The notes under the pieces are model-generated. The model worked only from the letters and a program-made list of their open reading frames with translations. It had not been told where the DNA came from and did no database searches. A stretch of DNA of 64,000 nucleotides, taken from positions 4,333 through 68,332 of the forward strand of contig JAWOJB010000025.1 in the NCBI GenBank assembly GCA_046484325.1, given 5' to 3'. The position numbers and the translations under genes were made by a program. This document shows positions 1 to 64,000 of this stretch, piece after piece (within the stretch, counting starts at the first letter, position 1; the number at the start of each line of letters is the position of its first letter). The DNA is from Acidimicrobiia bacterium. Lineage in GTDB: Bacteria > Actinomycetota > Acidimicrobiia > Spongiisociales > ZC4RG35.

Positions 1-747
1 GCCACGCGGTTTCGGAGGGGGGTGGGCGATGTGGCAGCGACGGGGCCGGTGGCCGCGACCATCGTCTCCCCGGTGCTCGGCTGGCTCGCCGGGGTGGGCT
101 CGTACCGGGCCGTATACCTGGCGCTGGCGGGGGTCTCGGCCCTCGCGCTGGTGCTGCCGGTCGACGTCCAGGCCCGGCCGCGGGTGGGCGGCCTGGTCAG
201 CCCCTCCCGCTCGAACCGGGTCCTGCTGCTGGCGCTGGCCCTGCTCACGTGCTTCGGCTCGAGCGTCTTCGTGTTCGGGGCGGCGGCCGGGGCCCAGGTA
301 GCCGGGCTGGGCCCGGTGGCGGTGTCGCTCGGGTTCAGCTTCAACGCCCTCGCCGGGGTCGCCGCCACCCGCCGCAACGCCCGTCCGGGCTCGGGAGGAT
401 GGTGGATGATCGGGACGGCGGTGTCGGCGCTGGCAGTTGCCATCGTGCCGAACGGCGTCGTGTTCATCCTCGCCATGGGGCTGTGGGGCTACTCGTTCTG
501 GATCGGGCTCCCCGAGGTCCTGCGCCTCATAGCCGCCCGGTCGCTGCGCCCCGACGAGCGGGTGGGCGACGCCCACTCGCTGATGGCGGTCGGGAGAGTC
601 GCCGGACCGGCGGTGGGCGGGTTCGCCCTCGGGGACGGCCGGTTCGCCCTGCTGGGCATCGTGGGGAGCTCGGGATTGCTGGCCGCCTCACTCGTGGTGG
701 CGGCGGTAGAGCGCCACCGGCTCGCAACACCCGCCGCCGTCGAATGA
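1..747 (+). CDS. Polytopic membrane protein, probably the C-terminal part of an MFS-type transporter; 5' end lies outside the window
   Basis: ORF 22..747 stays open in the same frame back to position 1. Translation is a series of hydrophobic helices (VLGWLAGVGSYRAVYLALAG, VFILAMGLWGYSFWIG) separated by short Arg-rich loops. Confidence 0.5.
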   Translation, partial: ATRFRRGVGDVAATGPVAATIVSPVLGWLAGVGSYRAVYLALAGVSALALVLPVDVQARPRVGGLVSPSRSNRVLLLALALLTCFGSSVFVFGAAAGAQVAGLGPVAVSLGFSFNALAGVAATRRNARPGSGGWWMIGTAVSALAVAIVPNGVVFILAMGLWGYSFWIGLPEVLRLIAARSLRPDERVGDAHSLMAVGRVAGPAVGGFALGDGRFALLGIVGSSGLLAASLVVAAVERHRLATPAAVE

Positions 748-751
748 CCCG

Positions 752-1013
752 CTATAGCGACAGGACCCCCTCGACCGCCTCCATCCGGCGAAGACGGCCG
801 GCCGTCACCTCGGAGGTGCCGTCGAGGAGCGCCCGGGTGGCCTCGAGGACGTGGGAGATGGGGTAGATGCGCACCTGGGGGTCAGGCCGTCGAACCGTTG
901 CGGATCCCGACCACCTCGCGACCCCGGGCGGCGGCGAGGCGGGTGACCGCCCACACCGCCGTGTTCATGCCCGGCGCGTCGCCGCCCGAAGTCAGCACCG
1001 CGATGGCATGCAT
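752..1013 (-). pseudogene. pfkA: Remnant of 6-phosphofructokinase. The N-terminal ~43 codons are intact, followed by a stop; a short possibly C-terminal piece lies in another frame.
   Basis: Minus-strand ATG at 1013 gives [43 protein letters not shown], then TGA at 882-884. GGDAPGMN is the PFK-family phosphate-binding signature. A 1-nt shift restores RFDGL (the G-[YF]-x-GL motif). Another frame reads VRIYPISHVLEATRALLDG... to TAG at 752-754. About 260 internal codons are absent. Confidence 0.55.
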
Positions 1014-1030
1014 CGGATCCCTTCGGCCGG

Positions 1031-2239
1031 ATGGGCGATGGTACCGTCGGCACCCTGCGCCGAACCCTCCTCCTCGCCGCCGCCGCGCTCGTGGCTGCCT
1101 GCGTCCCGGCGGCCGACGGCCCGGGTGCCGGGGCGTTGCTGGTTTCCGAGAAAGGGCGGGGAGCGGCGATCGTCCTCCCGGACGGCTCGAGCCGCACGGT
1201 GTTACGCGATGCCGACGGATCGACCGGCCCCCTCCAACCCACGGCCTCCCCGGATGGGACGGCGGTCGCCTGGACCGAGACCGGACCGTCCGTGGCGGTG
1301 TGGCACGACGGGGAGGTCACCCGCGTCCCCATCCCCTTCGCGCCCTTCTTCTACCTCTGGCGCCCGGACGGCAGCTCGCTCGTCGCCCTCGGCAACGACC
1401 CCGACCAGCCCGCCGTGGCGGCGGCCCTCATCGAACCCACCGGGGTATCGACCGTGCTGGCGTCGGGTGCGCCCTTCTACCTCGACTGGCATCCCAGCCG
1501 TCCCGAGCTGGCGGTCAACCGGAACGGGTCAGAGCTGCTCAGGCTCGGCCTCGACGGCTCGGTGGAGCCGCTCGGGCCCACCCCCGGCCGGTTCCAGGCC
1601 CCGGCCTACACCCGCGCCGGGGACCTGTTCGTCCTGACGGGCCCCTTCGGCGGTGGGACGACCGCCTCGCTGGTGGCGGTCGGCACCGCCCAGGCGGAGC
1701 GTGGTGAGCTGGTCCTGATCGCCGCCGGTGGCGGACCGCCCCAGGTGCTGTTGGAGGTCCCGGGGGCGGCCGCCTTCGTCCCCACACCGGACGGCTCGCG
1801 CGTGGCGGTGGCCGAACTCGCCGGCAGCCGGAGCCTGGAGGGCCGGCTCGTCGTCGTCACCGTGGACGATGGCGAGACCGTCGAGCTCGCCGACTCCCGC
1901 ACGGTGCTGATGGACTGGAGCCCCGATGGGACGAGGCTGCTGTACGCCGTGGTCGAGCCTGATGAAGGCGTGATGGTCCCCTTCGTCTGGGACGGAGCCG
2001 AGTCGACCGAGTACCCGTCCTACCGGCCAACGCCGACGTTCGTCGCCGAGTACCTGCCGTTCTGGGACCAGTACGAGCGGTCGCTCACGCTGTGGTCGCC
2101 CCGCAGCGACGCCTTCGCCTATGCGGCCCTCGTCGGCGAGGAGGGCCGGGTCTTCGTCCAATCGCTCGACGACCCCGCTCCGACCGACGTCGCCCCCGGG
2201 TTGTTCGTATCGTGGATCCCGGGCGACCAGGAGGGATGA
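1031..2239 (+). CDS. TolB-like beta-propeller lipoprotein (PD40/WD40-like repeats)
   Basis: 402-aa ORF. Signal peptide with lipobox LVAAC. Repeated SPDG/RPDG/TPDGS propeller-type motifs. Its stop overlaps the next gene's start (ATGA at 2236-2239). Confidence 0.7.
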
Positions 2240-4179
2240 GGGTGCAGGCGACGGCCGAGTGGATGTGGGGGATCCCCCGGGTGGGTGGGCCCGAGCCCGC
2301 GGGGGCGGGGAGGATCGTGGTGCCGGTCACCACCTACGACCTTGCCGAGAACGCCGGGCGGACCCGGCTCTGGGCGGTCGATGAGCACGGGGGCGAACCC
2401 GTGGCCGTCACCCGCCCCGACGCCGACGCCACCGCTCCGGCGGTGTCGCCCGACCGCACCCGGCTAGCCTTCCTCCGCAAGGTCGACGCGACCGCCCAGG
2501 TGCACGTGATGCGACTCGACGGAGGCGAGCCGGAGGCCGTCACCGACCTCCCTCTCGGGGCACTCGGGGCGCGATGGCTACCAGACGGATCGGGCCTCGT
2601 GATGCCGGCGCCGGTGCTCCGGGACCACCCCGCGCTCGATGACACCCGGGCCGAGCTGGAACGTCGCAAGGCATCGAAGGTCACCGCCCACACGACCGAG
2701 GACGCCGTCTACCGGTACTGGAGCGAGTGGCTGACGGGTGGCGAGATACCCCACATCTTCCATCTCGACCTGGGCACCGGCGAGCTGCGCGACCTCACGC
2801 CCGGCTGGACGGGGTGGTGGACCTGGCCCTCGACCGGGGATCCGCTCGACCATCTCGACGTCTCCCCCGACGGCTCCGAGGTGGCGTTCTCCGCCGACTT
2901 CTCCGAACCACCTCATCGCCTGCTCCGGTGGGGGGTCTTCACGGTTCCGCTGGCCGGAGGGGAGGTGCGGTGCCTGACCTCCGAGCTCGAATGGCACGCC
3001 ATCCGACCCCGGTACGCGCCCGACGGGGAGACGATCGTCTACGGCCTCCAAAGGATCCCCGACTTCTACGCCGACCGGATCCGCCTGGTGCGGTACGACC
3101 GCGGCTCCCACGAGCACGCGGTGCTCACCGAGGAGTGGGACCACTCGGCCGATGCCTGGTCCTTCGCCGGGGACCGCATCGTCCTCCTCGCCGAAGAGCG
3201 CGGTCGCACCCCGCTGTGGGAGGTGGGAGTCGAGGGTGGGATTCCTGTCAGAGTGGCCGTGTCGGGGACACTCAGGAAGCCGGTGGTGGGCGACGACGGC
3301 ACCATCTACGCCCTCGGTGCATCGCTGTCGGCGCCCCCCGAGGTGGTCGGCATCCGCGAGGGCGCGGCTCGGCGGGTCACCTCCTTCACCGCCGGGGCGC
3401 TCGCCGGATGGGAACCGGCGCCCACCGAGGAGATCGAGGTCACCGGTCACGAGGGGCGACCGGTGCAGGTGCTCCTGCTGCGGCCGCCGGGCCCGGCCCC
3501 CTACCCCCTCGTCCACCTGGTGCATGGCGGGCCCCACGGCGCCTTCGGCGACGACTGGCACTGGCGGTGGAACGCCCAGGTGTTCGCCGGGGCGGGCCAC
3601 GCGGTCGCCATGGTCAACTTCCACGGCTCGACCGGGTTCGGCCAGGTCTTCGCCGAATCCATCCAGGGCAGGTGGGGCGACCAGCCGTATGCCGACGTCG
3701 AGGCCGCCACCGATCACCTCGTCTCGATCGGAGTAGCCGACCCGGCCCGGATGGCGGTGACCGGCGGCTCGTACGGCGGATACCTCGCGGCGTGGATCAC
3801 CTCTCAGACCGATCGCTATGCCTGCGCGGTGGCCCACGCCGCCGTCACCGACCTCGTCGGGATGTACGCGTCCGACGTCATCTCCGACCAGCGCCGGGCC
3901 TTCGGCGCCGAGGTGTTCGAGGATCTGGAGCGCGTGCAGCGGTGGAACCCGGCCGCCCATGCAGCCGGGTTCGCAACTCCGACGCTCGTGATCCACGGAG
4001 AGCGTGATTTCAGGGTCCCGGTCACGCAGGGGCTGGCGCTCTACGGGTTGCTCCAGTCCAAGGGGGTGCCGGCCCGGCTCGTGCACTACCCAGACGAGCA
4101 CCATTGGATCCTCTCGCCGGCCAACTCGCTGCACTGGTACGGCGAGGTGCTCGGCTGGCTGGACCGGCACCTCACGTGA
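2236..4179 (+). CDS. S9 family serine peptidase (prolyl oligopeptidase / acylaminoacyl-peptidase type)
   Basis: In-frame ATG at 2236 within track ORF 2092..4179. N-terminal propeller region with SPDG repeats. C-terminal alpha/beta-hydrolase domain with nucleophile motif GGSYGGY, then GERDFRVP and YPDEHHW (Asp/His of the triad). Confidence 0.85.
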   Translation: MRVQATAEWMWGIPRVGGPEPAGAGRIVVPVTTYDLAENAGRTRLWAVDEHGGEPVAVTRPDADATAPAVSPDRTRLAFLRKVDATAQVHVMRLDGGEPEAVTDLPLGALGARWLPDGSGLVMPAPVLRDHPALDDTRAELERRKASKVTAHTTEDAVYRYWSEWLTGGEIPHIFHLDLGTGELRDLTPGWTGWWTWPSTGDPLDHLDVSPDGSEVAFSADFSEPPHRLLRWGVFTVPLAGGEVRCLTSELEWHAIRPRYAPDGETIVYGLQRIPDFYADRIRLVRYDRGSHEHAVLTEEWDHSADAWSFAGDRIVLLAEERGRTPLWEVGVEGGIPVRVAVSGTLRKPVVGDDGTIYALGASLSAPPEVVGIREGAARRVTSFTAGALAGWEPAPTEEIEVTGHEGRPVQVLLLRPPGPAPYPLVHLVHGGPHGAFGDDWHWRWNAQVFAGAGHAVAMVNFHGSTGFGQVFAESIQGRWGDQPYADVEAATDHLVSIGVADPARMAVTGGSYGGYLAAWITSQTDRYACAVAHAAVTDLVGMYASDVISDQRRAFGAEVFEDLERVQRWNPAAHAAGFATPTLVIHGERDFRVPVTQGLALYGLLQSKGVPARLVHYPDEHHWILSPANSLHWYGEVLGWLDRHLT

Positions 4180-4184
4180 TCCGG

Positions 4185-4220
4185 CGTCTTAGGCACCGAG
4201 ACGCGCGTAAGACGATTTTG
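4185..4220 (+). terminator. Weak hairpin plus short T-run downstream of the peptidase gene
   Basis: CGTCTTA (4185-4191) pairs with TAAGACG (4208-4214). An alternative GCGTCT/AGACGC stem is possible. Followed by ATTTTG. The stem is short and the loop is large. Confidence 0.25.
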
Positions 4221-4228
4221 TCATTCGC

Positions 4229-4873
4229 ATGCGCCCGGTCGTGATCCTGGCGGGCGGCGAGCCCGTGGCTGCTGGCGTTCTCTCCGATCTGCCCGATGAT
4301 GCCTGGGTGATCGCGGCAGACTCGGGTCTCGACCAGGCCCTGGCACTGGGCCTCGACGTCCACTTGAGGGTCGGGGATTTCGACTCCGCTTCGCCCGAGG
4401 CCATGCACGCCTACCGGCATGTCCCCGAGGAGCGATGGCCGGCCGACAAGGACGCCACCGACCTCGAGATCGCCATGCAGGGCGCGGTTCTCCACGGGGC
4501 CGAGCGGATCGTCGTGGTCGGCGGTCACGGGCGGCGGCTCGACCACCATCTCGGGAATGCATCCCTCCTCGCCTCCCCCGACTTCGCCGGGATCGACGTG
4601 GAGTGGCTGGCGGGCGACGCCCGGGTCCACGTGGTGCACGTCGCCGTCGAGCTGCACGGGAGCGCCGGCGACGTCGTCAGCCTCATCCCGGCCGGTGGTG
4701 ACGCCGTGCAGGTGAACACCGAGGGGCTCCGCTGGGAGCTCGCCGACGCCATCCTGCCGTTCGGAACCAGCCGAGGGATCAGCAACGAGCTGGCCCGACC
4801 GGTGGCGAGGGTGCGCCTCGGCGCCGGCACCCTGCTCGTCGTGCTGCCGGGTCAGGTGGGCACCGACCCCTGA
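4229..4873 (+). CDS. thiN: Thiamine pyrophosphokinase
   Basis: 214-aa ORF with VGDFDS and DKDATDLE motifs typical of TPK. Size fits the family. Confidence 0.8.
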   Translation: MRPVVILAGGEPVAAGVLSDLPDDAWVIAADSGLDQALALGLDVHLRVGDFDSASPEAMHAYRHVPEERWPADKDATDLEIAMQGAVLHGAERIVVVGGHGRRLDHHLGNASLLASPDFAGIDVEWLAGDARVHVVHVAVELHGSAGDVVSLIPAGGDAVQVNTEGLRWELADAILPFGTSRGISNELARPVARVRLGAGTLLVVLPGQVGTDP

Positions 4874-5835
4874 CCGATCTGCCGGTCGGGATCGACCGGC
4901 GCGGGCATCGGGTCCCCGGCCAGGCCGGCGATCAGGTTGTCGACCGCCAGGCGGGCCATGGCCCCCCGGGTCGTCCGGCTGGCCGATCCCAGGTGGGGGA
5001 CGATGAGGCAGTTGGCCATCCCGACGAGCGGGTGATCGGGAGGGATCGGCTCGGGCTCGGTGACGTCGAGCGCAGCCCGCCCGATCCATCCCTCGGCGAG
5101 CGCCAGGGCCAGGGCGTGGTGGTCGACGAGCGGCCCTCGCGAGACGTTGACCAGCGTGGCATCCCGACGCATGCGCTGGAGGGCCCGCTTGTCGATGAGG
5201 TGGTGGGTCGCCGGGGTGAGGGGAGCGGTGAGCACGACGTGGTCCGCCTCGGCCAGCAGGTCGTCGAGGCTGCGGTAGGCGATGCCGAACCGGCCCTCCA
5301 GCTGCGGCTTGCGGGCGCGAGAGGTGTAGAGGAGACGCATCCGGAACCCCGCCGCCCGCAGGGCCAGCGCCGTGCCGATCCGCCCGAGGCCCACGATCCC
5401 CAGGGTCGTGCCGTGCAGGTCGCCGCCCAGCAGGAAGTCGGGATCCCACTCCCCCCACCGGCCCTCGCGCACCGCAGCGCAGCCCTCGGGGAGCCGGCGG
5501 ACGGCGGCGGCGAGCAGGGCGAACGCGGTGTCGGCGGTGGTCTCGGTGAGGACGTCGGGGGTGTGACCCACCGGGATGCCGCGGGCCCGGCAGGCGCCGA
5601 TGTCGATGTTGTCCACCCCGACCGCCATCTGGGAGACCACCCGGAGACGAGGAGCGGCCGCTAGCTCCGTCTCGCCGATCGGCTCGGTGAGCATGCAGAG
5701 CAGGCCCTCGGCCACCGCCAGGCGTTCCATCAGTTCGTCGCGAGGGATCGGGCCGGCCCCCTCCCACTGATCGACCTCGTGCGCGGCGGCGAGGCGATCG
5801 AGCTCGGCCTGGTCGATCCGTCGTGTGACGAGCAC
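4852..5835 (-). CDS. D-isomer-specific 2-hydroxyacid dehydrogenase (glyoxylate/hydroxypyruvate reductase-like)
   Basis: C-terminal 327 codons of track ORF 4852..6561. GTG at 5835 lies 8 nt after a GGAGG. NAD fold GIVGLGRIGTALA. Motifs NVSRGPLVD, DVTEPEP and PHLGSAS. Confidence 0.85.
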   Translation of the reverse strand: MLVTRRIDQAELDRLAAAHEVDQWEGAGPIPRDELMERLAVAEGLLCMLTEPIGETELAAAPRLRVVSQMAVGVDNIDIGACRARGIPVGHTPDVLTETTADTAFALLAAAVRRLPEGCAAVREGRWGEWDPDFLLGGDLHGTTLGIVGLGRIGTALALRAAGFRMRLLYTSRARKPQLEGRFGIAYRSLDDLLAEADHVVLTAPLTPATHHLIDKRALQRMRRDATLVNVSRGPLVDHHALALALAEGWIGRAALDVTEPEPIPPDHPLVGMANCLIVPHLGSASRTTRGAMARLAVDNLIAGLAGDPMPAPVDPDRQIGQGSVPT

Positions 5836-5889
5836 CGGGGCCACCTCCGAAGGGTAGAGCAAGCGGCGATTCCCGGTAGCCTCCCGACC

Positions 5890-6687
5890 ATGGGACGCCT
5901 CGGCGCCGCCTTCGTCGCCCTCCTCCTCGCCGCCTGCTCGCCTGCCACCCTGGCGGAGGTCGTCCCCATCCCGGCGCCGACGACGGCCCCGGCCCCGGAA
6001 TCTCCTGCACCCGATGCCCCCGCTCCCCCGGCCGTGGAGGTGGCTACCGCCGCCCCCGCCCCGGTCACCGCCGAATCGTTGCCGGTCGGATGGACCCTGG
6101 CGGCCAAGACCGGCGACGAGCTGGCCGTCCGGGTGTTCCCGGGGGCGCCGTTCGTCTCCCGCACCATTCCCGCCGCCACGATCCTCGGCACCCGCACCGT
6201 GGTTCGGGTGCTGGAAGGGCCGCGCGATGGTTGGGCGCGGGTGTCCCTGCCCGGGCGTCCCAACGGGGGCACCGGTTGGGTGGTCGCCTCGGAGCTCGAG
6301 CTCTTCGAGGTCGACCGGGCCGTGCTGGTCGAGCTGGGAGAGTTCCGCCTCACCGTGACGGTCGCCGGCGAGCCGGTGCTGACCACCCCGGTGGCCGTCG
6401 GTAGTCCCCGGAACCCCACCCCCACCGGCGAGTTCTACGTCACCGACGTGGTCGACACCGGCAACCCTGGGGGACCGTGGGGGCCGCATGCATTCGGGCT
6501 CTCGGCGCGGTCGGACACGATCACCGAGTTCAACGGCGGCGACGGGATCATCGCCGTCCACGGCACCAACCGCCCGAGCTCGATCGGCGGCGCCGCGTCG
6601 CTCGGATGCGTACGCGTGCCGAACGAGATCTCGATGGCACTGGCCGAGCTGCTGGTGCCGGGGGTGCCGGTCACCATCGTCCCGTGA
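5890..6687 (+). CDS. L,D-transpeptidase (YkuD domain) lipoprotein
   Basis: In-frame ATG at 5890 gives MGRLGAAFVALLLAACSP (lipobox). Pro/Ala-rich linker. Catalytic motif HGTNRPSSIGGAASLGCVRV. Confidence 0.8.
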   Translation: MGRLGAAFVALLLAACSPATLAEVVPIPAPTTAPAPESPAPDAPAPPAVEVATAAPAPVTAESLPVGWTLAAKTGDELAVRVFPGAPFVSRTIPAATILGTRTVVRVLEGPRDGWARVSLPGRPNGGTGWVVASELELFEVDRAVLVELGEFRLTVTVAGEPVLTTPVAVGSPRNPTPTGEFYVTDVVDTGNPGGPWGPHAFGLSARSDTITEFNGGDGIIAVHGTNRPSSIGGAASLGCVRVPNEISMALAELLVPGVPVTIVP

Positions 6688-6690
6688 CGA

Positions 6691-7899
6691 TCAGCTCCTG
6701 GGCACGTCCTTCCAGGCCAGCTCCTTGTCCACCCGGGGCTCACCGGGGAGGCCGAGCACCCGCTCGCCCAGGATGTTCCGCATGATCTCCGAGGTCCCGC
6801 CCTCGATCGAGTTGGCCCGGGAACGCAGGAAGGACATCTGGGCCGTGCGCCGGCCCAGCCCGGCCCGATCCGGACGGCGCAGCTCGAAGGTCTCCGGGTA
6901 GAGCATCCCTCCGGCACCCATCAGGTCCACGGCGAATTCGTAGGCCCGCTTGTTCAGGTCGGCCCAGTGGAGCTTGGCCGTCGCACCCTCCGGCCCCGGT
7001 GTGCCCCGGCTCCGCAGCTCGGAGGCCCGCAGATTGGTGAGGCGCAGCGCCTCCGCCTCGACCCAGAGCCGCATGAGCCGGTCACGCCACGCCGGGCCCC
7101 TGTCGCCCCCCGCCTTCCATGCCTCGACGGCCGCCGCGATCGCCCCGCTCCCCCGAGGCGCCACCCCCGAGCCGATCGCCACCCGCTCGTTCATGAGGGT
7201 GGCGATCGCCACCCTCCAGCCGTCGCCGACCGCCCCGACCCGGTTGGCGTCGGGAACCCTGGCGTCGATGAAGTAGACCTCGTTGAACTCCGCCTCCCCC
7301 GTGATCTGGCGGAGGGGACGGACCTCGACTCCCGGCTGGCGCATGTCGACGATGAAGTAGGTGAGGCCGTCGTGCTTGGGCACGTCGGGGTCGGTGCGGA
7401 CCACCAGCATCCCCCACCGGGCCTCGTGGGCGAGGGTGGTCCAGACCTTCTGGCCGTTGACCACCCACTCGTCCCCGTCCCGTACCGCCCGGCCGGCCAG
7501 CGCGGCCAGGTCCGAGCCGGCCCCCGGCTCACTGAACAGCTGGCACCAGATCTCCTCGCACGTGAAGATCGGCCGCAGCCAACGGTCCTGCTGATCCTCG
7601 GTGCCGTGCGCCATGAGGACCGGCGCTCCCATCCCCCATCCGAGGATGTTCCGCAGCCGGTTGTCGAACGGTGCCCCGGCCGCCATGAGCATCGCATCGA
7701 CCTCGGCCTGCACCGATGGCGCCACGCCGAGCCCTCCTCTCCCCTCGGGGAAGTGCATCCATGCCAGACCGAGGTCGAACTGGGCGCCCCAGAACTCGGT
7801 GTCGGGGGTGGCGGCCGGAGGGTGCTCGTCGAGGAGCCGGCCGAGGCGCTCCGCGATCGCGGCGGGGAGGGCGTCGTCGGCACCGGTCACCCCGGACAC
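6691..7899 (-). CDS. fadE: Acyl-CoA dehydrogenase
   Basis: 402-aa ORF with FSEPGAGSDLA, WVVNGQKVWTT and the C-terminal EGGTSEIMRNILGE pattern of the ACAD family. Confidence 0.85.
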   Translation of the reverse strand: MSGVTGADDALPAAIAERLGRLLDEHPPAATPDTEFWGAQFDLGLAWMHFPEGRGGLGVAPSVQAEVDAMLMAAGAPFDNRLRNILGWGMGAPVLMAHGTEDQQDRWLRPIFTCEEIWCQLFSEPGAGSDLAALAGRAVRDGDEWVVNGQKVWTTLAHEARWGMLVVRTDPDVPKHDGLTYFIVDMRQPGVEVRPLRQITGEAEFNEVYFIDARVPDANRVGAVGDGWRVAIATLMNERVAIGSGVAPRGSGAIAAAVEAWKAGGDRGPAWRDRLMRLWVEAEALRLTNLRASELRSRGTPGPEGATAKLHWADLNKRAYEFAVDLMGAGGMLYPETFELRRPDRAGLGRRTAQMSFLRSRANSIEGGTSEIMRNILGERVLGLPGEPRVDKELAWKDVPRS

Positions 7900-7930
7900 G
7901 CTACCGCCCCCGGGGTCGATGGGCCGGCCG

Positions 7931-8833
7931 TCACGCCGTGGTGGGGGCGAACCGGGCCTCGAATCGCTCGGCTCGCTGCAGGATCTGTGCCGGGAGCTGC
8001 ATGAGGCGCTCCTGGTACTCGGCCGCGGCGGCGTCGAGCCCCGTGAGCTCGCCGATCCCCCACTGCTTGAGCAGCGGTTGGATCACCCGGTCGTGGTGGA
8101 TGCGGAGGTTGTAGACCCCGGCTCGGGCGATCTCGACCGATCGGCGCACGAAGCCGGGTATCACCGCCCCCGGCATCTGGAAGTTGGCGAAGGTCCGGTA
8201 GATCCCCTGGAGCATGGCCGACGGAGCCTCTCGCAGCATCGCCTCCATCACCCCCTTGTAGAACACGAAGTGGTGGTTCTCGTCGGCGGCGATCGACCGC
8301 ATCAGCTCGAAAGCGACGGGGTCGTCGGTGATCCTGCCGGCGTTGCGATGGCTGACCCTGGTGGCCAGCTCCTGGGCGGCCGTGTAGGCGAACAGCTCCG
8401 ACGGGTTCTGCGCGTCCAGCTCGTAGCCGGTGGTCATCACCTGGAGCCGGTCGTCCTCGAGCGCCCTGGGATCGCAGTTCCGGGAGACGAGCAGATAGCT
8501 GCGCAGGGCGATGGCGTGCTGGCCCTCCTCGGCCGTCCACAGGTGGTTCCATTCCGCCAGCGCGGAGCCGGCGGGGACGTGGCGCTCGATGGCCGAGTGG
8601 TAGTAGGGGAGGTTGTCCTCGGTCAGGAGGTTGAGGACGAGCGACGTCCTGGCCGCCTCCGAGATGGTGCACTGGGAGACATCCCACGGCTCGGCCACGA
8701 AGTTGCGGCCGCGCTCCCAGGGCACGAGTTCGTGGAAGTACCAGTGGCTGCGGCGTTCTCGGTGCTCCGAGAGGAGGCGCCGGATGTCTCCGTCCACTGC
8801 CTCCAGCAACTCGAATCCCTCGTTGAACGCCAT
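7931..8833 (-). CDS. desA: Soluble diiron acyl-ACP desaturase family protein
   Basis: 300-aa ORF with the two diiron motifs WTAEEGQH and AADENHH and an overall DesA1/DesA2-like layout. Confidence 0.85.
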   Translation of the reverse strand: MAFNEGFELLEAVDGDIRRLLSEHRERRSHWYFHELVPWERGRNFVAEPWDVSQCTISEAARTSLVLNLLTEDNLPYYHSAIERHVPAGSALAEWNHLWTAEEGQHAIALRSYLLVSRNCDPRALEDDRLQVMTTGYELDAQNPSELFAYTAAQELATRVSHRNAGRITDDPVAFELMRSIAADENHHFVFYKGVMEAMLREAPSAMLQGIYRTFANFQMPGAVIPGFVRRSVEIARAGVYNLRIHHDRVIQPLLKQWGIGELTGLDAAAAEYQERLMQLPAQILQRAERFEARFAPTTA

Positions 8834-8938
8834 GGCTGTCTCCTCTGATGGACGGCGTGGTACGAAGCTACTCCGCCGGACGGAGCCGGTGTGGTCGATC
8901 TCCCGCTCTCTCGCACCGCGGCCGGCGGCTCTTCGGGC

Positions 8939-9793
8939 TCAGCGGCGCCACACGGCGGCATTGGAGATGACGGGGGTCTTCCGCTCGAGGGTGTGGGCGG
9001 CGACCACCACCCGGTCTCCGTCGTCCCACATGCGGGTGACGATCGACTCCCCAGGGAACACCACCCCGGCGAACCGCGCCTGGTAGCGGGCCACCGCGCC
9101 CACGTCGCCCCCCAAGGCCCGGTCGACCACCGCCTTGCAGGCGATGCCGTACGAGCAGAGGCCGTGGAGGATCGGCCGGTCGAACCCGCCCATGGCGGCG
9201 AAGGCGGGATCGGCATGCAGCGGGTTCTTGTCCCCCGACAGCCGGTAGAGCAACGCCTGCTGGGGGAGGGTCGGGGAGACCACCTCTAGATCGGGTCCAC
9301 GGTCGGGCGGCTCGTTGGCGGGGCCCGGCCCGGGATCGCCTCCCCAGCCGCCCTCGCCGCGCAAGAAGAGCGACGACCGGTTCGTGAAGAGGACCTCCCC
9401 GTTGCGGGCGTCGCTCGTCACCACCTCGACCACGGCCACCGCCGCCTTCCCCTTGTCGTAGATGGCGGCGATCCTGCCCTCGTGCACGGCCGTCGCCGAC
9501 ACCGGGATGGGCCGGGCGAGCTCGAGGTCCTGCTCGCCGTGGAGCAGAAGCGCCAGGTTCACGTCCATCCCCTCGACTCCGGCCACCCCCATCATCGAGC
9601 CGAAGGGCGGGATCGTGCCGAAGGACGGCAGCACCTTGAGCGCGCCCTCGTAGGTGTAGGCCAGCTCGTTGGGATCGGTGGGGGAGACGCCCGCCCCCAC
9701 CCCCAGGTGGTAGAGGATGACCCGATCCTGATCCCAGGCCGTCTCGATCGCGGGCAGCGCGGCCCCCAGCGCCCGCTGGACGTCGATGGGCAT
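8939..9793 (-). CDS. MaoC-like (R)-specific enoyl-CoA hydratase, double hot-dog (hydratase-2 part of a split MFE-2)
   Basis: In-frame ATG at 9793 (MPIDVQRALG) inside track ORF 8939..10363. Hydratase-2 motif YRLSGDKNPLHADPAFAA. The start overlaps the upstream SDR gene's stop by 1 nt. Confidence 0.8.
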   Translation of the reverse strand: MPIDVQRALGAALPAIETAWDQDRVILYHLGVGAGVSPTDPNELAYTYEGALKVLPSFGTIPPFGSMMGVAGVEGMDVNLALLLHGEQDLELARPIPVSATAVHEGRIAAIYDKGKAAVAVVEVVTSDARNGEVLFTNRSSLFLRGEGGWGGDPGPGPANEPPDRGPDLEVVSPTLPQQALLYRLSGDKNPLHADPAFAAMGGFDRPILHGLCSYGIACKAVVDRALGGDVGAVARYQARFAGVVFPGESIVTRMWDDGDRVVVAAHTLERKTPVISNAAVWRR

Positions 9794-10707
9794 CAGCCGC
9801 CTCCCGCCAGGATCGAACCGAGCATCTGCAGCTCCTCGGTGGCGCTGTTGAGCACCCGGTAGTCGCCGAGGTCGCGGATCGTGTCGATGCGGTCGGCGAT
9901 CTCCTCGACCGTGGGCAGCACCTTCTGGCCGGCGAACCAGCCCTGGTTGAGGCCGATGAAGAAGCGGGCATAGCGGCCGCCCCCGGCCGAGAACACCTCG
10001 TGGGTGTACGGGTTCGCCTCCGAGCACAGGTAGACCACCATGGGCATCACCTGGTCCGGATCGACCATGTCGGCGAAGGGTCCGAGCAGGTCCTCGGTCA
10101 TCCGGGTCCGGGCCACCGGGGCGATGACGTTGGACTGGATCCCGTACTTCATCCCCTCGATCGCGAGGACGTTGGAGAGCCCGACGAGGCCCATCTTGGC
10201 TGCCCCATAGTTGGCCTGGCCAAAATTCCCGAGGATGCCGGCGTTGGAGGAGGCGAACACAAAGCGGCCATACGCCTTGTCCTTCATCACCTTGAAGGCC
10301 GGCTGGGAGACGTAGAAGGCCCCCTTCAGGTGCACGTCGAGGACGGCGTGCAGCTCGTCCCACGTCATGTTGGCGAAGCTCCGATCCCGGAGGATGCCGG
10401 CGTTGTTCACGACGATGTCGAGGGTGCCGAAGGCGTCGAGGGCGGTACGCACGATCGCCTCGCCGTTCTCGGGAGTCGACACCGAGTCGTAGTTGGCCGC
10501 GGCCTCGCCCCCGGCCGACCGGATCTCCTCGACCACCACGTCCGCCGCCCGCGTCGAGCCGCCGCTACCGTCGACCGCCCCGCCCAGGTCGTTCACGACC
10601 ACCCGGGCGCCGCGCCTCGCCAGTTCGAGTGCGTAGGCCCTTCCCAGGCCGCCCCCGGCCCCGGTGACGATCGCCACCCGGCCGTCGAATGTGATCGGTT
10701 CAGTCAT
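9793..10707 (-). CDS. Short-chain dehydrogenase, MFE-2-type 3-hydroxyacyl-CoA dehydrogenase
   Basis: 304-aa ORF. VTGAGGGLGRAYA cofactor motif, NNAG, catalytic YGAAKMG. Confidence 0.8.
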   Translation of the reverse strand: MTEPITFDGRVAIVTGAGGGLGRAYALELARRGARVVVNDLGGAVDGSGGSTRAADVVVEEIRSAGGEAAANYDSVSTPENGEAIVRTALDAFGTLDIVVNNAGILRDRSFANMTWDELHAVLDVHLKGAFYVSQPAFKVMKDKAYGRFVFASSNAGILGNFGQANYGAAKMGLVGLSNVLAIEGMKYGIQSNVIAPVARTRMTEDLLGPFADMVDPDQVMPMVVYLCSEANPYTHEVFSAGGGRYARFFIGLNQGWFAGQKVLPTVEEIADRIDTIRDLGDYRVLNSATEELQMLGSILAGGG

Positions 10708-10734
10708 GTCCCACCTCGGTGTCGTTGCCCGGTA

Positions 10735-11883
10735 TCACAGGCCGAGCGAGCGGCCGATGATCTCCTTCATGATCTCGGTCGTGCCCCCGTAGATCGTCTG
10801 CACCCTGGCATCCCGGTAGGCCCGGGCGATCGGGTACTCCTCCATGTAACCCCAGCCTCCGAACATCTGGAGGCAGGAGTCGATCACCCGCTTCTCCAGC
10901 TCGGTGCACCACCACTTCCCTTTCGCCGCCTCCTCGGCCGTCAACTCCCCGTCGCTGAGGGCCAGGATGGAGCGGTCGACGTATGCCCGGGCCACGTCGA
11001 GCTCGGTGCGCAGCTCCGCCATCCGGTGTTTCACGACCTGGAACGAACCGATCGGCGAGCCGAAGGCCCGGCGTTCCCGCACGTAGTCGAGCGTCCACCC
11101 GAACGCCGCCTCGGCGTGGGCGAGGGAACCGACGGTGAGCGACAGCCGCTCCTGGGGCAGGTTCTCGACCAGGTGCACGAACCCCCGACCCTCCTCGCCG
11201 AGGAGGTTGGCGACCGGGACGTGGACGTCGTGGAAGAAGAGCTCGGAGGTGTCCTGGGCATGGAGCCCGATCTTGTCGAGGTTGCGACCGCGGGTGAACC
11301 CCTCCATCCCCTCCTCGACGACGAGCAAGCTCATCCCGGCATGGCGCCGGCTCGGATCGGTCTTCACCGCCGTGATCACCAGATCGGAGTTGATCCCGTT
11401 GGTGATGAAGGTCTTCGAGCCGTTCACGATGAAGTGGTCACCGTCGGGCACGGCGGTGGTGGCGATCCCGGCCAGGTCGGACCCGGCTCCCGGCTCGGTC
11501 ATGGCGATGGCCGACATCAGCTCCCCGGAAGCGAGCCCGGGGAGCCAGCGCTCCTTCTGCTCGTCGGTGGCGAGGTCGGTGAAGTAGGGGAGGCAGACGT
11601 CGTTGTGGAGGGTGATGCACATGCCCGACCCCATCACGTCGGCTCGCATCACCTCTTCGTCGATGACGGCGTTGAAGCGGAAGTCCCTGACCCCGCCGCC
11701 CCCGTATGCCTCAGGGACGGCCATCCCGAGCAGCCCCTGCTCCCCCGCCTTGCGGAACATTGCCTTGTCGACCCTCCCCGCCTCCTCCCAGGCCCGGTGG
11801 TGGGGAGCGATCTCCTTGTCCATGAACGAACGGGCGGTCGACCGGAAGATCTCGTGATCCTCGTCGAAGATGGTTCGTCGCAC
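10735..11883 (-). CDS. fadE: Acyl-CoA dehydrogenase
   Basis: GTG at 11883 lies 7 nt after GGGAGG. MTEPGAGSDLAG, FITNG and C-terminal YGGTTEIMKEIIGR motifs. Confidence 0.85.
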   Translation of the reverse strand: MRRTIFDEDHEIFRSTARSFMDKEIAPHHRAWEEAGRVDKAMFRKAGEQGLLGMAVPEAYGGGGVRDFRFNAVIDEEVMRADVMGSGMCITLHNDVCLPYFTDLATDEQKERWLPGLASGELMSAIAMTEPGAGSDLAGIATTAVPDGDHFIVNGSKTFITNGINSDLVITAVKTDPSRRHAGMSLLVVEEGMEGFTRGRNLDKIGLHAQDTSELFFHDVHVPVANLLGEEGRGFVHLVENLPQERLSLTVGSLAHAEAAFGWTLDYVRERRAFGSPIGSFQVVKHRMAELRTELDVARAYVDRSILALSDGELTAEEAAKGKWWCTELEKRVIDSCLQMFGGWGYMEEYPIARAYRDARVQTIYGGTTEIMKEIIGRSLGL

Positions 11884-11922
11884 GGCTACGCCTCCCTCGC
11901 CGGTCCGATCGGGCCTCGGGGC

Positions 11923-11958
11923 GGCCGGTCGCACCCGCCTGGACGAGTGCGACCGGCC
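11923..11958 (-). terminator. Perfect 12-bp GC-rich hairpin 16 nt downstream of the fadD stop (terminator-like; no U-tract)
   Basis: GGCCGGTCGCAC (11923-11934) is the exact reverse complement of GTGCGACCGGCC (11947-11958). Loop is 12 nt. Confidence 0.45.
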
Positions 11959-11974
11959 GGTGCCGGCAGCTCGC

Positions 11975-13762
11975 TCACTCCCCGTAGAGGCCGGCGATGG
12001 CGGTGGCGAAGCGCTCCGAGACCACGGCCCGCTTCACCTTGAGGGTGGGGGTCAGCTCCCCGCTCTCCACGGCGAAGTCCGTGGGCAGGATCGTGAACTT
12101 CCTGATTGCCTCGGCCTTCGACACGGCGGCATTCGCATCGTCGACCGCCTTCTGGATCTCGGCGACGAGGTCGGGGTCCTCGACCATATCGGCGACGGTC
12201 CCGATCTTGCCCTTCTCGGTCACCCAGCGGCCGAACGCCTCGGGGTCGATGGTTACGACGGCCGCGATGAACGGCTTGCCGTCGCCCACCACCATGCTCT
12301 GGCTGACGAGCTGGTGGGCGTTGATACGGTCCTCGAGCACGATCGGGGCGACGTTCTTGCCGCCGGCGGTGACGATGAGCTCCTTCTTGCGACCGGTGAT
12401 CCGCAAGAACCCCTGCTCGTCGAGCTCGCCGATATCGCCGGAGTGGAACCACCCGCTCGGCTCGATCGCAGCCGCGGTGGCCTCGGGGTTCTGCCAGTAG
12501 CCCTGGAAGACCCCGCATCCCTTGATGAGGATCTCGCCGTCGTCGGCGATCCGCACGGCCGTGTCCGGGGCAGGGCGCCCGACGGTGCCGATCTCGATCT
12601 CCCGGGGAGAGTTGTAGGTCGAGGCGGCGGTCGTCTCGGTGAGCCCGTATCCCTCGAGCACCAGCAACCCGATGCCGTTGAAGAAGTGGCCGAGGCGCTC
12701 GCCGAGGGCTGCACCGCCCGAGACCGAGTAGCGGAGGCGCTCGCCGAAGACGTGGCGGAGCTTGGAGTAGACCAGCTTGTCGAAGATCCCGTGCAGGATC
12801 TTGGTCATGAGCGGCGTGCTCCCCGACTGCTGGCCCCTCGAGTAGGCGATCGCCACATCGGCGGCCTTGTCGAAGATCTTGCCCTTGCCGTCGTCCGCCG
12901 CCTTCTGGCGGGCGCCGTTGTAGATCTTTTCGAACACCCTCGGCACTGCGAAGACGAACCAGGGCTTGGCCATCCCCAGCTCCTCGGTGAGGGCCGGGAT
13001 CCCGGTCGAGTAGGCGATCCGCATCCCGTTCATCACGCACGCCACCTGGACGACCCTGGCGAAGATGTGCGCGAGAGGCAGGAACATGAGGTTCGTCTCG
13101 CCCGCCTTGATCACGTCGCCCAGGTCCTGGGAGACGTGGCGGCTGATCTGCAGGAAGTTGCCGTGCGTGATGATGCACCCCTTGGGGCGCCCGGTGGTTC
13201 CCGACGTGTACACAAGTGTGGCGAGGTCGCTCTGGGAGAGCCCGCCGGCCCGCTGCAGAACCTCGTCGTCGGTGATCCCCTGCCCGGCGGCGATGATGGC
13301 GTCGAGGCCCCCGGACTCGAGCGAGAAGTCATGGGGGCAGGTGCCCAGCGCCCCGGCCCGCTCCTTGTACACCGCCTGCAACTCGTCGGTGGCGCACACG
13401 ATGGCCTGGGCGCCGGAGTCGCCGATGATCCACTCGACCTGCTCGGCCGAGGAGGTCTCGTAGATGGTGACGGTGGCGCACCCGGCCGCCCAGATCGCGT
13501 AGTCCAGGAGGGTGAACTCGAGGCGAGTGGGCATGAAGATGGCAATCCGGCTGCCCGGCTCGATCCCGAGTGCCACGAACCCGGCCGCGATCCTCCGGAC
13601 CTTCGACGCGAAATCGGCGGTCGAGACGTCGACGAAGCGGTCGCCCTCCCGGTAGGCCAGGGCTGCCCGATTGGGATGGTTCGCCTCGTGCTCCCACAAC
13701 GACGTGGTGAGGTTCTCGGCGGGATCGATCTCGGCCAGCGGTGGCCTGCTGTACTCACGCAT
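11975..13762 (-). CDS. fadD: Long-chain fatty-acid--CoA ligase (AMP-dependent synthetase)
   Basis: 595-aa ORF with the AMP-binding signature YTSGTTGRPKG and later GWFHSGDIG and TGRKKELI motifs. Confidence 0.85.
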   Translation of the reverse strand: MREYSRPPLAEIDPAENLTTSLWEHEANHPNRAALAYREGDRFVDVSTADFASKVRRIAAGFVALGIEPGSRIAIFMPTRLEFTLLDYAIWAAGCATVTIYETSSAEQVEWIIGDSGAQAIVCATDELQAVYKERAGALGTCPHDFSLESGGLDAIIAAGQGITDDEVLQRAGGLSQSDLATLVYTSGTTGRPKGCIITHGNFLQISRHVSQDLGDVIKAGETNLMFLPLAHIFARVVQVACVMNGMRIAYSTGIPALTEELGMAKPWFVFAVPRVFEKIYNGARQKAADDGKGKIFDKAADVAIAYSRGQQSGSTPLMTKILHGIFDKLVYSKLRHVFGERLRYSVSGGAALGERLGHFFNGIGLLVLEGYGLTETTAASTYNSPREIEIGTVGRPAPDTAVRIADDGEILIKGCGVFQGYWQNPEATAAAIEPSGWFHSGDIGELDEQGFLRITGRKKELIVTAGGKNVAPIVLEDRINAHQLVSQSMVVGDGKPFIAAVVTIDPEAFGRWVTEKGKIGTVADMVEDPDLVAEIQKAVDDANAAVSKAEAIRKFTILPTDFAVESGELTPTLKVKRAVVSERFATAIAGLYGE

Positions 13763-13834
13763 GAAGGCTCCTCCTCCGGGGGTGGCACGAGCCTACCGAT
13801 TACGAGGCCCGACCGGCCAGGGGCATCCGGCCCC

Positions 13835-14980
13835 TCAGGAGTCGCCTGCTCGCCGCGCAGTGCGCGCCTCGAGCAGGGTTTCGATCTCGCCTTCGCCGAA
13901 CCCGGCCGAGGCCAGCACCTCCTCGGTGTGGGTTCCCGGTGCCGGAGGGGGGATCGGCGATCGTCGGGGATGGGCGGAGAACCGGGGCGCCGGGCCCGGC
14001 TGCTCGACGTCACCCACCGGCACGAACGTCTCACGTGCGACGAGATGGGGGTGGGCCACCGCCTCGTCCAACGACATCACGGGGGCGACGCAGGCATCGG
14101 TGCCGGCGAACACAGCCACCCATTCTTCTCGGGTCCGCCCACGAAAGGCCTCCTCGAACCTGGCTCGCAACGCCGGCCAGCCGGACACGTCGAGCTGGGC
14201 GGGCACCTCGAGCGGGTCGATCTCGAGGCCGGCGAGCAGCTCGGCGAAGAACTGCGGCTCGAGCGCACCCACCGCCATCGCCCGCCCATCGGCGGTCATG
14301 TACGTGTCATAGAAGGGGGCGCCACCGTCCAGCAGGTTCACGCCCCGCCGATCGTGCCAGAACCCCCACGAGCGCAGCTCGAACGTCGGCTGCATCAGCA
14401 GGGCGGCGCCGTCGACCATGGCGGCGTCGACCACCTGGCCCCGACCCGAGCCCCGGGATTCGAGCAAGGCCGCCACGATCCCGAACGCCAGCAGCATGCC
14501 TCCGCCCCCGAAGTCGCCGACGAGGTTGAGCGGGGGTACCGGCCGCTCTCCCCCACGGCCGATGGCATGGAGGGCACCCGTGAGGGCGATGTAGTCGATG
14601 TCGTGCCCGGCGGTCTTCGCCAGCGGCCCGTCCTGACCCCAGCCGGTCATCCGCCCATAGACCAGTTGCGGGTTGCGCCCCAGACAGACCTCTGGGCCGA
14701 GCCCGAGGCGCTCGGCCACGCCCGGGCGGTACCCCTCGATGAGCGCATCGGAGCGCTCGACCAGACGGAGCACCACCTCCACCCCTTCGGGCCGCTTGAG
14801 GTCGATGACGATCGACCGGCGGCCGCGCCGAGACGGGTTGGGAATGGGGAGCGAGCCCTCGGAGGGCCGCTCGACCATCACGACGTCGGCACCCTGGTCG
14901 GCGAGGACCATCCCGCAGAATGGGCCGGGACCGATCCCGGCCAGCTCGACGACATGAATGCCCGAAAGGGGTCCCGACAT
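13835..14980 (-). CDS. Family III CoA-transferase / alpha-methylacyl-CoA racemase-like
   Basis: In-frame ATG at 14980 (MSGPLSGIHVVELAGIGPGPFCGM) inside track ORF 13835..15949. ALIEGYRPGV and GHDIDYIALTGAL patterns typical of the CaiB/BaiF/Mcr family. Confidence 0.8.
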   Translation of the reverse strand: MSGPLSGIHVVELAGIGPGPFCGMVLADQGADVVMVERPSEGSLPIPNPSRRGRRSIVIDLKRPEGVEVVLRLVERSDALIEGYRPGVAERLGLGPEVCLGRNPQLVYGRMTGWGQDGPLAKTAGHDIDYIALTGALHAIGRGGERPVPPLNLVGDFGGGGMLLAFGIVAALLESRGSGRGQVVDAAMVDGAALLMQPTFELRSWGFWHDRRGVNLLDGGAPFYDTYMTADGRAMAVGALEPQFFAELLAGLEIDPLEVPAQLDVSGWPALRARFEEAFRGRTREEWVAVFAGTDACVAPVMSLDEAVAHPHLVARETFVPVGDVEQPGPAPRFSAHPRRSPIPPPAPGTHTEEVLASAGFGEGEIETLLEARTARRAGDS

Positions 14981-15007
14981 GGAGCGGGACGGTAGTGCGG
15001 GTGCGCC

Positions 15008-16582
15008 GTGCGTCGTGCGCCGTGCCCAGTGCCCTCCCCGCAGTCGGCAATCCGCACTACGGGTACGCTCACGCGGCTGCGGTCCGAGGAGGCCCCCATC
15101 ATCACCCGTTCCAGCGGCGTTCTGTTGCACCCGACCTCCCTGCCCGGTCAGGGCGGGATCGGCGAGCTCGGTGGCGCGGCCCACCGCTTCGTCGAGGTGC
15201 TCGCCGGCATGCGCCAGTCCTGGTGGCAGATGCTCCCCGTGGGACCGACCGGGTTCGCCGACTCCCCGTACCAGTCGCCCTCGACCTTCGCGGGCAACCC
15301 GCTCCTCGTCGACCTCGTCGCCCTCGCCGACGAAGGTCTGCTCGAGGCGGACGAGCTGGCGCCGCTCACCGGCCTCCCCATGGACCGGGTCGACTACGGC
15401 GAGGTGATCCCGATCCGGAGGGGGCTTCTCGACCTCGCCGCCGACCGATTCCTCGCCGAGCGGCGACGGCGGCGCGAGCTCGGGCGCTTCCGGGAGGCCC
15501 ACGGCCCCGTGTGGCTCGACGAGTATGCCCTGTTCGCGGCGCTCAAGCAGGCCCACGACCTGCGGGAATGGACCAGCTGGGAACCGGATCTGGTATCGAG
15601 ACAACCCGAGGCCCTCGATGCTGCCCGTCGCGAGCTCCGCACCGAGATCCGCCGCCACGAGGTGATCCAGTTTCTCTTCCGGCGGCAGTGGGCCGAGCTC
15701 CGCCGGGTCTGCGCCGCCCACGGCATCCGGCTCATCGGCGACCTGCCGATCTTCGTGGCCCACGACTCGGCCGAGGTCTGGGCCAACCCGCACCTGTTCT
15801 TCCTCGACGGAGACGGCCGGCCGACCGTGGTGGCCGGCGTGCCACCCGACTACTTCAGCGAGACCGGCCAGCGCTGGGGCAACCCGCTGTACCGCTGGAC
15901 CCGGCATCGCGCCGATGGGTTCACCTGGTGGATGGCCCGGCTCCGGCACGTCTTCTCAATGTTCGACCTCGTCCGGGTCGACCACTTCCGCGGGTTCGCC
16001 GGCTACTGGGAGATCCCCGCCTCCGAGCCCACGGCCGTGAAGGGCCGATGGGTGAAGGCCCCGGGGCGCGAGCTCTTCGACGCCTGCCTGGCCGGGTTCG
16101 ACGACCTCCCGGTCATCGCCGAGGACCTGGGCGTCATCACCGAGGACGTCGAGGAGTTGCGCGACCGCTACGGATTCCCCGGCATGAAGGTCCTGCAGTT
16201 CGGGTTCGGGTTCGACAGCGAACATCACCCGGGTGCCGTGCGCGAGCGGGTGATCGTCTACACAGGCACGCACGACAACGACACCACCCTCGGCTGGTTC
16301 TCGGATCCCGCCTACGCCGAGGAACAGGCCGCCGCCCTGAAGTTCACGGACACCGACGGCTCGGAGTTCAACTGGGACCTGATGCGCGTGGCCATGGGCT
16401 CGGTGGCCGAGACTGCGATCGTGCCGCTCCAGGACGTGCTCGGACTGGGATCCGAGGCCCGGATGAACACCCCAGGCGTCCCGTCGGGAAACTGGGGCTG
16501 GCGGTTCGACTGGGAGCAGCTGACCCCCGACATCGCCGAGCGGTTCCGGGCGCTCACCGAGGAGACCGGCCGGGCCCGCTAG
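15008..16582 (+). CDS. malQ: 4-alpha-glucanotransferase (amylomaltase); start uncertain
   Basis: SGVLLHPTSLPG, DSPYQSPS and GTHDNDT motifs. Homology begins about 30 codons after the GTG at 15008. A GAGGAGG at about 15086 suggests a later, non-canonical start. Confidence 0.85.
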   Translation: MRRAPCPVPSPQSAIRTTGTLTRLRSEEAPIITRSSGVLLHPTSLPGQGGIGELGGAAHRFVEVLAGMRQSWWQMLPVGPTGFADSPYQSPSTFAGNPLLVDLVALADEGLLEADELAPLTGLPMDRVDYGEVIPIRRGLLDLAADRFLAERRRRRELGRFREAHGPVWLDEYALFAALKQAHDLREWTSWEPDLVSRQPEALDAARRELRTEIRRHEVIQFLFRRQWAELRRVCAAHGIRLIGDLPIFVAHDSAEVWANPHLFFLDGDGRPTVVAGVPPDYFSETGQRWGNPLYRWTRHRADGFTWWMARLRHVFSMFDLVRVDHFRGFAGYWEIPASEPTAVKGRWVKAPGRELFDACLAGFDDLPVIAEDLGVITEDVEELRDRYGFPGMKVLQFGFGFDSEHHPGAVRERVIVYTGTHDNDTTLGWFSDPAYAEEQAAALKFTDTDGSEFNWDLMRVAMGSVAETAIVPLQDVLGLGSEARMNTPGVPSGNWGWRFDWEQLTPDIAERFRALTEETGRAR

Positions 16583-16585
16583 CCC

Positions 16586-17461
16586 TCAGCGCTCGATCGG
16601 GACCCGAACGGCGTTGCCGTACTCGGTCCACGAGCCGTCGTAGTTGCGCACATGGGGGAAGCCCAGCAGGTACTTCAGGACGAACCACGTATGCGACGAG
16701 CGCTCGCCGATCCGGCAATACGAGATGACCTCGTCGGATGGCACCAGGCCGAGGTCGTCCTGATAGATCGCCCGGAGCTCCTCGACCGTCCGAAACGTCC
16801 CGTCGTCGGCGGCAGCCCGCTTCCACGGTACGTTGGCAGCCCCAGGGATGTGCCCGCCGCGGAGGGCGCCTTCGTTCGGGTAATCGGCCATGTGCAGACG
16901 CTCGCCCCGGAACTCCTCGGGGGACCGCACGTCGATGAGCGGCTTCCCGGCGTGGGAGTGCTCGACCGCATCGCCGAGGAAGGCCCGGATCACCGTGTCG
17001 TCCCGGGTCGGGATCGGGTACTCGATGGGCTGACGTTCGACGACCTCGGTGGTCAGGTTGCGACCCTCGGCGATCCACTTCTGCCGTCCCCCGTCGAGCA
17101 GCCGGACGTCACGATGGCCGAAGAGCGAGAAGACCCACAGGGCATAGGCCGCCCACCAGTTGAAGTTGTCGCCGTAGAAGACGACCGTGTCGTCGGCGGC
17201 GATGCCCTTGGCAGACATCAGCGCGGCGAATGCCTCTGCCGAGACGTAGTCGCGCACCAGGGCGTCGTTGAGGTCGGTGTGCCAGTCGATCTTGACGGCA
17301 CCCGGGATGTGCCCGGTTTCGTAGAGGAGCACGTCCTCGTCGGTCTCGACGACGACCAGCCCTTCGGCTTCGAGGTGCTCGGCCAGCCAGTCGGTGGAGA
17401 CGAGGCGCCCGGGGTGGGCATAGGTGGAGAGCTTCTCCGATGGGTCGGTGGGCACGGGCAT
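16586..17461 (-). CDS. sseA: Thiosulfate sulfurtransferase (tandem rhodanese)
   Basis: 291-aa ORF. Two rhodanese domains. Active-site loop [11 protein letters not shown]. Confidence 0.85.
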
Positions 17462-17535
17462 GGCTGACTCCTGCGGTGGTGCCGGCCCAGGGTAGGTCGA
17501 AGCCGCACGAACGGGTACTGCCTACACTCGCCGAG

Positions 17536-17976
17536 GTGAGTCTTCCCCCCCGTCTCCTGCAGATCACCGAGGTCTTCGCCGAGTCTCCCAAGGAGTTCCG
17601 GGTCCAGGCCCTGCTCGACTTCGGCAGCCGGATCCCACCCCTCCCCGAGGACCTCGCCGCCGACCGGAACGGCCTCGAGCAGGTCCACGAGTGCGCGACC
17701 CCATTCTTCCTGGCTACCCGGGTGGAACCGGATGGTGCGGTCCACATGTTCTTCGAGGCGCCTCCCGAATCCCCCACCGTCCGCGGGTTCGCCGGCATCC
17801 TCTACGCCGGTCTCGACGGCGAGCCGGCCGACACGGTGCTGGCGGTTCCCGACGACTTCTTCTACGGAATGGGGCTGGAGGAGGTCGTCACGCCGCAGCG
17901 GCTGCGGGGGATGGCGGCGATCCTGGCGCGCCTCAAGCGACAGGTCCGGGAACGCCTGCCCACGCCGTCACCCTGA
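17536..17976 (+). CDS. sufE: SufE-like sulfur acceptor protein; start uncertain
   Basis: Distal part of track ORF 17440..17976. LLDFGSRIPPLPED and VHECATPFFL fit the SufE fold. Divergent from the rhodanese gene. Confidence 0.7.
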   Translation: MSLPPRLLQITEVFAESPKEFRVQALLDFGSRIPPLPEDLAADRNGLEQVHECATPFFLATRVEPDGAVHMFFEAPPESPTVRGFAGILYAGLDGEPADTVLAVPDDFFYGMGLEEVVTPQRLRGMAAILARLKRQVRERLPTPSP

Positions 17977-17989
17977 TCCGCCGCGGATG

Positions 17990-18364
17990 TCATTCGAGAG
18001 GATGTGAGCGCCGCCCTCGCCGGGCGTCGATCGCCACCAGCACCAGCCCTGCGAGCCCCAGCAGCAGGCCAGCCACGGTGGCCGGATCGGGGCTGGAGAC
18101 GAGCACGGTCGCCGCTCCCATCACCACGACGACCTGGAGCGCCGCCACCAGACCACGGCCTCCCGGACGCCGCCGCCACCACCACACCGCTACGCCGAGC
18201 GTCACGATGCCGAACCCGGCAGGCATCGCGGCAGACGACCACGGGATGAACCCGGGTGTGATCGAGCCGCCGATCGTCACGGTCAGCACCGCCACCGCGA
18301 GCGCACCCACCGCCTCAACCAGCAGCAACGCCATCAGCGCCGGACGAACCCATCGACCGTCCAT
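17990..18364 (-). CDS. Small integral membrane protein (about 4 TM), unknown function
   Basis: 124-aa ORF, strongly hydrophobic with Arg-rich loops. No family recognised. Confidence 0.45.
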   Translation of the reverse strand: MDGRWVRPALMALLLVEAVGALAVAVLTVTIGGSITPGFIPWSSAAMPAGFGIVTLGVAVWWWRRRPGGRGLVAALQVVVVMGAATVLVSSPDPATVAGLLLGLAGLVLVAIDARRGRRSHPLE

Positions 18365-18411
18365 GGCCTCAGGGTGACCGATTCACGGCCACCAGGCCGC
18401 AGCCGGGCGAC

Positions 18412-18609
18412 TCATCCGGCCCGGGGACGGCGTCGCGCCCACGCCACCGTGACGGCCAGCAGGAGGGCCGTGACCGGCAGGATCCACACGATCCAGCCCA
18501 ACCACCAGAAGGCGGCGGCGACCAGGGCGATGCCGAGCACGAGGAGGGCGACGTCGAGAAGGCCGATCCGCGTACCCGAGCCGGCGGTCTCCGGTGCCGG
18601 GCCCGTCAT
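18412..18609 (-). CDS. Small membrane protein (2 TM), unknown function
   Basis: 65-aa ORF ([37 protein letters not shown]). The ATG overlaps the stop of the upstream SDR gene (ATGA). Confidence 0.4.
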
Positions 18610-19370
18610 CGCGGCCCCATCCGTATGCCTCCGTCCATGCGGATGGTCTCGCCGTTCAGGTAGTCGTGGGTGAGGAGCACATAGGCGAGCTCGGCGTACT
18701 CGTCCGGTCGCCCGAGCCGCTTGGGGAACAGCACCTGCTGGGCCAGCGACTCCCTGGCCGGTTCGGGTAGCCCGGCCAGGAGCGGGGTGTCGATGAGGCC
18801 GGGGGCGATGGTGTTGACGCGGATGCCCACCGAGGAGAGATCCCGGGCGATGGGGAGGGTCATGCCCACGACGCCGCCCTTGGACGCCGAGTAGGCGGCC
18901 TGGCCGATCTGTCCGTCGAACGCCGCCACCGAGGCCGTGTTGACGATCGCACCCCGGCTCCCGTGCTTGTCGACGGGATCGAGCCCGGCCATCTCGACGG
19001 CGGCCAGCCGGATCGTGTTGAAGGTGCCGATCAGGTTGATCCGGACGACCTGCTCGAAGTGACCGAGGTCGTGGGGACGGCCGTCGCGGTCGAGGGTACG
19101 GGCCGGTGGCCCGATACCGGCGCAGTTCACGAGGGAGCGGAGCGGTCCGGCCTCGACCGCCGCCAGGACCGCGCCCCGGACCTGCTCTTCGTCGGTTACA
19201 TCGGTCGACACGAAGACACCGCCAACCTCGGTCGCCAGCGTCGCGCCCTTCTCTCCCTGCAGGTCGGCGATCACGACCACCGCCCCGGCGGCGGCGAGCC
19301 GCCTCACCGTCGCCGCCCCGAGCCCCGAGGCACCCCCGGTGACGATCGCGCTGGTGTTCGCCAGCTCCAT
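18606..19370 (-). CDS. Short-chain dehydrogenase, type-2 3-hydroxyacyl-CoA dehydrogenase-like
   Basis: ATG at 19370 preceded by [22 protein letters not shown] and YSASKGG motifs. Confidence 0.8.
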
Positions 19371-19433
19371 ACGCCCTCCTCTGCGTCGCACGGCGACGCT
19401 ACCAGCGGCCCGGCGGCCGACCTGCTGTCATGG

Positions 19434-20201
19434 GTGGCCGTGATCGGCGTGTTCGACAGCGGCGTGGGCGGGCTCTCGGTGCTCACGCGGATCCGAGCCC
19501 GGCTCCCGGCGGCCGACCTGCTCTACGTGGCCGACCGGGCCCGGGCCCCCTATGGACGGCGGAGTCTCGATGAGGTGCGGGGCTTCTCCGAGGTGATCAC
19601 CGACCGGCTGCTGGCCGAGGGGGCCGGGCTGGTCGTGGTGGCCTGCAACACCGCATCCGCGGCCGCCCTCCACCATCTCCGTGCCCGGCATCCCGCCGTC
19701 CCCTTCGTTGGGATGGAGCCTGCGGTCAAGCCGGCCGCGGCCCTCTCGGGCCGAGGGGTGGTGGGGGTGCTCGCCACCGCAGCCACCTTTCAGGGAGAGC
19801 TGTTCGCCTCGGTGGTCGACCGGTATGCCTCGGGTGTCGTCGTCGTGGCCGAGGCCTGCACCGGCTGGGTGGAGCTCGTCGAGCGGGGCACCGTCGCCGG
19901 GCCCGAGGCCGAGGCCGCGGTCCGCTCGCACCTCCGACCGGTGCTCGACGCCGGGGCCGACACCCTGGTCCTGGGCTGCACCCACTATCCGTTCCTGGCG
20001 CCGGTGATCCGGGCCGTCGCCGGAGACAAGGTCACAGTCGTGGACCCCTCGGACGCCGTGGCACGCCGGGTGGTCGAGGTTTCCGGCGCCGCCGCCGAGG
20101 GTGAAGGCCGGCTGCGGGTGGTCACCACCGCTCCAACCTCCGGACTCGACGCCCTCGTCGAGCACCTCACCGGCCTCCGGGTGCGGTCTGAGCGCTGGTG
20201 A
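19434..20201 (+). CDS. murI: Glutamate racemase
   Basis: Distal part of track ORF 18963..20201 (GTG at 19434 or 19440). VFDSGVGGLSV, ACNTASA and LGCTHYP catalytic-cysteine motifs. Confidence 0.85.
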   Translation: MAVIGVFDSGVGGLSVLTRIRARLPAADLLYVADRARAPYGRRSLDEVRGFSEVITDRLLAEGAGLVVVACNTASAAALHHLRARHPAVPFVGMEPAVKPAAALSGRGVVGVLATAATFQGELFASVVDRYASGVVVVAEACTGWVELVERGTVAGPEAEAAVRSHLRPVLDAGADTLVLGCTHYPFLAPVIRAVAGDKVTVVDPSDAVARRVVEVSGAAAEGEGRLRVVTTAPTSGLDALVEHLTGLRVRSERW

Positions 20202-20217
20202 CCTCTAGCCTGGGCGC

Positions 20218-20730
20218 ATGCCCGACACCGCCGGCCTCGAGCCCTGGGATGCCGCGCTGCTCGCCGCCCTCGAGCGACCGGCCGATGGGGCGCCGGGGTT
20301 GCTGACCATCGACGAGCTGGCCGCCAGATCGGGCATGCCCCAGGCGGTGCTCGAAGCCCTCGCCCGCGAGGGCCTGCTGCTCTCCCGGTCGATCGACGGC
20401 GATCCCCGCTACCACCCCGACGATGCCGAGGCCGTGAGAGCGGGTATGGAGCTGGTCGAGGCAGGTCTCCCGCTGGCCGAGCTCCTCGACCTGGCCCGCC
20501 GGATGGACCGGGCGATGCGACCCGTGGCGGACGCGGCGGTCGAGGTCTTCGCCCAGTTCGTGCGGGACTCGGTCGAAGCGAGCGCCCGTGACGACGAAGA
20601 GGCGGCCGCCCGCCTCGTGGAGGCGTTCCGCACCATGCTCCCCGCCACCGGCCGCCTGGTCGACCACCACTTTCGGGCCCTGCTCGTGGCCGGAGCTCGC
20701 TCCCGGCTCGACACCGGGGACGCACCATGA
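20218..20730 (+). CDS. MerR-family transcriptional regulator
   Basis: 170-aa ORF. LLTIDELAARSGMPQAVLEALAREGLL resembles a MerR N-terminal HTH. The stop overlaps the menF start. Confidence 0.55.
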   Translation: MPDTAGLEPWDAALLAALERPADGAPGLLTIDELAARSGMPQAVLEALAREGLLLSRSIDGDPRYHPDDAEAVRAGMELVEAGLPLAELLDLARRMDRAMRPVADAAVEVFAQFVRDSVEASARDDEEAAARLVEAFRTMLPATGRLVDHHFRALLVAGARSRLDTGDAP

Positions 20731-21938
20731 CCCTCGGCGTCCGGTCCACCCGGATCGAGCCGTCCGGCTCGCTGCTGAACCACACCCCCGATGTGGCCTG
20801 GATCCACCATGAGCTGGCGATGGTGGGCTGGGGCGAGGCCGCCCGGATCGACGCCGGGTTGGGAGACGGACGGTTCGGTCGTGCCGGCGAGGCATGGAGC
20901 GGGCTCGTCGAGGGTGCCGCGGTCGAGGACGAGGTGAACCGGCCCGGCAGCGGGCTGGTGGGGTTCGGCTCGTTCACCTTCGACGGTCGCTCCCCCGGCT
21001 CGGCCATCATCGTGCCCCAGGTCCTGATCGGGCGATCCGGAGGCGGTTGGTGGCTGACTACCGTCGACGGGGCCGACCCCGAGCCCTACCTGCAGAGCGG
21101 GGCGGACGATCCCCGGGCCGGCGACCGGCCGCGATATGCCGGTGCGTCGATCCCGGATGTGATGTGGATCGAGGCGGTGGCAGAGGCGGTCCGCCGCATC
21201 GAGGCCGGGGAGATCGAGAAGGTGGTCCTCGCTCGCGACGTGGCGGTGTGGTCCAAGGCGCCCTTCGACCGGAGGGTCGTGCTGCAACGGCTCCATGATC
21301 GGTTCCCCGAGTGCTTTACCTTCCTCGTCGACGGCCTGGTCGGCGCCAGTCCCGAGCTGCTCGTACGGCTGCGCGACCGCACCGTCGAGTCGCTGGCCCT
21401 GGCCGGGTCGGCCCGGCGCGATCCCGACCCCGAGGAGGACTGGCTGGTCGGGAAGGCACTTCTCTCCTCCGACAAGGACCGGCGCGAGCACGAGGCGGCT
21501 GCCGCCTCGGTGGGAGCGGCCCTCGGAGAGGTCTGCCGGACGCTCGAGCGGGACGCCGAGCCGTGGTTGCTGCGGCTGGCCAACGTCCAGCACCTCGCCA
21601 CCCGGTTCCGGGGTGAGCTCGGTGAGAGGCGGCCGGTGCTCGATGTGGTAGGGCGCCTCCACCCGACCGCGGCCGTCGGGGGAACCCCCACCGGCCTGGC
21701 GATCGACCTCATCCGCCACCTGGAGGGAATGGACCGTGGCCGCTACGCCGGCCCGGTGGGATGGCTCGACCATCACGGCGACGGCGACTGGGCCATCGCC
21801 CTTCGGTGTGCCGAGCTGTCGGGGGCCCGGGCCCGGCTCTTCGCGGGAGCCGGCATCGTGGCGGGCTCGCTCCCCGAGAACGAGCTCGAGGAGACGAGGC
21901 TCAAGCTGCGGGCGATGATGGGCGTGCTCGAAGGCTGA
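20727..21938 (+). CDS. menF: Isochorismate synthase
   Basis: 403-aa ORF with chorismate-binding motifs HPTAAVGGTP, RGRYAGPVGW and GAGIV. Adjacent to menD and menC. Confidence 0.8.
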   Translation: MTLGVRSTRIEPSGSLLNHTPDVAWIHHELAMVGWGEAARIDAGLGDGRFGRAGEAWSGLVEGAAVEDEVNRPGSGLVGFGSFTFDGRSPGSAIIVPQVLIGRSGGGWWLTTVDGADPEPYLQSGADDPRAGDRPRYAGASIPDVMWIEAVAEAVRRIEAGEIEKVVLARDVAVWSKAPFDRRVVLQRLHDRFPECFTFLVDGLVGASPELLVRLRDRTVESLALAGSARRDPDPEEDWLVGKALLSSDKDRREHEAAAASVGAALGEVCRTLERDAEPWLLRLANVQHLATRFRGELGERRPVLDVVGRLHPTAAVGGTPTGLAIDLIRHLEGMDRGRYAGPVGWLDHHGDGDWAIALRCAELSGARARLFAGAGIVAGSLPENELEETRLKLRAMMGVLEG

Positions 21939-21950
21939 GCCCCGACCGGC

Positions 21951-23672
21951 TCAGCCGGCGCCCAGCCACTCGTCGAGGGCCTGGGACACCGAGTCCGTGA
22001 GCCGGCGGTGCACCTCGACGTTCCGTGCCCGGTCGCCGCGGACCACCACGATGTGCACCCCGCCTGCCCGATGGGCGTCCGTCACCGCCGGGACGAGCTC
22101 GGCCGCCCCGTCGACCGGACGAAAGCCGAGGTCGTGGAAGGCCGCCAGCCGCTCGAACGAGCGTCCCCGCGGGGTCCCGAACACCTGCTCGAAGTGCTCG
22201 GGGAAGCCGGCCTGGGGCAGGAACGAGAAGATCCCTCCGCCGTCGTTGTCGATCACCACGAACACGGCGTCGGGACGTGGTTCGACCAGGAACCCGCCGG
22301 CGTCGTGGAGGATCGACAGATCCCCGGCCAGGGCGGTCACCGGGTGCCCGGACACCGCCGCCACGCCGAGCGCGGTCGAGACGAAGCCGTCGATCCCCGA
22401 GGCCCCACGGTTCGACAGGATCTCGACGTCCCCGGGCGCCATGAACCAGTCGAGGTCGCGCACCGGCATCGACGACGCCACCACGAGCCGGCCCCCGGCG
22501 GCCGCACGGGCGACATCGCGGGCGACGCGGGGCTCGGTGGGCTCGTCGCCGGCGTCGAGGGCCGTGTCGAGGGCCGTCCGTGCCACCCGCTCGGCCTCGA
22601 GCCATCCCCGCCGCCACTCCCCATCCCGCGAGCCGGCGGGTCCCGGTCGAATCGATGGCCACGCCGCCAGCATCTCCTCGGCCGAGCGGGACGGATCCGA
22701 CCAGGTCCCGGGGTCGGCCACCACCGTCGGGACCCCCGCGAGCAGTCCGGCCAGATTGCGGCTCAGCCCGGCGCGGCCGAGCACGAGGGCGGCCTCGGGC
22801 CGGTACCGCCGGGTGAAGCCGGGATGCCCGAGCAGATGGTGGGCCGTGCTGATCGTCTGCGGGGGCCGGCCTCCGGCGGGCGGCTCCACCACCAGCGGCC
22901 AGCCGAGCCGGGCGGCGAGGCCGTCGATCTCCGAGAGCGTGGGGCCGAACGGCGAGCCGCCCAGGTCGCCCACCACCACGAGCCCCCGGTCCACCGAGGT
23001 CCACCGATCGGAGAGCTCCACCGAGCCGACCCCCGTTCGGGAGCGGCGAGTCCAGGCGTCGCCGTCGGGGCGACCGTCGGTGGGCGACCCGAATGGCCGG
23101 TCCACCGCCCGACCGTCGTCGGAGGCCGGAACGAGCGGGTCGCGGAAGGCCAGGTTGAGGTGGACCGGGCCTCCTCGACCGGCGTGACCGAACGCCTCGG
23201 TGACGGCCCGGCACACCGTCGACCGCCAGTACGGATTCGAGCCAGGACGGTCCTCGGCCACCCCCACCTCGCAGAACCACCGAACGGCGTCGCCGAACAG
23301 CCCGATCTGATCGATGGTCTGGTTGGCCCCGGTGTGGCGGAGTTCCGGGGGGCGGTCGGCGGTGAGCACGAGCAGCGGGACGCCGGCGGCGTCGGCCTCC
23401 ACCACCGCCGGATGGAGGTTCACCGCGGCGGTGCCCGACGTGGTGAGGACCGCGGCCGGAGCCCCCGATGCCCGGCCGATCCCGAGCGCCGCGAACCCCG
23501 CCGAGCGCTCGTCGATGTGGACGTGAAGACCGAGATCGGGGTGGTCGGCGGCCGCCATGGCCACGGGAGCCGAGCGCGACCCGGGCCCGAGAACCAGGTG
23601 TCGCACCCCGTTGCGGGACAGCTCGTCGACGAGCACCGCAGCCAGTGCGGTGGACGGATTGGGCAGGGTCAC
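21951..23672 (-). CDS. menD: 2-succinyl-5-enolpyruvyl-6-hydroxy-3-cyclohexene-1-carboxylate synthase
   Basis: 573-aa ORF. GSRSAPV, TADRPPELR and the ThDP-binding motif IDNDGGGIFSFL. Confidence 0.9.
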   Translation of the reverse strand: MTLPNPSTALAAVLVDELSRNGVRHLVLGPGSRSAPVAMAAADHPDLGLHVHIDERSAGFAALGIGRASGAPAAVLTTSGTAAVNLHPAVVEADAAGVPLLVLTADRPPELRHTGANQTIDQIGLFGDAVRWFCEVGVAEDRPGSNPYWRSTVCRAVTEAFGHAGRGGPVHLNLAFRDPLVPASDDGRAVDRPFGSPTDGRPDGDAWTRRSRTGVGSVELSDRWTSVDRGLVVVGDLGGSPFGPTLSEIDGLAARLGWPLVVEPPAGGRPPQTISTAHHLLGHPGFTRRYRPEAALVLGRAGLSRNLAGLLAGVPTVVADPGTWSDPSRSAEEMLAAWPSIRPGPAGSRDGEWRRGWLEAERVARTALDTALDAGDEPTEPRVARDVARAAAGGRLVVASSMPVRDLDWFMAPGDVEILSNRGASGIDGFVSTALGVAAVSGHPVTALAGDLSILHDAGGFLVEPRPDAVFVVIDNDGGGIFSFLPQAGFPEHFEQVFGTPRGRSFERLAAFHDLGFRPVDGAAELVPAVTDAHRAGGVHIVVVRGDRARNVEVHRRLTDSVSQALDEWLGAG

Positions 23673-24631
23673 GCCGCCTCCAGGAGCGAGGCGGTCTCCC
23701 GCAGGCGGTCGAGCAGCCTGCGCTCGGTGTGGGAGTCGGGCCGTGCACGCTCGACCAGCTCCGGATCCGGTGCCGGACGCCGAACCTCGAGCATCCCGTC
23801 CTCTGCGAGCAGGGGCGATCGGACCACGTCGCCGTCGAGCAGCGAGACGGTGCCCAGGCCGCAGGCGTGCCGGAGCTCGGGGAGCGCGGCGGCGGCCGCC
23901 AGGCCGGCGGCGATCCCGACCGAGGTCTCGAGCGCCGATGAGATCACGATCGGCAGACCAAGCCGCCCGGCGAGGGCCAGCGTGGCGGTCACCCCGCCGA
24001 GCGGCTGGACCTTCAGCACCGCCACGTCGGCAGCTCCCAGCTCCACCACCCGCTCGGGATCCGCCGCCGTCCGGATCGACTCGTCGGCCGCGATCGGCAC
24101 GTTCACCCTACGGCGCAGCTCGGCGAGCTCCTCGACGGTGGCGCAGGGCTGCTCGGCATACTCGAGGTCGAAGGCGGCCAGCTCGGACAGCCGGTGCTCG
24201 GCTTCGTCCACCGACCAGGCGCCGTTGACGTCGACGCGGATCCGCCCATCCGGACCGAGGGCCTCCCGCACCGCCGCCACCCGGGCGACGTCCTCCACGA
24301 AGGCCCGACCCGGCTCGGCCACCTTCACCTTCACGGTGCGGCACGCCGAGGCGGCCACCAGACCGGCGGCGACACCCGGCTCCACGGCGGGCACCGTGAG
24401 GTTCACCGGGATCCGATCCCGACGGGCGGCCGGCCACGGTCGGGTGGCGGCCTCCACGGCTGCGGCGAGCCACGGCGCCGCCGACACCGGTGGATACTCG
24501 GGGAACGGCGAGAACTCACCCCAGCCGGCCGGCCCCCCGACCAGCACCGCCTCGCGCCGGTCCAACCGTCGAAACCGGAGGCGCATGGGGATCCGGACCA
24601 CCCGGATGTCGAGTCCGTCGAGGACGGTCAC
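23669..24631 (-). CDS. menC: o-Succinylbenzoate synthase (enolase superfamily)
   Basis: 320-aa ORF. GWGEFSPFPEY and TVKVKV motifs typical of actinobacterial MenC. 4-nt overlaps with both neighbours. Confidence 0.8.
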   Translation of the reverse strand: MTVLDGLDIRVVRIPMRLRFRRLDRREAVLVGGPAGWGEFSPFPEYPPVSAAPWLAAAVEAATRPWPAARRDRIPVNLTVPAVEPGVAAGLVAASACRTVKVKVAEPGRAFVEDVARVAAVREALGPDGRIRVDVNGAWSVDEAEHRLSELAAFDLEYAEQPCATVEELAELRRRVNVPIAADESIRTAADPERVVELGAADVAVLKVQPLGGVTATLALAGRLGLPIVISSALETSVGIAAGLAAAAALPELRHACGLGTVSLLDGDVVRSPLLAEDGMLEVRRPAPDPELVERARPDSHTERRLLDRLRETASLLEAA

Positions 24632-24939
24632 GATCCGTCCGCCTGCCGCTCCCGGATGAAGGCGACCAGCCGGAGGGTCTGGTCCTCGGAGAGGGTGTTG
24701 CCGAAGGCCGGCATCCCGCCCTGACCCCGCGTGATGACGGTGAGCAGATACTCGTCGGGACGCCCCGCCGAGGGAGACCCGACCCCCAGCCCCGGGCCCA
24801 CACCGCCCTGCAGCTCGGCCCCGTGGCAGCGGGCGCAGAGCAGCCCATAGATCTCGTCGCCGCCGGCATCGGGCGCCGGACCGCCGGTGCAGGCGGTCAG
24901 GAGCACCGTCGACAGTGCGGCGAGGAGCCCGCGCTTCAT
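24628..24939 (-). CDS. Monoheme class I c-type cytochrome, lipoprotein
   Basis: In-frame ATG at 24939 gives MKRGLLAALSTVLLTAC (lipobox). Heme-binding motif CARCH. Distal ligand region GGMPAF. 103 aa. Confidence 0.75.
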   Translation of the reverse strand: MKRGLLAALSTVLLTACTGGPAPDAGGDEIYGLLCARCHGAELQGGVGPGLGVGSPSAGRPDEYLLTVITRGQGGMPAFGNTLSEDQTLRLVAFIRERQADGS

Positions 24940-24978
24940 GGGCTCATCGTAGGGACCGCATGCCGTAGCCTCTCCGGC

Positions 24979-25773
24979 ATGCATCCCATCCACACCGCCC
25001 TGGCCGCCATCTGGCCGGCCCTCCTCGATCTCGCCGACGACATCGCGGACGAAGACTGGTCCTCGCCCTCGGTGCTGCCGGGTTGGACGGTCGCCGACCT
25101 CTTCGCCCACCTCGGCCACGTCGAGGGAATGGTCCACGGGTTCCCACAGCCCGACACCCCCCATGACTTCGCCTTCGAGGGCGCCCCGCTCCACATCGTC
25201 ACGAACAGCGGGGTCGCCGCCCGGCGGGCCTGGAGCCGGGCCGAGGTGGTCGACGAGCTCCGGCGGGCGGTGAGCGCCACCCTCGAGCAGCTCGCCGGCC
25301 TCGACGAGGCCGGGTGGCAGGCGCCGGCCCTGAGCCCGATCGGGCCGACGACCTTCGAGCAGGCGATGGAGTTGCGCAACGGCGACGCCTGTGCCCACCT
25401 CTTCGACCTGCTCGTCTCGACCGACCAATATCAGGAGCACCGCAGGGTTCCCGAGTCCGAGGCGGCTCTCGTGGCCAGGGCGGTGCGGCTCTCACCCTGG
25501 GCGGCGGTCAAGCGGGCCGGCCTGGCCGACGGGACCCGGGTCCGGCTCGACCTGTCCGGACCTGCCGGTGTGGCGGCCGACCTCGTCGTCGAAGGTGGTC
25601 GGGGCCGGCTGGAGGAGGCACGGGGAGAGCCGGATGCCGTCATCTCGGGCCCCGGCATCGCCTATGCGCTCCGGGCAGGGGGCCGCCGGCACCCGGCCGA
25701 GCTCGTCTCGGCGCTCGAGGTGGCCGGTGAGCCGGCCGAGCGGTTGCTCGAGACCTACCGGCTCTTCGGCTGA
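24979..25773 (+). CDS. DinB/MDMPI-fold protein (mycothiol-dependent maleylpyruvate isomerase-like family)
   Basis: In-frame ATG at 24979. The N-terminal pattern WSSPSVLPGWTVADLFAHLGH is typical of the MDMPI_N/DinB metal-binding domain. Confidence 0.6.
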   Translation: MHPIHTALAAIWPALLDLADDIADEDWSSPSVLPGWTVADLFAHLGHVEGMVHGFPQPDTPHDFAFEGAPLHIVTNSGVAARRAWSRAEVVDELRRAVSATLEQLAGLDEAGWQAPALSPIGPTTFEQAMELRNGDACAHLFDLLVSTDQYQEHRRVPESEAALVARAVRLSPWAAVKRAGLADGTRVRLDLSGPAGVAADLVVEGGRGRLEEARGEPDAVISGPGIAYALRAGGRRHPAELVSALEVAGEPAERLLETYRLFG

Positions 25774-26822
25774 TCGGCCTCCGGCCGGCCATCCCGGACG
25801 AGCCTCTCGACCAACTGCTTGACGTCCTGGGCGCGGTCCCGGGCGGCGACGAGCACGGCGTCACCGGTGTCGACCACCACGACCCCCTCGAGCCCGACGA
25901 CGGCCACGAGCCGGTCACCCGCCCGAACGTATGAGCCGGTTACACCCTCGAGGACGACGTCGCCGAGGACGGCATTGCCCTGGGTGTCCCGATCGGCGAT
26001 CTCCCAGAGTGAGGCCCACGAGCCCACGTCGCTCCAACCGGCGTCGAGGGGGACCACCACCGCCCGGTCGGTCCGCTCCATCACCGCGTAGTCCACCGAG
26101 ATCGCCGGCGACTGCAGGAAGCTCCCACCAAGGGTCCGGACGGGACCGGTGCCGGCTGCCTCGACGGCGGGCTCAACCGCCCCCACCACCTCGGGGGCAT
26201 GCCGGCGCATCTCCTCCACCAGCACGCGGACGCGGAACACGAACATCCCGCTGTTCCAGAGATGGCGGCCGGATGCCAGGTAGCGCTCGGCGGTGGCGGC
26301 AGCCGGCTTCTCGACGAACCGGGACACCCGATGGACCGGACCCGCCGACTCGCCGACCTCGATGTAGCCGTACCCGGTCTCGGGCCGGTCGGCGACGATG
26401 CCGAAGGTGACGAGCTCCCCGGCGAGGGCGGCCTCGACGGCCACAACCACGGCCTGGCGGAACGCGCCTTCGTCGGTGATGACGTGGTCGGCAGGCAGCA
26501 CGAGCATGACGTCGTCCGGGGCCAGCGACAGGGCAGCGGCGAGGACGGCGGGGGCGGTGTTCCGCCCCTCGGTCTCGCAGAGCACCAACGCCGGAGGCCG
26601 GCCGATCTCGGTGAGCTGGCGGACGATCTCGGCCTCGTCCCGGGTGTTGCAGACGACGACGGGTGCGCCCACGTCCGGAGCCCCGGCCAGCCGCCGGGCG
26701 GTGGCCTGGATCATCGAGTCGTCGCCGGTCAGGCGCTGGAGCTGCTTTGGGACCCGTGTCCGGGAGAGCGGCCACAGCCGGGTCCCGCTGCCACCGGACA
26801 GGAGCACGGGAACGACGGCCAT
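25755..26822 (-). CDS. manC: Mannose-1-phosphate guanylyltransferase
   Basis: 355-aa ORF. LSGGSGTRLWPLSR nucleotidyl-transferase signature. GYGYIE motif. Confidence 0.85.
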   Translation of the reverse strand: MAVVPVLLSGGSGTRLWPLSRTRVPKQLQRLTGDDSMIQATARRLAGAPDVGAPVVVCNTRDEAEIVRQLTEIGRPPALVLCETEGRNTAPAVLAAALSLAPDDVMLVLPADHVITDEGAFRQAVVVAVEAALAGELVTFGIVADRPETGYGYIEVGESAGPVHRVSRFVEKPAAATAERYLASGRHLWNSGMFVFRVRVLVEEMRRHAPEVVGAVEPAVEAAGTGPVRTLGGSFLQSPAISVDYAVMERTDRAVVVPLDAGWSDVGSWASLWEIADRDTQGNAVLGDVVLEGVTGSYVRAGDRLVAVVGLEGVVVVDTGDAVLVAARDRAQDVKQLVERLVRDGRPEADQPKSR

Positions 26823-26857
26823 GAGGATGAGACCCTACCGCAGGTCGGCGCAGGGCC

Positions 26858-27427
26858 TCAGGGCGTGACGACCACCAGCGTCCCCAGATCGGCCCAGGCG
26901 TAGAGGAGCCGCGCTTTCGATGCCTCCTGCCGCACGCAGCCGCCACCCTGGTAGGTACCCAGCTCGTCGACGGTCTGGAGCGGCCGGCCCCGGCCGTCCA
27001 GCGGGATGTCGTGGAAGCCGATGTTCGTCTCGTGACCGAACGTGAAGCGCACCATCCAACGCATGGTGATGCCGTCGTATCCCGCCAAGGCATCCTCGGA
27101 CTTCGAGAACACGGCGTATGTGCCCGGGCGCGGCCAGCCCCGGTGCCCTGAGACCGGATAGCTGTCGAGCACCCGCTCGCGGTCGTCAACGAGCCACACC
27201 CACAGGTCGGAGTTGGAGTAGACGATCCGCCGGCCCGAGCCCGACCCGGCAGGGAGAGACGGATGCCCACCGGCGGCCTGGAGGCCGATCACCCCCTCCA
27301 GCGCACCCGCGCGGTCCCGCCAGCCGGCCTCGAACCACGCCATCCGATCGAGCTCTGCCGGGGAGGCGACCGCCGGCCCGGGCACGGCCAGGAAGGCGGC
27401 GACCACGACCATGAGGAGAGCGGGCAT
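26858..27427 (-). CDS. Secreted L,D-transpeptidase-family protein
   Basis: 189-aa ORF. Signal peptide MPALLMVVVAAFLAVPGPAVA. YkuD-type motifs FHDIP and GGGCVRQ. Confidence 0.7.
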   Translation of the reverse strand: MPALLMVVVAAFLAVPGPAVASPAELDRMAWFEAGWRDRAGALEGVIGLQAAGGHPSLPAGSGSGRRIVYSNSDLWVWLVDDRERVLDSYPVSGHRGWPRPGTYAVFSKSEDALAGYDGITMRWMVRFTFGHETNIGFHDIPLDGRGRPLQTVDELGTYQGGGCVRQEASKARLLYAWADLGTLVVVTP

Positions 27428-27439
27428 CGAACAGCCAGG

Positions 27440-28270
27440 CTACCCGGCGAAGCCCGAGGTCCAACCCTCGCTCCGCTCCCAGAGCTCGGTGGCGAGGGCG
27501 TCGTCGCCAGCCTGCTCCGAAGGCTCCTGCACCTCCATCCTCGCCCAGTAGGTTCCCGACCGGCCGGCGGCGGCGGGGTCGGTGGCGCAGTGGAGCACGG
27601 TCTCGGCCCCCACCTCGGGCTCGAGCATCCGTCGGGTCATGAGCCATCGGGCCGGCTGGGGCACCCTGCGCCAGATGTCGGTCGCCACCATCCCCGGGTG
27701 GACGGCGTAGACGTCGACCTCGGGCTCCCGGCGTGCCAGTTCGCGGACGTGGAGGACGTTGCAGAGCTTGGACACCTGATACTCGGTGATACCCGTGATC
27801 GAGCGGGTGGGTCGCCGCAGCGCATCCCAGTCGATGGCCGAGGCGCCGCGATGGGCGTCGCTCGAGACAACCACCACCCGCGGCGCCGTCGCCTTTCGCA
27901 CCTGGGGCATGAGAAGCCGGACGAGCAGGTGGTGGCCGAGGTGATTGACACCGAAGGCGATCTCGAACCCGTCGGCGGTGGCACCGCGGACGCCGGCCAC
28001 CCCGGCATCGGCGATGAGCAGGTCGATCGCACCGAACGCCGCCACCGTCGGGGCCGCCTCGGCGACCGACTCGAGGGAGGCCAGGTCGACCGGGGCGAAA
28101 TCGGCGGTGGCACCGGCGTGCCAGGCCTCCTCGAGGACCTCGGCGGCGCGCTCCTCGGATCGCCCCAGCAGCACGAGATGGGTGCCCGGGCCGGCCAATC
28201 CGAGGGCGGTCGCCCGGCCGATGCCGGCGCTCCCGCCGGTCATCACCACCAGTCGCGGCGCGCCGGCCAC
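27440..28270 (-). CDS. Short-chain dehydrogenase/reductase
   Basis: 276-aa ORF. MTGGSAGIGRAT cofactor motif. YQVSKLCNV catalytic Tyr-Lys. Confidence 0.8.
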   Translation of the reverse strand: MAGAPRLVVMTGGSAGIGRATALGLAGPGTHLVLLGRSEERAAEVLEEAWHAGATADFAPVDLASLESVAEAAPTVAAFGAIDLLIADAGVAGVRGATADGFEIAFGVNHLGHHLLVRLLMPQVRKATAPRVVVVSSDAHRGASAIDWDALRRPTRSITGITEYQVSKLCNVLHVRELARREPEVDVYAVHPGMVATDIWRRVPQPARWLMTRRMLEPEVGAETVLHCATDPAAAGRSGTYWARMEVQEPSEQAGDDALATELWERSEGWTSGFAG

Positions 28271-28273
28271 GAT

Positions 28274-28780
28274 TCAGGCGGTGGCGGGCGTGGCGAGCCC
28301 GGTAGCGGTCAGGCGGAGCACATCCCGGGTGCCCACGAGCCGGAGCGAGCGGGCAAGCCGCTCGGGGAACCGGGACACCACCTCATCCAGGGAGATCACC
28401 GCCGGCTGCTCCACCACCATGGTGCGCCCGTCGGCGTCGATGATCGCCCGGCCGGCCGCCAACACGTTGCGCAACCAGTCGACGTCGGTCCCGTATAGCA
28501 GCGGGATCAGGAACCCGCCCGGCTCAGACTGGGCGATGATCGGGGTGGCATAGGGGATCCCGGACCGCCGCCCGACATGGTGGATCGCGGCGGCATAGAA
28601 GCCCTTCCGGCCCGAGAACCGCGCCATCACCGGGTTGAGCACCGAACGGTTGAAGCGCCGTACGGCGCCGAGCACCACGGGGTTGTGAGACCGGAAGGCC
28701 CAGATGAGCATCGCCTCGAGCAGGCACAGCAGGCCAACCAGGGTGATCGACCATCTCAGCGCCTTGGACATCGGTGGCAT
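28274..28780 (-). CDS. Deazaflavin-dependent nitroreductase-like (DUF385/DDN family) protein with N-terminal TM helix
   Basis: ATG at 28780 lies 5 nt after GAGG. HVGRRSGIPYATPI matches the family core. An N-terminal hydrophobic helix is present. Confidence 0.6.
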   Translation of the reverse strand: MPPMSKALRWSITLVGLLCLLEAMLIWAFRSHNPVVLGAVRRFNRSVLNPVMARFSGRKGFYAAAIHHVGRRSGIPYATPIIAQSEPGGFLIPLLYGTDVDWLRNVLAAGRAIIDADGRTMVVEQPAVISLDEVVSRFPERLARSLRLVGTRDVLRLTATGLATPATA

Positions 28781-28844
28781 GCTCACCTCGGGCTCGACCG
28801 CGCCCATGGTGACGGGCCGGTCCGGGCGGCACCAGAGGACATCG

Positions 28845-29645
28845 TCAGCCCCTGTCTGCCTCGAGGGACTCGGTGATCGAGGCCGGTACCTCGGCTGCCT
28901 GGGGCAGGCGCACCGGGGTGATCGATACCCACCCCCGGCGGGCGGCGTCCACGTCGGTGCCCTCGAGCCCTGCGAACTCGAGCAGCCCACCGCCGAACTC
29001 GTGGCGGAAGCGGTCCACCGCCTCCTGGCGAAAGAGCCGGTCATAGCCGACCCGGGCGATCGAGGTCACCCGGCGAGGGGTGGAAGGTGTGGCATCGAAC
29101 GGCAGATTCACGCTCACCACATCGGCGTGGCCCAGCAGGCCGGACCCGGTGACCTCGTCGAGCAGGCCGGCGCACACCTTCGACAGCCGCGACCAGCCCG
29201 GGCCCGCCTCGGACGACTCCACCCGCCGCCTCCAGGCCGGCCAATCGACGGTCGTGCCCGTCGAGAACGCCACCGCCGGGATCCCGCTGACCCAGGCCTC
29301 CACCGCCGCCCCCACGGTGCCCGAGGACATGAGAAACCCGGCACCGTGGTTGTAGCCCAGGTTGACGCCCGCAACCACCATCGCCGGCGGCTCGTCGAAG
29401 AGGGCGTGGATCCCGAGCTGGACGGCGTCGGCCGGGTAGCCGGAACACGTCCAGACCTCGATCCCCTCTCGTTCAGATCGCCCCACCGACACCGGCTCGT
29501 ACCGGGTGATCGCCTTGGCCACCCAGCTCCGCTCCCGGTCGGGCACCACGACCCGGACCGCATGGCGTTCGGCCAGCGCCCGGGCGAACGGCACGAGGGC
29601 CGGGCTGTCGACCCCATCGTCGTTGGTGACGAGCACCCACCCCAT
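28845..29645 (-). CDS. surE: 5'/3'-nucleotidase SurE
   Basis: In-frame ATG at 29645 gives MGWVLVTNDDGVDSPA (SurE signature), then GVNLGYNHG. Confidence 0.85.
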   Translation of the reverse strand: MGWVLVTNDDGVDSPALVPFARALAERHAVRVVVPDRERSWVAKAITRYEPVSVGRSEREGIEVWTCSGYPADAVQLGIHALFDEPPAMVVAGVNLGYNHGAGFLMSSGTVGAAVEAWVSGIPAVAFSTGTTVDWPAWRRRVESSEAGPGWSRLSKVCAGLLDEVTGSGLLGHADVVSVNLPFDATPSTPRRVTSIARVGYDRLFRQEAVDRFRHEFGGGLLEFAGLEGTDVDAARRGWVSITPVRLPQAAEVPASITESLEADRG

Positions 29646-29656
29646 GCCGGCGGGTG

Positions 29657-31045
29657 TCAGGCCACCACCGGGACCCTGGCCATGGCCTCGGCGACCTTCT
29701 CCGCCGGGTAGTCGTAGTCGACGAGCCTCCCCTCGAGATAGGCCTGGTAGGCGGCGAGGTCGAAGTGGCCGTGGCCGCACAGGGCGGTGAGGATGACCTT
29801 CTCCTCGCCGCTCTCCTTGCATGCCAGTGCCTCGCGGACGGCGGCGGCGATGGCGTGAGTGGGTTCGGGGGCGGGCACGATCCCCTCGGTCCTGGCGAAC
29901 CGGACGGCGGCGTCGAAGCACTCGACCTGGCCGATGGCGATCGCCTCGACGAGCCCGAGCTCGTAGAGATGAGACACCAGGGGCGACATGCCGTGGTAGC
30001 GGAGGCCGCCGGCGTGGATCGGATCGGGGATGAAGTCGTGCCCAAGCGTGTGCATCTTCACGAGCGGGGTCATCCCCAGGGTGTCGCCGAAGTCATAGCG
30101 ATACTCGCCCTTCGTGAGCGACGGGCAGGCGGCCGGCTCGACGCAGCGGATCGTCGGGTTCATCCTCCCGGCCAGCTTCTCCCGCAGGAAGGGGAACGAG
30201 AGGCCGCCGAAGTTCGACCCGCCGCCGGTGCAGCCGACGAGGAGGTCGGGGGTCTCGCCGACCTTGGCGAGCTGGAGGAGCGCCTCCTCGCCGATGATCG
30301 TCTGGTGGAGGAGCACGTGGTTGAGGACCGAGCCGAGCGCGTACTTCGCGTGCGGATCCCGGACCGCCGCCTCCACCGCCTCGGAGATCGCGATGCCGAG
30401 CGAGCCGGTCGAGTCCGGATCACGGTCGAGGATCGCGCGCCCCGCATCGGTGACGTCCGACGGGGAAGGGTGCACCGTGGCACCCCACAGCTCCATGAGC
30501 GCCTTGCGATGGGGCTTCTGGTCGTAGCTGGCCCGGACCTGCCAGATCTCGCACTCCATCCCGTACTGGGCGGTGGCGAAGGCGAGGGCCGATCCCCACT
30601 GCCCCGCCCCGGTCTCGGTGGTCAGCTTCCGCGTGCCCTCGCCGGCGTTGTAGAAGGCCTGGGGGACGGCCGTGTTCGGCTTGTGGGAGCCGGCCGGAGA
30701 CACCCCCTCGTACTTGTAGTAGATGCGGGCGGGGGTGCCGAGCAGCCTCTCGAGCCGGTGTGCCCGGTAGAGCGGCGACGGGCGCCACAGCCGGTAGACG
30801 TCCAGCACCTCGCCGGGGATGTCGACGTACCGCTCACCGGTGACCTCCTGGAGGATGAGCGCCATCGGGAACAGCGGAGCGAGGTCGTCGGGCCCGATCG
30901 GCTGATGTGTGCCCGGATGGAGGGGCGGGGGTGGCGGGGAGGGGAGATCGGGGACGAGGTTGTACCAGGCGGTCGGCATCTCCGACTCGTCCAGCAGGAT
31001 CTTGGTGTACTCCGCCATGGCGTCCTCCTCGTCGACCGTCGTCAC
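29657..31045 (-). CDS. trpB2: TrpB2-type tryptophan synthase beta-like PLP enzyme (stand-alone; no trpA nearby)
   Basis: 462-aa ORF. PLP-lysine motif GSHKPNTA, then GGGSNFGG. The long N-terminal extension is typical of TrpB2. Confidence 0.85.
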
Positions 31046-31074
31046 GAAGCTAGCCGGACCGCACGGCGTCGGGC

Positions 31075-31464
31075 TCAGGCCGGTCGCTCGAGGAAGCGCC
31101 GCCGGTCCACCACCACCCTCGTCACCGACCCCCTCGCCACCTCGACCCCCTCATCGGTGACCCACACCCGGAAGCCCAGCCGGCGGCCGTCGACCACCGT
31201 GAGCTCGGCTCCTGCGACGATCTCGGCCCCGATGCCGCTGGGGGCGAGATGCGAGAGCTCCACCTGCACCCCCACCGAAGTCGCCGACGGATCGAGGTGG
31301 GGGGCAACCGCGGCGACCGTCGCCTCTTCGCAAAGCGCCACCAGCCGGGGAGTGCCGACGACCGGGAGGTCGCCCGAGCCGAGGGCGATCGCCGTGTCGG
31401 ATGGGTCGACGGTGAGGCGCACCTCGGCCATCGCCCCCACCGGAAAGACACCACTGCCCGACAT
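31075..31464 (-). CDS. Hot-dog fold thioesterase
   Basis: ATG at 31464 lies 5 nt after AAGGAGG. The 129-aa product ([36 protein letters not shown]...) resembles the fluoroacetyl-CoA/4HBT thioesterase family. Confidence 0.6.
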
Positions 31465-31489
31465 CACGACCTCCTTCGTAGGGGGAACC

Positions 31490-33355
31490 ATGCCACCGTG
31501 GGCGGGGGATTCCGAGACTTCCGACCCTTGCCTCGCCCGGGTCGGGCTGGTGGACTGGCGGCACCACGGCCCGAGGAACGGAGGCGGCCCCCTGATCCAC
31601 GATCTCATCATCGTCGGCGGGACGCCGGCCGGAATCTCGCTCGCCGCCGAAGCACGCAAGGCCGGCCTCGACGACCTGCTCATCATCGAGTCGGGGGATG
31701 CGGTGGCACCGCCCGATGCTCCCGGCCGGTACCGCCTCGAGGTTCGCTTCGGTGACCCAGTCGAGCGCATCGTGGAGCGCGACGACACCCTCCTGGTCGT
31801 GGAGACAGCAGGCGAGAGCTTCCTCACCCGGGTCTGCGCGGTTGCCGAGCGAGCCGAGGTCACCCCCGTGCGTCCGGACTTCGAGCTCCCCGCCACGCTC
31901 GTCTCGCGGATCCACTTCGGCACCTCGGGCTTCGCCGCACGGGACGAGGACGTCTTGATCGTGGGCCGCGGGGAGCGGGCCATCGAGGCGCTGTGCGACC
32001 TGGTGGGCCGGGGCGGCCACACCGTGCTCTGCTTCATCGGCGACTTCGGTGAGCTCTCCTCCGAGAGCCGCCGGGCGCTGACGGCGATCGAGCGCGAGCA
32101 GCGGGCGACGATCCTGTGGCAGTCGCAGCCCGGCGGCATCGACGACGTCGGCGGGTTCCCGATGGCGGTCTTCCCCGATCGACAAACCCCCGACCTCCAG
32201 TTCGACCACGTGGTCTTCACCCTGGGGGTCGAGACGGCCCCGGGAACGGTGGGAGTGCCGGAGGTGCGTACCCGGACCGTTCCCCCGACCGGGCTCTTCC
32301 TGCTCGAGGACGTGGACCTCGCCCATGCCGCTGCCACCGGAGTTCCGTTCCGGGTAATCCCGGCGGCGCGGGCCTGGGCTCGGATCCGGGAGGAGCGGTT
32401 CCCCCACCTGCCCGCCCCACCGGCCCGTCGCCCGGTGCCGCTGGACGCCCGACGGGTCGAGCACCTCCGTGCCGAGCACTACAACGCCACGATCACCTCG
32501 TTCGACCCGGCTCACTCCGTCCTCTGGCGGATCGGCATCCGTCCGGATTCCGGAGACGTGGCGCATCGGGCCGGCCAGTACGTCACCCTCGGTCTCGGCT
32601 ACTGGGAGCCGAGGATCGACGATGCGCCCGACCCGATCGACGAGGCCGCGCGGGAGCGGCTCATCCGCCGCTCGTACTCGATCTCGAGCCCCATCTTCGA
32701 CTCCATCGGCTACCTGGCCGACCCGATCACCGCCGACGAGATCGAGCTCTACGTCGTCCTCGTCCCGCCCGGGGACGACACGACGCCCGCCCTCACCCCC
32801 CGGCTGGCGCTCAAGCACATCGGAGATCGGGTCTACCTGGGTCCCAAGGTGGCCGGCCGGTACACCCTCGACCCGGTGGACGATCCCTTGGCACCGGTGG
32901 TGTTCCTCGCCACCGGAACCGGCGAGGCCCCCCACAACGCGATGGTGGTGGAGCTCCTGCGCAAGGGGCACCACGGCCCGATCGTCTCGGCGGTCTCGGT
33001 CAGGCTGAGCACCGACCTGGCCTACACCGACGAGCACCGGCGCCTCATGGAACGGCACGCAAACTACCGCTACCTGGGCGTTGCCACCCGCGACCCCGGG
33101 ATCGGGCGCAAGCGCTACCTCCAGGACCTCATCGTCGACGGGACCATCGAGGAAGCGTTGGGCACCGACCTCGACCCGCGCCGGGCCCACGTATTCATCT
33201 GCGGCAACCCGGCCATGATCGGCATCCCGGAGTGGGACGGATCGACGCCGCGGTTCCCCGACGACCTCGGCGCGTGCCGGATCCTGTACGAGCGCGGGTT
33301 CCGGCTCGACCGGCGCGGCGTGCGCGGACGCGTGCATTACGAGGAGTACTGGTAG
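31490..33355 (+). CDS. Two-module flavoprotein: N-terminal pyridine-nucleotide-disulfide-oxidoreductase-like domain fused to a C-terminal ferredoxin--NADP+ reductase domain
   Basis: Distal 621 codons of track ORF 29654..33355 (ATG at 31490 after GGGGG). N-terminal part has HDLIIVGGTPAG and LIVGRGERAIE. C-terminal part has RSYSISS (FAD), ATGTGEAP (NADP), ICGNPAM and a terminal YEEYW. Confidence 0.7.
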   Translation: MPPWAGDSETSDPCLARVGLVDWRHHGPRNGGGPLIHDLIIVGGTPAGISLAAEARKAGLDDLLIIESGDAVAPPDAPGRYRLEVRFGDPVERIVERDDTLLVVETAGESFLTRVCAVAERAEVTPVRPDFELPATLVSRIHFGTSGFAARDEDVLIVGRGERAIEALCDLVGRGGHTVLCFIGDFGELSSESRRALTAIEREQRATILWQSQPGGIDDVGGFPMAVFPDRQTPDLQFDHVVFTLGVETAPGTVGVPEVRTRTVPPTGLFLLEDVDLAHAAATGVPFRVIPAARAWARIREERFPHLPAPPARRPVPLDARRVEHLRAEHYNATITSFDPAHSVLWRIGIRPDSGDVAHRAGQYVTLGLGYWEPRIDDAPDPIDEAARERLIRRSYSISSPIFDSIGYLADPITADEIELYVVLVPPGDDTTPALTPRLALKHIGDRVYLGPKVAGRYTLDPVDDPLAPVVFLATGTGEAPHNAMVVELLRKGHHGPIVSAVSVRLSTDLAYTDEHRRLMERHANYRYLGVATRDPGIGRKRYLQDLIVDGTIEEALGTDLDPRRAHVFICGNPAMIGIPEWDGSTPRFPDDLGACRILYERGFRLDRRGVRGRVHYEEYW

Positions 33356-33530
33356 GCCCCGCGGGGTCCGGAGTCATACGATCGGAAGGACGACCGCCAC
33401 GGCGGGTCGGAGCGATCATCGGGCTGAGTGATGGACAATCGGCCCGGGATCGCTCGATGGCGGGGTGAGCCGACGGCTGGTCGACGGCGCCGTCCGCCTG
33501 CCATGCCGGCGCCGGCACCGACGGAGGTGA

Positions 33531-34722
33531 GGACGTGAGTTCACAGTCGTGATCTGGGTCGATCGGGCCATCGAAGGACGCAACTCTTTCGTAGAACTGA
33601 TGCGGAGCCGGGCTGTGGAGGTGCCCCTGGCCGAGGAGCACTTCGCCGAGGCCCTCGCCACCGACGGCACCAAGGACTTCGTGCTCGACCACATCCTGGG
33701 CGAGCGGATGGTGGGCACGCACGGCGCACGAGGGGCACGGGAGGCCTTCGGCGAGGCGGCGCCCGCCGAGACCGCCGACATCCTCATCGGCGGCCTCACC
33801 AGGAGCGACGTCCGGCGGGACATCGGCGGTCTGCTGTACCCAGGCCTCCGACCCACGGCGATGATCATCCCCCGCTCCCAACTTCCTCATCCAGAGCGAT
33901 CCCTCGTGCTGGATTCACGGCGATGTCACACTCAACCCGATGGCCAAGCCCGCCAGGAAGCCGGAGACGATGCATGTCGAGACCATGTACCGGTTCCATC
34001 CGAGGTTCGTCGGACGGCGGCGTCGAGGTCTGGCTGGGTGGTGCCGGCCAGGACTCGGGACGAGCCACCATCGAGGGCGGCGACGTCGAGGTGATAGGCA
34101 CCAAGAAGGTGATGATCGGGATGGGAGAGCGGATCACCCCGCAAGCCGTGTCCATGCTGTCCCGCCGGCTCTTCGCCGCCGACCAGGCCGACGAGGTGCT
34201 GACGGTGAGCCTGCCCAAGCACCGTGCCTACATGCATCTCGACACCGTGATGACGGTGGTCGATCGTGATGCGATCACCGCCTTCCCCACGGTGGTGGAC
34301 GAAGCCCGCCTCTGGTCGGTGCGGCCCGGTGACTCCGCCGAGGACGGCGTCATCGAACGGGTCGATGCCAACCTGCCCACCGCGATGGGCCGTGCCCTCG
34401 GGTCGACATCCATGTCGTCACGACGGGTGGCGACGCCTTCGAGGCGGAGCGAGAGCAGGGCGACGACGGCGACAACGTGGTGGCGCTCGAGCCGGACCTC
34501 GTCGTGGCCTACGAACGGAACACCGCCACCAACGCCACGCTTCGCAAGGCCGGGATCGAAGTCCTCGAGAGCGCCGGCAACGAGCTCGGACGAGGGCGCG
34601 GCGGCGGCCACTGCATGACCTGCCCGATCGACCTCGAGAGCGCGGCCCAACCCAAGGAGACGCAACATGCCACACGACCTCAAGAACCGCAGCTTCGTGA
34701 AGGAGATCGACTTCACACCTGA
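33531..34722 (+). pseudogene. arcA: Arginine deiminase pseudogene with at least three frameshifts; N-terminal ~45 codons not recognisable
   Basis: ArcA-like segments lie in three frames. The first is VIWVDRA...ADILIGGL...AMIIP. The second is PNFLIQSDPSCWIHGDVTLNPMAKPARKPETMHVETMYRFHPRF. The third is ATIEGGDVEVIGTKKVMIGMGERITPQA...LPKHRAYMHLDTVMTVVDRD. The last is [36 protein letters not shown]...[13 protein letters not shown]. The first shift sits at a C5 run (33869-33873). Confidence 0.8.
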
Positions 34723-35665
34723 CGAGTTCACCTTCCTCCTCGACCTGGCCGAGGACCTCAAGGCTGCCAAGTACGCCGGGACCGAGCGGCCCCGACTCAC
34801 CGGACGGAACATCGCGCTCGTGTTCGAGAAGACGTCGACGCGCACCCGGGCGGCCTTCGAGGTGGCCTCCTACGACCAGGGCGCCCGGGTGACCTACCTC
34901 GACCCTTCCTCGTCCCAGATGGGGCACAAGGAGTCGACGGCCGACACTGCCAGAGTGCTCGGCCGCATGTACGACGCCATCGAGTACCGCGGCAAGGCCC
35001 AGGCGGTCGTCGAGGAGCTGGCCGCCTACGCAGGGGTGCCGGTCTACAACGGGCTCACCGACGAGTGGCACCCGACCCAGATGCTCGCCGACTTCCTCAC
35101 GATGCACGAGGCGTCGGGCAAGCGGTACCACGAGATCTCCTACGCGTTCGTGGGCGATCTCCGCTTCAACATGGGCCGCTCACTCCTCGTCACCGGTGCC
35201 CTGCTCGGCTCCGACGTGCGCTTGGTCGGCCCCAGGGAGATGTTCCCCCCGGAGGACGTCGTGAAGATCGCCCACGAGCTGGCAGAGCGGTCCGGGGCGA
35301 AGATCACGATCACCGACGATCTCGAAGCCGTCGAGGGTGTCGACTTCATCCACACCGACGTATGGGTGTCCATGGGTGAGCCCAAGGAGGTGTGGAAGGA
35401 GCGCGTCGCCGAGTTCAAGGGCTACCAGGTCAACGCCGCGTTGTTCGACCGAACCGGAAACCCTCACGCCAGGTTCATGCACTGTCTCCCCGCATTCCAC
35501 GACACGAACACCGTCGTCGGCAGGGAAATGATGGAGGCGACCGGCATGCCAGAAGGGTTGGAGGTCACCAACGCGGTGTTCGAGTCGGCCAGATCGATCG
35601 TGTTCGACCAGGCCGAGAACCGGCTCCACACCATCAAGGCGATCCTGGTCGCGACCCTCGCGTGA
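34667..35665 (+). CDS. arcB: Ornithine carbamoyltransferase (intact)
   Basis: 332-aa ORF with [17 protein letters not shown] and HCLP motifs. Confidence 0.9.
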
Positions 35666-35697
35666 CGACGAGGCCGTCGGGCGACGGAGAACGGCGA

Positions 35698-36264
35698 TCA
35701 GGAGGCCGCGAGCTTGGGGGTCCGCAATCCCTGGAAGAGGAGGATTCCGCCCGAGACGAGCGACCAGATCCCGATCAGCCAGACGAGCACCGCCACGGTG
35801 GTTCCCGGCCAGGCGAGCGCGATGATCCCGAAGATCACCGAGACGGCCCCGCTGAGCATCGCCGGCCCCCGCGGTGAGCCGGCCTTGCCGAACAGGCCGA
35901 GCACGAACTCGATGATCCCCCCAACCACCCAGAAGATCCCGATGATGACAACGATGGCCTCGACAGCCTGGAGCGGCCGGCCGAACACCGCCACTCCGGC
36001 CAGCATCGCCAGCACCCCCAACAGCAACCCGAGCAGCTTCGCACCCACGGAGGTGTCGTCCCGAAAGCTCGCCACCAGGATGACGATGCCGATCACGATC
36101 AGATCGATGCCCAGCAGGATGGCCAGGACAGTCACCGAGATCTTCGGCCAGATCAGCAGGATCGCTCCGATGACGATCGACACGATCCCTCCCGAGATCA
36201 GCAGCGAGCGGGTGTCCCGAACGTAGGGGTAGGCGGTCATCTCATCCGTCACGGACGAGGCCAC
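35698..36264 (-). CDS. hdeD: HdeD/DUF308-family membrane protein; start uncertain (GTG 36264 or ATG 36240)
   Basis: 188-aa ORF. Six hydrophobic helices with the repeated G-x-x-x-I-x-G-I pattern typical of DUF308. Confidence 0.65.
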   Translation of the reverse strand: MASSVTDEMTAYPYVRDTRSLLISGGIVSIVIGAILLIWPKISVTVLAILLGIDLIVIGIVILVASFRDDTSVGAKLLGLLLGVLAMLAGVAVFGRPLQAVEAIVVIIGIFWVVGGIIEFVLGLFGKAGSPRGPAMLSGAVSVIFGIIALAWPGTTVAVLVWLIGIWSLVSGGILLFQGLRTPKLAAS

Positions 36265-36319
36265 CGGTCAACCGGACGATGCCGAGCACGGCATAGAGTC
36301 ACGGCCATAGGAGGCGACG

Positions 36320-36994
36320 GTGGATCCACACGAGATCGAGGCGGCACTGGGCAGGGCGGAGGCGGCCACGGCCGGCGGCGGAGGGGTCGGCGGCACCGGG
36401 TTCTGGAAGGCGGTCGGTGCCGTAAAGCGTGACCCCACCCTCGTCGAGGAGCACGCCGGCCGGATCGGCAGGATCGACCGCCGGGCGTTCGAGAACTGGG
36501 CCATGATCAAGATCGGCGCCGCCGTGGGCACCACCCTGGCGGTCCTCGGCACCGTCGCAGGGCTGATGCTGGTGCTGGCCGCGTACTACACCGACGATCC
36601 CTGGAACGGCGTCCTGCTCGTGGCCGGGACCGGCGTGACCATCGTCACCACCCACGGGCTCACCCACCTGGCGGTGGGACGCCTGTTCGGCATGCGGTTC
36701 ACCCACTGGTTCGTCGCCGGGTTCAGAGCGCCCCAGCCGGGAGTGAAGGTGGACTACGCCTCGTATCTACGGGTGCCGGCCAGGCGTCGGGCATGGATGC
36801 ACGTCTCTGCGCCCATCGTCACGAAGGTGATCCCGTTCCTGGCCCTCGGACCGGCCCTGGTCATCCCGGTTGCATGGTGGGCGACGGCGACGCTCGTCGT
36901 CATCGGCCTCGTCCAGATCGCCACCGACCTGGCGTTCTCGACGAAGACCTCGGATTGGAAGAAGTACCGCCGCGAGATGTCCTACGCCGACTGA
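36320..36994 (+). CDS. Integral membrane protein, unknown function
   Basis: GTG at 36320 lies 5 nt after AGGAGG. 224 aa, soluble N-terminal ~60 aa, then 4-5 TM helices. Ends 12 nt before paaK. Confidence 0.5.
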   Translation: MDPHEIEAALGRAEAATAGGGGVGGTGFWKAVGAVKRDPTLVEEHAGRIGRIDRRAFENWAMIKIGAAVGTTLAVLGTVAGLMLVLAAYYTDDPWNGVLLVAGTGVTIVTTHGLTHLAVGRLFGMRFTHWFVAGFRAPQPGVKVDYASYLRVPARRRAWMHVSAPIVTKVIPFLALGPALVIPVAWWATATLVVIGLVQIATDLAFSTKTSDWKKYRREMSYAD

Positions 36995-37006
36995 GGGAGC
37001 CGCCCG

Positions 37007-38308
37007 ATGTTCCAACCAGAGGTCGAGACCCTCCCCCGCCCCGAGCTCGAGCATCTCCAGTCCGAGCGGCTGCGATCCATCGTGGAACGGCTTCGATTGG
37101 CCGAGGCGCCGTACTGGCAGGAGAAGCTGGCCGGTGTAGGGCACGTCGACGCGCTCGACGATCTGCCCTCCCTCCCGTTCACGGTCAAGAAGGAATTTCG
37201 CGATGCCTATCCCTACGGCATGCTCTCGGTTCCCCTGGGCGAGGTGGTCAGGGTGCACGCTTCGTCGGGCACGTCGGGCAAGCCGACCGTCATGGCGTAC
37301 ACCGAGCACGATGTCCGGGTGTTCGCCGAGGTCAACGCCAGGGCGCTCGGCTGCGCCGGCGGCACCGGCGACGACGTAATCCACGTCGCCTACGGGTACG
37401 GCCTGTTCACCGGTGGGCTCGGGCTCCACTTCGGGGTCGAGGCCCTCGGAGCGGTGGCGGTCCCGGCTTCGGGCGGGAACCCCGGATTCCAGATCGGCCT
37501 CATGGCCGATCTGGGAGCCACCGGGCTCGCCTGTACGCCCTCGTTCGCCCTCCTGCTGGCCGAGCGAGCCGCCCATGAGGGAAAGCTCGACGAGATCCGG
37601 CTGCGGTGGGGCATCCACGGCGCCGAACCGTGGTCGGAGGGCATGCGCGACAAGATCGAGGAGGCCTGGGGTGGCTCGTACGACGCCTGTGACATCTACG
37701 GGCTGTCCGAGGTGATCGGACCCGGCGTCGCCGCCGAGTGCCACGAGAACAAGGGCGGGATGCATGTCTTCGAGGACCACTTCCTCGTGGAGATCGTGGA
37801 TCCCGAGACGGGTGAGCCCGTACCCGACGGGGAACCGGGTGAGCTCGTCATCACCACCCTCACCAAGCAGGCGATGCCCACCATCCGCTACCGCACCCGT
37901 GACATCACCCGGTTCCTGCCCGGCGGCTGCCGCTGCGGCCGCACCGGCCGGCGGATCGGCCGGCTCGAGGGACGGGCGGACGACATGCTCATCATCCGGG
38001 GGATCAATGTCTATCCACGGGAGATCGAGACGGTCCTGATGGCCGACCCGGACGTGGGAGGCCAGTTCGCCATCGTCGTCGACCGTCGGGGTCCGCTGCC
38101 CGAGCTCCAGGCCAAGGTCGAGGTCGCAGGCGCCCACCTCGTGGACCGCCGCGGCGAGATCGCCGCCCGGCTCCAGGGCAAGCTGCTCGAGACGGTCCGC
38201 CTGCGGGTCGAGGTCGAGGTGCTCGAACCGGGGACGCTCCCCCGCCAGGAGGTCGGCAAGGCCAGGAGGGTGTTCGAGCGGACCGCCGAGGCCGACCCTC
38301 TCGGCTGA
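37007..38308 (+). CDS. paaK: Phenylacetate--CoA ligase
   Basis: 433-aa ORF. SSGTSGKPT, YGLSEVIGPGV and IRGINVYPREIE motifs of PaaK. Confidence 0.9.
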   Translation: MFQPEVETLPRPELEHLQSERLRSIVERLRLAEAPYWQEKLAGVGHVDALDDLPSLPFTVKKEFRDAYPYGMLSVPLGEVVRVHASSGTSGKPTVMAYTEHDVRVFAEVNARALGCAGGTGDDVIHVAYGYGLFTGGLGLHFGVEALGAVAVPASGGNPGFQIGLMADLGATGLACTPSFALLLAERAAHEGKLDEIRLRWGIHGAEPWSEGMRDKIEEAWGGSYDACDIYGLSEVIGPGVAAECHENKGGMHVFEDHFLVEIVDPETGEPVPDGEPGELVITTLTKQAMPTIRYRTRDITRFLPGGCRCGRTGRRIGRLEGRADDMLIIRGINVYPREIETVLMADPDVGGQFAIVVDRRGPLPELQAKVEVAGAHLVDRRGEIAARLQGKLLETVRLRVEVEVLEPGTLPRQEVGKARRVFERTAEADPLG

Positions 38309-38359
38309 TTCGCGCCTCGGAGCGGTGACGTGCCAGAGTCGTCCTCGGAGGTGCGAGTC

Positions 38360-38764
38360 ATGAAGGTTGCGTACGTGTTCAACAGCCCGCGGGCGGCCAG
38401 CTACAAGCTGGGACAGATGATCCTTCCCCAGCTCGAGGCCGGGACCCACGGGGTCGAGGTCGTGGGCATGTTCTTCTTCGACGACAACGCCTTCGTGCTC
38501 CGGGCTGGAGACCCCATCGGCGAGCGGCTGGCGGCGGTGGCGGCCGAAACCGGCATGCTGCTGATGATGTGCGATATGTGCGCCCTCGAGCGCCACCTCG
38601 CCGAGGGCCAGCCCCGGTGGTGCGACCCTGCGACCGGTGTCGGACGGACCGAACCCGCCGAGTGCCACACGGTGGACACCGTGGCGGGGGCCGAGGTGGG
38701 CTGCTTCCCCGACCTCTATGCCGCCCTCGCCGGCAACCCGCCGGACCAGGTGATCAGCCTGTAG
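38360..38764 (+). CDS. DsrE/DsrF-like family protein
   Basis: ATG at 38360 lies 6 nt after GGAGGTG. MKVAYVFNSP...GVEVVGMFFFDDNAFVL...MCDMCALERHL fits the DsrE fold pattern. 134 aa. Confidence 0.55.
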   Translation: MKVAYVFNSPRAASYKLGQMILPQLEAGTHGVEVVGMFFFDDNAFVLRAGDPIGERLAAVAAETGMLLMMCDMCALERHLAEGQPRWCDPATGVGRTEPAECHTVDTVAGAEVGCFPDLYAALAGNPPDQVISL

Positions 38765-39362
38765 GGAACGGTTCCCCGCCGATCCCCTCCCAGACGAACC
38801 GGGTGAGCTCGACCACGAGGGATTGGCGGTCGAGCAGCCCCTCCGGCCGGTACCACCGCTCGATGGCGTTGAGGATCGAGAGCACGAAGATGGCGGCGAG
38901 CTTCGGGTCGAGCCCGGCCCGGAACGTCCCGGAGCCGATCCCCCGCCGGATCACGTCCCGGAAGGCCGATTCGTACCGGTCACGGGCCTCGATGACCCGG
39001 GCGCGCCGGTCGTCGTCGAGGGCATCGGCCTCGTAGAGGAAGGTCCGCACCTCGTCCCGATGGTCGAGGACGACGGCGACATGGCCGGCGAGCAGGGACC
39101 GGAACTGATCCTCGGGCCGGCCGGGCCCGGCAAGGGCGGCGTCGGCGGCGGCCTGGAACAGGACGGCACCGCGTTCGACCACCTCGACGAGCAGCTCCTC
39201 CTTCGAGCCGACGTGGGAGTACAGCGACGACCCCAGCAGCCCGAGCTCGCGGCCGAGGTCGCGCATCGAGGTGCCGTGGTAGCCCCGCTCGGCGAAGAGC
39301 CGGCCGGCAGCTCGGACCACGTCCTCCCGGCTGTTGCGGACGGCGGCCGCCCCTCGGCTCAT
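38754..39362 (-). CDS. paaR: TetR-family transcriptional regulator, last gene of the paa operon (PaaR-like)
   Basis: ATG at 39362 overlaps the paaE stop (ATGA). HTH region GYHGTSMRDLGRELGLLGSSLYSHVGSKEEL. Confidence 0.8.
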   Translation of the reverse strand: MSRGAAAVRNSREDVVRAAGRLFAERGYHGTSMRDLGRELGLLGSSLYSHVGSKEELLVEVVERGAVLFQAAADAALAGPGRPEDQFRSLLAGHVAVVLDHRDEVRTFLYEADALDDDRRARVIEARDRYESAFRDVIRRGIGSGTFRAGLDPKLAAIFVLSILNAIERWYRPEGLLDRQSLVVELTRFVWEGIGGEPFPTG

Positions 39363-40429
39363 CGGCGGTCGAAGTCGACCGAGACGCGATCGCCGGTCGG
39401 GTGGGCCTGGCAGGTGAGGATGTAACCCGCGGACACCTCGGCGTCGGTGAGGGCGTAGTTCTTCGTCATCGCCACCTCGCCCTCCACGATCGTGGCCTTG
39501 CACGAGGCACACATCCCGCCCTTGCACGAGTAGGGGAGCTCGCGCCGGACCCGGAGGGCGGCGTCGAGGATGGCGGTGGCCGGATCCATCCGGGTGGTGG
39601 AGACCCGGCCGTCGAGGACGAAGCTGAGCTCCACCGCCCCCTCCCCGACGCCGGGCTCGGGGGGCAGCAGCGCCGGGTCGATCGGGCCGGCGAAGAACAG
39701 CTCGTCCCGCACCGAACCCGCATCCACGCCCTGCTCCTCGAGCACCCGCCGGGCGGTCGTCACGAGCTCGTGCGGACCGCACAGGAACCACCGGTCGACG
39801 GTGCGGGGCGGCACCAGGGTGGCGAGGAGGTCGAGGAGCTTCGACTCGTCGATCCTGCCGTGGAAGAGCGGCAGCCCGCCGTCCTCCCGGCTCAGCACGT
39901 GGACGAGCTGGAACCGATCCGGATACCGGTCCTTGAGGCCCTCGAGCTCTTCGAGGAACATGACCGTGCGCGCCTCGCGGTTCCCGAAGACCAGTGTCCA
40001 GCGGCTGTGCGGCTCGGATTCGAGCGTCGTGGCGATCAACGACAGCACGGGGGTGATGCCCGAGCCCGCCGCCACCGCCGCATAGTGCCGGGAGGCGGTG
40101 GGTTCGGGATCGATCGTGAACTCCCCGGTGGGAGGGGCGACCTCGAGCACCTCGCCGGCGGCGAGCTCCGTCGTGGCGAAGGTCGAGAACGCTCCGCCCC
40201 GCAGTCGCTTCACGCCGATCCGCAGCTTCCCCGAGTTGGCGTTCACACAGATCGAGTAGCTGCGACGGACGTCCACACCGTCGACGAGGGCACGAACGGT
40301 GACGTGTTGACCCGGCAGGTACCGGAAGGTCTCCGACAACTCGGCGGGAACGTCGAAGGTGATCGAGACGGCCTCGTCGGTCTCGGGGGTGACCTCGGTG
40401 ATCCGGAGAGGGTGGAACTCGACGCTCAT
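39359..40429 (-). CDS. paaE: Phenylacetyl-CoA 1,2-epoxidase reductase subunit
   Basis: ATG at 40429 (MSVEFHPLRI) overlaps the paaD stop. RSYSIC FAD motif, GSGITP NAD motif, plant-type 2Fe-2S motif CKGGMCASCKA...C. Confidence 0.9.
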   Translation of the reverse strand: MSVEFHPLRITEVTPETDEAVSITFDVPAELSETFRYLPGQHVTVRALVDGVDVRRSYSICVNANSGKLRIGVKRLRGGAFSTFATTELAAGEVLEVAPPTGEFTIDPEPTASRHYAAVAAGSGITPVLSLIATTLESEPHSRWTLVFGNREARTVMFLEELEGLKDRYPDRFQLVHVLSREDGGLPLFHGRIDESKLLDLLATLVPPRTVDRWFLCGPHELVTTARRVLEEQGVDAGSVRDELFFAGPIDPALLPPEPGVGEGAVELSFVLDGRVSTTRMDPATAILDAALRVRRELPYSCKGGMCASCKATIVEGEVAMTKNYALTDAEVSAGYILTCQAHPTGDRVSVDFDRR

Positions 40430-40971
40430 AGGTGCTTGAAGTGGTCGAATGGCTCGCCGCATGCCTCGCAGACCATGAGCGCCTTGCAGGCGGTGGAGCC
40501 GAAGTAGGAGACGAGCCGGATGTCGTCGGTAGCGCAGCGGGGGCAGAGGACCGGGCCGGGGTCGCCGACCGGGCCCGGCGGGGCGATGCCGTACCCGGCC
40601 AGCTTCCGGCGCCCCTCCTCGCTCATCCAGTCGGTGGTCCAGGCGGGGGCGTAGACGGTGTCGACCCGCACCCGGGTGAAGCCGGCCTCACCCAGGGCCT
40701 TGTGCACGTCGCGGGTGATGGTCTCCATCGCCGGGCATCCCGAGTAGGTGGGGGTGATCGTGACGACGACCTCGCCCCCGTCGACCGCGACCCCACGCAG
40801 GATGCCCAAGTCCTCGACGGTGAGCACCGGGATCTCGGGATCGACGACCGTGGCGAGGGCCTCACGAGCCCGCTGCTCGTCGCTCGTGGTTTGTCCCCCG
40901 GCCGACAGGCTGGGCGAAGGGGCCCCCGGCGCCGCAGGCGACGGGGTAGGGGGACCGCTCCGCGTCACCAT
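40426..40971 (-). CDS. paaD: Phenylacetate degradation protein PaaD (DUF59/SUF-like plus C-terminal Cys cluster)
   Basis: VVDPEIPVLTVEDLG, TYSGCPA and C-terminal CPRC...CEAC. The start (ATG 40971 or GTG 40968) overlaps the paaC stop. Confidence 0.85.
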   Translation of the reverse strand: MVTRSGPPTPSPAAPGAPSPSLSAGGQTTSDEQRAREALATVVDPEIPVLTVEDLGILRGVAVDGGEVVVTITPTYSGCPAMETITRDVHKALGEAGFTRVRVDTVYAPAWTTDWMSEEGRRKLAGYGIAPPGPVGDPGPVLCPRCATDDIRLVSYFGSTACKALMVCEACGEPFDHFKHL

Positions 40972-41768
40972 GACTGCCCCGGGTACGACCGCTGCATCCA
41001 CTGCAGCTCGGCGAGGAGGTGCCCGAGGTGCTCGGTGTGGAAGCCGGTCCTCCCGCCCATCCGCTGATAGGGATCGGCGGGGCGGCTCAGGGTCGCCTCC
41101 TCGAGGACGGCGTCGACCCGCTCATCCCACGCCGGCCGGAGTGCCCCGGGCTCGACGGCGATGCCCTCCGACACCAGAGCCGCCTCGACCTCGTCTCCGG
41201 TGAACAGCTCGTCGGTGAACCGCCAGAGGTCGTCGATGGACCGCTGCATCCGCCGGTGGCTCTCGTCGGTGCCGTCGCCGAGCCGGATCACCCACGTCGA
41301 CGAATGGCGGAGGTGGTAACGCACCTCCTTGAGCGCCTTGGCCGCGATGCCGGCCAGCACCTCGTCGGCCGAGGACCCGAGCGCCTCCCACAGTCCGATC
41401 TGGTACGCATCCACCAGGAGCTGACGAGCCATGGTGTGGGCGAAGTCGCCGTTGGGCTGCTCGACCAGCAGCAGGTTGAGGTACTCCCGCTCCGACCGGA
41501 GGAACGCGAGATCGTCCTCGGACCGACCCTCGCCTTCGACCTCGCCGGCGTGGCGGTAGAGAGCCCGGGCCACGCCCAGGTGGTCGAGTCCGATGTTCGT
41601 GAGAGCGATGTCCTCCTCCAGTTCGGGAGCCTTGGACGTCCACTCGGCGAGCCGCTGGGCGAGCACGAGGTTGTCGTCGGCGAGGCGCAGGAGATGGGCC
41701 ACGCGAGGCTCCAGGGCCGGCGGAGGCGTGCCCTGAGGAGCGGAGGAGCGGGTGGAGGGCTCGGTCAT
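40965..41768 (-). CDS. paaC: Phenylacetyl-CoA 1,2-epoxidase structural subunit; alternative GTG start at 41837 would add 23 repeat-encoded codons
   Basis: LRLADDNLVLAQRLAEW...PELEEDIALTNIGLDHLG aligns to the PaaC N-terminus about 20 aa after the ATG at 41768. Confidence 0.85.
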   Translation of the reverse strand: MTEPSTRSSAPQGTPPPALEPRVAHLLRLADDNLVLAQRLAEWTSKAPELEEDIALTNIGLDHLGVARALYRHAGEVEGEGRSEDDLAFLRSEREYLNLLLVEQPNGDFAHTMARQLLVDAYQIGLWEALGSSADEVLAGIAAKALKEVRYHLRHSSTWVIRLGDGTDESHRRMQRSIDDLWRFTDELFTGDEVEAALVSEGIAVEPGALRPAWDERVDAVLEEATLSRPADPYQRMGGRTGFHTEHLGHLLAELQWMQRSYPGQSW

Positions 41769-41835
41769 GCGACGTGAGGCGTGGGACGTGGGACGCGAGA
41801 CGTGGGACGCGAGACGTGGGACGCGAGACGTGCTC
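41766..41835 (-). repeat. Ten tandem heptamers (plus strand CGYGNGA), including three perfect 14-mers CGTGGGACGCGAGA, that fill the paaB-paaC junction
   Basis: Plus-strand heptamers read directly: CATGCGA CGTGAGG CGTGGGA CGTGGGA CGCGAGA CGTGGGA CGCGAGA CGTGGGA CGCGAGA CGTGCTC. Perfect 14-mer x3 at 41787-41828. Confidence 0.9.
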
Positions 41836-42175
41836 ACATGTGCCCCACTTCATCGGGGATCTGGTAATAGGTGGCGTGGCGGTACGGCTTCTCGATCGAC
41901 TCGAAGAAGGCGTCGGCGTCGTCGGGGTCGGAGGCGGTGATCTCGGCGGACGGCACCACCCACACGCTGACACCTTCGACCCGGCGGGTGTAGACGTCGC
42001 GGGCGTTCTGGAGGGCGCTCTCGGCGTCGGGGGCATGGAGGCTCCCCGAGTGCACATGGCTCATCCCCCGACGTTGACGTACGAACACCTCCCACATCGG
42101 CCAGCCCCGCTGGTCGTCCGACCCGGCGATCTCGACCTCCTGCTCGCCTTCGATCTTGGGGACCGAGTAGGTCAT
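41834..42175 (-). CDS. paaB: Phenylacetyl-CoA 1,2-epoxidase subunit B
   Basis: 113-aa [29 protein letters not shown]...[16 protein letters not shown] closely parallels PaaB. The ATG overlaps the paaA stop. Confidence 0.9.
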
Positions 42176-43131
42176 GCGCTCCTCCGACGGGCCTGCTGCT
42201 TCTGGGCATGGGCGGCCGCCGCCTCCCGCACCCAGGCATTGTCCTCCCAGGCGCCCACCTTCTGGGCCATCCGGTCCCGGTTCATCGGGCCGTTGCCCTT
42301 GACCACGCCCCAGAACTCGTCCCAGTCGATGGCGCCGAAGTCATGGTGCCCGCGCTCTTCGTTCCAACGGAGGTCGGGGTCGGGAATGGTCAACCCGAGG
42401 TACTCGGCCTGGGGGACGGTCATGTCGACGAACTGCTGACGGAGGTCGTCGTTGGACACGCGCTTGATCTTCCACTCCATCGACTGCTCGGTGTGGGTGG
42501 AGTCCGAGTCGTGGGGCCCGAACATCATGAGCGCCGGCCACCACCACCGATCGAGGGCGTCCTGGGCCATCGCCCGTTGCTCGTCCGATCCCCGGCAGAG
42601 GGCCAGCAGGATCTCGTAGCCCTGCCGCTGATGGAACGACTCCTCCTTGCAGATCCGGACCATCGCCCGGGCATACGGTCCGAAGGATGTGTTGGTGAGC
42701 ATGACCTGGTTGGTGATTGCGGCGCCATCGACCAACCATCCGATGGCCCCCATGTCCGCCCAGGTCAGCGCCGGGTAGTTGAAGATCGAGGAATACTTCT
42801 GGCGACCGGCGTGCAGCAGGTCGACCAGCTCGTGGCGGGTCACACCCAGCGTCTCCGCCGCCGAGTACAGGTAGAGACCGTGACCCGCCTCGTCCTGGAT
42901 CTTTGCCATCAGGATGCCCTTCCGTTCGAGCGTGGGGGCACGGGTCACCCAGTTGCCCTCGGGCTGCATCCCGATGACCTCGGAATGGGCGTGCTGGGCG
43001 ATCTGGCGGATCAGGGTCTTGCGGTACTGCTCCGGCATCCAGTCGGCCGGTTCGATCTTCTCGTCGGCGGCGATGAGGGCGTCGAACCGCTGCTCGGGCG
43101 TGACGGTCGGTGGGTGGCTCAGCGTGGTCAT
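42172..43131 (-). CDS. paaA: Phenylacetyl-CoA 1,2-epoxidase catalytic subunit
   Basis: 319-aa ORF. Diiron ligand regions QIAQHAHSE...QDEAGHG and [11 protein letters not shown]. Confidence 0.9.
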
Positions 43132-43144
43132 GGGTTCATCCTAA

Positions 43145-43158
43145 CGAACGATCGTTGG
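43145..43158. promoter_or_regulatory. Candidate PaaR (TetR) operator: palindrome CGAACGATCGTTGG between the likely paaA promoter and its RBS
   Basis: Perfect 10-bp palindrome AACGATCGTT read at 43147-43156, 14-27 nt upstream of the paaA ATG. Fits the CNAACGNNCGTTNG pseudopalindrome that I recall being reported for Thermus PaaR. Confidence 0.5.
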
Positions 43159-43231
43159 TATTGCACCGCCGTGACCGCCTCGTCTCGCGACAGTCGTGGG
43201 CGCCCCACCAACGGTTCCGGGACGAGAACGG

Positions 43232-44572
43232 TCAGAAGAGGTGGGCGAGTGCCTCGTCGACGACGTGCTGGAGGGTGGGGACGCCCGCCTCCGCGAACTC
43301 GTATCGGGCACGGACCACCGGCTTGTCCAGCGGCACCAGCGCCGCCAGATCGATGGGAGTCCCCGAGACGACCAGCTCGGCCTCGGAGCGGTTGATCGTT
43401 TCGGCCAGGGCGGACAACTGGGCCTCGCCGTAGCCCATCATGGGCAACACCGGTCCGATGTGGGGATAAGCGTCATACACCGAGGCGATCTCTGGCGGCG
43501 CCGAGAGCCGCGGGTCGACCACTCGGCCCGCACCGGCCGCCTCGGCGGCCACGAGCCCCGCCCCGTGCGGCATACCGCCGTGGGTGATGGTCGGCCCGTC
43601 CTCGACGACGAGCACCGCCCGCCCCACCACCGAGTCGGGATCGTCGAGCCGGACCGGTGAGGCGCCCCGCACCACCATGGCACCGGGGTTCAGCTGCCGG
43701 ATCCGCTCGATCATCGCCTCCACGACGGCCGGGTCTGCCGAGTCCACCTTGTTCACCACCACCACGTCGGCGAGACGTAACACCGTCTCCCCCGGGTGGT
43801 GGCTGTTGAGGTGGTCCGGGCGCAGGGCGTCGGCGACCGTGATGGTCAACTCGGTCCGGATGAAGGAGAAGTCGTTGTTGCCGCCGTCCCAGATGATGAC
43901 GTCGGCTTCCTGCTCGGCGGCGGCGAGGATCGCCTCGTAGTCCACCCCGGCGAACACGACGTTGCCAAAGGCGATATGTGGCTCATACTCCTCGCGCTCC
44001 TCGGCCGTGCAGTGCGCATCGTCGAGATCCTGGCGCGTGGCGAAGCGCTGAACCCGTTCGAGGTTGAGCTCCCCGTAGGGCATCGGGTGACGGATCACCG
44101 CCACCCCCAGACCCTTCTCGCGGAGGTAGCGGGACAGCCAGCGGGAGATCGGGGACTTTCCCGCCCCGGTCCGGACCGCGGTCACGGCGATCACCGGATG
44201 GGTCGACGACAGCTGGGTTCGCTCGGGGCCGAGCAGGGTGAAGTCCGCCCCGGCGGCGAGAGCACGAGATGCCAGATGCATGACGTGCTCGTGGGGGACG
44301 TCGGAGTAGGCGAACACCACCGCATCGGCCTCGTGTTCGGCGATGAGCTGCTCCAGCCGCTCCTCATCCTCGATCGGGATTCCGTCGGGATAGAGCGGAC
44401 CGGCGAGCTCCGGTGGATACCGGCGCCCCGCCACGCCGGGGATCTGGGTGGCGGTGAAGGCCACGACCCTGACGGAGGGATCATCCCGGTACGCCATGTT
44501 GAAATCGTGGAAGTCCCGCCCGGCGGCACCGAGGATGATCAGCCTGCGGGGAGCGGGCTCGCTCATGTCCAT
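43232..44572 (-). CDS. COG2403-type P-loop protein (cyclic 2,3-diphosphoglycerate synthetase-like / predicted GTPase family)
   Basis: 446-aa ORF. LIILGAAGRDFHDFN N-terminus. Walker A-like TAVRTGAGKSPIS. WDGGNND and VVVNKVD motifs. Confidence 0.6.
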   Translation of the reverse strand: MDMSEPAPRRLIILGAAGRDFHDFNMAYRDDPSVRVVAFTATQIPGVAGRRYPPELAGPLYPDGIPIEDEERLEQLIAEHEADAVVFAYSDVPHEHVMHLASRALAAGADFTLLGPERTQLSSTHPVIAVTAVRTGAGKSPISRWLSRYLREKGLGVAVIRHPMPYGELNLERVQRFATRQDLDDAHCTAEEREEYEPHIAFGNVVFAGVDYEAILAAAEQEADVIIWDGGNNDFSFIRTELTITVADALRPDHLNSHHPGETVLRLADVVVVNKVDSADPAVVEAMIERIRQLNPGAMVVRGASPVRLDDPDSVVGRAVLVVEDGPTITHGGMPHGAGLVAAEAAGAGRVVDPRLSAPPEIASVYDAYPHIGPVLPMMGYGEAQLSALAETINRSEAELVVSGTPIDLAALVPLDKPVVRARYEFAEAGVPTLQHVVDEALAHLF

Positions 44573-44651
44573 GCCACGGGCATCGGGCCCGTGCCTCCAC
44601 GGGGGATGCTAGGGAGCCGTGAAGTCGGCGGGGCAGGGCCGAAGGCCCCCG

Positions 44652-46076
44652 TCAACCCTTGACGACCCCGAGCGGTCGCAGCCGTGCCACCGGGGCTGCC
44701 AGGCCTGCCCGATCACAGACCGCCACCACCTCGTCGACGTCCTTGTAGGCGTAGGGCGCCTCCTCGGCGAGCAGCCCCACCGAGTGGGGACGGACGCTGA
44801 TGCCCGCCCTCTCGAGCTGCTCGCGGACGGCATGGCCGCTCTCCATCCGCTTGGCGGCGGCCCGGCTCATCAGGCGCCCGGCGCCGTGGGCGGCCGATGC
44901 GAAAGCCGGGTTCCCGATCACGCCCCGAAGCACCCAGGAGGCGGTGCCCATGCTCCCCGGCACGAGGACCGGCTGACCGTGGGACCGGAGATCGGGGGCC
45001 AGATCGGGATGCCCCGGCCCCAAGGCCCGGGTCGCCCCCTTGCGATGCACGCATACGAGAGTGTCGGCCCCCTCGACCGGATGGCGCTCGAGCTTGGCCA
45101 GGTTGTGGGCCACGTCGTAGACGAGGCGCATACCCGTGCGCTCCGGCGTGGTGCCGAAGGCGGCGGCAAAGGCCTCTCGGGCGGCGTGGGCGAGCACGTG
45201 CCGGTTGGCCCAGGCGAAGTTGGAGGCGGCCTCCATCGCCCCGAGGTACCGCTCCCCCTCGGGCGAGTGGACCGGCACACAGGCGAGCTGGCGATCGGGG
45301 ACGGCGATGCCGTGACGGGACATGGCCGCGCCCATCACCCGCAGCTGATCCTGGCAGGTCTGGTGGCCGAGCCCCCGCGACCCGCAGTGGATCATCACGA
45401 CGACCATCCCGGAGGTGATCCCGAAGGCCTTCGCCGCTTCGGGATCCTCGACCCGATCGACCACCTGCACCTCGAGGAAGTGGTTACCCGCTCCCAGCGA
45501 ACCGAGCTGGCCGGCACCCCGCTGGAGCGCCTTGTCGGAGACGAGGCCCGGGCGTGCTCCCGCCGATGTGCCCCGCTCCTCGCATCGCTCGAGGTCCGAG
45601 CTCCAGCCGAAGCCGGCGTCGAGAACGGCGGCGGCACCTCGTTCGAGTACCTCGGGCAACCGGATCCCCGAGACGACTCCCCCTTTGCCGAGGCCGCGCG
45701 GGATCCGCCGGGCCAGCTCGAGCATCACCTGCTCACGGCGCTCGCGGAAGTCCGACTCGGTGTACCTCGACGCCAGGAGGCGCACCCCGCAGCAGATGTC
45801 GAAACCGACCCCGCCCGGCGACACGACCCCGCCGGCATCGACGTCGGTGGCGGCCACCCCGCCGATCGGGAACCCGTAGCCCCAGTGGATGTCGGGCATC
45901 GCCATGGACGCCGTGCGGATCCCAGGCAGGTGGGCGACAGCCGCCACCTGGTCCACCGCCCGGTCCTCCCGTGCCTTCACCAGCAGCTCGCCGGCGGCGA
46001 AGACCCAGCCGGGGACGAGCATCCCTCCCTGCCGGGGGATCTCCCACAGGACGTCGGACACCCGCCGGAGCTCCAT
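44652..46076 (-). CDS. rtcB: RNA-splicing ligase RtcB
   Basis: In-frame ATG at 46076 (MELRRVSD). [30 protein letters not shown] and HGAGR motifs. Confidence 0.9.
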
Positions 46077-46114
46077 GCCTCCACCGTATGCGTCGGGTGA
46101 CGGTCCCGCCAGGG

Positions 46115-46534
46115 TCACACGTCGAATATCACCCTCGCGTACCAGCCGTCCGGCCGGTGCTCGACGGTCAGCTCGTGGTAGGTGATGGCCTTGACGGGTG
46201 GCCCCGCGACGTCGAACTCCGACGACGGCACCGCGGTGGCGCGGAGGTGCATCCCGCCGTCGTCGTCGATCTCCACGGTGGGCTCGACCGGCAGCACGTC
46301 GTCGACCTCGAACCGGAACAGCACCTCGGCCAGCAGCTCCACGAGCACCTCCGGCAGATCCCCGCCCGGCACCCACGCCTCCATCGGCGCCCCGCCCGAG
46401 ACGTCCGGCGTCGGGGCGAACATCGACCCGACGAGCCCTTGGACGGCGGACGCCGCCATCTCGCCCAGGGTCGCACCCTCTGCTTCGACGCCGGTGTCGG
46501 CGGTGTGGGAGAGCAGTCTCCAGCTGCCGGGCAC
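46115..46534 (-). CDS. Archease (RtcB activator); start uncertain
   Basis: Distal part of track ORF 46115..47182. [16 protein letters not shown] matches the archease N-terminal signature. 139 aa from the GTG at 46534. 38 nt upstream of rtcB. Confidence 0.8.
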
Positions 46535-46579
46535 GGCTCCAGCGTACGTAGGATCGCCCGAAGTCGACAGGAGGTGCCC

Positions 46580-47287
46580 GTGCGGCTCGGTGGCGTGGAG
46601 ATGACGTGGCTCGGACATTCGGCGTTCCGGTTCCGGTTCGACGATGGGACCACCCTCTATGTCGACCCGTGGCTGGCCGGCAACCCCTCCTGCCCACCGG
46701 ATGAGCACCACCCCGCCCGGGCCGACGCGGTGTTCGTGACCCACGGGCACTACGACCACCTCGGCGATGGCGTCGAGCTCGCCCGCTCGACCGGCGCCAC
46801 GGTGTTCGCCAACCACGAGATCTCCATCTACCTCCTGGGACAGGGCATCGAGCAGGCCGTCGGGCTCAACAAGGGCGGGACGGTGGAGGGCCCGGCCGGA
46901 CTGCGGGCGACCATGGTCGATGCCGTGCACTCCTCTGGGATCAGCAGCGGCGATTGCATCGTCGACGGCGGCGACCCGGCCGGGTGGGTGTTCGAGTTCC
47001 CGGGTGGGCCGACCGTCCTCCACGCCGGCGACACCATGCCCTCCCGGGACATGGAGCTGATCCGGGAGTTCTGGGCGCCGGAGATCGCCCTCCTCCCGAT
47101 CGGCGGGCATTACACGATGGACCCGCGCCAGGCGGCGTGGGCGGCCAGGACGCTCGGGGCGCAGGCGGTGGTGCCCATCCACTACGGGACCTTCCCGGTC
47201 CTGGCCGGGACACCGGACGAGTTACGGGAGCACGCCGCCGGGGACTTCGAGGTCGTGACCCCCGAGATCGGTCGGCCGCTGCGGTGA
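46580..47287 (+). CDS. Metallo-beta-lactamase-fold hydrolase (UPF0173-like)
   Basis: GTG at 46580 lies 5 nt after AGGAGG (alternative ATG at 46601 gives MTWLGHSAF). [10 protein letters not shown] metal-binding motif. Confidence 0.75.
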
Positions 47288-47601
47288 CCGAGGGATCCCG
47301 ACCGGTCTGGTGGCGGCGCAGGTGGGGGGTGGTGCTTCGCACCCTCATCGGGGTGGTCGGCGGGATGCTCGGGTTGACCCTCGTGGGGTTCGCCCTGGCG
47401 GTGAGGGACTGGCAGATCGGGATGCAGAGCACTCCCGACGACGGGGAGCTCTTCACTCTCGTCGGGTTCGGGCTCGCCTTCGGCATCCTGGTCCCGTCGG
47501 TGATGGTCAGGCCCTCCCGGTTCGGCCTCGGTGCGATCGCGACCCTCGCCGTCGCCTTCTACCTCGTGTTCGGGAGCACCCGCGAACTGACGGCGGGGTA
47601 G
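47284..47601 (+). CDS. Small membrane protein (3 TM), unknown function
   Basis: GTG at 47284 forms a GTGA overlap with the preceding stop. Hydrophobic segments VVLRTLIGVVGGMLGLTLVGFALAV and others. Confidence 0.4.
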   Translation: MTEGSRPVWWRRRWGVVLRTLIGVVGGMLGLTLVGFALAVRDWQIGMQSTPDDGELFTLVGFGLAFGILVPSVMVRPSRFGLGAIATLAVAFYLVFGSTRELTAG

Positions 47602-47631
47602 ATTCCCGCCCGGTCTACCGAGAGAGCGCGG

Positions 47632-48081
47632 ATGTATCAGGTCCTGTTGTGGCTGCACATCATCGGGGCGGCGGCCTGGCTCGGGGGCAACATCACCCAG
47701 GTCGTGCTCGGCCGCTCGTTCGCCCGGGAGCCGAAGCCCGCCGTCGCCGCCTTCCTGCGCGGTACGGTGGTCATGGGGACCCGTCAGTACACGCCTGCGG
47801 CGGTGCTGATCCTCGTGACCGGGATCCTGATGGTGCTCCAGAACGACGCCTGGCACTTCGAGTCCGGGTTCGTCGTGATCGGCATCCTCATGGTCGTCGT
47901 CGGCGGGGCACTCGGTGGCGCCGTCTTCGGCCCGGTTGGCCGCAAGACGGCGGAGGCCTACGACGCGGGGGACTTGGAGAAGGCGGTGGCCGGGGAGCGC
48001 CGGCTCGCCGCCTTCGGCACCCTCGACACCGCGCTGGTGCTCGGCACCCTGGCCGCCATGGTGTGGAAGTGGGGAGCCTGA
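47632..48081 (+). CDS. Integral membrane protein (4 TM; DUF2269/CopD-like pattern)
   Basis: 149-aa ORF beginning MYQVLLWLHIIGAAAWLGGN. Confidence 0.5.
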   Translation: MYQVLLWLHIIGAAAWLGGNITQVVLGRSFAREPKPAVAAFLRGTVVMGTRQYTPAAVLILVTGILMVLQNDAWHFESGFVVIGILMVVVGGALGGAVFGPVGRKTAEAYDAGDLEKAVAGERRLAAFGTLDTALVLGTLAAMVWKWGA

Positions 48082-48085
48082 CGGC

Positions 48086-48889
48086 TCATTGCGGCTGACA
48101 GGTCGGGCACCACCACGCCCGGCGAGCTCCGATCTCCTCCGATCGGATGGTGGTGCCGCACCGGCGGCACGGCAGGCCTTCTCGCCCGTAGACGTAGAGC
48201 CGCTCCGAGGTGGGGATGTCGCGAGCTCTCGCCACCCCCACCTCGCACGGGTCGACCGTGACGATCCTTCCGGAGCGCTCCCCGGCCCGCAGCAGGCGCA
48301 CGGCCTCGTTCCACACCCGTGACGCTTCGGCCTCCGAAAGCCGGCGAGCGGGCCGGTGAGGGTCGATCCCGATCAGGAACAGCAGCTCCGACCGATACAC
48401 GTTGCCGATCCCGGCCATCACCGCCTGATCGAGGAGGGCGGCACCCACCGGCACCGAACGGCGCGCCAGCGCCGTCGACACCCGCCCGGGCGCAACCGGA
48501 TCACCTCGAAGCGGATCGGGGCCGAGTCTGGCGACGATCCCTGCCACCTCGGCCTCGTCCAGGATCTCGCATGCCGTCGGGCCCGACAGATGGAGCGTGG
48601 CGGTGGGCGCGACCACGGCGAGACGGGTGCCTGCGGACGGATCCGGGGCATCGCCGAGGTGGGTGCGGAATCGACCGAACAGGCCGAGGTGCACGTGGAG
48701 CACGAGGCCGTGGTCCCAGTGATAGAAGAGATGCTTGCCGTGGGCGTCGATCCGCTCGATCAAGCGGCCGTCGAGCAGCGCTGCCCCATCGGCGAAGCGA
48801 CCCTGGGGTGACCACACCCGCAGGCAGGGGCCCACGAACCGCTGCGACTGCAGGCGAGCCGCACGGTGGATGGTGTGTCCTTCGGGCAT
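48086..48889 (-). CDS. nei: Fpg/Nei-family DNA glycosylase (endonuclease VIII-like)
   Basis: In-frame ATG at 48889 gives MPEGHT (catalytic Pro2/Glu3). H2TH region GIGNVYRSE. C-terminal zinc finger CRRCG...CPTCQ. Confidence 0.85.
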   Translation of the reverse strand: MPEGHTIHRAARLQSQRFVGPCLRVWSPQGRFADGAALLDGRLIERIDAHGKHLFYHWDHGLVLHVHLGLFGRFRTHLGDAPDPSAGTRLAVVAPTATLHLSGPTACEILDEAEVAGIVARLGPDPLRGDPVAPGRVSTALARRSVPVGAALLDQAVMAGIGNVYRSELLFLIGIDPHRPARRLSEAEASRVWNEAVRLLRAGERSGRIVTVDPCEVGVARARDIPTSERLYVYGREGLPCRRCGTTIRSEEIGARRAWWCPTCQPQ

Positions 48890-48941
48890 GACCGCGACAC
48901 CGTAGGTCCGCCCTGCGCCAACCGGGCTACCGTCGCTGGCC

Positions 48942-50276
48942 ATGCAGCGCCTCGACCTCCCGGATGGGTTCCTGATCGGCGCCGCCACGGCCGCGTACCA
49001 GATCGAGGGAGCGGTCACCGAGGACGGCAGGGGCGCCTCCATCTGGGACACCTTCTCCCACACCCCGGGCCGGGTGGTGGGGGGGCACACCGGCGACGTC
49101 GCCTGTGACCATTACCACCGGATGGACGAGGACGTAGCCCTCATGGCCGAGCTGGGCCTCGACGCCTATCGCTTCTCGATCGCCTGGCCGCGGGTGCTCC
49201 CCGCTGGCCGCGGGGCCGTCAACCCGGCGGGGCTCGGCTTCTACGACCGGCTCGTCGACCGGCTGCTCGAGCACGGGATCACGCCCTTCGCCACGCTCTA
49301 CCACTGGGACCTCCCCCAGGTCCTCGAGGACGAAGGGGGATGGCGACGGCGCTCCACATCGGAGGCCTTCGCCGCCTATGCCGAGGTGGTGACTTCGCAC
49401 CTCGGCGATCGTGTGGGCCACTGGGCGACCCTGAACGAGCCCTGGGTGTCGGCCCACCTCGGGTACATCACGGGCAGCCACGCACCCGGAGGGTCCGACC
49501 TCGCCGACGGCCTGGCCGCCGCCCACCACCTGCTGCTCGCCCACGGGTTGGCCGTCCCCCGGATCCGGCGGTCGGCCCCCGGGGCGGCGGTGGGGATCGT
49601 GCTCAACCTGGTCGAGGTGACGACGATGTCCGCCCACCCGGCGGATGTGGCCGCGGCCACGATCGCCGAGGGGACGGTGAATCGATGGTTCCTCGACCCG
49701 ATCGCAGGACGGGGGTATCCCGGTGATGCCGCCGCCGCCCTCGGATGGGATGGCGCACCGGTCCGCGACGGCGACCTCGGGACCATCGGCGTCCCGATGG
49801 ACTTCCTCGGCGTCAACTACTACACCCGGCTCATCAAGGGTTCTCCCGGCCTGGCCGACCGCCCCGAGCCGATCGCACGATCGAGCGGCGAGATCACCGA
49901 CATGGGCTGGGAGGTCCACCCGGACGGCCTGGAGCACGTGCTGCGCCGCGTCGACCGCGAGTACGGGTTCTCGCGGCTGTACGTCACCGAGAACGGCGTG
50001 GCATACCCCGAGCCCGAGCACGTCGAGGGTCCGATCGACGACGCCGAGCGGATCTCCTACCTCCAGCGCCATCTGGAGGCGGCGGCCAGGGCGGTCGCAG
50101 GCGGCGTTCCACTCGCCGGGTACTTCGTCTGGTCGCTCCTCGACAACTTCGAGTGGGCGTTCGGGTACACGAAACGCTTCGGGATCGTTCATGTCGACTT
50201 CGACACCCTCGCCAGGACGCCCAAGCGGTCGTACTCCTGGCTGCGAGAGCTACAGACCCCCCGGCACCGGACATGA
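48942..50276 (+). CDS. bglB: GH1 beta-glucosidase
   Basis: 444-aa ORF. AAYQIEGA, acid/base TLNEPW, nucleophile YVTENG. Confidence 0.9.
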   Translation: MQRLDLPDGFLIGAATAAYQIEGAVTEDGRGASIWDTFSHTPGRVVGGHTGDVACDHYHRMDEDVALMAELGLDAYRFSIAWPRVLPAGRGAVNPAGLGFYDRLVDRLLEHGITPFATLYHWDLPQVLEDEGGWRRRSTSEAFAAYAEVVTSHLGDRVGHWATLNEPWVSAHLGYITGSHAPGGSDLADGLAAAHHLLLAHGLAVPRIRRSAPGAAVGIVLNLVEVTTMSAHPADVAAATIAEGTVNRWFLDPIAGRGYPGDAAAALGWDGAPVRDGDLGTIGVPMDFLGVNYYTRLIKGSPGLADRPEPIARSSGEITDMGWEVHPDGLEHVLRRVDREYGFSRLYVTENGVAYPEPEHVEGPIDDAERISYLQRHLEAAARAVAGGVPLAGYFVWSLLDNFEWAFGYTKRFGIVHVDFDTLARTPKRSYSWLRELQTPRHRT

Positions 50277-51184
50277 GCACCGCCGTCGCCGTCGACGACC
50301 TCCACAAGTCGTACGGCCCGGTACGCGCGCTCGAGGGAGTCTCGTTCCGGATCGAGCCGGGCGAGGTCTACGCACTGCTCGGTCCCAACGGCGCCGGCAA
50401 GACCACCACGATCGAGATCCTCGAGGGCTACCGGAGAGCCGATCGGGGGACCGTGACGGTGCTCGGGGTGGATCCCGCCACCGCCGGAGAGGCGTTCAGG
50501 GACCGGATCGGCATCGTGCTGCAGTCCACCGGCATCGAGGACGTGCTCACGGTTCGAGAGGCCGTGGCCCACTACGCCCGCCCCTACTCGCGGCGCCGCT
50601 CCGCCGACGAGGCCATCGACCTCGCGGGGCTGGGCCCCCAGGCGGGGAGCCGGATCAGGACGCTGTCGGGTGGCCAGCGGCGGCGCCTCGACCTGGCCAT
50701 CGCCCTCGTCGGCGATCCCGAGCTGCTGTTCCTCGACGAGCCCACCACCGGGTTCGACCCCGCCGCCAGGCGGGAGGCCTGGTCGATGATCGACGGTCTC
50801 CGGCGCCGGGGCACGACCGTGCTCCTCACGACGCACTATCTCGACGAAGCCCAGCACCTGGCCGATCGGGTGGCCGTCGTTTCCGCCGGACGGATCGTGG
50901 CCGAGGGTGATCCGGGCACGCTGGGCGGTCGCGACCGGGCGAGGGCCGTCATCCGCTTCCGCCTCCCCGCAGGCGTGCAGCCGCCCCCGATGACCCCCGG
51001 CTCCCGGATCCGCACGTCTCCCGCGGCGGATCGGGTCGAGATCGACACCGATCGCCCCACCCAGGACCTCGCAGTACTGACGGCTTGGGCGGTGGACCGG
51101 GGCGAGGAGCTCGCCGGCCTGGAGGTGGTGCGTCCGAGTCTGGAGGACGTCTACCTCGGACTCGTCGGAGAGCGGCCATCGTGA
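50273..51184 (+). CDS. ABC transporter ATP-binding protein (ABC-2/DrrA-like)
   Basis: ATG at 50273 overlaps the bgl stop (ATGA). GPNGAGKTT, LSGGQRRRL and LLFLDEPT motifs. Confidence 0.85.
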   Translation: MSTAVAVDDLHKSYGPVRALEGVSFRIEPGEVYALLGPNGAGKTTTIEILEGYRRADRGTVTVLGVDPATAGEAFRDRIGIVLQSTGIEDVLTVREAVAHYARPYSRRRSADEAIDLAGLGPQAGSRIRTLSGGQRRRLDLAIALVGDPELLFLDEPTTGFDPAARREAWSMIDGLRRRGTTVLLTTHYLDEAQHLADRVAVVSAGRIVAEGDPGTLGGRDRARAVIRFRLPAGVQPPPMTPGSRIRTSPAADRVEIDTDRPTQDLAVLTAWAVDRGEELAGLEVVRPSLEDVYLGLVGERPS

Positions 51185-51972
51185 CACGGCCTGGGCTCGT
51201 CCTGCACCAGATCCGGCACCAGAACCGGGTCTTCTGGCGGGTTCCCCTCGCCGCGTTCTTCACCGTCGCCTTCCCGCTCATGCTCCTCGTGCTCTTCAAC
51301 CTGCTGAACCGCGGAGTCACGCTCCCTTCGATGGGCGGTCTCCCCTATGCCCAGTTCTTCACCCCGGCCATCGCCGTCTTCGCGATGGTGAGCGCCACCT
51401 ACACGAGCGTGGCGATCCAGACCGGGATCGACCGTGACGACGGGATTCTCAAGCGGGTTCGGGGCACGCCGCTACCGCCCGGCACCTATCTGGCAGGGCG
51501 CATCGGGTCGGCGCTCTGGATCGGCGTGCTGTCGGTCGCCGCCACGATGGCGACCGGGGTGCTGGCGTTCGACGTCGTCGTGCTGTGGGACCGTGTTCCC
51601 ATGGCACTCCTGGTGCTGACGGTTGGCGCCGCCTGCTTCTGCGCACTCGGTCTCGCCCTGGCGGCCGCCGCGTCCAATGCCCAGAGCGCCCAGGCCCTGG
51701 CGAACGCCACGATCCTGCCTCTTGCGTTCATCTCGGGCATCTTCTTCCCGCTCGACACGGCGCCGGCCTGGATGGGCGCCATCGCCGGGATATTCCCGCT
51801 CCAGGCCTTCGTCGAGGCGTTCGGCGCCCAGTGGAACCCTCTGGCCGAACCCGGGATCCCCTGGGCCGACCTGGGGATCATGGTCGCATGGTTCGCCGCC
51901 GCCGTCGTGGTAGCCCGCCGTACCTTCACCTGGGAGCCACGACCGGGTGGCAGTCGCCGGCGCCGACGTTGA
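51181..51972 (+). CDS. ABC-2 type transporter permease
   Basis: GTG at 51181 forms a GTGA overlap with the ATPase stop. Six hydrophobic helices. Confidence 0.75.
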   Translation: MTRPGLVLHQIRHQNRVFWRVPLAAFFTVAFPLMLLVLFNLLNRGVTLPSMGGLPYAQFFTPAIAVFAMVSATYTSVAIQTGIDRDDGILKRVRGTPLPPGTYLAGRIGSALWIGVLSVAATMATGVLAFDVVVLWDRVPMALLVLTVGAACFCALGLALAAAASNAQSAQALANATILPLAFISGIFFPLDTAPAWMGAIAGIFPLQAFVEAFGAQWNPLAEPGIPWADLGIMVAWFAAAVVVARRTFTWEPRPGGSRRRRR

Positions 51973-52476
51973 TCAGAGGTCCCGGTAACTCGCCGCGAAC
52001 CTCAGGTAGTCGTTGACGCCCTGATCCTGTCGCTCGATCTCGTCGGGCCTCAACTCCCGCACCGGCTTCGCCGGGGTCCCGATGGCCAGCGTCCACGATG
52101 GGATCTCACGGCCCTCGGGGAGCAGCGAGCCGGCCGCCAGCCAAGCACCCTCACCCAGCACCGAGCCGTTGAGCGCACGCGCGCCGATGCCCACCAGGCA
52201 ACGGTCGCCGATCCTGGCGCCGTGGACGACGGAAGCGTGGCCGACGGTCACCCGGCGACCGATCAGGCAGGGGATTCCGGCATCGCAGTGCACCACGGTT
52301 CCGTCCTGGAGGTTGGTCTCCTCACCGATCTCGATCCGGTCGAGCTCGGCGCGGATCACCACCCCGAACATGACCACGGCCCGGGCGGCGATGGAGACGT
52401 CTCCGTGGACGACGGCGGTCGGTGCCACGTACGCCTCGGGGTGGATCCTGGGTAGCGCCAGGTCGAGCGGCTCCAC
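51973..52476 (-). CDS. Gamma-carbonic-anhydrase-like / hexapeptide-repeat protein (PaaY/YrdA/CaiE family)
   Basis: 167-aa ORF. Left-handed beta-helix hexapeptide periodicity (VHGDVSI, VIRAELD, VVHCDAG, VVHGARIG). GTG start 20 nt after the upstream stop. Confidence 0.8.
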   Translation of the reverse strand: MEPLDLALPRIHPEAYVAPTAVVHGDVSIAARAVVMFGVVIRAELDRIEIGEETNLQDGTVVHCDAGIPCLIGRRVTVGHASVVHGARIGDRCLVGIGARALNGSVLGEGAWLAAGSLLPEGREIPSWTLAIGTPAKPVRELRPDEIERQDQGVNDYLRFAASYRDL

Positions 52477-52496
52477 CAGACAACCCTAGACCGGGC

Positions 52497-54290
52497 TCAC
52501 CAGCCCTCGTAGACGTCGCGACCCTCGAGCGAGACCTGACCGCAGATCCGGCACACCCGACGGGCGATACCGCCCGTAGCGCCTCGCAGCTCGAACTCGT
52601 GGACGTGGCCGGCCTTCCGACCGAACAGCCCGAGCCTCCCGACCTTCTTGGACTCGGCGGCATGCCGGCCCGCGCCTCCATTGGATTCGGCCGGCACCGC
52701 CGCCACCGACGGTGCCTCGACCTCCGGGGGTGCCTCCACCACCTCCACCGCGGCGGCGGGCCGGAACATCCCCGGCGAAGGAACCGGTTCGGGCTGGGGC
52801 TCCCACAACGGCATCGGCTCGGGCTCGGCTTGGGGCTCGGCTTGCGCAACCGCAGCCTCCGCCGCTTCCGCCTCCGCCTGGGCCTCCGCAGCCGCCAATG
52901 CTTCCGCCTCCGCCCGGGCCGCCGCCTCCGCCGCTTCCGCCTCCGCCGCCGCCTGGGCCTCCGCGGCCACCAATGCTTCCGCCGCCGCTTGGGCCTCCGC
53001 AGCCGCCAATGCTTCCGCCTCCGCCAATGCTTCCGCCGCCTCCGCCGCTTCCGCCGCCGCCTGGGCCTCCGCAGCCGCCAATGCTTCCGCCTCCGCCCGG
53101 GCCGCCGCCTCCGCCGCCGCCGCTTCCGCCTCCGCAGCCGCCAGGGCCTCCGCAGCCGCCAATGCTTCCGCCTCCGCCAATGCTTCCGCCGCCTCCGCCG
53201 CTTCCACCGCCGCCTGGGCCTCCGCAGCCGCCAATGCTTCGGCCTCCGCCCGGGCCGCCGCCTCCGCCGCCGCTTGGGCCTCCGCCTCCGCCTGAGCCGC
53301 CGCCTGGGCCTCCGCAGCCGCCAATGCTTCCGCCGCCGCTTGGGCCTCCGTAGCCGCCAATGCTTCCGCCTCCGCCTCCGCCGCTTCCGCCTCCGCCTGG
53401 GCCTCCGCAGCCGCCAATGCTTCCGCAGCCGCCTGAGCCTCCGCCTCCGCCGCCTGGGCCTCCGCCTCCGCCTGGGCCGCAGCCGCCAATGCTTCCGCCT
53501 CCGCCCGGGCCGCCGCAGCCGCCGCTTCCGCCTCCGCCGCCGCCTGAGCCTCCGCCGCTTCCGCCGCCGCCTGAACCTCCGCCGCCGCCGCCTCCGCCGC
53601 TTCCGCCGCCGCCTGAACCTCCGCCTCCGCCTGGGCCGCCGCAGCCTCCGCCTCGGCGACCGACTCGGGCACTACCGCTGCCACCTGCTCAGGATCGGCA
53701 TGGGAGGCGAGATCGTCGCCCCCGACGGAAAAGGCCGGGGTGACCTCCTCGAAGACAACCGATGCCGTGGCCGACCAGGTCTCTGGCTGAGGTGGGCTGG
53801 GTGGCACGGCCTCGCTGGGCGACCAGGTAGGCACCCTCTCGGCGGATGGAGGGCTCAACTCGAGGCCCCCGCCTGGTTCGCCGGCGGCGACCGGTGCAGG
53901 GAGCGAGGGCTGGATCGGAGCCACCGGCGGAGCCGGGGCTGGCTCCGCCAGGGCCGGCGTGGGAAGCGGCTCCGCCGTCCCCGGAGCCTTACCCTTCTTC
54001 GAGAAGAACTTCCGCTTCTTGGTCAAGCGCTGGACGACCTCGTCGATGTGGGTCATGCCGCTGTAGGCGAAGCTCAGGGCATCGTCGGCGATGAAGACGA
54101 TCTGCTCCTCGCCGAGCGTGAAGCGGAATTGGTTGGAGACGATGCGTTCGATCCCGATCTCGTCCAGGCGCCACATCCCGAGGTCGCCTTCGGGGCCGGA
54201 GACCCTCAGGAAGACGTCCTCGACGTGGACGACCGCGGCGACACCCTCACCGGTCTCACCGGGCAGTTTCAGACGACCTGTGAATCGCAC
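52497..54290 (-). CDS. Modular protein of unknown function: ~100-aa N-terminal globular domain, basic patch, Pro-rich linker, ~270-aa Ala/Glu/Gln repeat, C-terminal HxH...CxxC motif
   Basis: Track ORF 52497..54296. GTG at 54290 lies 6 nt after GAGAGG. Non-repetitive N-terminal (RFTGRLKLPGETGEGVAAVVHVEDVFLRVSG...) and C-terminal (GHVHEFELRGATGGIARRVCRICGQVSLEGRDVYEGW) ends are in the same frame as the AEAQ repeat. No family recognised. Confidence 0.6.
   Translation of the reverse strand: MRFTGRLKLPGETGEGVAAVVHVEDVFLRVSGPEGDLGMWRLDEIGIERIVSNQFRFTLGEEQIVFIADDALSFAYSGMTHIDEVVQRLTKKRKFFSKKGKAPGTAEPLPTPALAEPAPAPPVAPIQPSLPAPVAAGEPGGGLELSPPSAERVPTWSPSEAVPPSPPQPETWSATASVVFEEVTPAFSVGGDDLASHADPEQVAAVVPESVAEAEAAAAQAEAEVQAAAEAAEAAAAEVQAAAEAAEAQAAAEAEAAAAAARAEAEALAAAAQAEAEAQAAEAEAQAAAEALAAAEAQAEAEAAEAEAEALAATEAQAAAEALAAAEAQAAAQAEAEAQAAAEAAARAEAEALAAAEAQAAVEAAEAAEALAEAEALAAAEALAAAEAEAAAAEAAARAEAEALAAAEAQAAAEAAEAAEALAEAEALAAAEAQAAAEALVAAEAQAAAEAEAAEAAARAEAEALAAAEAQAEAEAAEAAVAQAEPQAEPEPMPLWEPQPEPVPSPGMFRPAAAVEVVEAPPEVEAPSVAAVPAESNGGAGRHAAESKKVGRLGLFGRKAGHVHEFELRGATGGIARRVCRICGQVSLEGRDVYEGW
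52846..53660 (-). repeat. About 0.8 kb of nested imperfect tandem repeats (9/18-nt sub-units inside roughly 150-260-nt units) that encode the Ala/Glu/Gln tract
   Basis: The string ccaatgcttc occurs about 12 times and gcctccgcccgggccgcc about 4 times at irregular spacing of roughly 150-260 nt. Four reading frames carry overlapping track ORFs across this stretch. Confidence 0.9.
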
Positions 54291-54395
54291 CGCCAACCTC
54301 TCACGTCATGGCTCCCAGGCCGCCGGACGGGAGGACCGTCCACCCATCTGTCGCTCGATGCCCCGCGATCAGGGTCGCAGCCCCCACCCACCCCG

Positions 54396-57257
54396 TCAAG
54401 AGGGGCCAGCCTCGCCGACGAACGATTCGACCGGCGGACACGAGCACATCAGGTGACGGTCCCCGGAGGCGCCGTCGATGCGGCTCACCGGCGGCCAGTA
54501 CTTGGCGGTACGCAGCCCAGGCAAGGGAAACGCCGCCTCCGAGCGGAGGTACGGATGGGCCCATGTGTCGTCGCTGACATCCTCGGCGGTGTGAGGGGCG
54601 TTCTTGAGAGGGTTGTCCTCGGGATCCCAGTCCCCCGCCTCGACCCGGCCGATCTCGCGGCGGATCGCGATCATGGCATCGCAGAACCGGTCGAGCTCGG
54701 CGAGCGGCTCCGACTCCGTGGGTTCGATCATGAGCGTACCGGCGACCGGGAAGCTCAGGGTCGGGGCGTGGAAGCCGTAGTCGGCGAGCCGCTTGGCGAC
54801 GTCCTCCGCCGTGATCCCCGTCTCCTTCGTCAATGGACGGATATCGACGATGCACTCGTGCGCCACACGACCGTTGCGGCCCGAGTAGAGCACGGGGAAA
54901 TGGGGATCGAGCCTCCGGGCGAGGTAGTTGGCGTTGAGGATCGCCACCTCGGTGGCCATGCGCAGGCCGTTGGCTCCCATCATCGCGACGTACATCCACG
55001 AAATCGGCAGGATCCCAGCCGAGCCCCAGGGCGCCATCGAGACGGGGCCGATCCCCGTCTCGGGCCCGGCCTCCGGCCGCAGTGGGTGATTGGGGAGGAA
55101 GGGGGCGAGATGGGCCTTCACTCCGATCGGACCCACGCCGGGCCCGCCGCCGCCGTGCGGGATCGTGAACGTCTTGTGGAGATTCAGGTGACTGACGTCC
55201 GCCCCGAACCGTCCCGGCTTGGCCAGGCCCACCAGGGCGTTGAGGTTGGCCCCGTCGACGTACACCTGACCGCCCCGATCGTGGACGATCCGGCAGATCT
55301 CCCCGATCCCCTCCTCGAAGACGCCGTGCGTCGAGGGGTAGGTCACCATCGCCGCCGCCAGGCGGTCGGCATGTTGGTCTGCCTTTTGCCGCAGGTCGGT
55401 GAGGTCGACATCACCCGACTCGTCGCATGCGACGACGACGACCTGCAAACCCGCCATGGCGGCCGACGCGGCGTTGGTGCCGTGGGCCGAGGACGGGATG
55501 AGGCAGATGTCCCGGTGGGCCTCGCCGCGGCTGCCGTGGTACGCGCGGATGGCCAGGAGACCGGACAACTCACCCTGGGACCCGGCGTTGGGCTGGAGCG
55601 AGACGGCGTCGTAACCCGTGATCTCGGCCAGCCAGGTCTCGAGGTCGCCGATGATCCGGAGATAGCCGCCGGCCTGATCGAGCGGGGCGAACGGATGAAT
55701 GTCGGAGAACTCGGGCCAGGTGATCGGCTCCATCTCGGATGTGGCGTTGAGCTTCATCGTGCACGATCCCAGGGGGATCATCGAACGATCGAGTGCCAGG
55801 TCCCGATCCGCCAGGCTCCTCAGGTAGCGAAGCATGTCATGCTCGCTCCGGTAACGGTGGAACACCGGATGGGTCAGGAACTCGCGGGTGCGCTGCAACC
55901 CACCGGGAATCCCGGACGGCCCGGTCTCGGGGATCGATCCGGCACCGAACGCGGCAAGGACCTCTCCGACGATCTCGTCGGTGGTGGTCTCGTCCAGCGT
56001 CACTCCCACCGTGTCATCGTCGACGAGACGCAGGTTGATCCCCCGCTCGAGGGCAGCAGCGACCACCTCGCCTGCGCCGCCCGGCACCGTGACCGTGATC
56101 GTGTCAAACCAGGTGTCGCCGACCACCGCGATGCCGCCTGCCCGCAGTCCGGCGACGAGCCGCGACGTCAGGTCGTACACGCGGGTGGCGATCCGAGTGA
56201 GCCCTTCCGGCCCGTGCCAGACGGCGTAGAGACCGGCGATGACCGCGAGCAGCACCTGGGCGGTGCACACGTTCGAGGTGGCCCGCTCCCGACGAATGTG
56301 CTGCTCCCGGGTCTGGATGGCCAGCCTCAGCGCAGTACGCCCCTGCGAGTCGTGGGAAACGCCGACCAGGCGTCCGGGGAGAGAGCGCACGTGCTGGGTG
56401 CGAGTGGCGAGATACCCGGCATGGGGCCCGCCGAAGCCGAGCGGGACCCCGAACCGCTGGGCGGAACCGACGACCACGTCCGCCCCCCAGGCACCGGGTG
56501 GCTCGAGCAGCACGAGGGCGAGCAGATCGGCGGCCACGACGACCATCGTCCCCGCCTCCCGACTGCGAGCGGCTGCCGCTCGGAGATCGCGGACCCGGCC
56601 CGACGAGCCGGGATACTGGACGAGCAATCCGAAGGCGTCGGCGGGGTCGACCGTCGCGGCATCCACCACGGCTACCTCGATGTCGACGGGCGCCGCCCTC
56701 GACTCGAGGATGGCGATCGTGTGCGGGTGGCAGTCGACATCGACGTAGAAGCGCCGGGTCTCCTTACGAGAGATCCGCCGGACCATGGCCATCGCCTCGG
56801 CGGCGGCGGTGCCCTCGTCGAGCAGCGACGCGTTGGCGAGATCGAGGCCGGCGAGATCGGCCACCATCGTCTGATAGTTGAGGAGCGCCTCGAGACGTCC
56901 CTGGGAGATCTCCGGTTGGTAGGGCGTGTAGGCGGTGTACCAGGCGGGGTCCTCGAGCACGTTTCGCTTCACCACGGGAGGGGTGATCGTGCCGTGGTAC
57001 CCGAGGCCGATGAGCGAGGTGAGCACCCGGTTCTTCGACGCGATCTGGGCGAGCACGGCGAGTGCATCCCGTTCGGTCATGGCCGGCGGCAGCTGGAGAC
57101 GGTCGTCGCGAATTCCCGGCGGGACCGTCGACGAAATGAGCTCGTCGAGCGAGCCGGCACCGACCTCGGCCAGCATCTTGCCGAGGTCGGCAGGGCGGGG
57201 GCCGAGGTGACGGTGGGCGAAGGCATCCAGGTCTTCGTGGGGACTGGGCTCGGTCAT
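54396..57257 (-). CDS. gcvP: Glycine dehydrogenase (decarboxylating), single-chain P-protein
   Basis: In-frame ATG at 57257 ([20 protein letters not shown]) in track ORF 54396..57686. [13 protein letters not shown] motif. PLP-lysine motif SHLNLHKTF. 953 aa. Confidence 0.95.
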
Positions 57258-57287
57258 CGGCGACTCCACGTTCCTCGGCGTCTCGTC

Positions 57288-57456
57288 CCCCGACGCTGTC
57301 CGGATGCCTGAGAGGTTCGCCCCGGCCGGGCTTGCTCCTTCGGCGGCGGCGCACCGCCTCTCCAGCGTGGCCTCGCCCGAGCGGTCCGTGTGCCTGAGAG
57401 ATTCCGGGGAGTTGCCCCTTCGGCGCCTCTCGCTGGGAGAGGGCTCTCCCGTTCGG
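57288..57456 (-). promoter_or_regulatory. Tandem glycine riboswitch (two aptamers) in the gcvP leader
   Basis: The minus-strand sequence reads GGGAGAGCCC...GGCGCCGAAGGGGCAACTCCCCGGAATCTCTCAGGCACACGGACCG. It continues CTGGAGAGGCGG...CCGCCGAAGGAGCAAGCC...AACCTCTCAGGCATCCGGACAGCG. These are the conserved GGAGAG / CCGAAGGRGCAA / CTCTCAGGC-N-GGAC cores, present twice. The element ends about 30 nt before the ATG. Confidence 0.85.
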
Positions 57457-57538
57457 GTTCGCCGGCCGACCGCGATGGTACCGGGCCTCCGGCCGAACCG
57501 GTACCGGCCGACCGGCCCCCCATCGCTACCCTTCGGCC

Positions 57539-58426
57539 GTGCTCCGCGAGATCCCCTGGACGTTCCTGCGCGGCTTCTGCATGGGTGCGGCCGATGTCGT
57601 GCCGGGCGTGTCGGGGGGCACGATCGCCCTGTTGCTCGGGATCTATGGTCGGCTGGTCGCTTCGGTTCGGGCGGGGAGCTCGGCACTCGGCCACCTCACA
57701 CGACTGGGGGGGACCGACACCCGTGCCTGGCTCCGGCGGGTCGAGTGGCTTTTCGTTCTCCCTCTGGCCTTCGGGATCGTCACCGCCATCTTCGTGCTCG
57801 CGGGCGTGATCGAGGGTCTTCTCCATCGGCGACCGGTCGAGATGGCCGCTGTGTTCTCCGGGCTCGTGGCCGCCTCGGTGGTGGTGGCGTGGGGCATGGT
57901 CCGGTCCCGCGACACCCGCCGGGTCGTCATCATGGTGCTGACGGCCGGCGCCACCTTCGTCGTGCTGGGCCTCGGGGGGGAGGAGTCGGCCGCAGTGGCC
58001 GATCCCAACCTCTGGTTCCTCTACGCCTCGGGCGCGCTGGCGGCCTGCGCCATGATCCTCCCGGGGATCAGCGGCTCGTTCGTACTCGTGCTCCTCGGTG
58101 TCTACGCTCCGGTGCTGGCCGCCGTGGACGACCGTGACTTGGTGGTCGTCGGGGTGGTGGCCGCCGGCGCCATCACGGGTCTGGCCCTCTTCTCCCAGGT
58201 GCTCGACCGGGCGCTCCACCGCCACCACGACTCGATGGTGGCGGCCCTCACCGGGCTGATGCTCGGTTCGTTCCGAGTCCTGTGGCCGTGGCCCGATGGG
58301 CTCGAGTCGACGGCACTGGGAGCCCCCGACGAGGTCGTCGGACTCTCGCTGGTGCTGGGCGCCGTGGCCTTCGCCTTGGTGCTGGTTCTGGCCCGGGTCT
58401 CCCGGCAGACCGAGGCCGGCACCTGA
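57539..58426 (+). CDS. DUF368-family integral membrane protein
   Basis: 295-aa ORF. Duplicated signature [15 protein letters not shown] and [15 protein letters not shown]. Confidence 0.75.
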
Positions 58427-58578
58427 CCGGACCGTCCGGCCCGTTCACGATTCGGTAACCTGGGATACAGGCCGGGGGCCCCCACTCCCGGCGCTACCAC
58501 CCGTCGGTGGGGTTGGGCGGGCGGCCCCTGGTGGCCCGCACACAACGTCCCGACCGACTTGCTCTCCGCTCGGAGAGC

Positions 58579-58617
58579 CGGCGGGGCTCCGGTTCCCCCC
58601 TTACCGGAGCCCCGCCG
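58579..58617. terminator. Perfect 14-bp GC hairpin between convergent genes (likely bidirectional terminator; plus-strand loop TTCCCCCCTTA)
   Basis: CGGCGGGGCTCCGG (58579-58592) is the exact reverse complement of CCGGAGCCCCGCCG (58604-58617). Lies 10 nt beyond the ychF stop. No U-tract on either strand. Confidence 0.6.
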
Positions 58618-58627
58618 TCGCGCCTGG

Positions 58628-59707
58628 TCACACCGAGAAGCGGACAACGATGACGTCGCCGTCCCTGACCTCGTAGTCCCGGCCCTCGACCCGGATCCGG
58701 TTGGCCTTCTTGGCCGCGTCCCAGCCGCCGGCGGCCAGCACCTCGTCCATGGGCGCCACCTCGGCCCGGATGAAGCCGCGCTCGAGGTCGCTGTGGACCT
58801 TGCCCGCCGCCTCGGGGGCGAGGGCACCCCGGCGCACGGTCCAGGCGTGGGCCTCCTTCGGCCCGATCGTGTAGAAGGACACGAGGCCGAGCGCGCCATG
58901 GGCCGCCCGTACGATCGTGGCGAGCGCCCCTTCTCCCAGTCCCAGCTCTGCGAACAGCTCTGCCCGGTCGGATGGATCGAGGCGGGCTCCCTCCTCCTCG
59001 ATCCGGGCCGATATGGCGACCACCGTGTCCCCGGCGGGAGTCACCGCCCGCACCGCCTCGGCCATCTCCCCCGGATCCGCCTCGTCCTCACCGACGTTCA
59101 CCACCCAGATCGAGGGTTTCAGGGTGAGGGGCGCCAGATCGCGAAAGGCGGCCCTCGCCTCCTCCGACCAGTCCCTGGCGCGGAGATGGGTGCCGCCGGC
59201 GAGGAGCTCGCTTGCCTCGGCGATCGCCGCAGCGGAGGGCCGCCTGGCAGGATCGACCGTCGCCTCCTTGGCGACCTTGTCCCGGCGGCGCTCGAACACG
59301 TCGGCATCGGCGATCGCGAGCTCGAGCGCGAGCTCCTCGGCCTGAGCCACCGGGTCGGTGCCCGATTCCTCGTCCGGCACGGCCGCATCCTCGAAGGCCC
59401 GCAGCACGACCACCAGCGCGTCCATCTCCCTCAGGCGACCGAGGAACTGCCCGGCGAGGCCGCCCCCATGGCCCGGCTTGGCGAGGGCCGGCAGGTCGAG
59501 CAGGTCGAGGGTCGCAGGCACGATCTTGGCGGACCGCTCGACGGCGGCCGCGGCGTCGAGGGCGGCGTCGGGCACCCTGGCCACCCCGAGGTTCGGCTCC
59601 CGGGTCGAGTAGGGATGGGGTGCCGTGACGGCGTCGAGACCCGTCAGCGCGTTGAACAGTGCGGTCTTGCCCGTATTGGGGAACCCGAGGATGCCGAGCC
59701 GTGCCAT
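58628..59707 (-). CDS. ychF: Ribosome-binding ATPase YchF
   Basis: 359-aa ORF. GFPNTGKTALFNALT P-loop. C-terminal TGS-like region HSDLERGFIRAEV. Confidence 0.9.
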   Translation of the reverse strand: MARLGILGFPNTGKTALFNALTGLDAVTAPHPYSTREPNLGVARVPDAALDAAAAVERSAKIVPATLDLLDLPALAKPGHGGGLAGQFLGRLREMDALVVVLRAFEDAAVPDEESGTDPVAQAEELALELAIADADVFERRRDKVAKEATVDPARRPSAAAIAEASELLAGGTHLRARDWSEEARAAFRDLAPLTLKPSIWVVNVGEDEADPGEMAEAVRAVTPAGDTVVAISARIEEEGARLDPSDRAELFAELGLGEGALATIVRAAHGALGLVSFYTIGPKEAHAWTVRRGALAPEAAGKVHSDLERGFIRAEVAPMDEVLAAGGWDAAKKANRIRVEGRDYEVRDGDVIVVRFSV

Positions 59708-59846
59708 CGGCGGAGGCTACCCGTCGCTCAGCGGACGCCACCCGGCCGGATCCCCCACGAAGCCGAGCCCGGGGAAGGGCGGTGGATCGGTCGTCGAATC
59801 CGGCACCAAGGGCGGCGGACCGCTTCTACCCGGTACGCTCCGCACC

Positions 59847-60845
59847 GTGCAGGTGACCGTCGTCGGCTCGGGCTCGTGGGGCACCACGGTCGCGGCCATC
59901 GCGGCCCGAACCCACCCCACCGTGCTCTGGGCGCGGCGTCCCGAGCTCGCCGATGCCATCAACACCACCGGCGAGAACCCCGACTACCTGCCCGGCCACC
60001 GCCTGCCCTATGGGCTCCGGGCGACGACCGACCTAGGCCGTTCGCTGGCGGGGACCGATCTCGTCGTGATGGGCGTCCCCTCTCACGGATTCCGCCAGGT
60101 CCTCGCCGAAGCAGCGGGTCTCATCCGCGACGACGTCCCGATCGTCAGCCTCACCAAGGGCATCGAGCAGGACACGCTGCTGCGGATGACCCAGGTCGTC
60201 GTCGAGGTGCTGCCCTCCCACGACCCCGACCGCGTCGGCGTGCTCACCGGGCCGAATCTCGCCCGGGAGGTCGCCCTCGGGATGCCGGCGGCGGCGGTGG
60301 TGGCCATGCACGACGAGGAGGCCGCCGGGCGGATCCAGCACGTCTTCATGGACCCCACCTTCCGGGTGTACACGAACGACGACGTCGTCGGTTGCGAGAC
60401 CGCCGGAGCGCTCAAGAACGTGATGGCGATCGCCGCGGGCATGTCGAAGGGTCTCGGCTTCGGGCACAACACCCTGGCCGCCCTGATCACCCGGGCCCTT
60501 GCCGAACTGACCCGGCTCGGCGTGGCCATGGGCGGGCAGCCCGTGACCTTCGCCGGGCTCGCCGGCATGGGGGACCTCATCGCCACCTGCGCCTCGGACG
60601 AGAGCCGTAACAACCGGGTGGGCATGGAATTGGCCCGGGGTGGCACCCTCGAGGAGATCACCTCGGAGATGCGGATGGTCGCCGAGGGCGTCAAGAGCAC
60701 CCGGGCGGTGCTCGACCTCGCCCGCAGCCACGACGTGGACATGCCGATCGCCACCCAGGTGGGCCGGGTGCTCTACGAGGGCGCCCATCCCCGGGAGGCC
60801 GTGCTCGCCCTCATGACCCGCCAGGCGAAGGATGAGCGGGCGTGA
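59847..60845 (+). CDS. gpsA: NAD(P)H-dependent glycerol-3-phosphate dehydrogenase
   Basis: GTG at 59847 in track ORF 59625..60845. VVGSGSWGTT, LTKGIE and GALKNVMAIAAG motifs. Confidence 0.9.
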   Translation: MQVTVVGSGSWGTTVAAIAARTHPTVLWARRPELADAINTTGENPDYLPGHRLPYGLRATTDLGRSLAGTDLVVMGVPSHGFRQVLAEAAGLIRDDVPIVSLTKGIEQDTLLRMTQVVVEVLPSHDPDRVGVLTGPNLAREVALGMPAAAVVAMHDEEAAGRIQHVFMDPTFRVYTNDDVVGCETAGALKNVMAIAAGMSKGLGFGHNTLAALITRALAELTRLGVAMGGQPVTFAGLAGMGDLIATCASDESRNNRVGMELARGGTLEEITSEMRMVAEGVKSTRAVLDLARSHDVDMPIATQVGRVLYEGAHPREAVLALMTRQAKDERA

Positions 60846-62374
60846 ACCTCGGGGATGTCTCTGGGCGGCGATGGGACGCCTTGGTCGTCGGCGCCGGCCA
60901 CAACGGCCTCACCTGCGCCGCCTACCTCGCCCGGGCCGGCCGGTCGGTCCTCGTACTCGAGCGCCGGTCCGTGGTAGGAGGTGCTGCCGCGATCGAAGAG
61001 CCCTGGCCCGGGTATCGGGTGTCGCCCTGTGCCTACCTGGCCGGCCTGCTCCATCAGCGGGTGGTCGACGACCTCGACCTGCGCCGCCACGGTGTGCGGG
61101 TGACCCTGCTCGACCCCCAGATGGTGGCGCCCGTCGAGCCGGGGCTCAACCTCGTCGAGTGGCGCGACCGGGAGCGAACGCTCGCCGGCATCGCCACCTG
61201 GGCCCCGAACCAGGTCGACGGGTACCGGGCCCTCGGCGAGTTCTGGGACCGGGTGAACCTCGCCCTCCGTCCACCCGACGACGACCTCTGGCTGCAGGAG
61301 GCTCCGACCCGCGAACAGGTGGAGACCCGGCTCTCCCACGACCCCGAGATGATCCGGGCCGTCTTCGAGAGCTCGGTCGTCGACGACCTCCGGCGCTTTC
61401 TCACCGACGAGCGCCTGGTCGGTGCCCTGGCCTCGCAGGGGATCATCGGCACCGACGCCTCTCCCTACGATCCGGGGACCGCCTTCGTCCGGTACCACCA
61501 CATGAGCGGTGCCCTCGAGGGCGGCGACGGGGACTGGGGGTTCGTGCATGGGGGCATCGGGGTCGTGTCGATGGCCCTGCGGTCGGCCGCCGAGGAGGCG
61601 GGGGCGGTGATCGTCACCGACGCCGTGGTCGGCCGGATTTCGCCCGGTCATGGCGTGATGCTGGAGGACGGCACGCTCATCCCCACGCAGGTGGTGATCT
61701 CGAACGCCGACCCGGTCCGGACACTCGGGCTGGTCGAACCCGCCGAGGTGCCGGCCGACTTCGCCGAGCGGGTGGAGGCCTGGGAGATCACGGGGGTCTC
61801 CTGCAAGGTGAACGCAGCCCTGTCGAGCCTGCCCGTGTTCAATGACCTCCCGGACTCCGCCGCCGGCCAGGTCGACGTCGGGCCCGGGCTCGACGCCCTG
61901 CACGGGTCCCACCGGTCGGCGGCTCGCGGCGAGATGGGCGAGCCGTGGGCCGAGCTCTACTTCCAGACCGCCTACGACCCCACGGTGGCCCCCGACGGGA
62001 AGCACGTCATGTCCGCGTTCGTCCAATACGTGCCGTACGAGTGGGCCGACGGCGGCTCGTGGGACGACCACCGAGACGAGGTGGGGACGAAGGTGGTGGC
62101 CGCCATCGAGCGCTGGTCGCCCGGCTTCACCGGCCTGGTGGAAGGCATCGAGGTGTCGGGACCGCCCGACATCGAGGACAAGATCGGCCTCACCGGCGGC
62201 CACATCTTCCAGGGCGACTGCCTCCCCCACCAGATGTTCGACCGGCGGATGCCGTATCACACGCCGATCGAGAGCGTGTACCTGTGCGGTGCCTGCACCC
62301 ACCCGGGCGGGAGCGTGATCGCCGCCAACGGCCGGAACGCCGCGCTGCAGGTGCTCGCCGACCTGGGCGGGTGA
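60842..62374 (+). CDS. FAD-dependent oxidoreductase, phytoene-desaturase-related (COG1233-like)
   Basis: GTG at 60842 forms a GTGA overlap with the gpsA stop. Dinucleotide fold VVGAGHNGLTCAAYLARAG. 510 aa. Confidence 0.75.
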   Translation: MNLGDVSGRRWDALVVGAGHNGLTCAAYLARAGRSVLVLERRSVVGGAAAIEEPWPGYRVSPCAYLAGLLHQRVVDDLDLRRHGVRVTLLDPQMVAPVEPGLNLVEWRDRERTLAGIATWAPNQVDGYRALGEFWDRVNLALRPPDDDLWLQEAPTREQVETRLSHDPEMIRAVFESSVVDDLRRFLTDERLVGALASQGIIGTDASPYDPGTAFVRYHHMSGALEGGDGDWGFVHGGIGVVSMALRSAAEEAGAVIVTDAVVGRISPGHGVMLEDGTLIPTQVVISNADPVRTLGLVEPAEVPADFAERVEAWEITGVSCKVNAALSSLPVFNDLPDSAAGQVDVGPGLDALHGSHRSAARGEMGEPWAELYFQTAYDPTVAPDGKHVMSAFVQYVPYEWADGGSWDDHRDEVGTKVVAAIERWSPGFTGLVEGIEVSGPPDIEDKIGLTGGHIFQGDCLPHQMFDRRMPYHTPIESVYLCGACTHPGGSVIAANGRNAALQVLADLGG

Positions 62375-62377
62375 GGA

Positions 62378-63010
62378 TCAGATCGATCGGTTCTCGATCT
62401 CCCAGGCATGGTCGAGGGCGTGCCAGGTGACCCGGCGAACGAAGTACCGGAAAGGCCAGCGGGTCTTCGGGCTGCCGTCGGCCGCCGCTCTCATGCCGGT
62501 GAGCAGCGCGCCCCGAAGCCGGGCGATCTCGTCCCGAGAGGTGGGTTCGACCCGGCCGCTCCGGACGCCGATTTGCCGGCCGTAGCTCGTTTCCGCATCC
62601 ACGACATGGGCGACGATGGCGTCGAGCTCCCGGCCGCCCCCTCGCGGGCCCTTCGCCAGATCGCCCGACGACGCCGCCACCGCCCGATCGAGGGCAGCCC
62701 ATCCGGCGGTGAGGAATCCAACCAGGGGCTCGACGTGGTCGAAGGTCCTCCGATCCGCCTCCGGGACCACGCCCGGCGCCCCGAAGTCGGTGGTGGCATT
62801 GCCCTCGAGGGTCTCGACCACCTCCAGGTGATCGTCGGGAGGCCCGTGGAGGCCGGCCAGTGCCAGGGCGGCCGTGTACCGCTCGCGGTGGCCGGCGAGG
62901 TTGGCGAGGGCGGCGTCCCGGTCCCTCGCCTCGCGCTCCCAGCCGGGCCAGTCGACGGCGCAGGCGAAGGTGCGGCGGGATCCGATCTCGAGGTACACGG
63001 GAACGGCCAT
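62378..63010 (-). CDS. Hypothetical protein, possibly DinB-like four-helix bundle
   Basis: 210-aa ORF. C-terminal histidines in HVVDAE...WHALDHAWE suggest a DinB-type metal site. The family call is tentative. Confidence 0.4.
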   Translation of the reverse strand: MAVPVYLEIGSRRTFACAVDWPGWEREARDRDAALANLAGHRERYTAALALAGLHGPPDDHLEVVETLEGNATTDFGAPGVVPEADRRTFDHVEPLVGFLTAGWAALDRAVAASSGDLAKGPRGGGRELDAIVAHVVDAETSYGRQIGVRSGRVEPTSRDEIARLRGALLTGMRAAADGSPKTRWPFRYFVRRVTWHALDHAWEIENRSI

Positions 63011-63268
63011 GGACGGAAGCTACTCACCGGGCGGACCGCCCTACCGCCGTGCCCCGCCCATGGAGCAACGCGTCTCGTGGATCGACGATGACCTGTCGAC
63101 CAGATCCGAGCCGGCGCGGCGCCGCACCACGTGACCGGCCGCTCGGCGAGGCAGCGGCGAGTGAAGCTCTGGGAGTCCGCAGGTTCGTCGGAGGTTGGCG
63201 AGATGGCAGCTCCTTCGGCTTCCAGGCCGGCCTCCAGGCACACGAGTAGGCCGATGGGGAGTCAACCA

Positions 63269-64000
63269 TTAGGGCGGGTCGTGGCCGGGTGGGAGGAATC
63301 GGCGTCGGAATGCCGGGCTGGCGGGGTCGATCCGGTAGCCCAGTCGGTGGACGACGATGTGATGGTGAAACCAGCAGAGCGTTGCGAGATTCTCTGCATC
63401 GGTCTTGCCGCCATTGGACCAGTGGATGACGTGGTGGGGTTGCAGCCGGTATCGGCTGACACAGCCGTCGGCGACACAGCCACCGTCGCGATGGAGGACG
63501 AACCGGCGGAGCCGCCCGGGGATGGCCCTGCTACGCCGCCCGCAGGCCACCGGGGTGCCGTCGCCGGTGATGCCGGTGACCTCGAGTGTGCCTTCACAGG
63601 CCAAGGCGGCGAGGGTGGCCGAGTCGAGGACCGGTCCGGCGGCCACGGTGGCGACCGGTGTGCTCGGCCCCCCTACCTCCCGCCCTTCGGGCGGCAGACG
63701 AGCTTCGCTCGTCGACGACGACGTGGTGGCGTCGACGAAGACCGTGATCAGCGGCTCCCGAGACAAGCGCTGGTCCGGCTGGTCCGGATCCGAGGCCTCT
63801 GCATCTACACAGAGGGTGAGGAGGGCGTCGGCCCGGCGGGCAGAGACCGGCTCTCGGGTGCCGTCGGGAAGCGGCGGGAACGAATCGGCCCGGTCGCCGA
63901 GCACCCGGTGCACCACCGCCCCGGCGTCGCCGCACAGCTGTCCCCACAGCCTCCACCGGGACTGGTCGAGGGAGGGCTGGAGGGTGAGGTACCGGTCCTG
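63269..64000 (-). CDS. DUF222-type HNH endonuclease (13E12-repeat-like); 5' end lies beyond the window
   Basis: The frame is open to position 64000. HNH core HHVIHWSNGGKTDAENLATLCWFHH preceded by RRFVLHRDGGCVADGC. The upstream part resembles a DUF222 central region. Confidence 0.75.
   Translation of the reverse strand, partial: QDRYLTLQPSLDQSRWRLWGQLCGDAGAVVHRVLGDRADSFPPLPDGTREPVSARRADALLTLCVDAEASDPDQPDQRLSREPLITVFVDATTSSSTSEARLPPEGREVGGPSTPVATVAAGPVLDSATLAALACEGTLEVTGITGDGTPVACGRRSRAIPGRLRRFVLHRDGGCVADGCVSRYRLQPHHVIHWSNGGKTDAENLATLCWFHHHIVVHRLGYRIDPASPAFRRRFLPPGHDPP

Follow-up and report, generated by a model that had tools for sequence, protein, structure and literature searches.

A copy-number-variable heptanucleotide microsatellite between paaB and paaC in an Acidimicrobiia bacterium, probably held in a register suited to translational coupling

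Heptameric long simple sequence repeats (SSRs) of prokaryotes include GGGAATC in Xanthomonas and GGGGA(T/C)T (STRR-type) in Nostoc PCC 7120 (Mrazek, Guo & Shah 2007, via PMC4692102), and polymerase slippage is their proposed origin (PMC4692102). TAACTGA direct repeats are found in marine Beggiatoaceae, Microcystis, Cyanothece and some Bacteroidetes (PMC4679880), and the tetranucleotide and heptanucleotide SSRs of Haemophilus influenzae form phase-variable contingency loci (PMC2651432). Termination–reinitiation works only where adjacent genes overlap or lie very close together, and a distance of +38 nt abolishes it (PMC10666635). PaaABC are subunits of one complex, a class enriched for ATGA/TGATG overlaps (PMC6728339, PMC10666635).

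The spacer between paaB and paaC in a 64,000-nt stretch of Acidimicrobiia DNA (the window) is filled by an ordinary object of this kind, a heptameric microsatellite such as those already described from Xanthomonas, cyanobacteria and Beggiatoaceae. Like the Xanthomonas and Nostoc heptamers (PMC4692102), it belongs to a set of genome-wide, mostly intergenic arrays of one 7-nt unit that lie 0–50 bp from ORF ends with a strand preference, vary in length and sequence between close strains and occasionally form inverted pairs; the described families also include at least one intra-operon case, pecE-pecF, comparable to paaB-paaC. Unlike those families, the present arrays belong to a different phylum (Acidimicrobiia) and have CACGTCN units (others in relatives), most of which are unable to form G-quadruplexes. 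In the literature searched, we found no report for the Xanthomonas and Nostoc families of a placement 0–13 nt after stop codons or of the register bias described below. We also considered the cyanobacterial STRR heptamers (CCCCAGT, TTGGTCA, CAACAGT and GGGGAYT, of heterocystous cyanobacteria) and rejected them as an identity, the unit here being CACGTCN/CGCGTCC and the host an Acidimicrobiia MAG. The TAACTGA repeats share with these arrays an intergenic position, an orientation bias set by the strand that carries the stop codon, 7-nt indel steps between sister strains, a patchy distribution across lineages and downstream genes that often have no SD (PMC4679880). However, they lie mainly just upstream of starts, in the stop-containing orientation and in 2–6 copies (PMC4679880), whereas the arrays here closely follow stop codons, are oriented with the stop-free strand as sense and reach 19 copies.

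The array consists of short units joined head to tail, within the 1–11 nt range of long SSRs (Table 1). Ten consecutive 7-nt units from the paaB stop to the paaC ATG, with three perfect copies of a 14-mer, had been noted in the original prediction, and a unit-by-unit scan bears this out: nine CGYGNGA units with at most one mismatch extend over 41766 to 41828, followed by one degenerate unit up to the paaB stop, and CGTGGGACGCGAGA occurs exactly on the plus strand at 41787, 41801 and 41815. The longest perfect self-match at period 14 is 34 nt, and none of 200 dinucleotide-shuffled versions of the window exceeds 13; the array is far above chance expectation. The sense strand contains no start codon, stop codon or SD-like sequence in any frame. 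Folding the junction RNA, a check proposed at the outset, revealed no structure beyond that of shuffles (z = -0.79), and the same holds for the DNA fold of the spacer (z = 0.04 and -0.95). A comparison of the spacer with Rfam gave nothing at E up to 1. A CRISPR, MITE or REP identity is ruled out by the too-short period and the absent hairpin.

Table 1 Features of the paa operon and its paaB–paaC junction in the window (positions of the whole stretch).
Feature	Position	Strand	Basis and remarks
Heptamer array	41771-41832	-	Sense CACGTCN/CGCGTCC units, C-rich, G-poor; fills the paaB–paaC spacer; Tandem Repeats Finder (TRF; period 7, 8.9 copies) and unit scan
Perfect 14-mer core (3.4 copies), slipping part	41785-41832	-	TRF period 14, 100% match; +14 nt allele in L039/L040
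paaA	42172-43131	-	TIGR02156, 521 bits; 4-nt overlap with paaB
paaB, 113 aa	41834-42175	-	TIGR02157, 121.7 bits, above cut-off; stop TGA 41836-41834
paaC from ATG, 267 aa	40965-41768	-	TIGR02158, 309 bits
paaD	40426-41001	-	TIGR02159 above cut-off; overlapping junction
paaE	39359-40462	-	TIGR02160 above cut-off; overlapping junction
'Old' start GTG overlapping the paaB stop (GTGA)	41835-41837	-	Ancestral paaC start in most relatives
ATG, likeliest paaC start, context gcATGAcc	41766-41768	-	Positional homology with relatives; 4-copy allele
In-frame downstream GTG, GGAG 6 nt upstream	41700-41702	-	JGI gene caller's paaC start (245 aa) in L039/L040

PaaA, B, C, D and E are all identified above NCBIfam equivalog cut-offs. 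Two starts had been proposed for paaC, ATG 41768, which leaves the repeat as an intercistronic spacer, and GTG 41837, which makes it coding; the ATG (41768-41766) is in frame with the GTG (41837-41835), 69 nt downstream of it. PaaC is 57–73% identical to its relatives from residue 1–8 onward, and the PQG motif that stands 9–10 residues past the start in relatives stands likewise past ATG 41768 in an N-terminal alignment. An allele with four 14-mers puts the GTG overlapping the paaB stop out of frame and leaves the ATG-initiated ORF intact, so these comparisons better support ATG 41768 as the most likely start of paaC, with the GTG not obligatory. ATG 41768 is the sole start that both fits this allele and retains the PQG motif. 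At the same junction in relatives, most arrays are of a length that shifts the frame away from the GTG and are followed by a start of their own, often with an SD, which likewise favors the spacer reading. The GTG start may be used in the window's 3-copy allele only and cannot be obligatory. We reject GTG 41702, the JGI call, as the only start, since it would remove the PQG segment conserved at the protein level. Automatic gene callers pick three different paaC starts at such junctions, giving 290, 267 or 245 aa. The spacer had also been called unusual for having no SD, but SD-less starts are ordinary here: an SD-like 4-mer precedes only about 30% of the unambiguous starts in the MAG, and about 70% have none.

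Comparison with relatives points to a direct overlap as the older arrangement. Among about 165 junctions, paaB nearly always terminates in ATGTGA, PaaC alignments mostly start no more than a few codons away from it, and the nearest relatives (L011, L122 and L041) have no paaB–paaC spacer. Judged from these alignments, paaB and paaC overlapped ancestrally (ATGTGA) and the array was inserted in the window's lineage. Period-7 arrays of differing units are present at 15 of 143 relatives' paaB–paaC junctions, and each such unit recurs genome-wide within its own genome. On a PaaB + PaaC tree, array presence changes state 14 times (gains or losses), and shuffled labels give 13–15 changes. The CACGTCN family itself is patchy, occurring in 10 of 81 family genomes and unevenly even inside genera. 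In a 441-kb sample of one relative (G013) we found just two period-7 arrays, its many pattern matches stemming from a few long arrays.

A search of the genome for further arrays had been suggested as a check. In the 2.45-Mb Acidimicrobiia MAG (87% complete) it yielded about 30 arrays built from this unit, a genome-wide family that the original prediction had missed: TRF reports 40 period-7 arrays, the unit scan gives 31 CGTGNGA arrays (sense CACGTCN), and the 14-mer matches 17 times at no more than one mismatch, compared with 3 times for a reversed control. Almost every array sits at a gene boundary, the paa array upstream of a conserved start, and about 17 begin 0–13 nt after a stop codon. 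CACGTCN-unit loci include rpsJ-rplC, dnaK-grpE, secY-adk-map and ilvB-ilvN. The heptamer had also been considered as an array of protein-binding half-sites, but its presence at about 30 unrelated loci leads us to reject a paa-specific operator or half-site array. On either side of the arrays are ends and starts of genes with no relation to one another, as in a dispersed unit and not a mobile element with ends, and a search for target-site duplications or conserved array flanks returned only a generic NTGA in common. A separate hairpin repeat follows three of the arrays and lies outside the array itself.

The junction differs in copy number between near-identical assemblies. Three 14-mers are present in the window and four in L039 and L040, two other metagenome assemblies whose flanks are 99.95% identical to it (1–2 SNPs in 3.1–3.3 kb), the alleles being read from assembled consensus sequences. 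Copy-number variation had been predicted for this repeat, and these alleles confirm it. On contig C36, a perfect array of the unit (TCTCACG)n also changes by whole units, with 10, 12 or 13 heptamers between flanks that have 3 mismatches in 2 kb, and the imperfect rpsJ-rplC array is invariant between assemblies. The array is thus a hypermutable heptanucleotide microsatellite that slips here in 14-nt steps, and its copy number would change through replication slippage. The lineage lacks MutS, with 40 of 41 relatives having none, so that indels in the array probably go unrepaired; NucS is present in 35 of 41 relatives, and none was found in this MAG (87% complete). No sequencing run was found to contain the locus: a 601-nt query matched only runs with 0.04 of its words, and an 8-kb query matched none. 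A search for further paaC alleles by the exact protein sequences of PaaC at 245 and 290 aa gave no record, and likewise for Adk, ArgH and GuaA.

We then consider the reading register of the arrays, calling it relay when the ORF opened by the start codon at the upstream stop runs through the array and terminates on the start codon of the next gene. The MAG's own arrays comprise 9 relay, 1 fusion and 1 third-frame case, and those in four other genomes 9 relay, 4 fusion and 1 third-frame. Combined, the ratio is 18 relay to 5 in-frame to 2 third (P for at least 18 relay of 25 = 9e-5), and spaced paaB–paaC junctions of relatives give 22 in the relay frame vs 6 in the third (P = 0.002), both with gene frames taken simply from GC3 and with 25 + 28 loci of which some are phylogenetically dependent on one another. 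In 17 of these spaced junctions the stop of the old ORF falls exactly on a PaaC-frame ATG or GTG. At ilvB-ilvN, a relative of 88% identity carries another heptamer family and another spacer length in the same relay register. At the paa junction, the 4-copy allele counts as relay and the window's own, with 3 copies, as an in-frame fusion. Array C32 is in the 'bad' third register. Controls in which the stop does not overlap a start codon number only six and divide 2:2:2, and a Fisher test of start-like vs other stops gives P = 0.15. A genome-wide control of non-array junctions shows no relay preference and is uninformative, its choice of loci being biased towards gene B in the frame of gene A. 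It appears probable that array length is kept in a register that lets ribosomes pass from paaB to paaC.

Taken together, we consider it likely that the locus is a heptameric microsatellite under a register constraint tied to translational coupling. Because the old GTG overlaps the paaB stop, ribosomes terminating on paaB probably re-initiate there, and they would then translate across the array. Array length modulo 3 would pick one of three outcomes. With three copies, as in the window, translation would yield in-frame PaaC with 23 extra N-terminal residues. With four copies, it would follow a 28-codon relay ORF whose stop, the TGA of gcATGAcc (+1 frame), overlaps the paaC ATG, and termination–reinitiation coupling would be restored. 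With two or five copies, an out-of-frame ORF of about 240 codons (~720 nt) would run across the paaC start and is predicted to interfere; no 2- or 5-copy allele was seen among the assemblies compared. A direct paaB–paaC overlap is absent (spacer 65–79 nt), and the 4-nt overlaps stand instead at the two ends of the intervening ORF: at the paaB stop, where every allele has GTGA, and at the paaC start, where the 4-copy allele has ATGA, as in ATGA/TGATG termination–reinitiation pairs (PMC6728339, PMC10666635). Unlike those classical pairs, the predicted coupling would pass through a short, repeat-encoded ORF of variable length and not through one direct overlap. The model does not account for the dominance of a single heptamer in each genome or for the frequent occupation of paaB–paaC.

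A bolder version of this model, which we hold to be unlikely, takes the heptamer arrays of Acidimicrobiia operons not as tolerated junk but as heritable, reversible three-state 'gearboxes' for coupling, seeded or homogenized by a horizontally mobile trans-acting factor. If it were true, slippage would shift the ORF between relay (coupled), fusion (N-extended) and occluding (downstream subunit down) states, subunit stoichiometry or pathway expression would be tuned in populations, and the genome-specific, patchy unit sequence would reflect the mobile factor.

Slippage of the 14-mer might instead switch PaaC, and hence phenylacetate catabolism, reversibly on and off as at a contingency locus, which we judge unlikely. 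The array does resemble the Haemophilus influenzae SSRs in being a perfect repeat, and thus highly mutable, with a unit that is not a multiple of three, placed between a start codon and the gene body, so that slippage alters the register (PMC2651432), and one of its three registers would carry ribosomes past the paaC start in the wrong frame for ~720 nt. At contingency loci, however, the repeat turns a gene's only frame, or its promoter, on or off, whereas here an independent start lies downstream of the array and the ORF from ATG 41768 is intact in both alleles. The frameshift switch of paaC that had been envisaged is thus disfavored, since both observed alleles are expected to express PaaC, one as the fusion and the other from its ATG behind the relay uORF, and no off-register allele was seen. 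The same repeat family also occupies the housekeeping operons named above, where switching would be senseless, the host is a free-living environmental bacterium, and the registers look constrained to avoid an off state, not exploited to reach one.

About equally unlikely is a selected cis element acting on RNA or DNA, such as a Rho loading site or a series of sites bound by a protein particular to the genome. The C-rich strand is the mRNA strand in 12 of 12 post-stop CACGTCN arrays, a strict bias for which replication strand is rejected as the cause, array orientation having no link with local GC skew (13 vs 11). The paa array follows a stop codon closely, and its C-rich, G-poor sense strand (32 C vs 12 G in 62 nt) and lack of structure would fit a rut site, for which about 60–90 nt of such RNA is expected; Rho is encoded in the genome, and each genome has its own unit common to many loci. 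However, relatives' arrays at paaB–paaC are purine-rich on the sense strand (GAAGTCG), so that C-richness is not general, and most relatives have no array at corresponding junctions. Length and unit sequence turn over between close relatives and register alone is conserved; termination inside the S10, spc or paa operon would have polar effects, and ribosomes crossing the array, as the register data suggest, would leave no naked RNA.

It is more improbable still that the repeat is simply coding, with paaC translated from GTG 41837 only, the 23 residues part of PaaC and 4-copy alleles null. The GTG is the ancestral start with its conserved upstream context kept, and the 69 nt are open and in frame in the window. 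Nevertheless, the frame-breaking 4-copy allele is present in two independent assemblies, where paaC is otherwise undamaged and the remainder of the operon does not differ, the ATG falls exactly at the ancestral start position, relatives' junction arrays mostly leave the GTG frame, and the family as a whole is intergenic. That short-read assembly created the repeat or the copy-number difference is hardly credible, for although several MAG contigs end within CACGTCN arrays (C7, C25) and longer ones are hard for assemblers, this array of 62–76 nt is below usual read length and recurs with identical flanks in two other independent assemblies, and other arrays are alike base for base in up to four.

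For the paa operon, placing the paaC start has annotation value and exposes the disagreement of gene callers at such junctions. The two alleles document real copy-number variation within the operon of a multi-subunit enzyme in an uncultured lineage, and the register bias suggests that stop-overlapping start codons remain active after a spacer is inserted. If the register constraint of our favored model holds, selection would keep hypermutable arrays in the register that passes ribosomes to the next gene, which would explain how expanding repeats are tolerated in essential operons of compact, overlap-rich genomes. These junctions would then be natural material for examining how termination–reinitiation depends on distance, a debated matter.

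The spacer between paaB and paaC is occupied by a tandem repeat that reads, on the sense strand from the paaB stop to ATG 41768, GCACGTC TCGCGTC CCACGTC TCGCGTC CCACGTC TCGCGTC CCACGTC CCACGCC TCACGTC GC. TRF resolves a period-7 array (41771-41832) with a perfect period-14 core (41785-41832, 3.4 copies, 100% match), and perfect period-14 self-matching extends over as much as 34 nt, where 200 dinucleotide shuffles reach no more than 13. TRF and the sequence thus bear out the original description of this junction, including exactly three tandem copies of the 14-mer. The paaB stop shares bases with a GTG (41837-41835), which lies 69 nt upstream of ATG 41768 in the same frame. The array has no Rfam match, and the predicted folding of its RNA and of each DNA strand is no better than that of shuffled sequences.

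Genes of the paa operon in the window
Gene	Position	Strand	Family assignment	Remark
paaA	42172-43131	minus	NCBIfam equivalog cut-off exceeded	
paaB	41834-42175	minus	NCBIfam equivalog cut-off exceeded	stop TGA 41836-41834
paaC	40965-41768	minus	NCBIfam equivalog cut-off exceeded	to 41837 if GTG used
paaD	40426-41001	minus	NCBIfam equivalog cut-off exceeded	
paaE	39359-40462	minus	NCBIfam equivalog cut-off exceeded	

Across the host genome (2.45 Mb in 104 contigs, 70% G+C, 87% complete), TRF finds 40 arrays of period 7 but only 2 with period 8 and 8 with period 10. A unit scan identifies 31 arrays of CGTGNGA (equivalent to TCNCACG), each of 3-19 units, and TRF reveals the further heptamer families TGCGCAC, ACGGCGC, and CAGCGCA. 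Because the paa array is one member of a family found genome-wide at unrelated loci, the suggestion that it forms a paa-specific operator or binding array is ruled out. Contigs of the assembly end inside or within ~85 nt of long arrays of 15-19 units (C7:33108-33212, C25:13683-13815); repeats break short-read assemblies, so these array counts are lower bounds.

Nearly all arrays in the host genome sit at gene boundaries, and about 17 of the 40 period-7 arrays start 0-13 nt past a stop codon, including those within rpsJ-rplC, dnaK-grpE, secY-adk, adk-map, and ilvB-ilvN and those ahead of argH and guaA. A second array in the window (15001-15032; GTGCGCC/GTGCGTC/GTGCCCA) also follows a stop, 5 nt after the TAG of a 1041-aa ORF (11870-14995). 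All 12 post-stop CACGTCN arrays place the C-rich strand in the mRNA. This strand is devoid, in every frame, of ATG, GTG, TTG, stop codons, and purine-rich SD-like stretches, while its complement contains GTG, TGA, and GGGA/GAGA. Array orientation shows no association with local GC skew (13 vs 11), which links the bias to the upstream gene rather than to replication. In the intergenic spacers before argH and separating secY from adk, two arrays lie in opposition, (TCNCACG)n followed by (CGTGNGA)n (C21:18885-18958, C60:6545-6617), and each such pair could form a long imperfect hairpin. A separate hairpin-bearing repeat (tttgtcccccacgcagtgggggaaggggc...) comes immediately after three CACGTCN arrays (C36:21250-21300, C98:6602-6660, C16:16496-16540), with additional copies on contigs C9 and C25. 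The window also carries a 0.8-kb nested tandem repeat unrelated to the heptamers (52846-53660; TRF periods 6, 9, 18, and 36; CCGCCG/CCGCCT-rich).

An exact-protein look-up with PaaB retrieved two further assemblies (JGI samples 3300076001 and 3300075934), which match the window over 3.1-3.3 kb around the gene except for 1-2 substitutions and an insertion of 14 nt, giving four 14-mers rather than three. A perfect (TCTCACG)n array on contig C36 has 10, 12, or 13 units across four assemblies with near-identical flanks (3 mismatches over 2 kb), and the imperfect 13-unit rpsJ-rplC array is unchanged in all four. Variation is confined to perfect arrays, interrupted arrays are constant, and the step size equals the perfect unit, which is the behaviour of slipped-strand mispairing. 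The slippage proposed in the original prediction stands as far as copy-number variation is concerned, but not as a plain on/off switch. MutS is missing in 40 of 41 relatives and NucS is found in 35 of 41; in the host assembly, 87% complete, neither a MutS domain nor NucS was detected. The mycobacterial NucS pathway is not known to correct insertion/deletion loops, and a NucS system of this kind would favour array instability.

The start of paaC is indicated by its relatives. Relatives and metagenomes together supply ~165 paaB-paaC junctions; in nearly all of these paaB ends in ATGTGA, and the PaaC alignment in relatives usually begins at most a few codons from the overlapping GTG. On a PaaB+PaaC tree the three nearest relatives of the host lack the spacer, so spacer and array were gained in the host lineage. 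In an N-terminal protein alignment, relatives share a conserved PQG(T/M/S)-P motif that lies 9-10 residues past their start; here it comes 10 residues after ATG 41768, placing this ATG at the ancestral start position. A start at GTG 41700-41702, chosen by the JGI gene caller in both four-copy assemblies (245 aa), would cut this conserved translated segment; junction arrays evidently mislead automatic start prediction. In the four-copy allele the old GTG lies 83 nt away and out of frame with paaC, and PaaC must therefore come from the ATG. That this ATG lacks a Shine-Dalgarno sequence, initially considered unusual, is unremarkable, as an SD-like 4-mer precedes just 58 of 196 unambiguous starts (30%, vs 15% of internal control codons).

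Period-7 arrays occur at 15 of 143 distinct paaB-paaC junctions, with units as varied as GAAGTCG, GCTGTCA, GGTACYT, GTTCACC, GAGTACT, CCCGTAT, GCCTCAC, and AGTCTCA, among others. Array presence requires 14 state changes on the PaaB+PaaC tree, compared with 13-15 when labels are shuffled; arrays come and go quickly and independently. One junction (L129) retains the array of another (L128) decayed by point mutations at equal length. At each junction the unit is one dispersed through that particular genome: the three genomes with (GAAGTCG)3 at paaB-paaC contain 81, 41, and 24 occurrences of it, and other genomes have almost none. (CACGTCN)3 occurs 72 times in the host genome, but of the 81 family genomes just 10 contain it. 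Its distribution is patchy even within genera (g5, g7, and g42), where some species have ~100 occurrences and sister species none, a pattern that suggests either rapid birth and loss of arrays or a mobile factor acting in trans.

To define register, we launched an ORF at the old start, the NTGA overlapping the upstream stop, and located its end. This ORF may cross the array and end on the downstream start (relay), be in frame with the next gene, or occupy the third frame. For post-stop arrays with a co-directional next gene, 9 of 11 in the host genome are relays, whose stop is a TGA that overlaps or abuts the next gene's start codon (ATGA or GTGA). The arrangement is exact at rplC, adk, map, ilvN, argH, and guaA, and at grpE it holds to within 5 nt. 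The two arrays that are not relays are a C32 locus (third frame) and the window's paa allele (in frame). Fourteen arrays of two unit families, from four of seven other genomes sampled, comprise 9 relays, 4 in-frame, and 1 third. The combined ratio of 18:5:2 (n=25) departs from an expectation of 1/3 for relay (P=9e-5 for ≥18) and for the third frame (P=0.0035 for ≤2). Arrays after stops without start-codon overlap divide 2:2:2, in a sample of six that is too small to decide the matter (Fisher P=0.15). Among relatives' spaced paaB-paaC junctions with PaaC out of frame with the GTG (n=28), 22 are relay and 6 third (P=0.002), and in 17 of these the old ORF's stop exactly overlaps an ATG or GTG in the PaaC frame. 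The ilvB-ilvN junction of an 88%-identical relative keeps the relay register with a different heptamer family and a spacer of 64 rather than 46 nt. The JGI contigs of this relative (L327-L329, aligned to C53:23041-24335) carry ATGCGCC/GTGCGCG heptamers and encode an IlvN 100% identical to the host protein.

Termination-reinitiation reportedly requires that genes overlap or lie very close together: its efficiency falls by 40-80% with a spacer of +14 nt and is lost at +38 nt (PMC10666635). Genes for subunits of heteromeric complexes overlap especially often (PMC10666635; PMC6728339). The simplest reading of the register bias, which is drawn from frame statistics, would be that old start codons stay active at arrays and that selection acts on register. 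Stops are rare in the third frame of these GC-rich genes, where the first is met at +143 to +1845 nt, and an ORF in this frame would run deep into the next gene, occluding its start. Fusion would add residues encoded by the repeat, leaving relay as the sole register predicted to be both neutral and able to keep coupling. With the window's three copies, re-initiation at GTG 41837 would yield PaaC with 23 extra residues before MTEPS, which may be tolerated because PaaC N-terminus length differs among relatives. In the four-copy allele an ORF of 28 codons runs from the GTG to the TGA of gcATGAcc; this allele is, as read from its codons, a relay. Two or five copies would open a ~240-codon (~720-nt) out-of-frame ORF over paaC, and neither is seen among the two known alleles.

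Genome-wide intergenic heptamer arrays are shared with other systems. Xanthomonas GGGAATC arrays are ORF-proximal, prefer one strand, include inverted pairs, and differ in length between strains, and Nostoc GGGGAYT arrays are similar and include pecE-pecF (PMC4692102); TAACTGA arrays of this sort are likewise described for Beggiatoaceae and cyanobacteria (PMC4679880). The novel elements in the present case are the Acidimicrobiia heptamer families, documented polymorphism inside a paa operon, the repeated arrival of arrays at a single junction that was ancestrally overlapping, and the register bias. The interest of the paa array rests mostly on this regularity of register.

Follow-up and report, generated by a model that had tools for sequence, protein, structure and literature searches.

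Conserved ends and a hypervariable spacer: a putative tether protein encoded beside gcvP in Acidimicrobiia

What kind of protein carries some 270 residues of little other than alanine, glutamate and glutamine between two unfamiliar ends, and does the position of its gene, between those of the glycine cleavage P-protein and a γ-carbonic-anhydrase-like protein, point to its role? The question is raised by one gene, here called gene X, in a stretch of 64,000 nucleotides from an Acidimicrobiia bacterium (contig JAWOJB010000025.1; the window hereafter). The length of the open reading frame is in itself no proof of a gene, since DNA of 70% GC yields long spurious frames, as it does on the plus strand opposite gene X with one of 1629 aa. 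It is confirmed as a real gene, beyond chance, because independent homologues align with both of its termini in one and the same frame (N-domain, E=1e-23 by HMMER; C-domain, E down to 1e-13 by tblastn). Two start codons are available (Table 1), of which the GTG is the likelier, given the GAGAGG located 6 nt upstream and the alignment at this position of the homologue starts, M-x-F-x-G; this agrees with the start coordinate given in an earlier note on the locus. The five parts that the note had read in a single frame are all present in the translation, which is composed, from the N- to the C-terminus, of a PH-like domain, a basic patch, a Pro-rich linker, an Ala/Glu helix, a Pro/Glu linker, a second basic patch and an HHCC knuckle.

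Table 1. Location of gene X, its parts and its neighbours in the window
Feature	Position	Strand	Residues, evidence or remarks
γ-Carbonic-anhydrase-like hexapeptide-repeat gene	51973-52476	minus	Pfam Hexapep
Gene X	52497-54290	minus	597 aa from GTG start
Alternative TTG start of gene X	54296		First TTG; ORF 52497-54296
PH-like domain, N-terminal	54000-54290	minus	Residues 1-97; AlphaFold, Foldseek, HMMER
Polybasic/aromatic patch KKRKFFSKKGK	53988-54020	minus	Residues 91-101, end of PH helix
Pro-rich linker	53667-53987	minus	Residues 102-208; 24% Pro; predicted disordered, pLDDT <50
Ala/Glu(/Gln/Leu) tract	52851-53666	minus	Residues 209-480; predicted long α-helix
Pro/Glu-rich linker	52650-52850	minus	Residues 481-547; predicted disordered
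Second basic motif KKVGRLGLFGRK	52614-52649	minus	Family consensus xLFGRxRxKK or GLMGAVRxAFxR
HHCC knuckle, C-terminal	52500-52607	minus	H562, H564, C580, C583; AlphaFold three-stranded sheet
gcvP, glycine cleavage P-protein	54396-57257	minus	Pfam GDC-P, E=3.9e-181
Tandem glycine riboswitch aptamers, gcvP leader	57293-57461	minus	Rfam RF00504, 68.8 and 54.2 bits

Gene X is not an orphan but a member of an unnamed family seen so far in Acidimicrobiia only. This family was revealed by an exhaustive HMMER search, in which 226 cluster representatives match the N-terminal domain at E<=1e-3 (53 at E<=1e-10), and not by a word-index search, which returned no match for the N-domain alone and only fragments of <180 aa with alignments; a metagenome scan using the N-domain of gene X itself found no close relative. 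The search for related loci rested on a tight alignment of eight family sequences. The N-domain always occupies residues 1-100 of the homologues, which are mostly 200-860 aa in length, and an HxH...CxxC motif ends 102 of the 150 best N-domain matches, or about two thirds. Every named homologue belongs to the Acidimicrobiia and all are annotated as hypothetical protein. The gene X protein has no significant match in Pfam, NCBIfam, PHROGs or PADLOC, and the homologues belong to no Pfam or NCBIfam family, in keeping with the earlier description of a modular protein of no named family, and as PHROGs and PADLOC were blank, there is no pointer to a phage or defence role. DUF7092 (PF23368) matches five of 43 family N-domains below its gathering score (best E=0.018) and does not match the gene X protein. 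Searches of the literature for this architecture, for DUF7092 or for a link between gcvP and carbonic anhydrase in Acidimicrobiia returned nothing. The PH-like head, hypervariable spacer and HHCC knuckle make up the conserved architecture of an undescribed family in a poorly studied actinobacterial class, and both end domains deserve family models of their own.

The N-terminus, as modelled by AlphaFold (pLDDT 91.7), adopts a PH-like fold of seven β-strands (residues 2-8, 17-24, 27-32, 35-41, 45-51, 54-59 and 62-68) and a C-terminal helix (71-96/97), the β-sandwich and helical cap typical of a superfold that also includes bacterial bPH, PTB, EVH1 and FERM-F3 domains. The top 50 Foldseek matches in the PDB are all PH, PTB, EVH1 or FERM-F3 domains with TM scores of 0.6-0.77, among them the PH domains of Exo84, ASAP1, SHARPIN and Dbs, but all 50 are annotated as eukaryotic, and identity to the superfold is as low as 9-17%. 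The earlier note had missed this fold. Membership of the PH clan is not apparent by sequence: for the gene X protein, Pfam gives no family at E<=1 and NCBIfam nothing relevant, the 43 family N-domains match no PH-clan Pfam model even at E<=5, and a PDB sequence search with the N-domain returned only noise, with AvpA and an acyl carrier protein matched at E>0.05. The β1-β2 loop is acidic (LPGETGEG; family consensus PxDxGxG) and is devoid of the basic residues that form the K/R motif of phosphoinositide-binding PH domains. Because this basic loop is absent, the head is more likely to serve as a protein- or peptide-binding module, and phosphoinositide binding appears unlikely. The KKRKFFSKKGK patch at the end of the helix is conserved as RLxKKRRxFxRKK in the closest, gcvP-linked homologues and may be a point of contact with anionic lipid or nucleic acid.

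At the other end of the protein, the Pro/Glu segment is followed by KKVGRLGLFGRK and then by HVHEF...CRIC...YEGW. The four potential ligands named in Table 1 are invariant in 44 full-length sequences and in 28 diverse C-termini, as are G573 and R577, and AlphaFold draws three strands here (566-572, 575-580 and 586-590; pLDDT 82-85). The ligands fall into two pairs, as in zinc ribbons and knuckles, with the set being HHCC and not C4. In its size of about 36 residues, its paired ligands on either side of the modelled three-stranded sheet and its CxxCGH knuckle, the domain resembles zinc ribbons and knuckles of the Zn_ribbon_Nudix (PF14803) and eL43 types, from which it differs in having HxH, not CxxC, as the first knuckle. 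Matches to these types all lie below threshold: Zn_ribbon_Nudix is weakly matched by 10 of the 28 C-termini, and a PDB sequence search with the C-domain gave nothing but noise, in the form of a His-tag artefact and of eL43 (E=0.66). The earlier proposal of a small zinc-binding knuckle is nevertheless strengthened by the invariant ligands and the modelled sheet, and a zinc-ribbon-like knuckle that presumably binds zinc is a credible assignment for this sequence.

What lies between these ends is hypervariable across the family. The linker ranges from 83 to 713 aa and is usually rich in Pro, Glu and Ala and acidic, with a net charge of -14 to -102 in most members; in three proteins (P0124, P0147 and P0058) the linker is instead helical and ER/K-like, and that of P0047, whose gene is still gcvP-linked, has a net charge of +15. 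None of the homologues found has the Ala/Glu tract; in these, A+E+Q reaches at most 0.69 of any 100-aa window, compared to >0.9 in gene X. Given the variability of the family linker in both length and composition, the tract is, on this sequence comparison, to be read as a lineage-specific repeat expansion and not as a conserved polyanion.

The tract itself comprises 272 residues (A 168, E 63, Q 17, L 13, V 5, R 4, S 1, T 1), very near the 270 or so residues without Lys first described; it is 62% Ala and 23% Glu, has no Gly, Pro or Lys, and bears a net charge of -59. A PDB sequence search with the tract returned only noise, namely the low-complexity repeats of TCERG1 and Med15. AlphaFold predicts helices at residues 211-355 and 367-482 with pLDDT ~90, and the break between them falls in sequence lacking any helix breaker. 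The helical character proposed earlier is therefore borne out at the level of prediction. In Ala-rich low-complexity sequence, AlphaFold is known to call too many helices with confidence. The autocorrelation of Glu has its maximum at lag 6 (0.33) and falls below zero at lag 7, so the view that its spacing is not heptad stands, and the proposed recurrence every 3 or 6 residues is roughly right, the commonest Glu-Glu gaps being 6 (n=23), 2 (n=18) and 3 (n=9). The spacings of Leu and Val are mostly multiples of 6, again with negative autocorrelation at lag 7. A coiled coil was rejected on the negative lag-7 values of Glu and of Leu/Val, which leave no heptad periodicity, and a reading after DksA, as a coiled-coil hairpin with a zinc finger, was rejected because the helical tract is missing in homologues. 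As a long predicted helix joining two ends without a heptad seam, the tract is comparable to ER/K single α-helices (SAHs) and EAAAK-type rigid linkers, the former being represented at the same position in the three family members with ER/K-like linkers. In the tract, with no Lys, only four Arg and no alternating charge runs, the i/i+4 salt bridges by which an SAH is defined are missing, and it was rejected as one. Any stability of its helix would come from the Ala content, and a chain of this charge may lose part of its fold where ionic strength is low. Free of Gly, Pro and Lys, highly charged and lacking salt bridges, the tract would make an uncommon test of helix stability.

The explanation of gene X judged probable is that of a cytoplasmic two-ended tether or adaptor, with a spacer whose length and stiffness vary by lineage. 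Its conserved ends are the PH-like head with its polybasic patch and the HxH...CxxC mini-domain with the second basic motif, and the linker that joins them can vary in length, charge and secondary structure. Here, a six-residue Ala/Glu unit has been amplified in place of part of this linker, to give the full tract with no helix breaker. The product would be one long, uniformly charged, non-amphipathic α-helix, approximately 40 nm in length if continuous or 20 nm in the doubled-back form drawn by AlphaFold, and may act as a stiff spacer fixing the distance between the binding partners of the two end domains. The conservation of both ends and the freedom of all that separates them fit the spacer, tether or ruler that was among the original suggestions. 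Low-complexity Pro/Ala/Glu segments of species-variable length between conserved terminal modules also occur as the disordered, acidic Pro/Glu-rich linkers of bacterial scaffolds (PopZ, the C-terminal linker of FtsZ, ZipA and TonB/TolA) and as the swinging-arm linkers of E2 proteins; gene X has no sequence homology to any of these and carries different end domains. That the same ends are joined, according to lineage, by an Ala/Glu helix, a disordered Pro/Glu segment or a helix of ER/K type amounts to a natural experiment in linker evolution.

In the window, gcvP lies immediately upstream of gene X on the same strand, at a gap of 99-105 nt, and the γ-carbonic-anhydrase-like gene, which the NCBIfam γ-carbonic anhydrase model matches at E=3e-42 but with a score short of its curated cutoff, lies 20 nt downstream, also on the same strand. 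The spacer between gcvP and gene X holds no predicted terminator or promoter, and a structured terminator was rejected because the predicted folding of the spacer is not more stable than that of shuffled sequence (z=+0.88). The layout is that of a glycine-riboswitch gcv operon, with a leader of tandem glycine aptamers before gcvP followed by closely spaced, co-oriented genes, and gene X is probably co-transcribed with gcvP from this leader and with the γ-carbonic-anhydrase-like gene. A role connected to glycine decarboxylase is, owing to this probable co-transcription, possible but unproven. The genes known for gcv operons are gcvT, gcvH and gcvP. A gene for a PH-like and zinc-knuckle protein was not found as a member of any gcv operon in the literature searches. 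In some loci, the spacer contains strong GC hairpins, and partial termination after gcvP is thus possible.

In 16 loci (the window, L001-L007, L022, L023, L026, L031, L032 and L034-L036), gene X or its homologue comes directly after gcvP on the same strand, with measured spacers of 37-168 nt and N-domain identity down to ~31-36%. The linkage, a nearly constant feature of the gene, is conserved across the main clade of the family, and a glycine riboswitch precedes gcvP in the window and in six of the seven loci tested. In seven of the gcvP-linked loci, the γ-carbonic-anhydrase-like gene comes next, at distances from a gap of about 21 nt to an overlap of 10 nt. The position of gene X between a riboswitch-controlled gcvP and this gene raises the hypothesis of an accessory protein of the glycine cleavage system in some bacteria. 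It would act as a glycine-induced scaffold or regulator dedicated to GcvP, binding this enzyme and perhaps the γ-carbonic-anhydrase-like protein, which could hydrate the CO2 released, with the spacer clustering or positioning the enzymes, and the Pro/Ala/Glu linkers are indeed reminiscent of the swinging arms of 2-oxoacid dehydrogenase E2. This is nonetheless regarded as a minor possibility. The block gpsA-ychF-gcvP-X-γCA-manC is syntenic as a whole across these Acidimicrobiia, so the linkage is not specific to gene X and the adjacency may reflect inherited gene order, not shared function; the γ-carbonic anhydrase gene is missing downstream in seven loci (L001-L004, L022, L034 and L035); and paralogues bearing both end domains occur in unrelated contexts, including divergent ones with no link to gcvP (L008, L030 and L033). 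Moreover, no counterpart has been seen outside the Acidimicrobiia, though the glycine cleavage system is universal. The conservation of the gcvP linkage had been missed in the earlier note, which proposed a synteny comparison.

If the neighbourhood were incidental, the protein could be an organiser associated with the membrane or the nucleoid, similar to PopZ, the FtsZ linker or ZipA and possibly condensate-forming, with its basic/aromatic patches binding anionic lipid or nucleic acid and its acidic linker serving as an entropic bristle. The bracketing of a mostly acidic low-complexity linker by two conserved motifs, KKRKFFSKKGK and xLFGRxRxKK, would suit such a protein, as would the absence of a catalytic signature and the frequent use of the PH superfold in membrane or peptide recognition. 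Tandem pairs of class B and class A genes, which occur in the family and suggest that its proteins may work together, point the same way. This reading is considered unlikely, as the β1-β2 loop is not of the basic phosphoinositide type, the protein has neither a transmembrane helix nor an amphipathic one for membrane targeting, the charge of the linker is not conserved (that of P0047 being basic) and a place behind a metabolite riboswitch would be odd for a housekeeping scaffold.

Likewise unlikely is a glycine-induced organiser of glycine decarboxylation, in which the head and knuckle would dock GcvP and the γ-carbonic-anhydrase-like protein, or GcvH/T, at a spacing set by the lineage-tunable spacer, here a rod of Ala/Glu some 20-40 nm long. 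If true, this would represent a previously unknown scaffold of the glycine cleavage system in the Acidimicrobiia. Should none of these readings hold, gene X would be another lineage-specific hypothetical protein in which low-complexity sequence has expanded.

The suggestion made earlier that the tract is functional in itself, a polyanion serving as cation buffer or nucleic-acid mimic, draws on its -59 charges over 272 residues and their even distribution around the predicted helix (resultant vector of Glu, 0.05), but finds no support in the homologues, which lack the tract and use disordered Pro/Glu, ER/K-type or even, in the gcvP-linked P0047, basic linkers. Its repeats evolve through duplication, a pattern typical of spacers that are neutral or selected for length, and this function is highly improbable.

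The DNA of the tract consists of degenerate 18-nt (6-aa) repeats and one in-frame duplication of 153 nt at 98% identity, taken to be recent, with the other repeats having diverged to 60-75% identity. That the tract or the frame is an error of assembly or annotation in repetitive high-GC DNA is hardly credible: spurious frames do arise there, short reads could miscount the 153-nt repeat, and gene callers seem to split the homologous gene in other assemblies, but conserved domains flank the tract in one frame, most repeat copies are divergent enough to be assembled, and all repeat periods are multiples of 3.

The codons of the tract had been described as less GC3-biased than those of the neighbouring genes, with GAA, TTG, GCA and GCT frequent. 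This holds in part: GC3 is slightly lower (0.80 vs 0.82-0.90), GAA accounts for 21 of the 63 Glu codons, compared to 0-9% in gcvP, the γ-carbonic anhydrase gene and the β-glucosidase gene (and one of four in the Glu-poor ABC-2 permease gene), and TTG for 12 of the 13 Leu codons. The dominant Ala codon, however, is GCG (119 of 168), and nowhere in the region is GC content higher than in the tract (0.78-0.80). Horizontal transfer was rejected as the cause of the skew on account of this GC content and because the skew tracks the repeat unit; the odd codon usage fits the amplification of one founder repeat unit, not a foreign origin.

The minus-strand ORF that follows gcvP in the window (gene X) has no significant family match in Pfam, NCBIfam, PHROGs or PADLOC, and ORF length is itself little proof of a gene here, since the DNA is 70% GC and a spurious ORF of 1629 aa lies antisense to X and gcvP (window 52422-57311, plus strand). 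This ORF and several Pro- or Ala/Ser-rich ORFs antisense to the Ala/Glu tract (e.g., 52712-53353) are artefacts of high GC and repeats, not genes. Judged by its sequence relatives, X is a genuine gene of a genuine family: when its N-domain was compared exhaustively by phmmer with 1.84 billion cluster representatives, 226 proteins matched at E<=1e-3, of which 53 reached E<=1e-10. The top match has an E of 1e-23 and 54% identity. The match is always to residues 1-100 and the host proteins are mostly 200-860 aa. One architecture recurs in the matches read: behind the N-domain come a polybasic patch and a low-complexity linker, then a basic motif and finally the C-terminal motif HxHx[YF]x(6)GG[IL]xRxVCxxCGHVS. 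A C-terminal HxH...CxxC end of this type is carried by 102 of the best 150 of the 226 matches, and its ligand-like residues (H562, H564, C580 and C583) are invariant across 44 aligned full-length proteins and 28 diverse C-termini. All matches from named genomes are Acidimicrobiia MAGs, and the source name of every homologue is 'hypothetical protein', none having a Pfam domain precomputed. Genes of this family may often be broken inside the low-complexity linker by callers or assemblies, which is perhaps why a word-indexed search gave fragments only. The homologues P0162 (169 aa, N-domain only) and P0185 (45 aa, C-terminal knuckle only) are both listed with a 632,438-nt contig, and appear to derive from one and the same contig.

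The earliest TTG would place the ORF at 52497-54296, but the GTG at 54290 is the likelier start because GAGAGG lies 6 nt upstream and the M-x-F-x-G start of homologues aligns there. Translation yields all the segments described in the earlier note. The N-terminus is non-repetitive and leads into the basic patch KKRKFFSKKGK; a stretch with 24% Pro separates this patch from the Ala/Glu tract. After the tract come a Pro/Glu segment and another basic motif (KKVGRLGLFGRK), and the C-terminus reads HVHEF...CRIC...YEGW. The net charge of the whole protein is -75.

That note had recognised neither terminus as a named family. This stands for sequence, no curated family being matched by the end domains, whereas by fold both are predicted to be known superfolds, PH-like and zinc-ribbon-like. 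The AlphaFold model of the N-domain (43-sequence alignment) displays seven strands and a C-terminal helix with a pLDDT of 91.7, and Foldseek against the PDB returned only PH-superfold matches (TM 0.6-0.77, identity 9-17%), namely the Exo84 Ral-binding domain, ASAP1, SHARPIN, Dbs, FERM-F3, PTB and EVH1. The β1-β2 loop is an acidic PGETGEG, unlike phosphoinositide-binding PH domains. In the full-length model (44 sequences) the PH domain remains above 90, while the pLDDT of 101-208 and 483-559 is under 50, so that these residues are likely disordered. Short C-terminal strands (566-572, 575-580 and 586-590; pLDDT 82-85) follow the HxH pair, with the CxxC linking the second and third, a modelled arrangement that resembles the layout of a zinc ribbon. 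Matches to the Pfam family Zn_ribbon_Nudix are sub-threshold only (10 of 28 C-termini, best E=0.0099). The tract is modelled as helices 211-355 and 367-482 with a pLDDT of about 90; the sequence holds no helix breaker at 354-367, so one continuous helix is equally compatible with the model.

The tract is composed of 62% Ala, 23% Glu, 6% Gln and 5% Leu, with no Gly, Pro or Lys, and bears a net charge of -59. A coiled coil is rejected for it, because Glu recurs at lag 6 (0.33) with a negative lag-7 term and Leu/Val spacings are mostly 6 or its multiples, leaving no heptad seam, as had been noticed earlier by eye. The tract is similar in role to single-alpha-helix (SAH) and other rigid helical linkers, but lacks their defining charge pattern, and an SAH is likewise rejected. 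Its DNA is a degenerate array with a base period of 18 nt (60-75% identity between copies) and one recent in-frame duplication of 51 codons, 98% identical over 120 nt; only this duplicate region could be open to copy miscount by short-read assembly. The suspicion of unusual codons was partly right: GC3 is 0.80 compared to 0.82-0.90 in neighbouring genes, GAA supplies one third of Glu and TTG 12 of 13 Leu codons, but GCG dominates Ala (119/168) and the tract has the locally highest GC content. Given the repeat array, the odd codons are those of an amplified founder unit.

The family's linkers are between 83 and 713 aa long. Those of the gcvP-linked clade are usually Pro/Glu/Ala-rich with a net charge of -27 to -64, while that of P0047 carries +15, and those of P0124, P0147, P0058 and P0073 contain ER/K-like charged helical segments (E/R/A/L-rich) rather than Pro/Glu-rich disorder, which looks like a separate switch of spacer to helix in some lineages. 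A+E+Q per 100-aa window reaches at most 0.69 in every homologue versus >0.9 over ~270 residues in X. The tract thus appears to be a lineage-specific form of a hypervariable linker, among relatives whose N-domains are at nearest only ~50% identical. Fixed ends around a middle that varies in length, charge and fold argue for a spacer, one of the roles first proposed, rather than a sequence-specific or polyanion-specific element; the idea that the polyanion is itself the function is disfavoured.

Features of the gcvP-X region and related loci (window coordinates unless a locus is named)
Feature	Position	Strand	Detail
Glycine riboswitch, two adjacent aptamers	57293-57461	minus	RF00504, 68.8 + 54.2 bits
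gcvP	54396-57257	minus	99-105 nt gap to X
X	52497-54290	minus	GTG start, product 597 aa
Ala/Glu tract	52851-53666 (residues 209-480)	minus	from translation
153-nt direct duplication	~53000-53350 (tract nt offsets ~393-666)	minus	62-nt exact core
Gamma-carbonic-anhydrase-like (gamma-CA-like) hexapeptide gene	51973-52476	minus	20 nt after X
Class B loci (no HHCC knuckle)	L009-L021, L028, L037-L043, e.g. L009:7980-8924		not gcvP-linked

The minus-strand order in the window is tandem glycine riboswitch, gcvP (start codon ~36 nt from the riboswitch end), X and the gamma-CA-like gene. The same-strand gcvP-X order recurs elsewhere, in 16 distinct loci including the window (L001-L007, L022, L023-L025, L026-L027, L031, L032 and L034-L036), with spacers of 37-168 nt where measured. 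Downstream of X, the gamma-CA-like gene comes next in L005, L007, L023, L026, L031, L036 and the window, in some loci with a 0-nt gap or 10-nt overlap; elsewhere fpg/nei or manC follows. Of 7 related loci tested, 6 have a glycine riboswitch, called as a single aptamer, ahead of gcvP. In the window's gcvP-X spacer neither a promoter nor a terminator consensus was found, and its folding is no stronger than that of shuffled sequence (z=+0.88). X and gcvP are likely on one transcript under glycine control. Two caveats attach to the linkage: the entire gpsA-ychF-gcvP-X-gammaCA-manC block is syntenic in related Acidimicrobiia, and divergent class-A-like (knuckle-bearing) paralogues at L008, L030 and L033 are not gcvP-linked. 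Around 48086-51972 and 58628-60845 in the window, the order gpsA, ychF, gcvP, X and gamma-CA matches that of other Acidimicrobiia. Here the gamma-CA gene is separated from the fpg/nei glycosylase gene by a pair of ABC-2 transporter genes and a beta-glucosidase (GH1) on the opposite strand, and in L001-L004 the glycosylase gene immediately follows X. Some L001-L004 and L023 spacers contain strong GC hairpins without T-runs (e.g., GGGCCGGGGGGCC; GGGCCGGCGG...CCGCCGGCCC), which may serve in attenuation or RNA stability.

What the comparisons show is a pair of conserved end modules, a spacer that varies and a conserved position after gcvP. X would be a cytoplasmic tether or adaptor, its location suggested by a sequence with neither signal peptide nor hydrophobic segment. 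For the PH-like head, a protein or peptide is the likeliest ligand, with help from the polybasic/aromatic patch, and the putative zinc knuckle and the basic motif that accompanies it may engage a second partner or nucleic acid. The spacer in this lineage would include a stiff, uniformly charged Ala/Glu helix, ~40 nm long if continuous (272 residues x 0.15 nm). A role for X with the glycine decarboxylase itself is possible, though at low probability. The literature yielded no description of this combined architecture or of the gcvP linkage, and the parts themselves are of known kinds. Interest in X lies mainly in the family being undescribed, in a link to metabolism that can be tested and in an unusual low-complexity spacer of predicted helical form.

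Class B paralogues share the PH-like N-domain but lack the HHCC knuckle, ending instead in an amphipathic helix, LDPxQAxAMAxLVxAMC, with a weak DUF5763-like Cys motif mid-protein. The tandem arrangement at L033:4111-5930 and L030:3-1507 places a divergent class-A-like gene directly behind a class B gene, the two overlapping by 4 nt; these paired PH-domain paralogues may function jointly.
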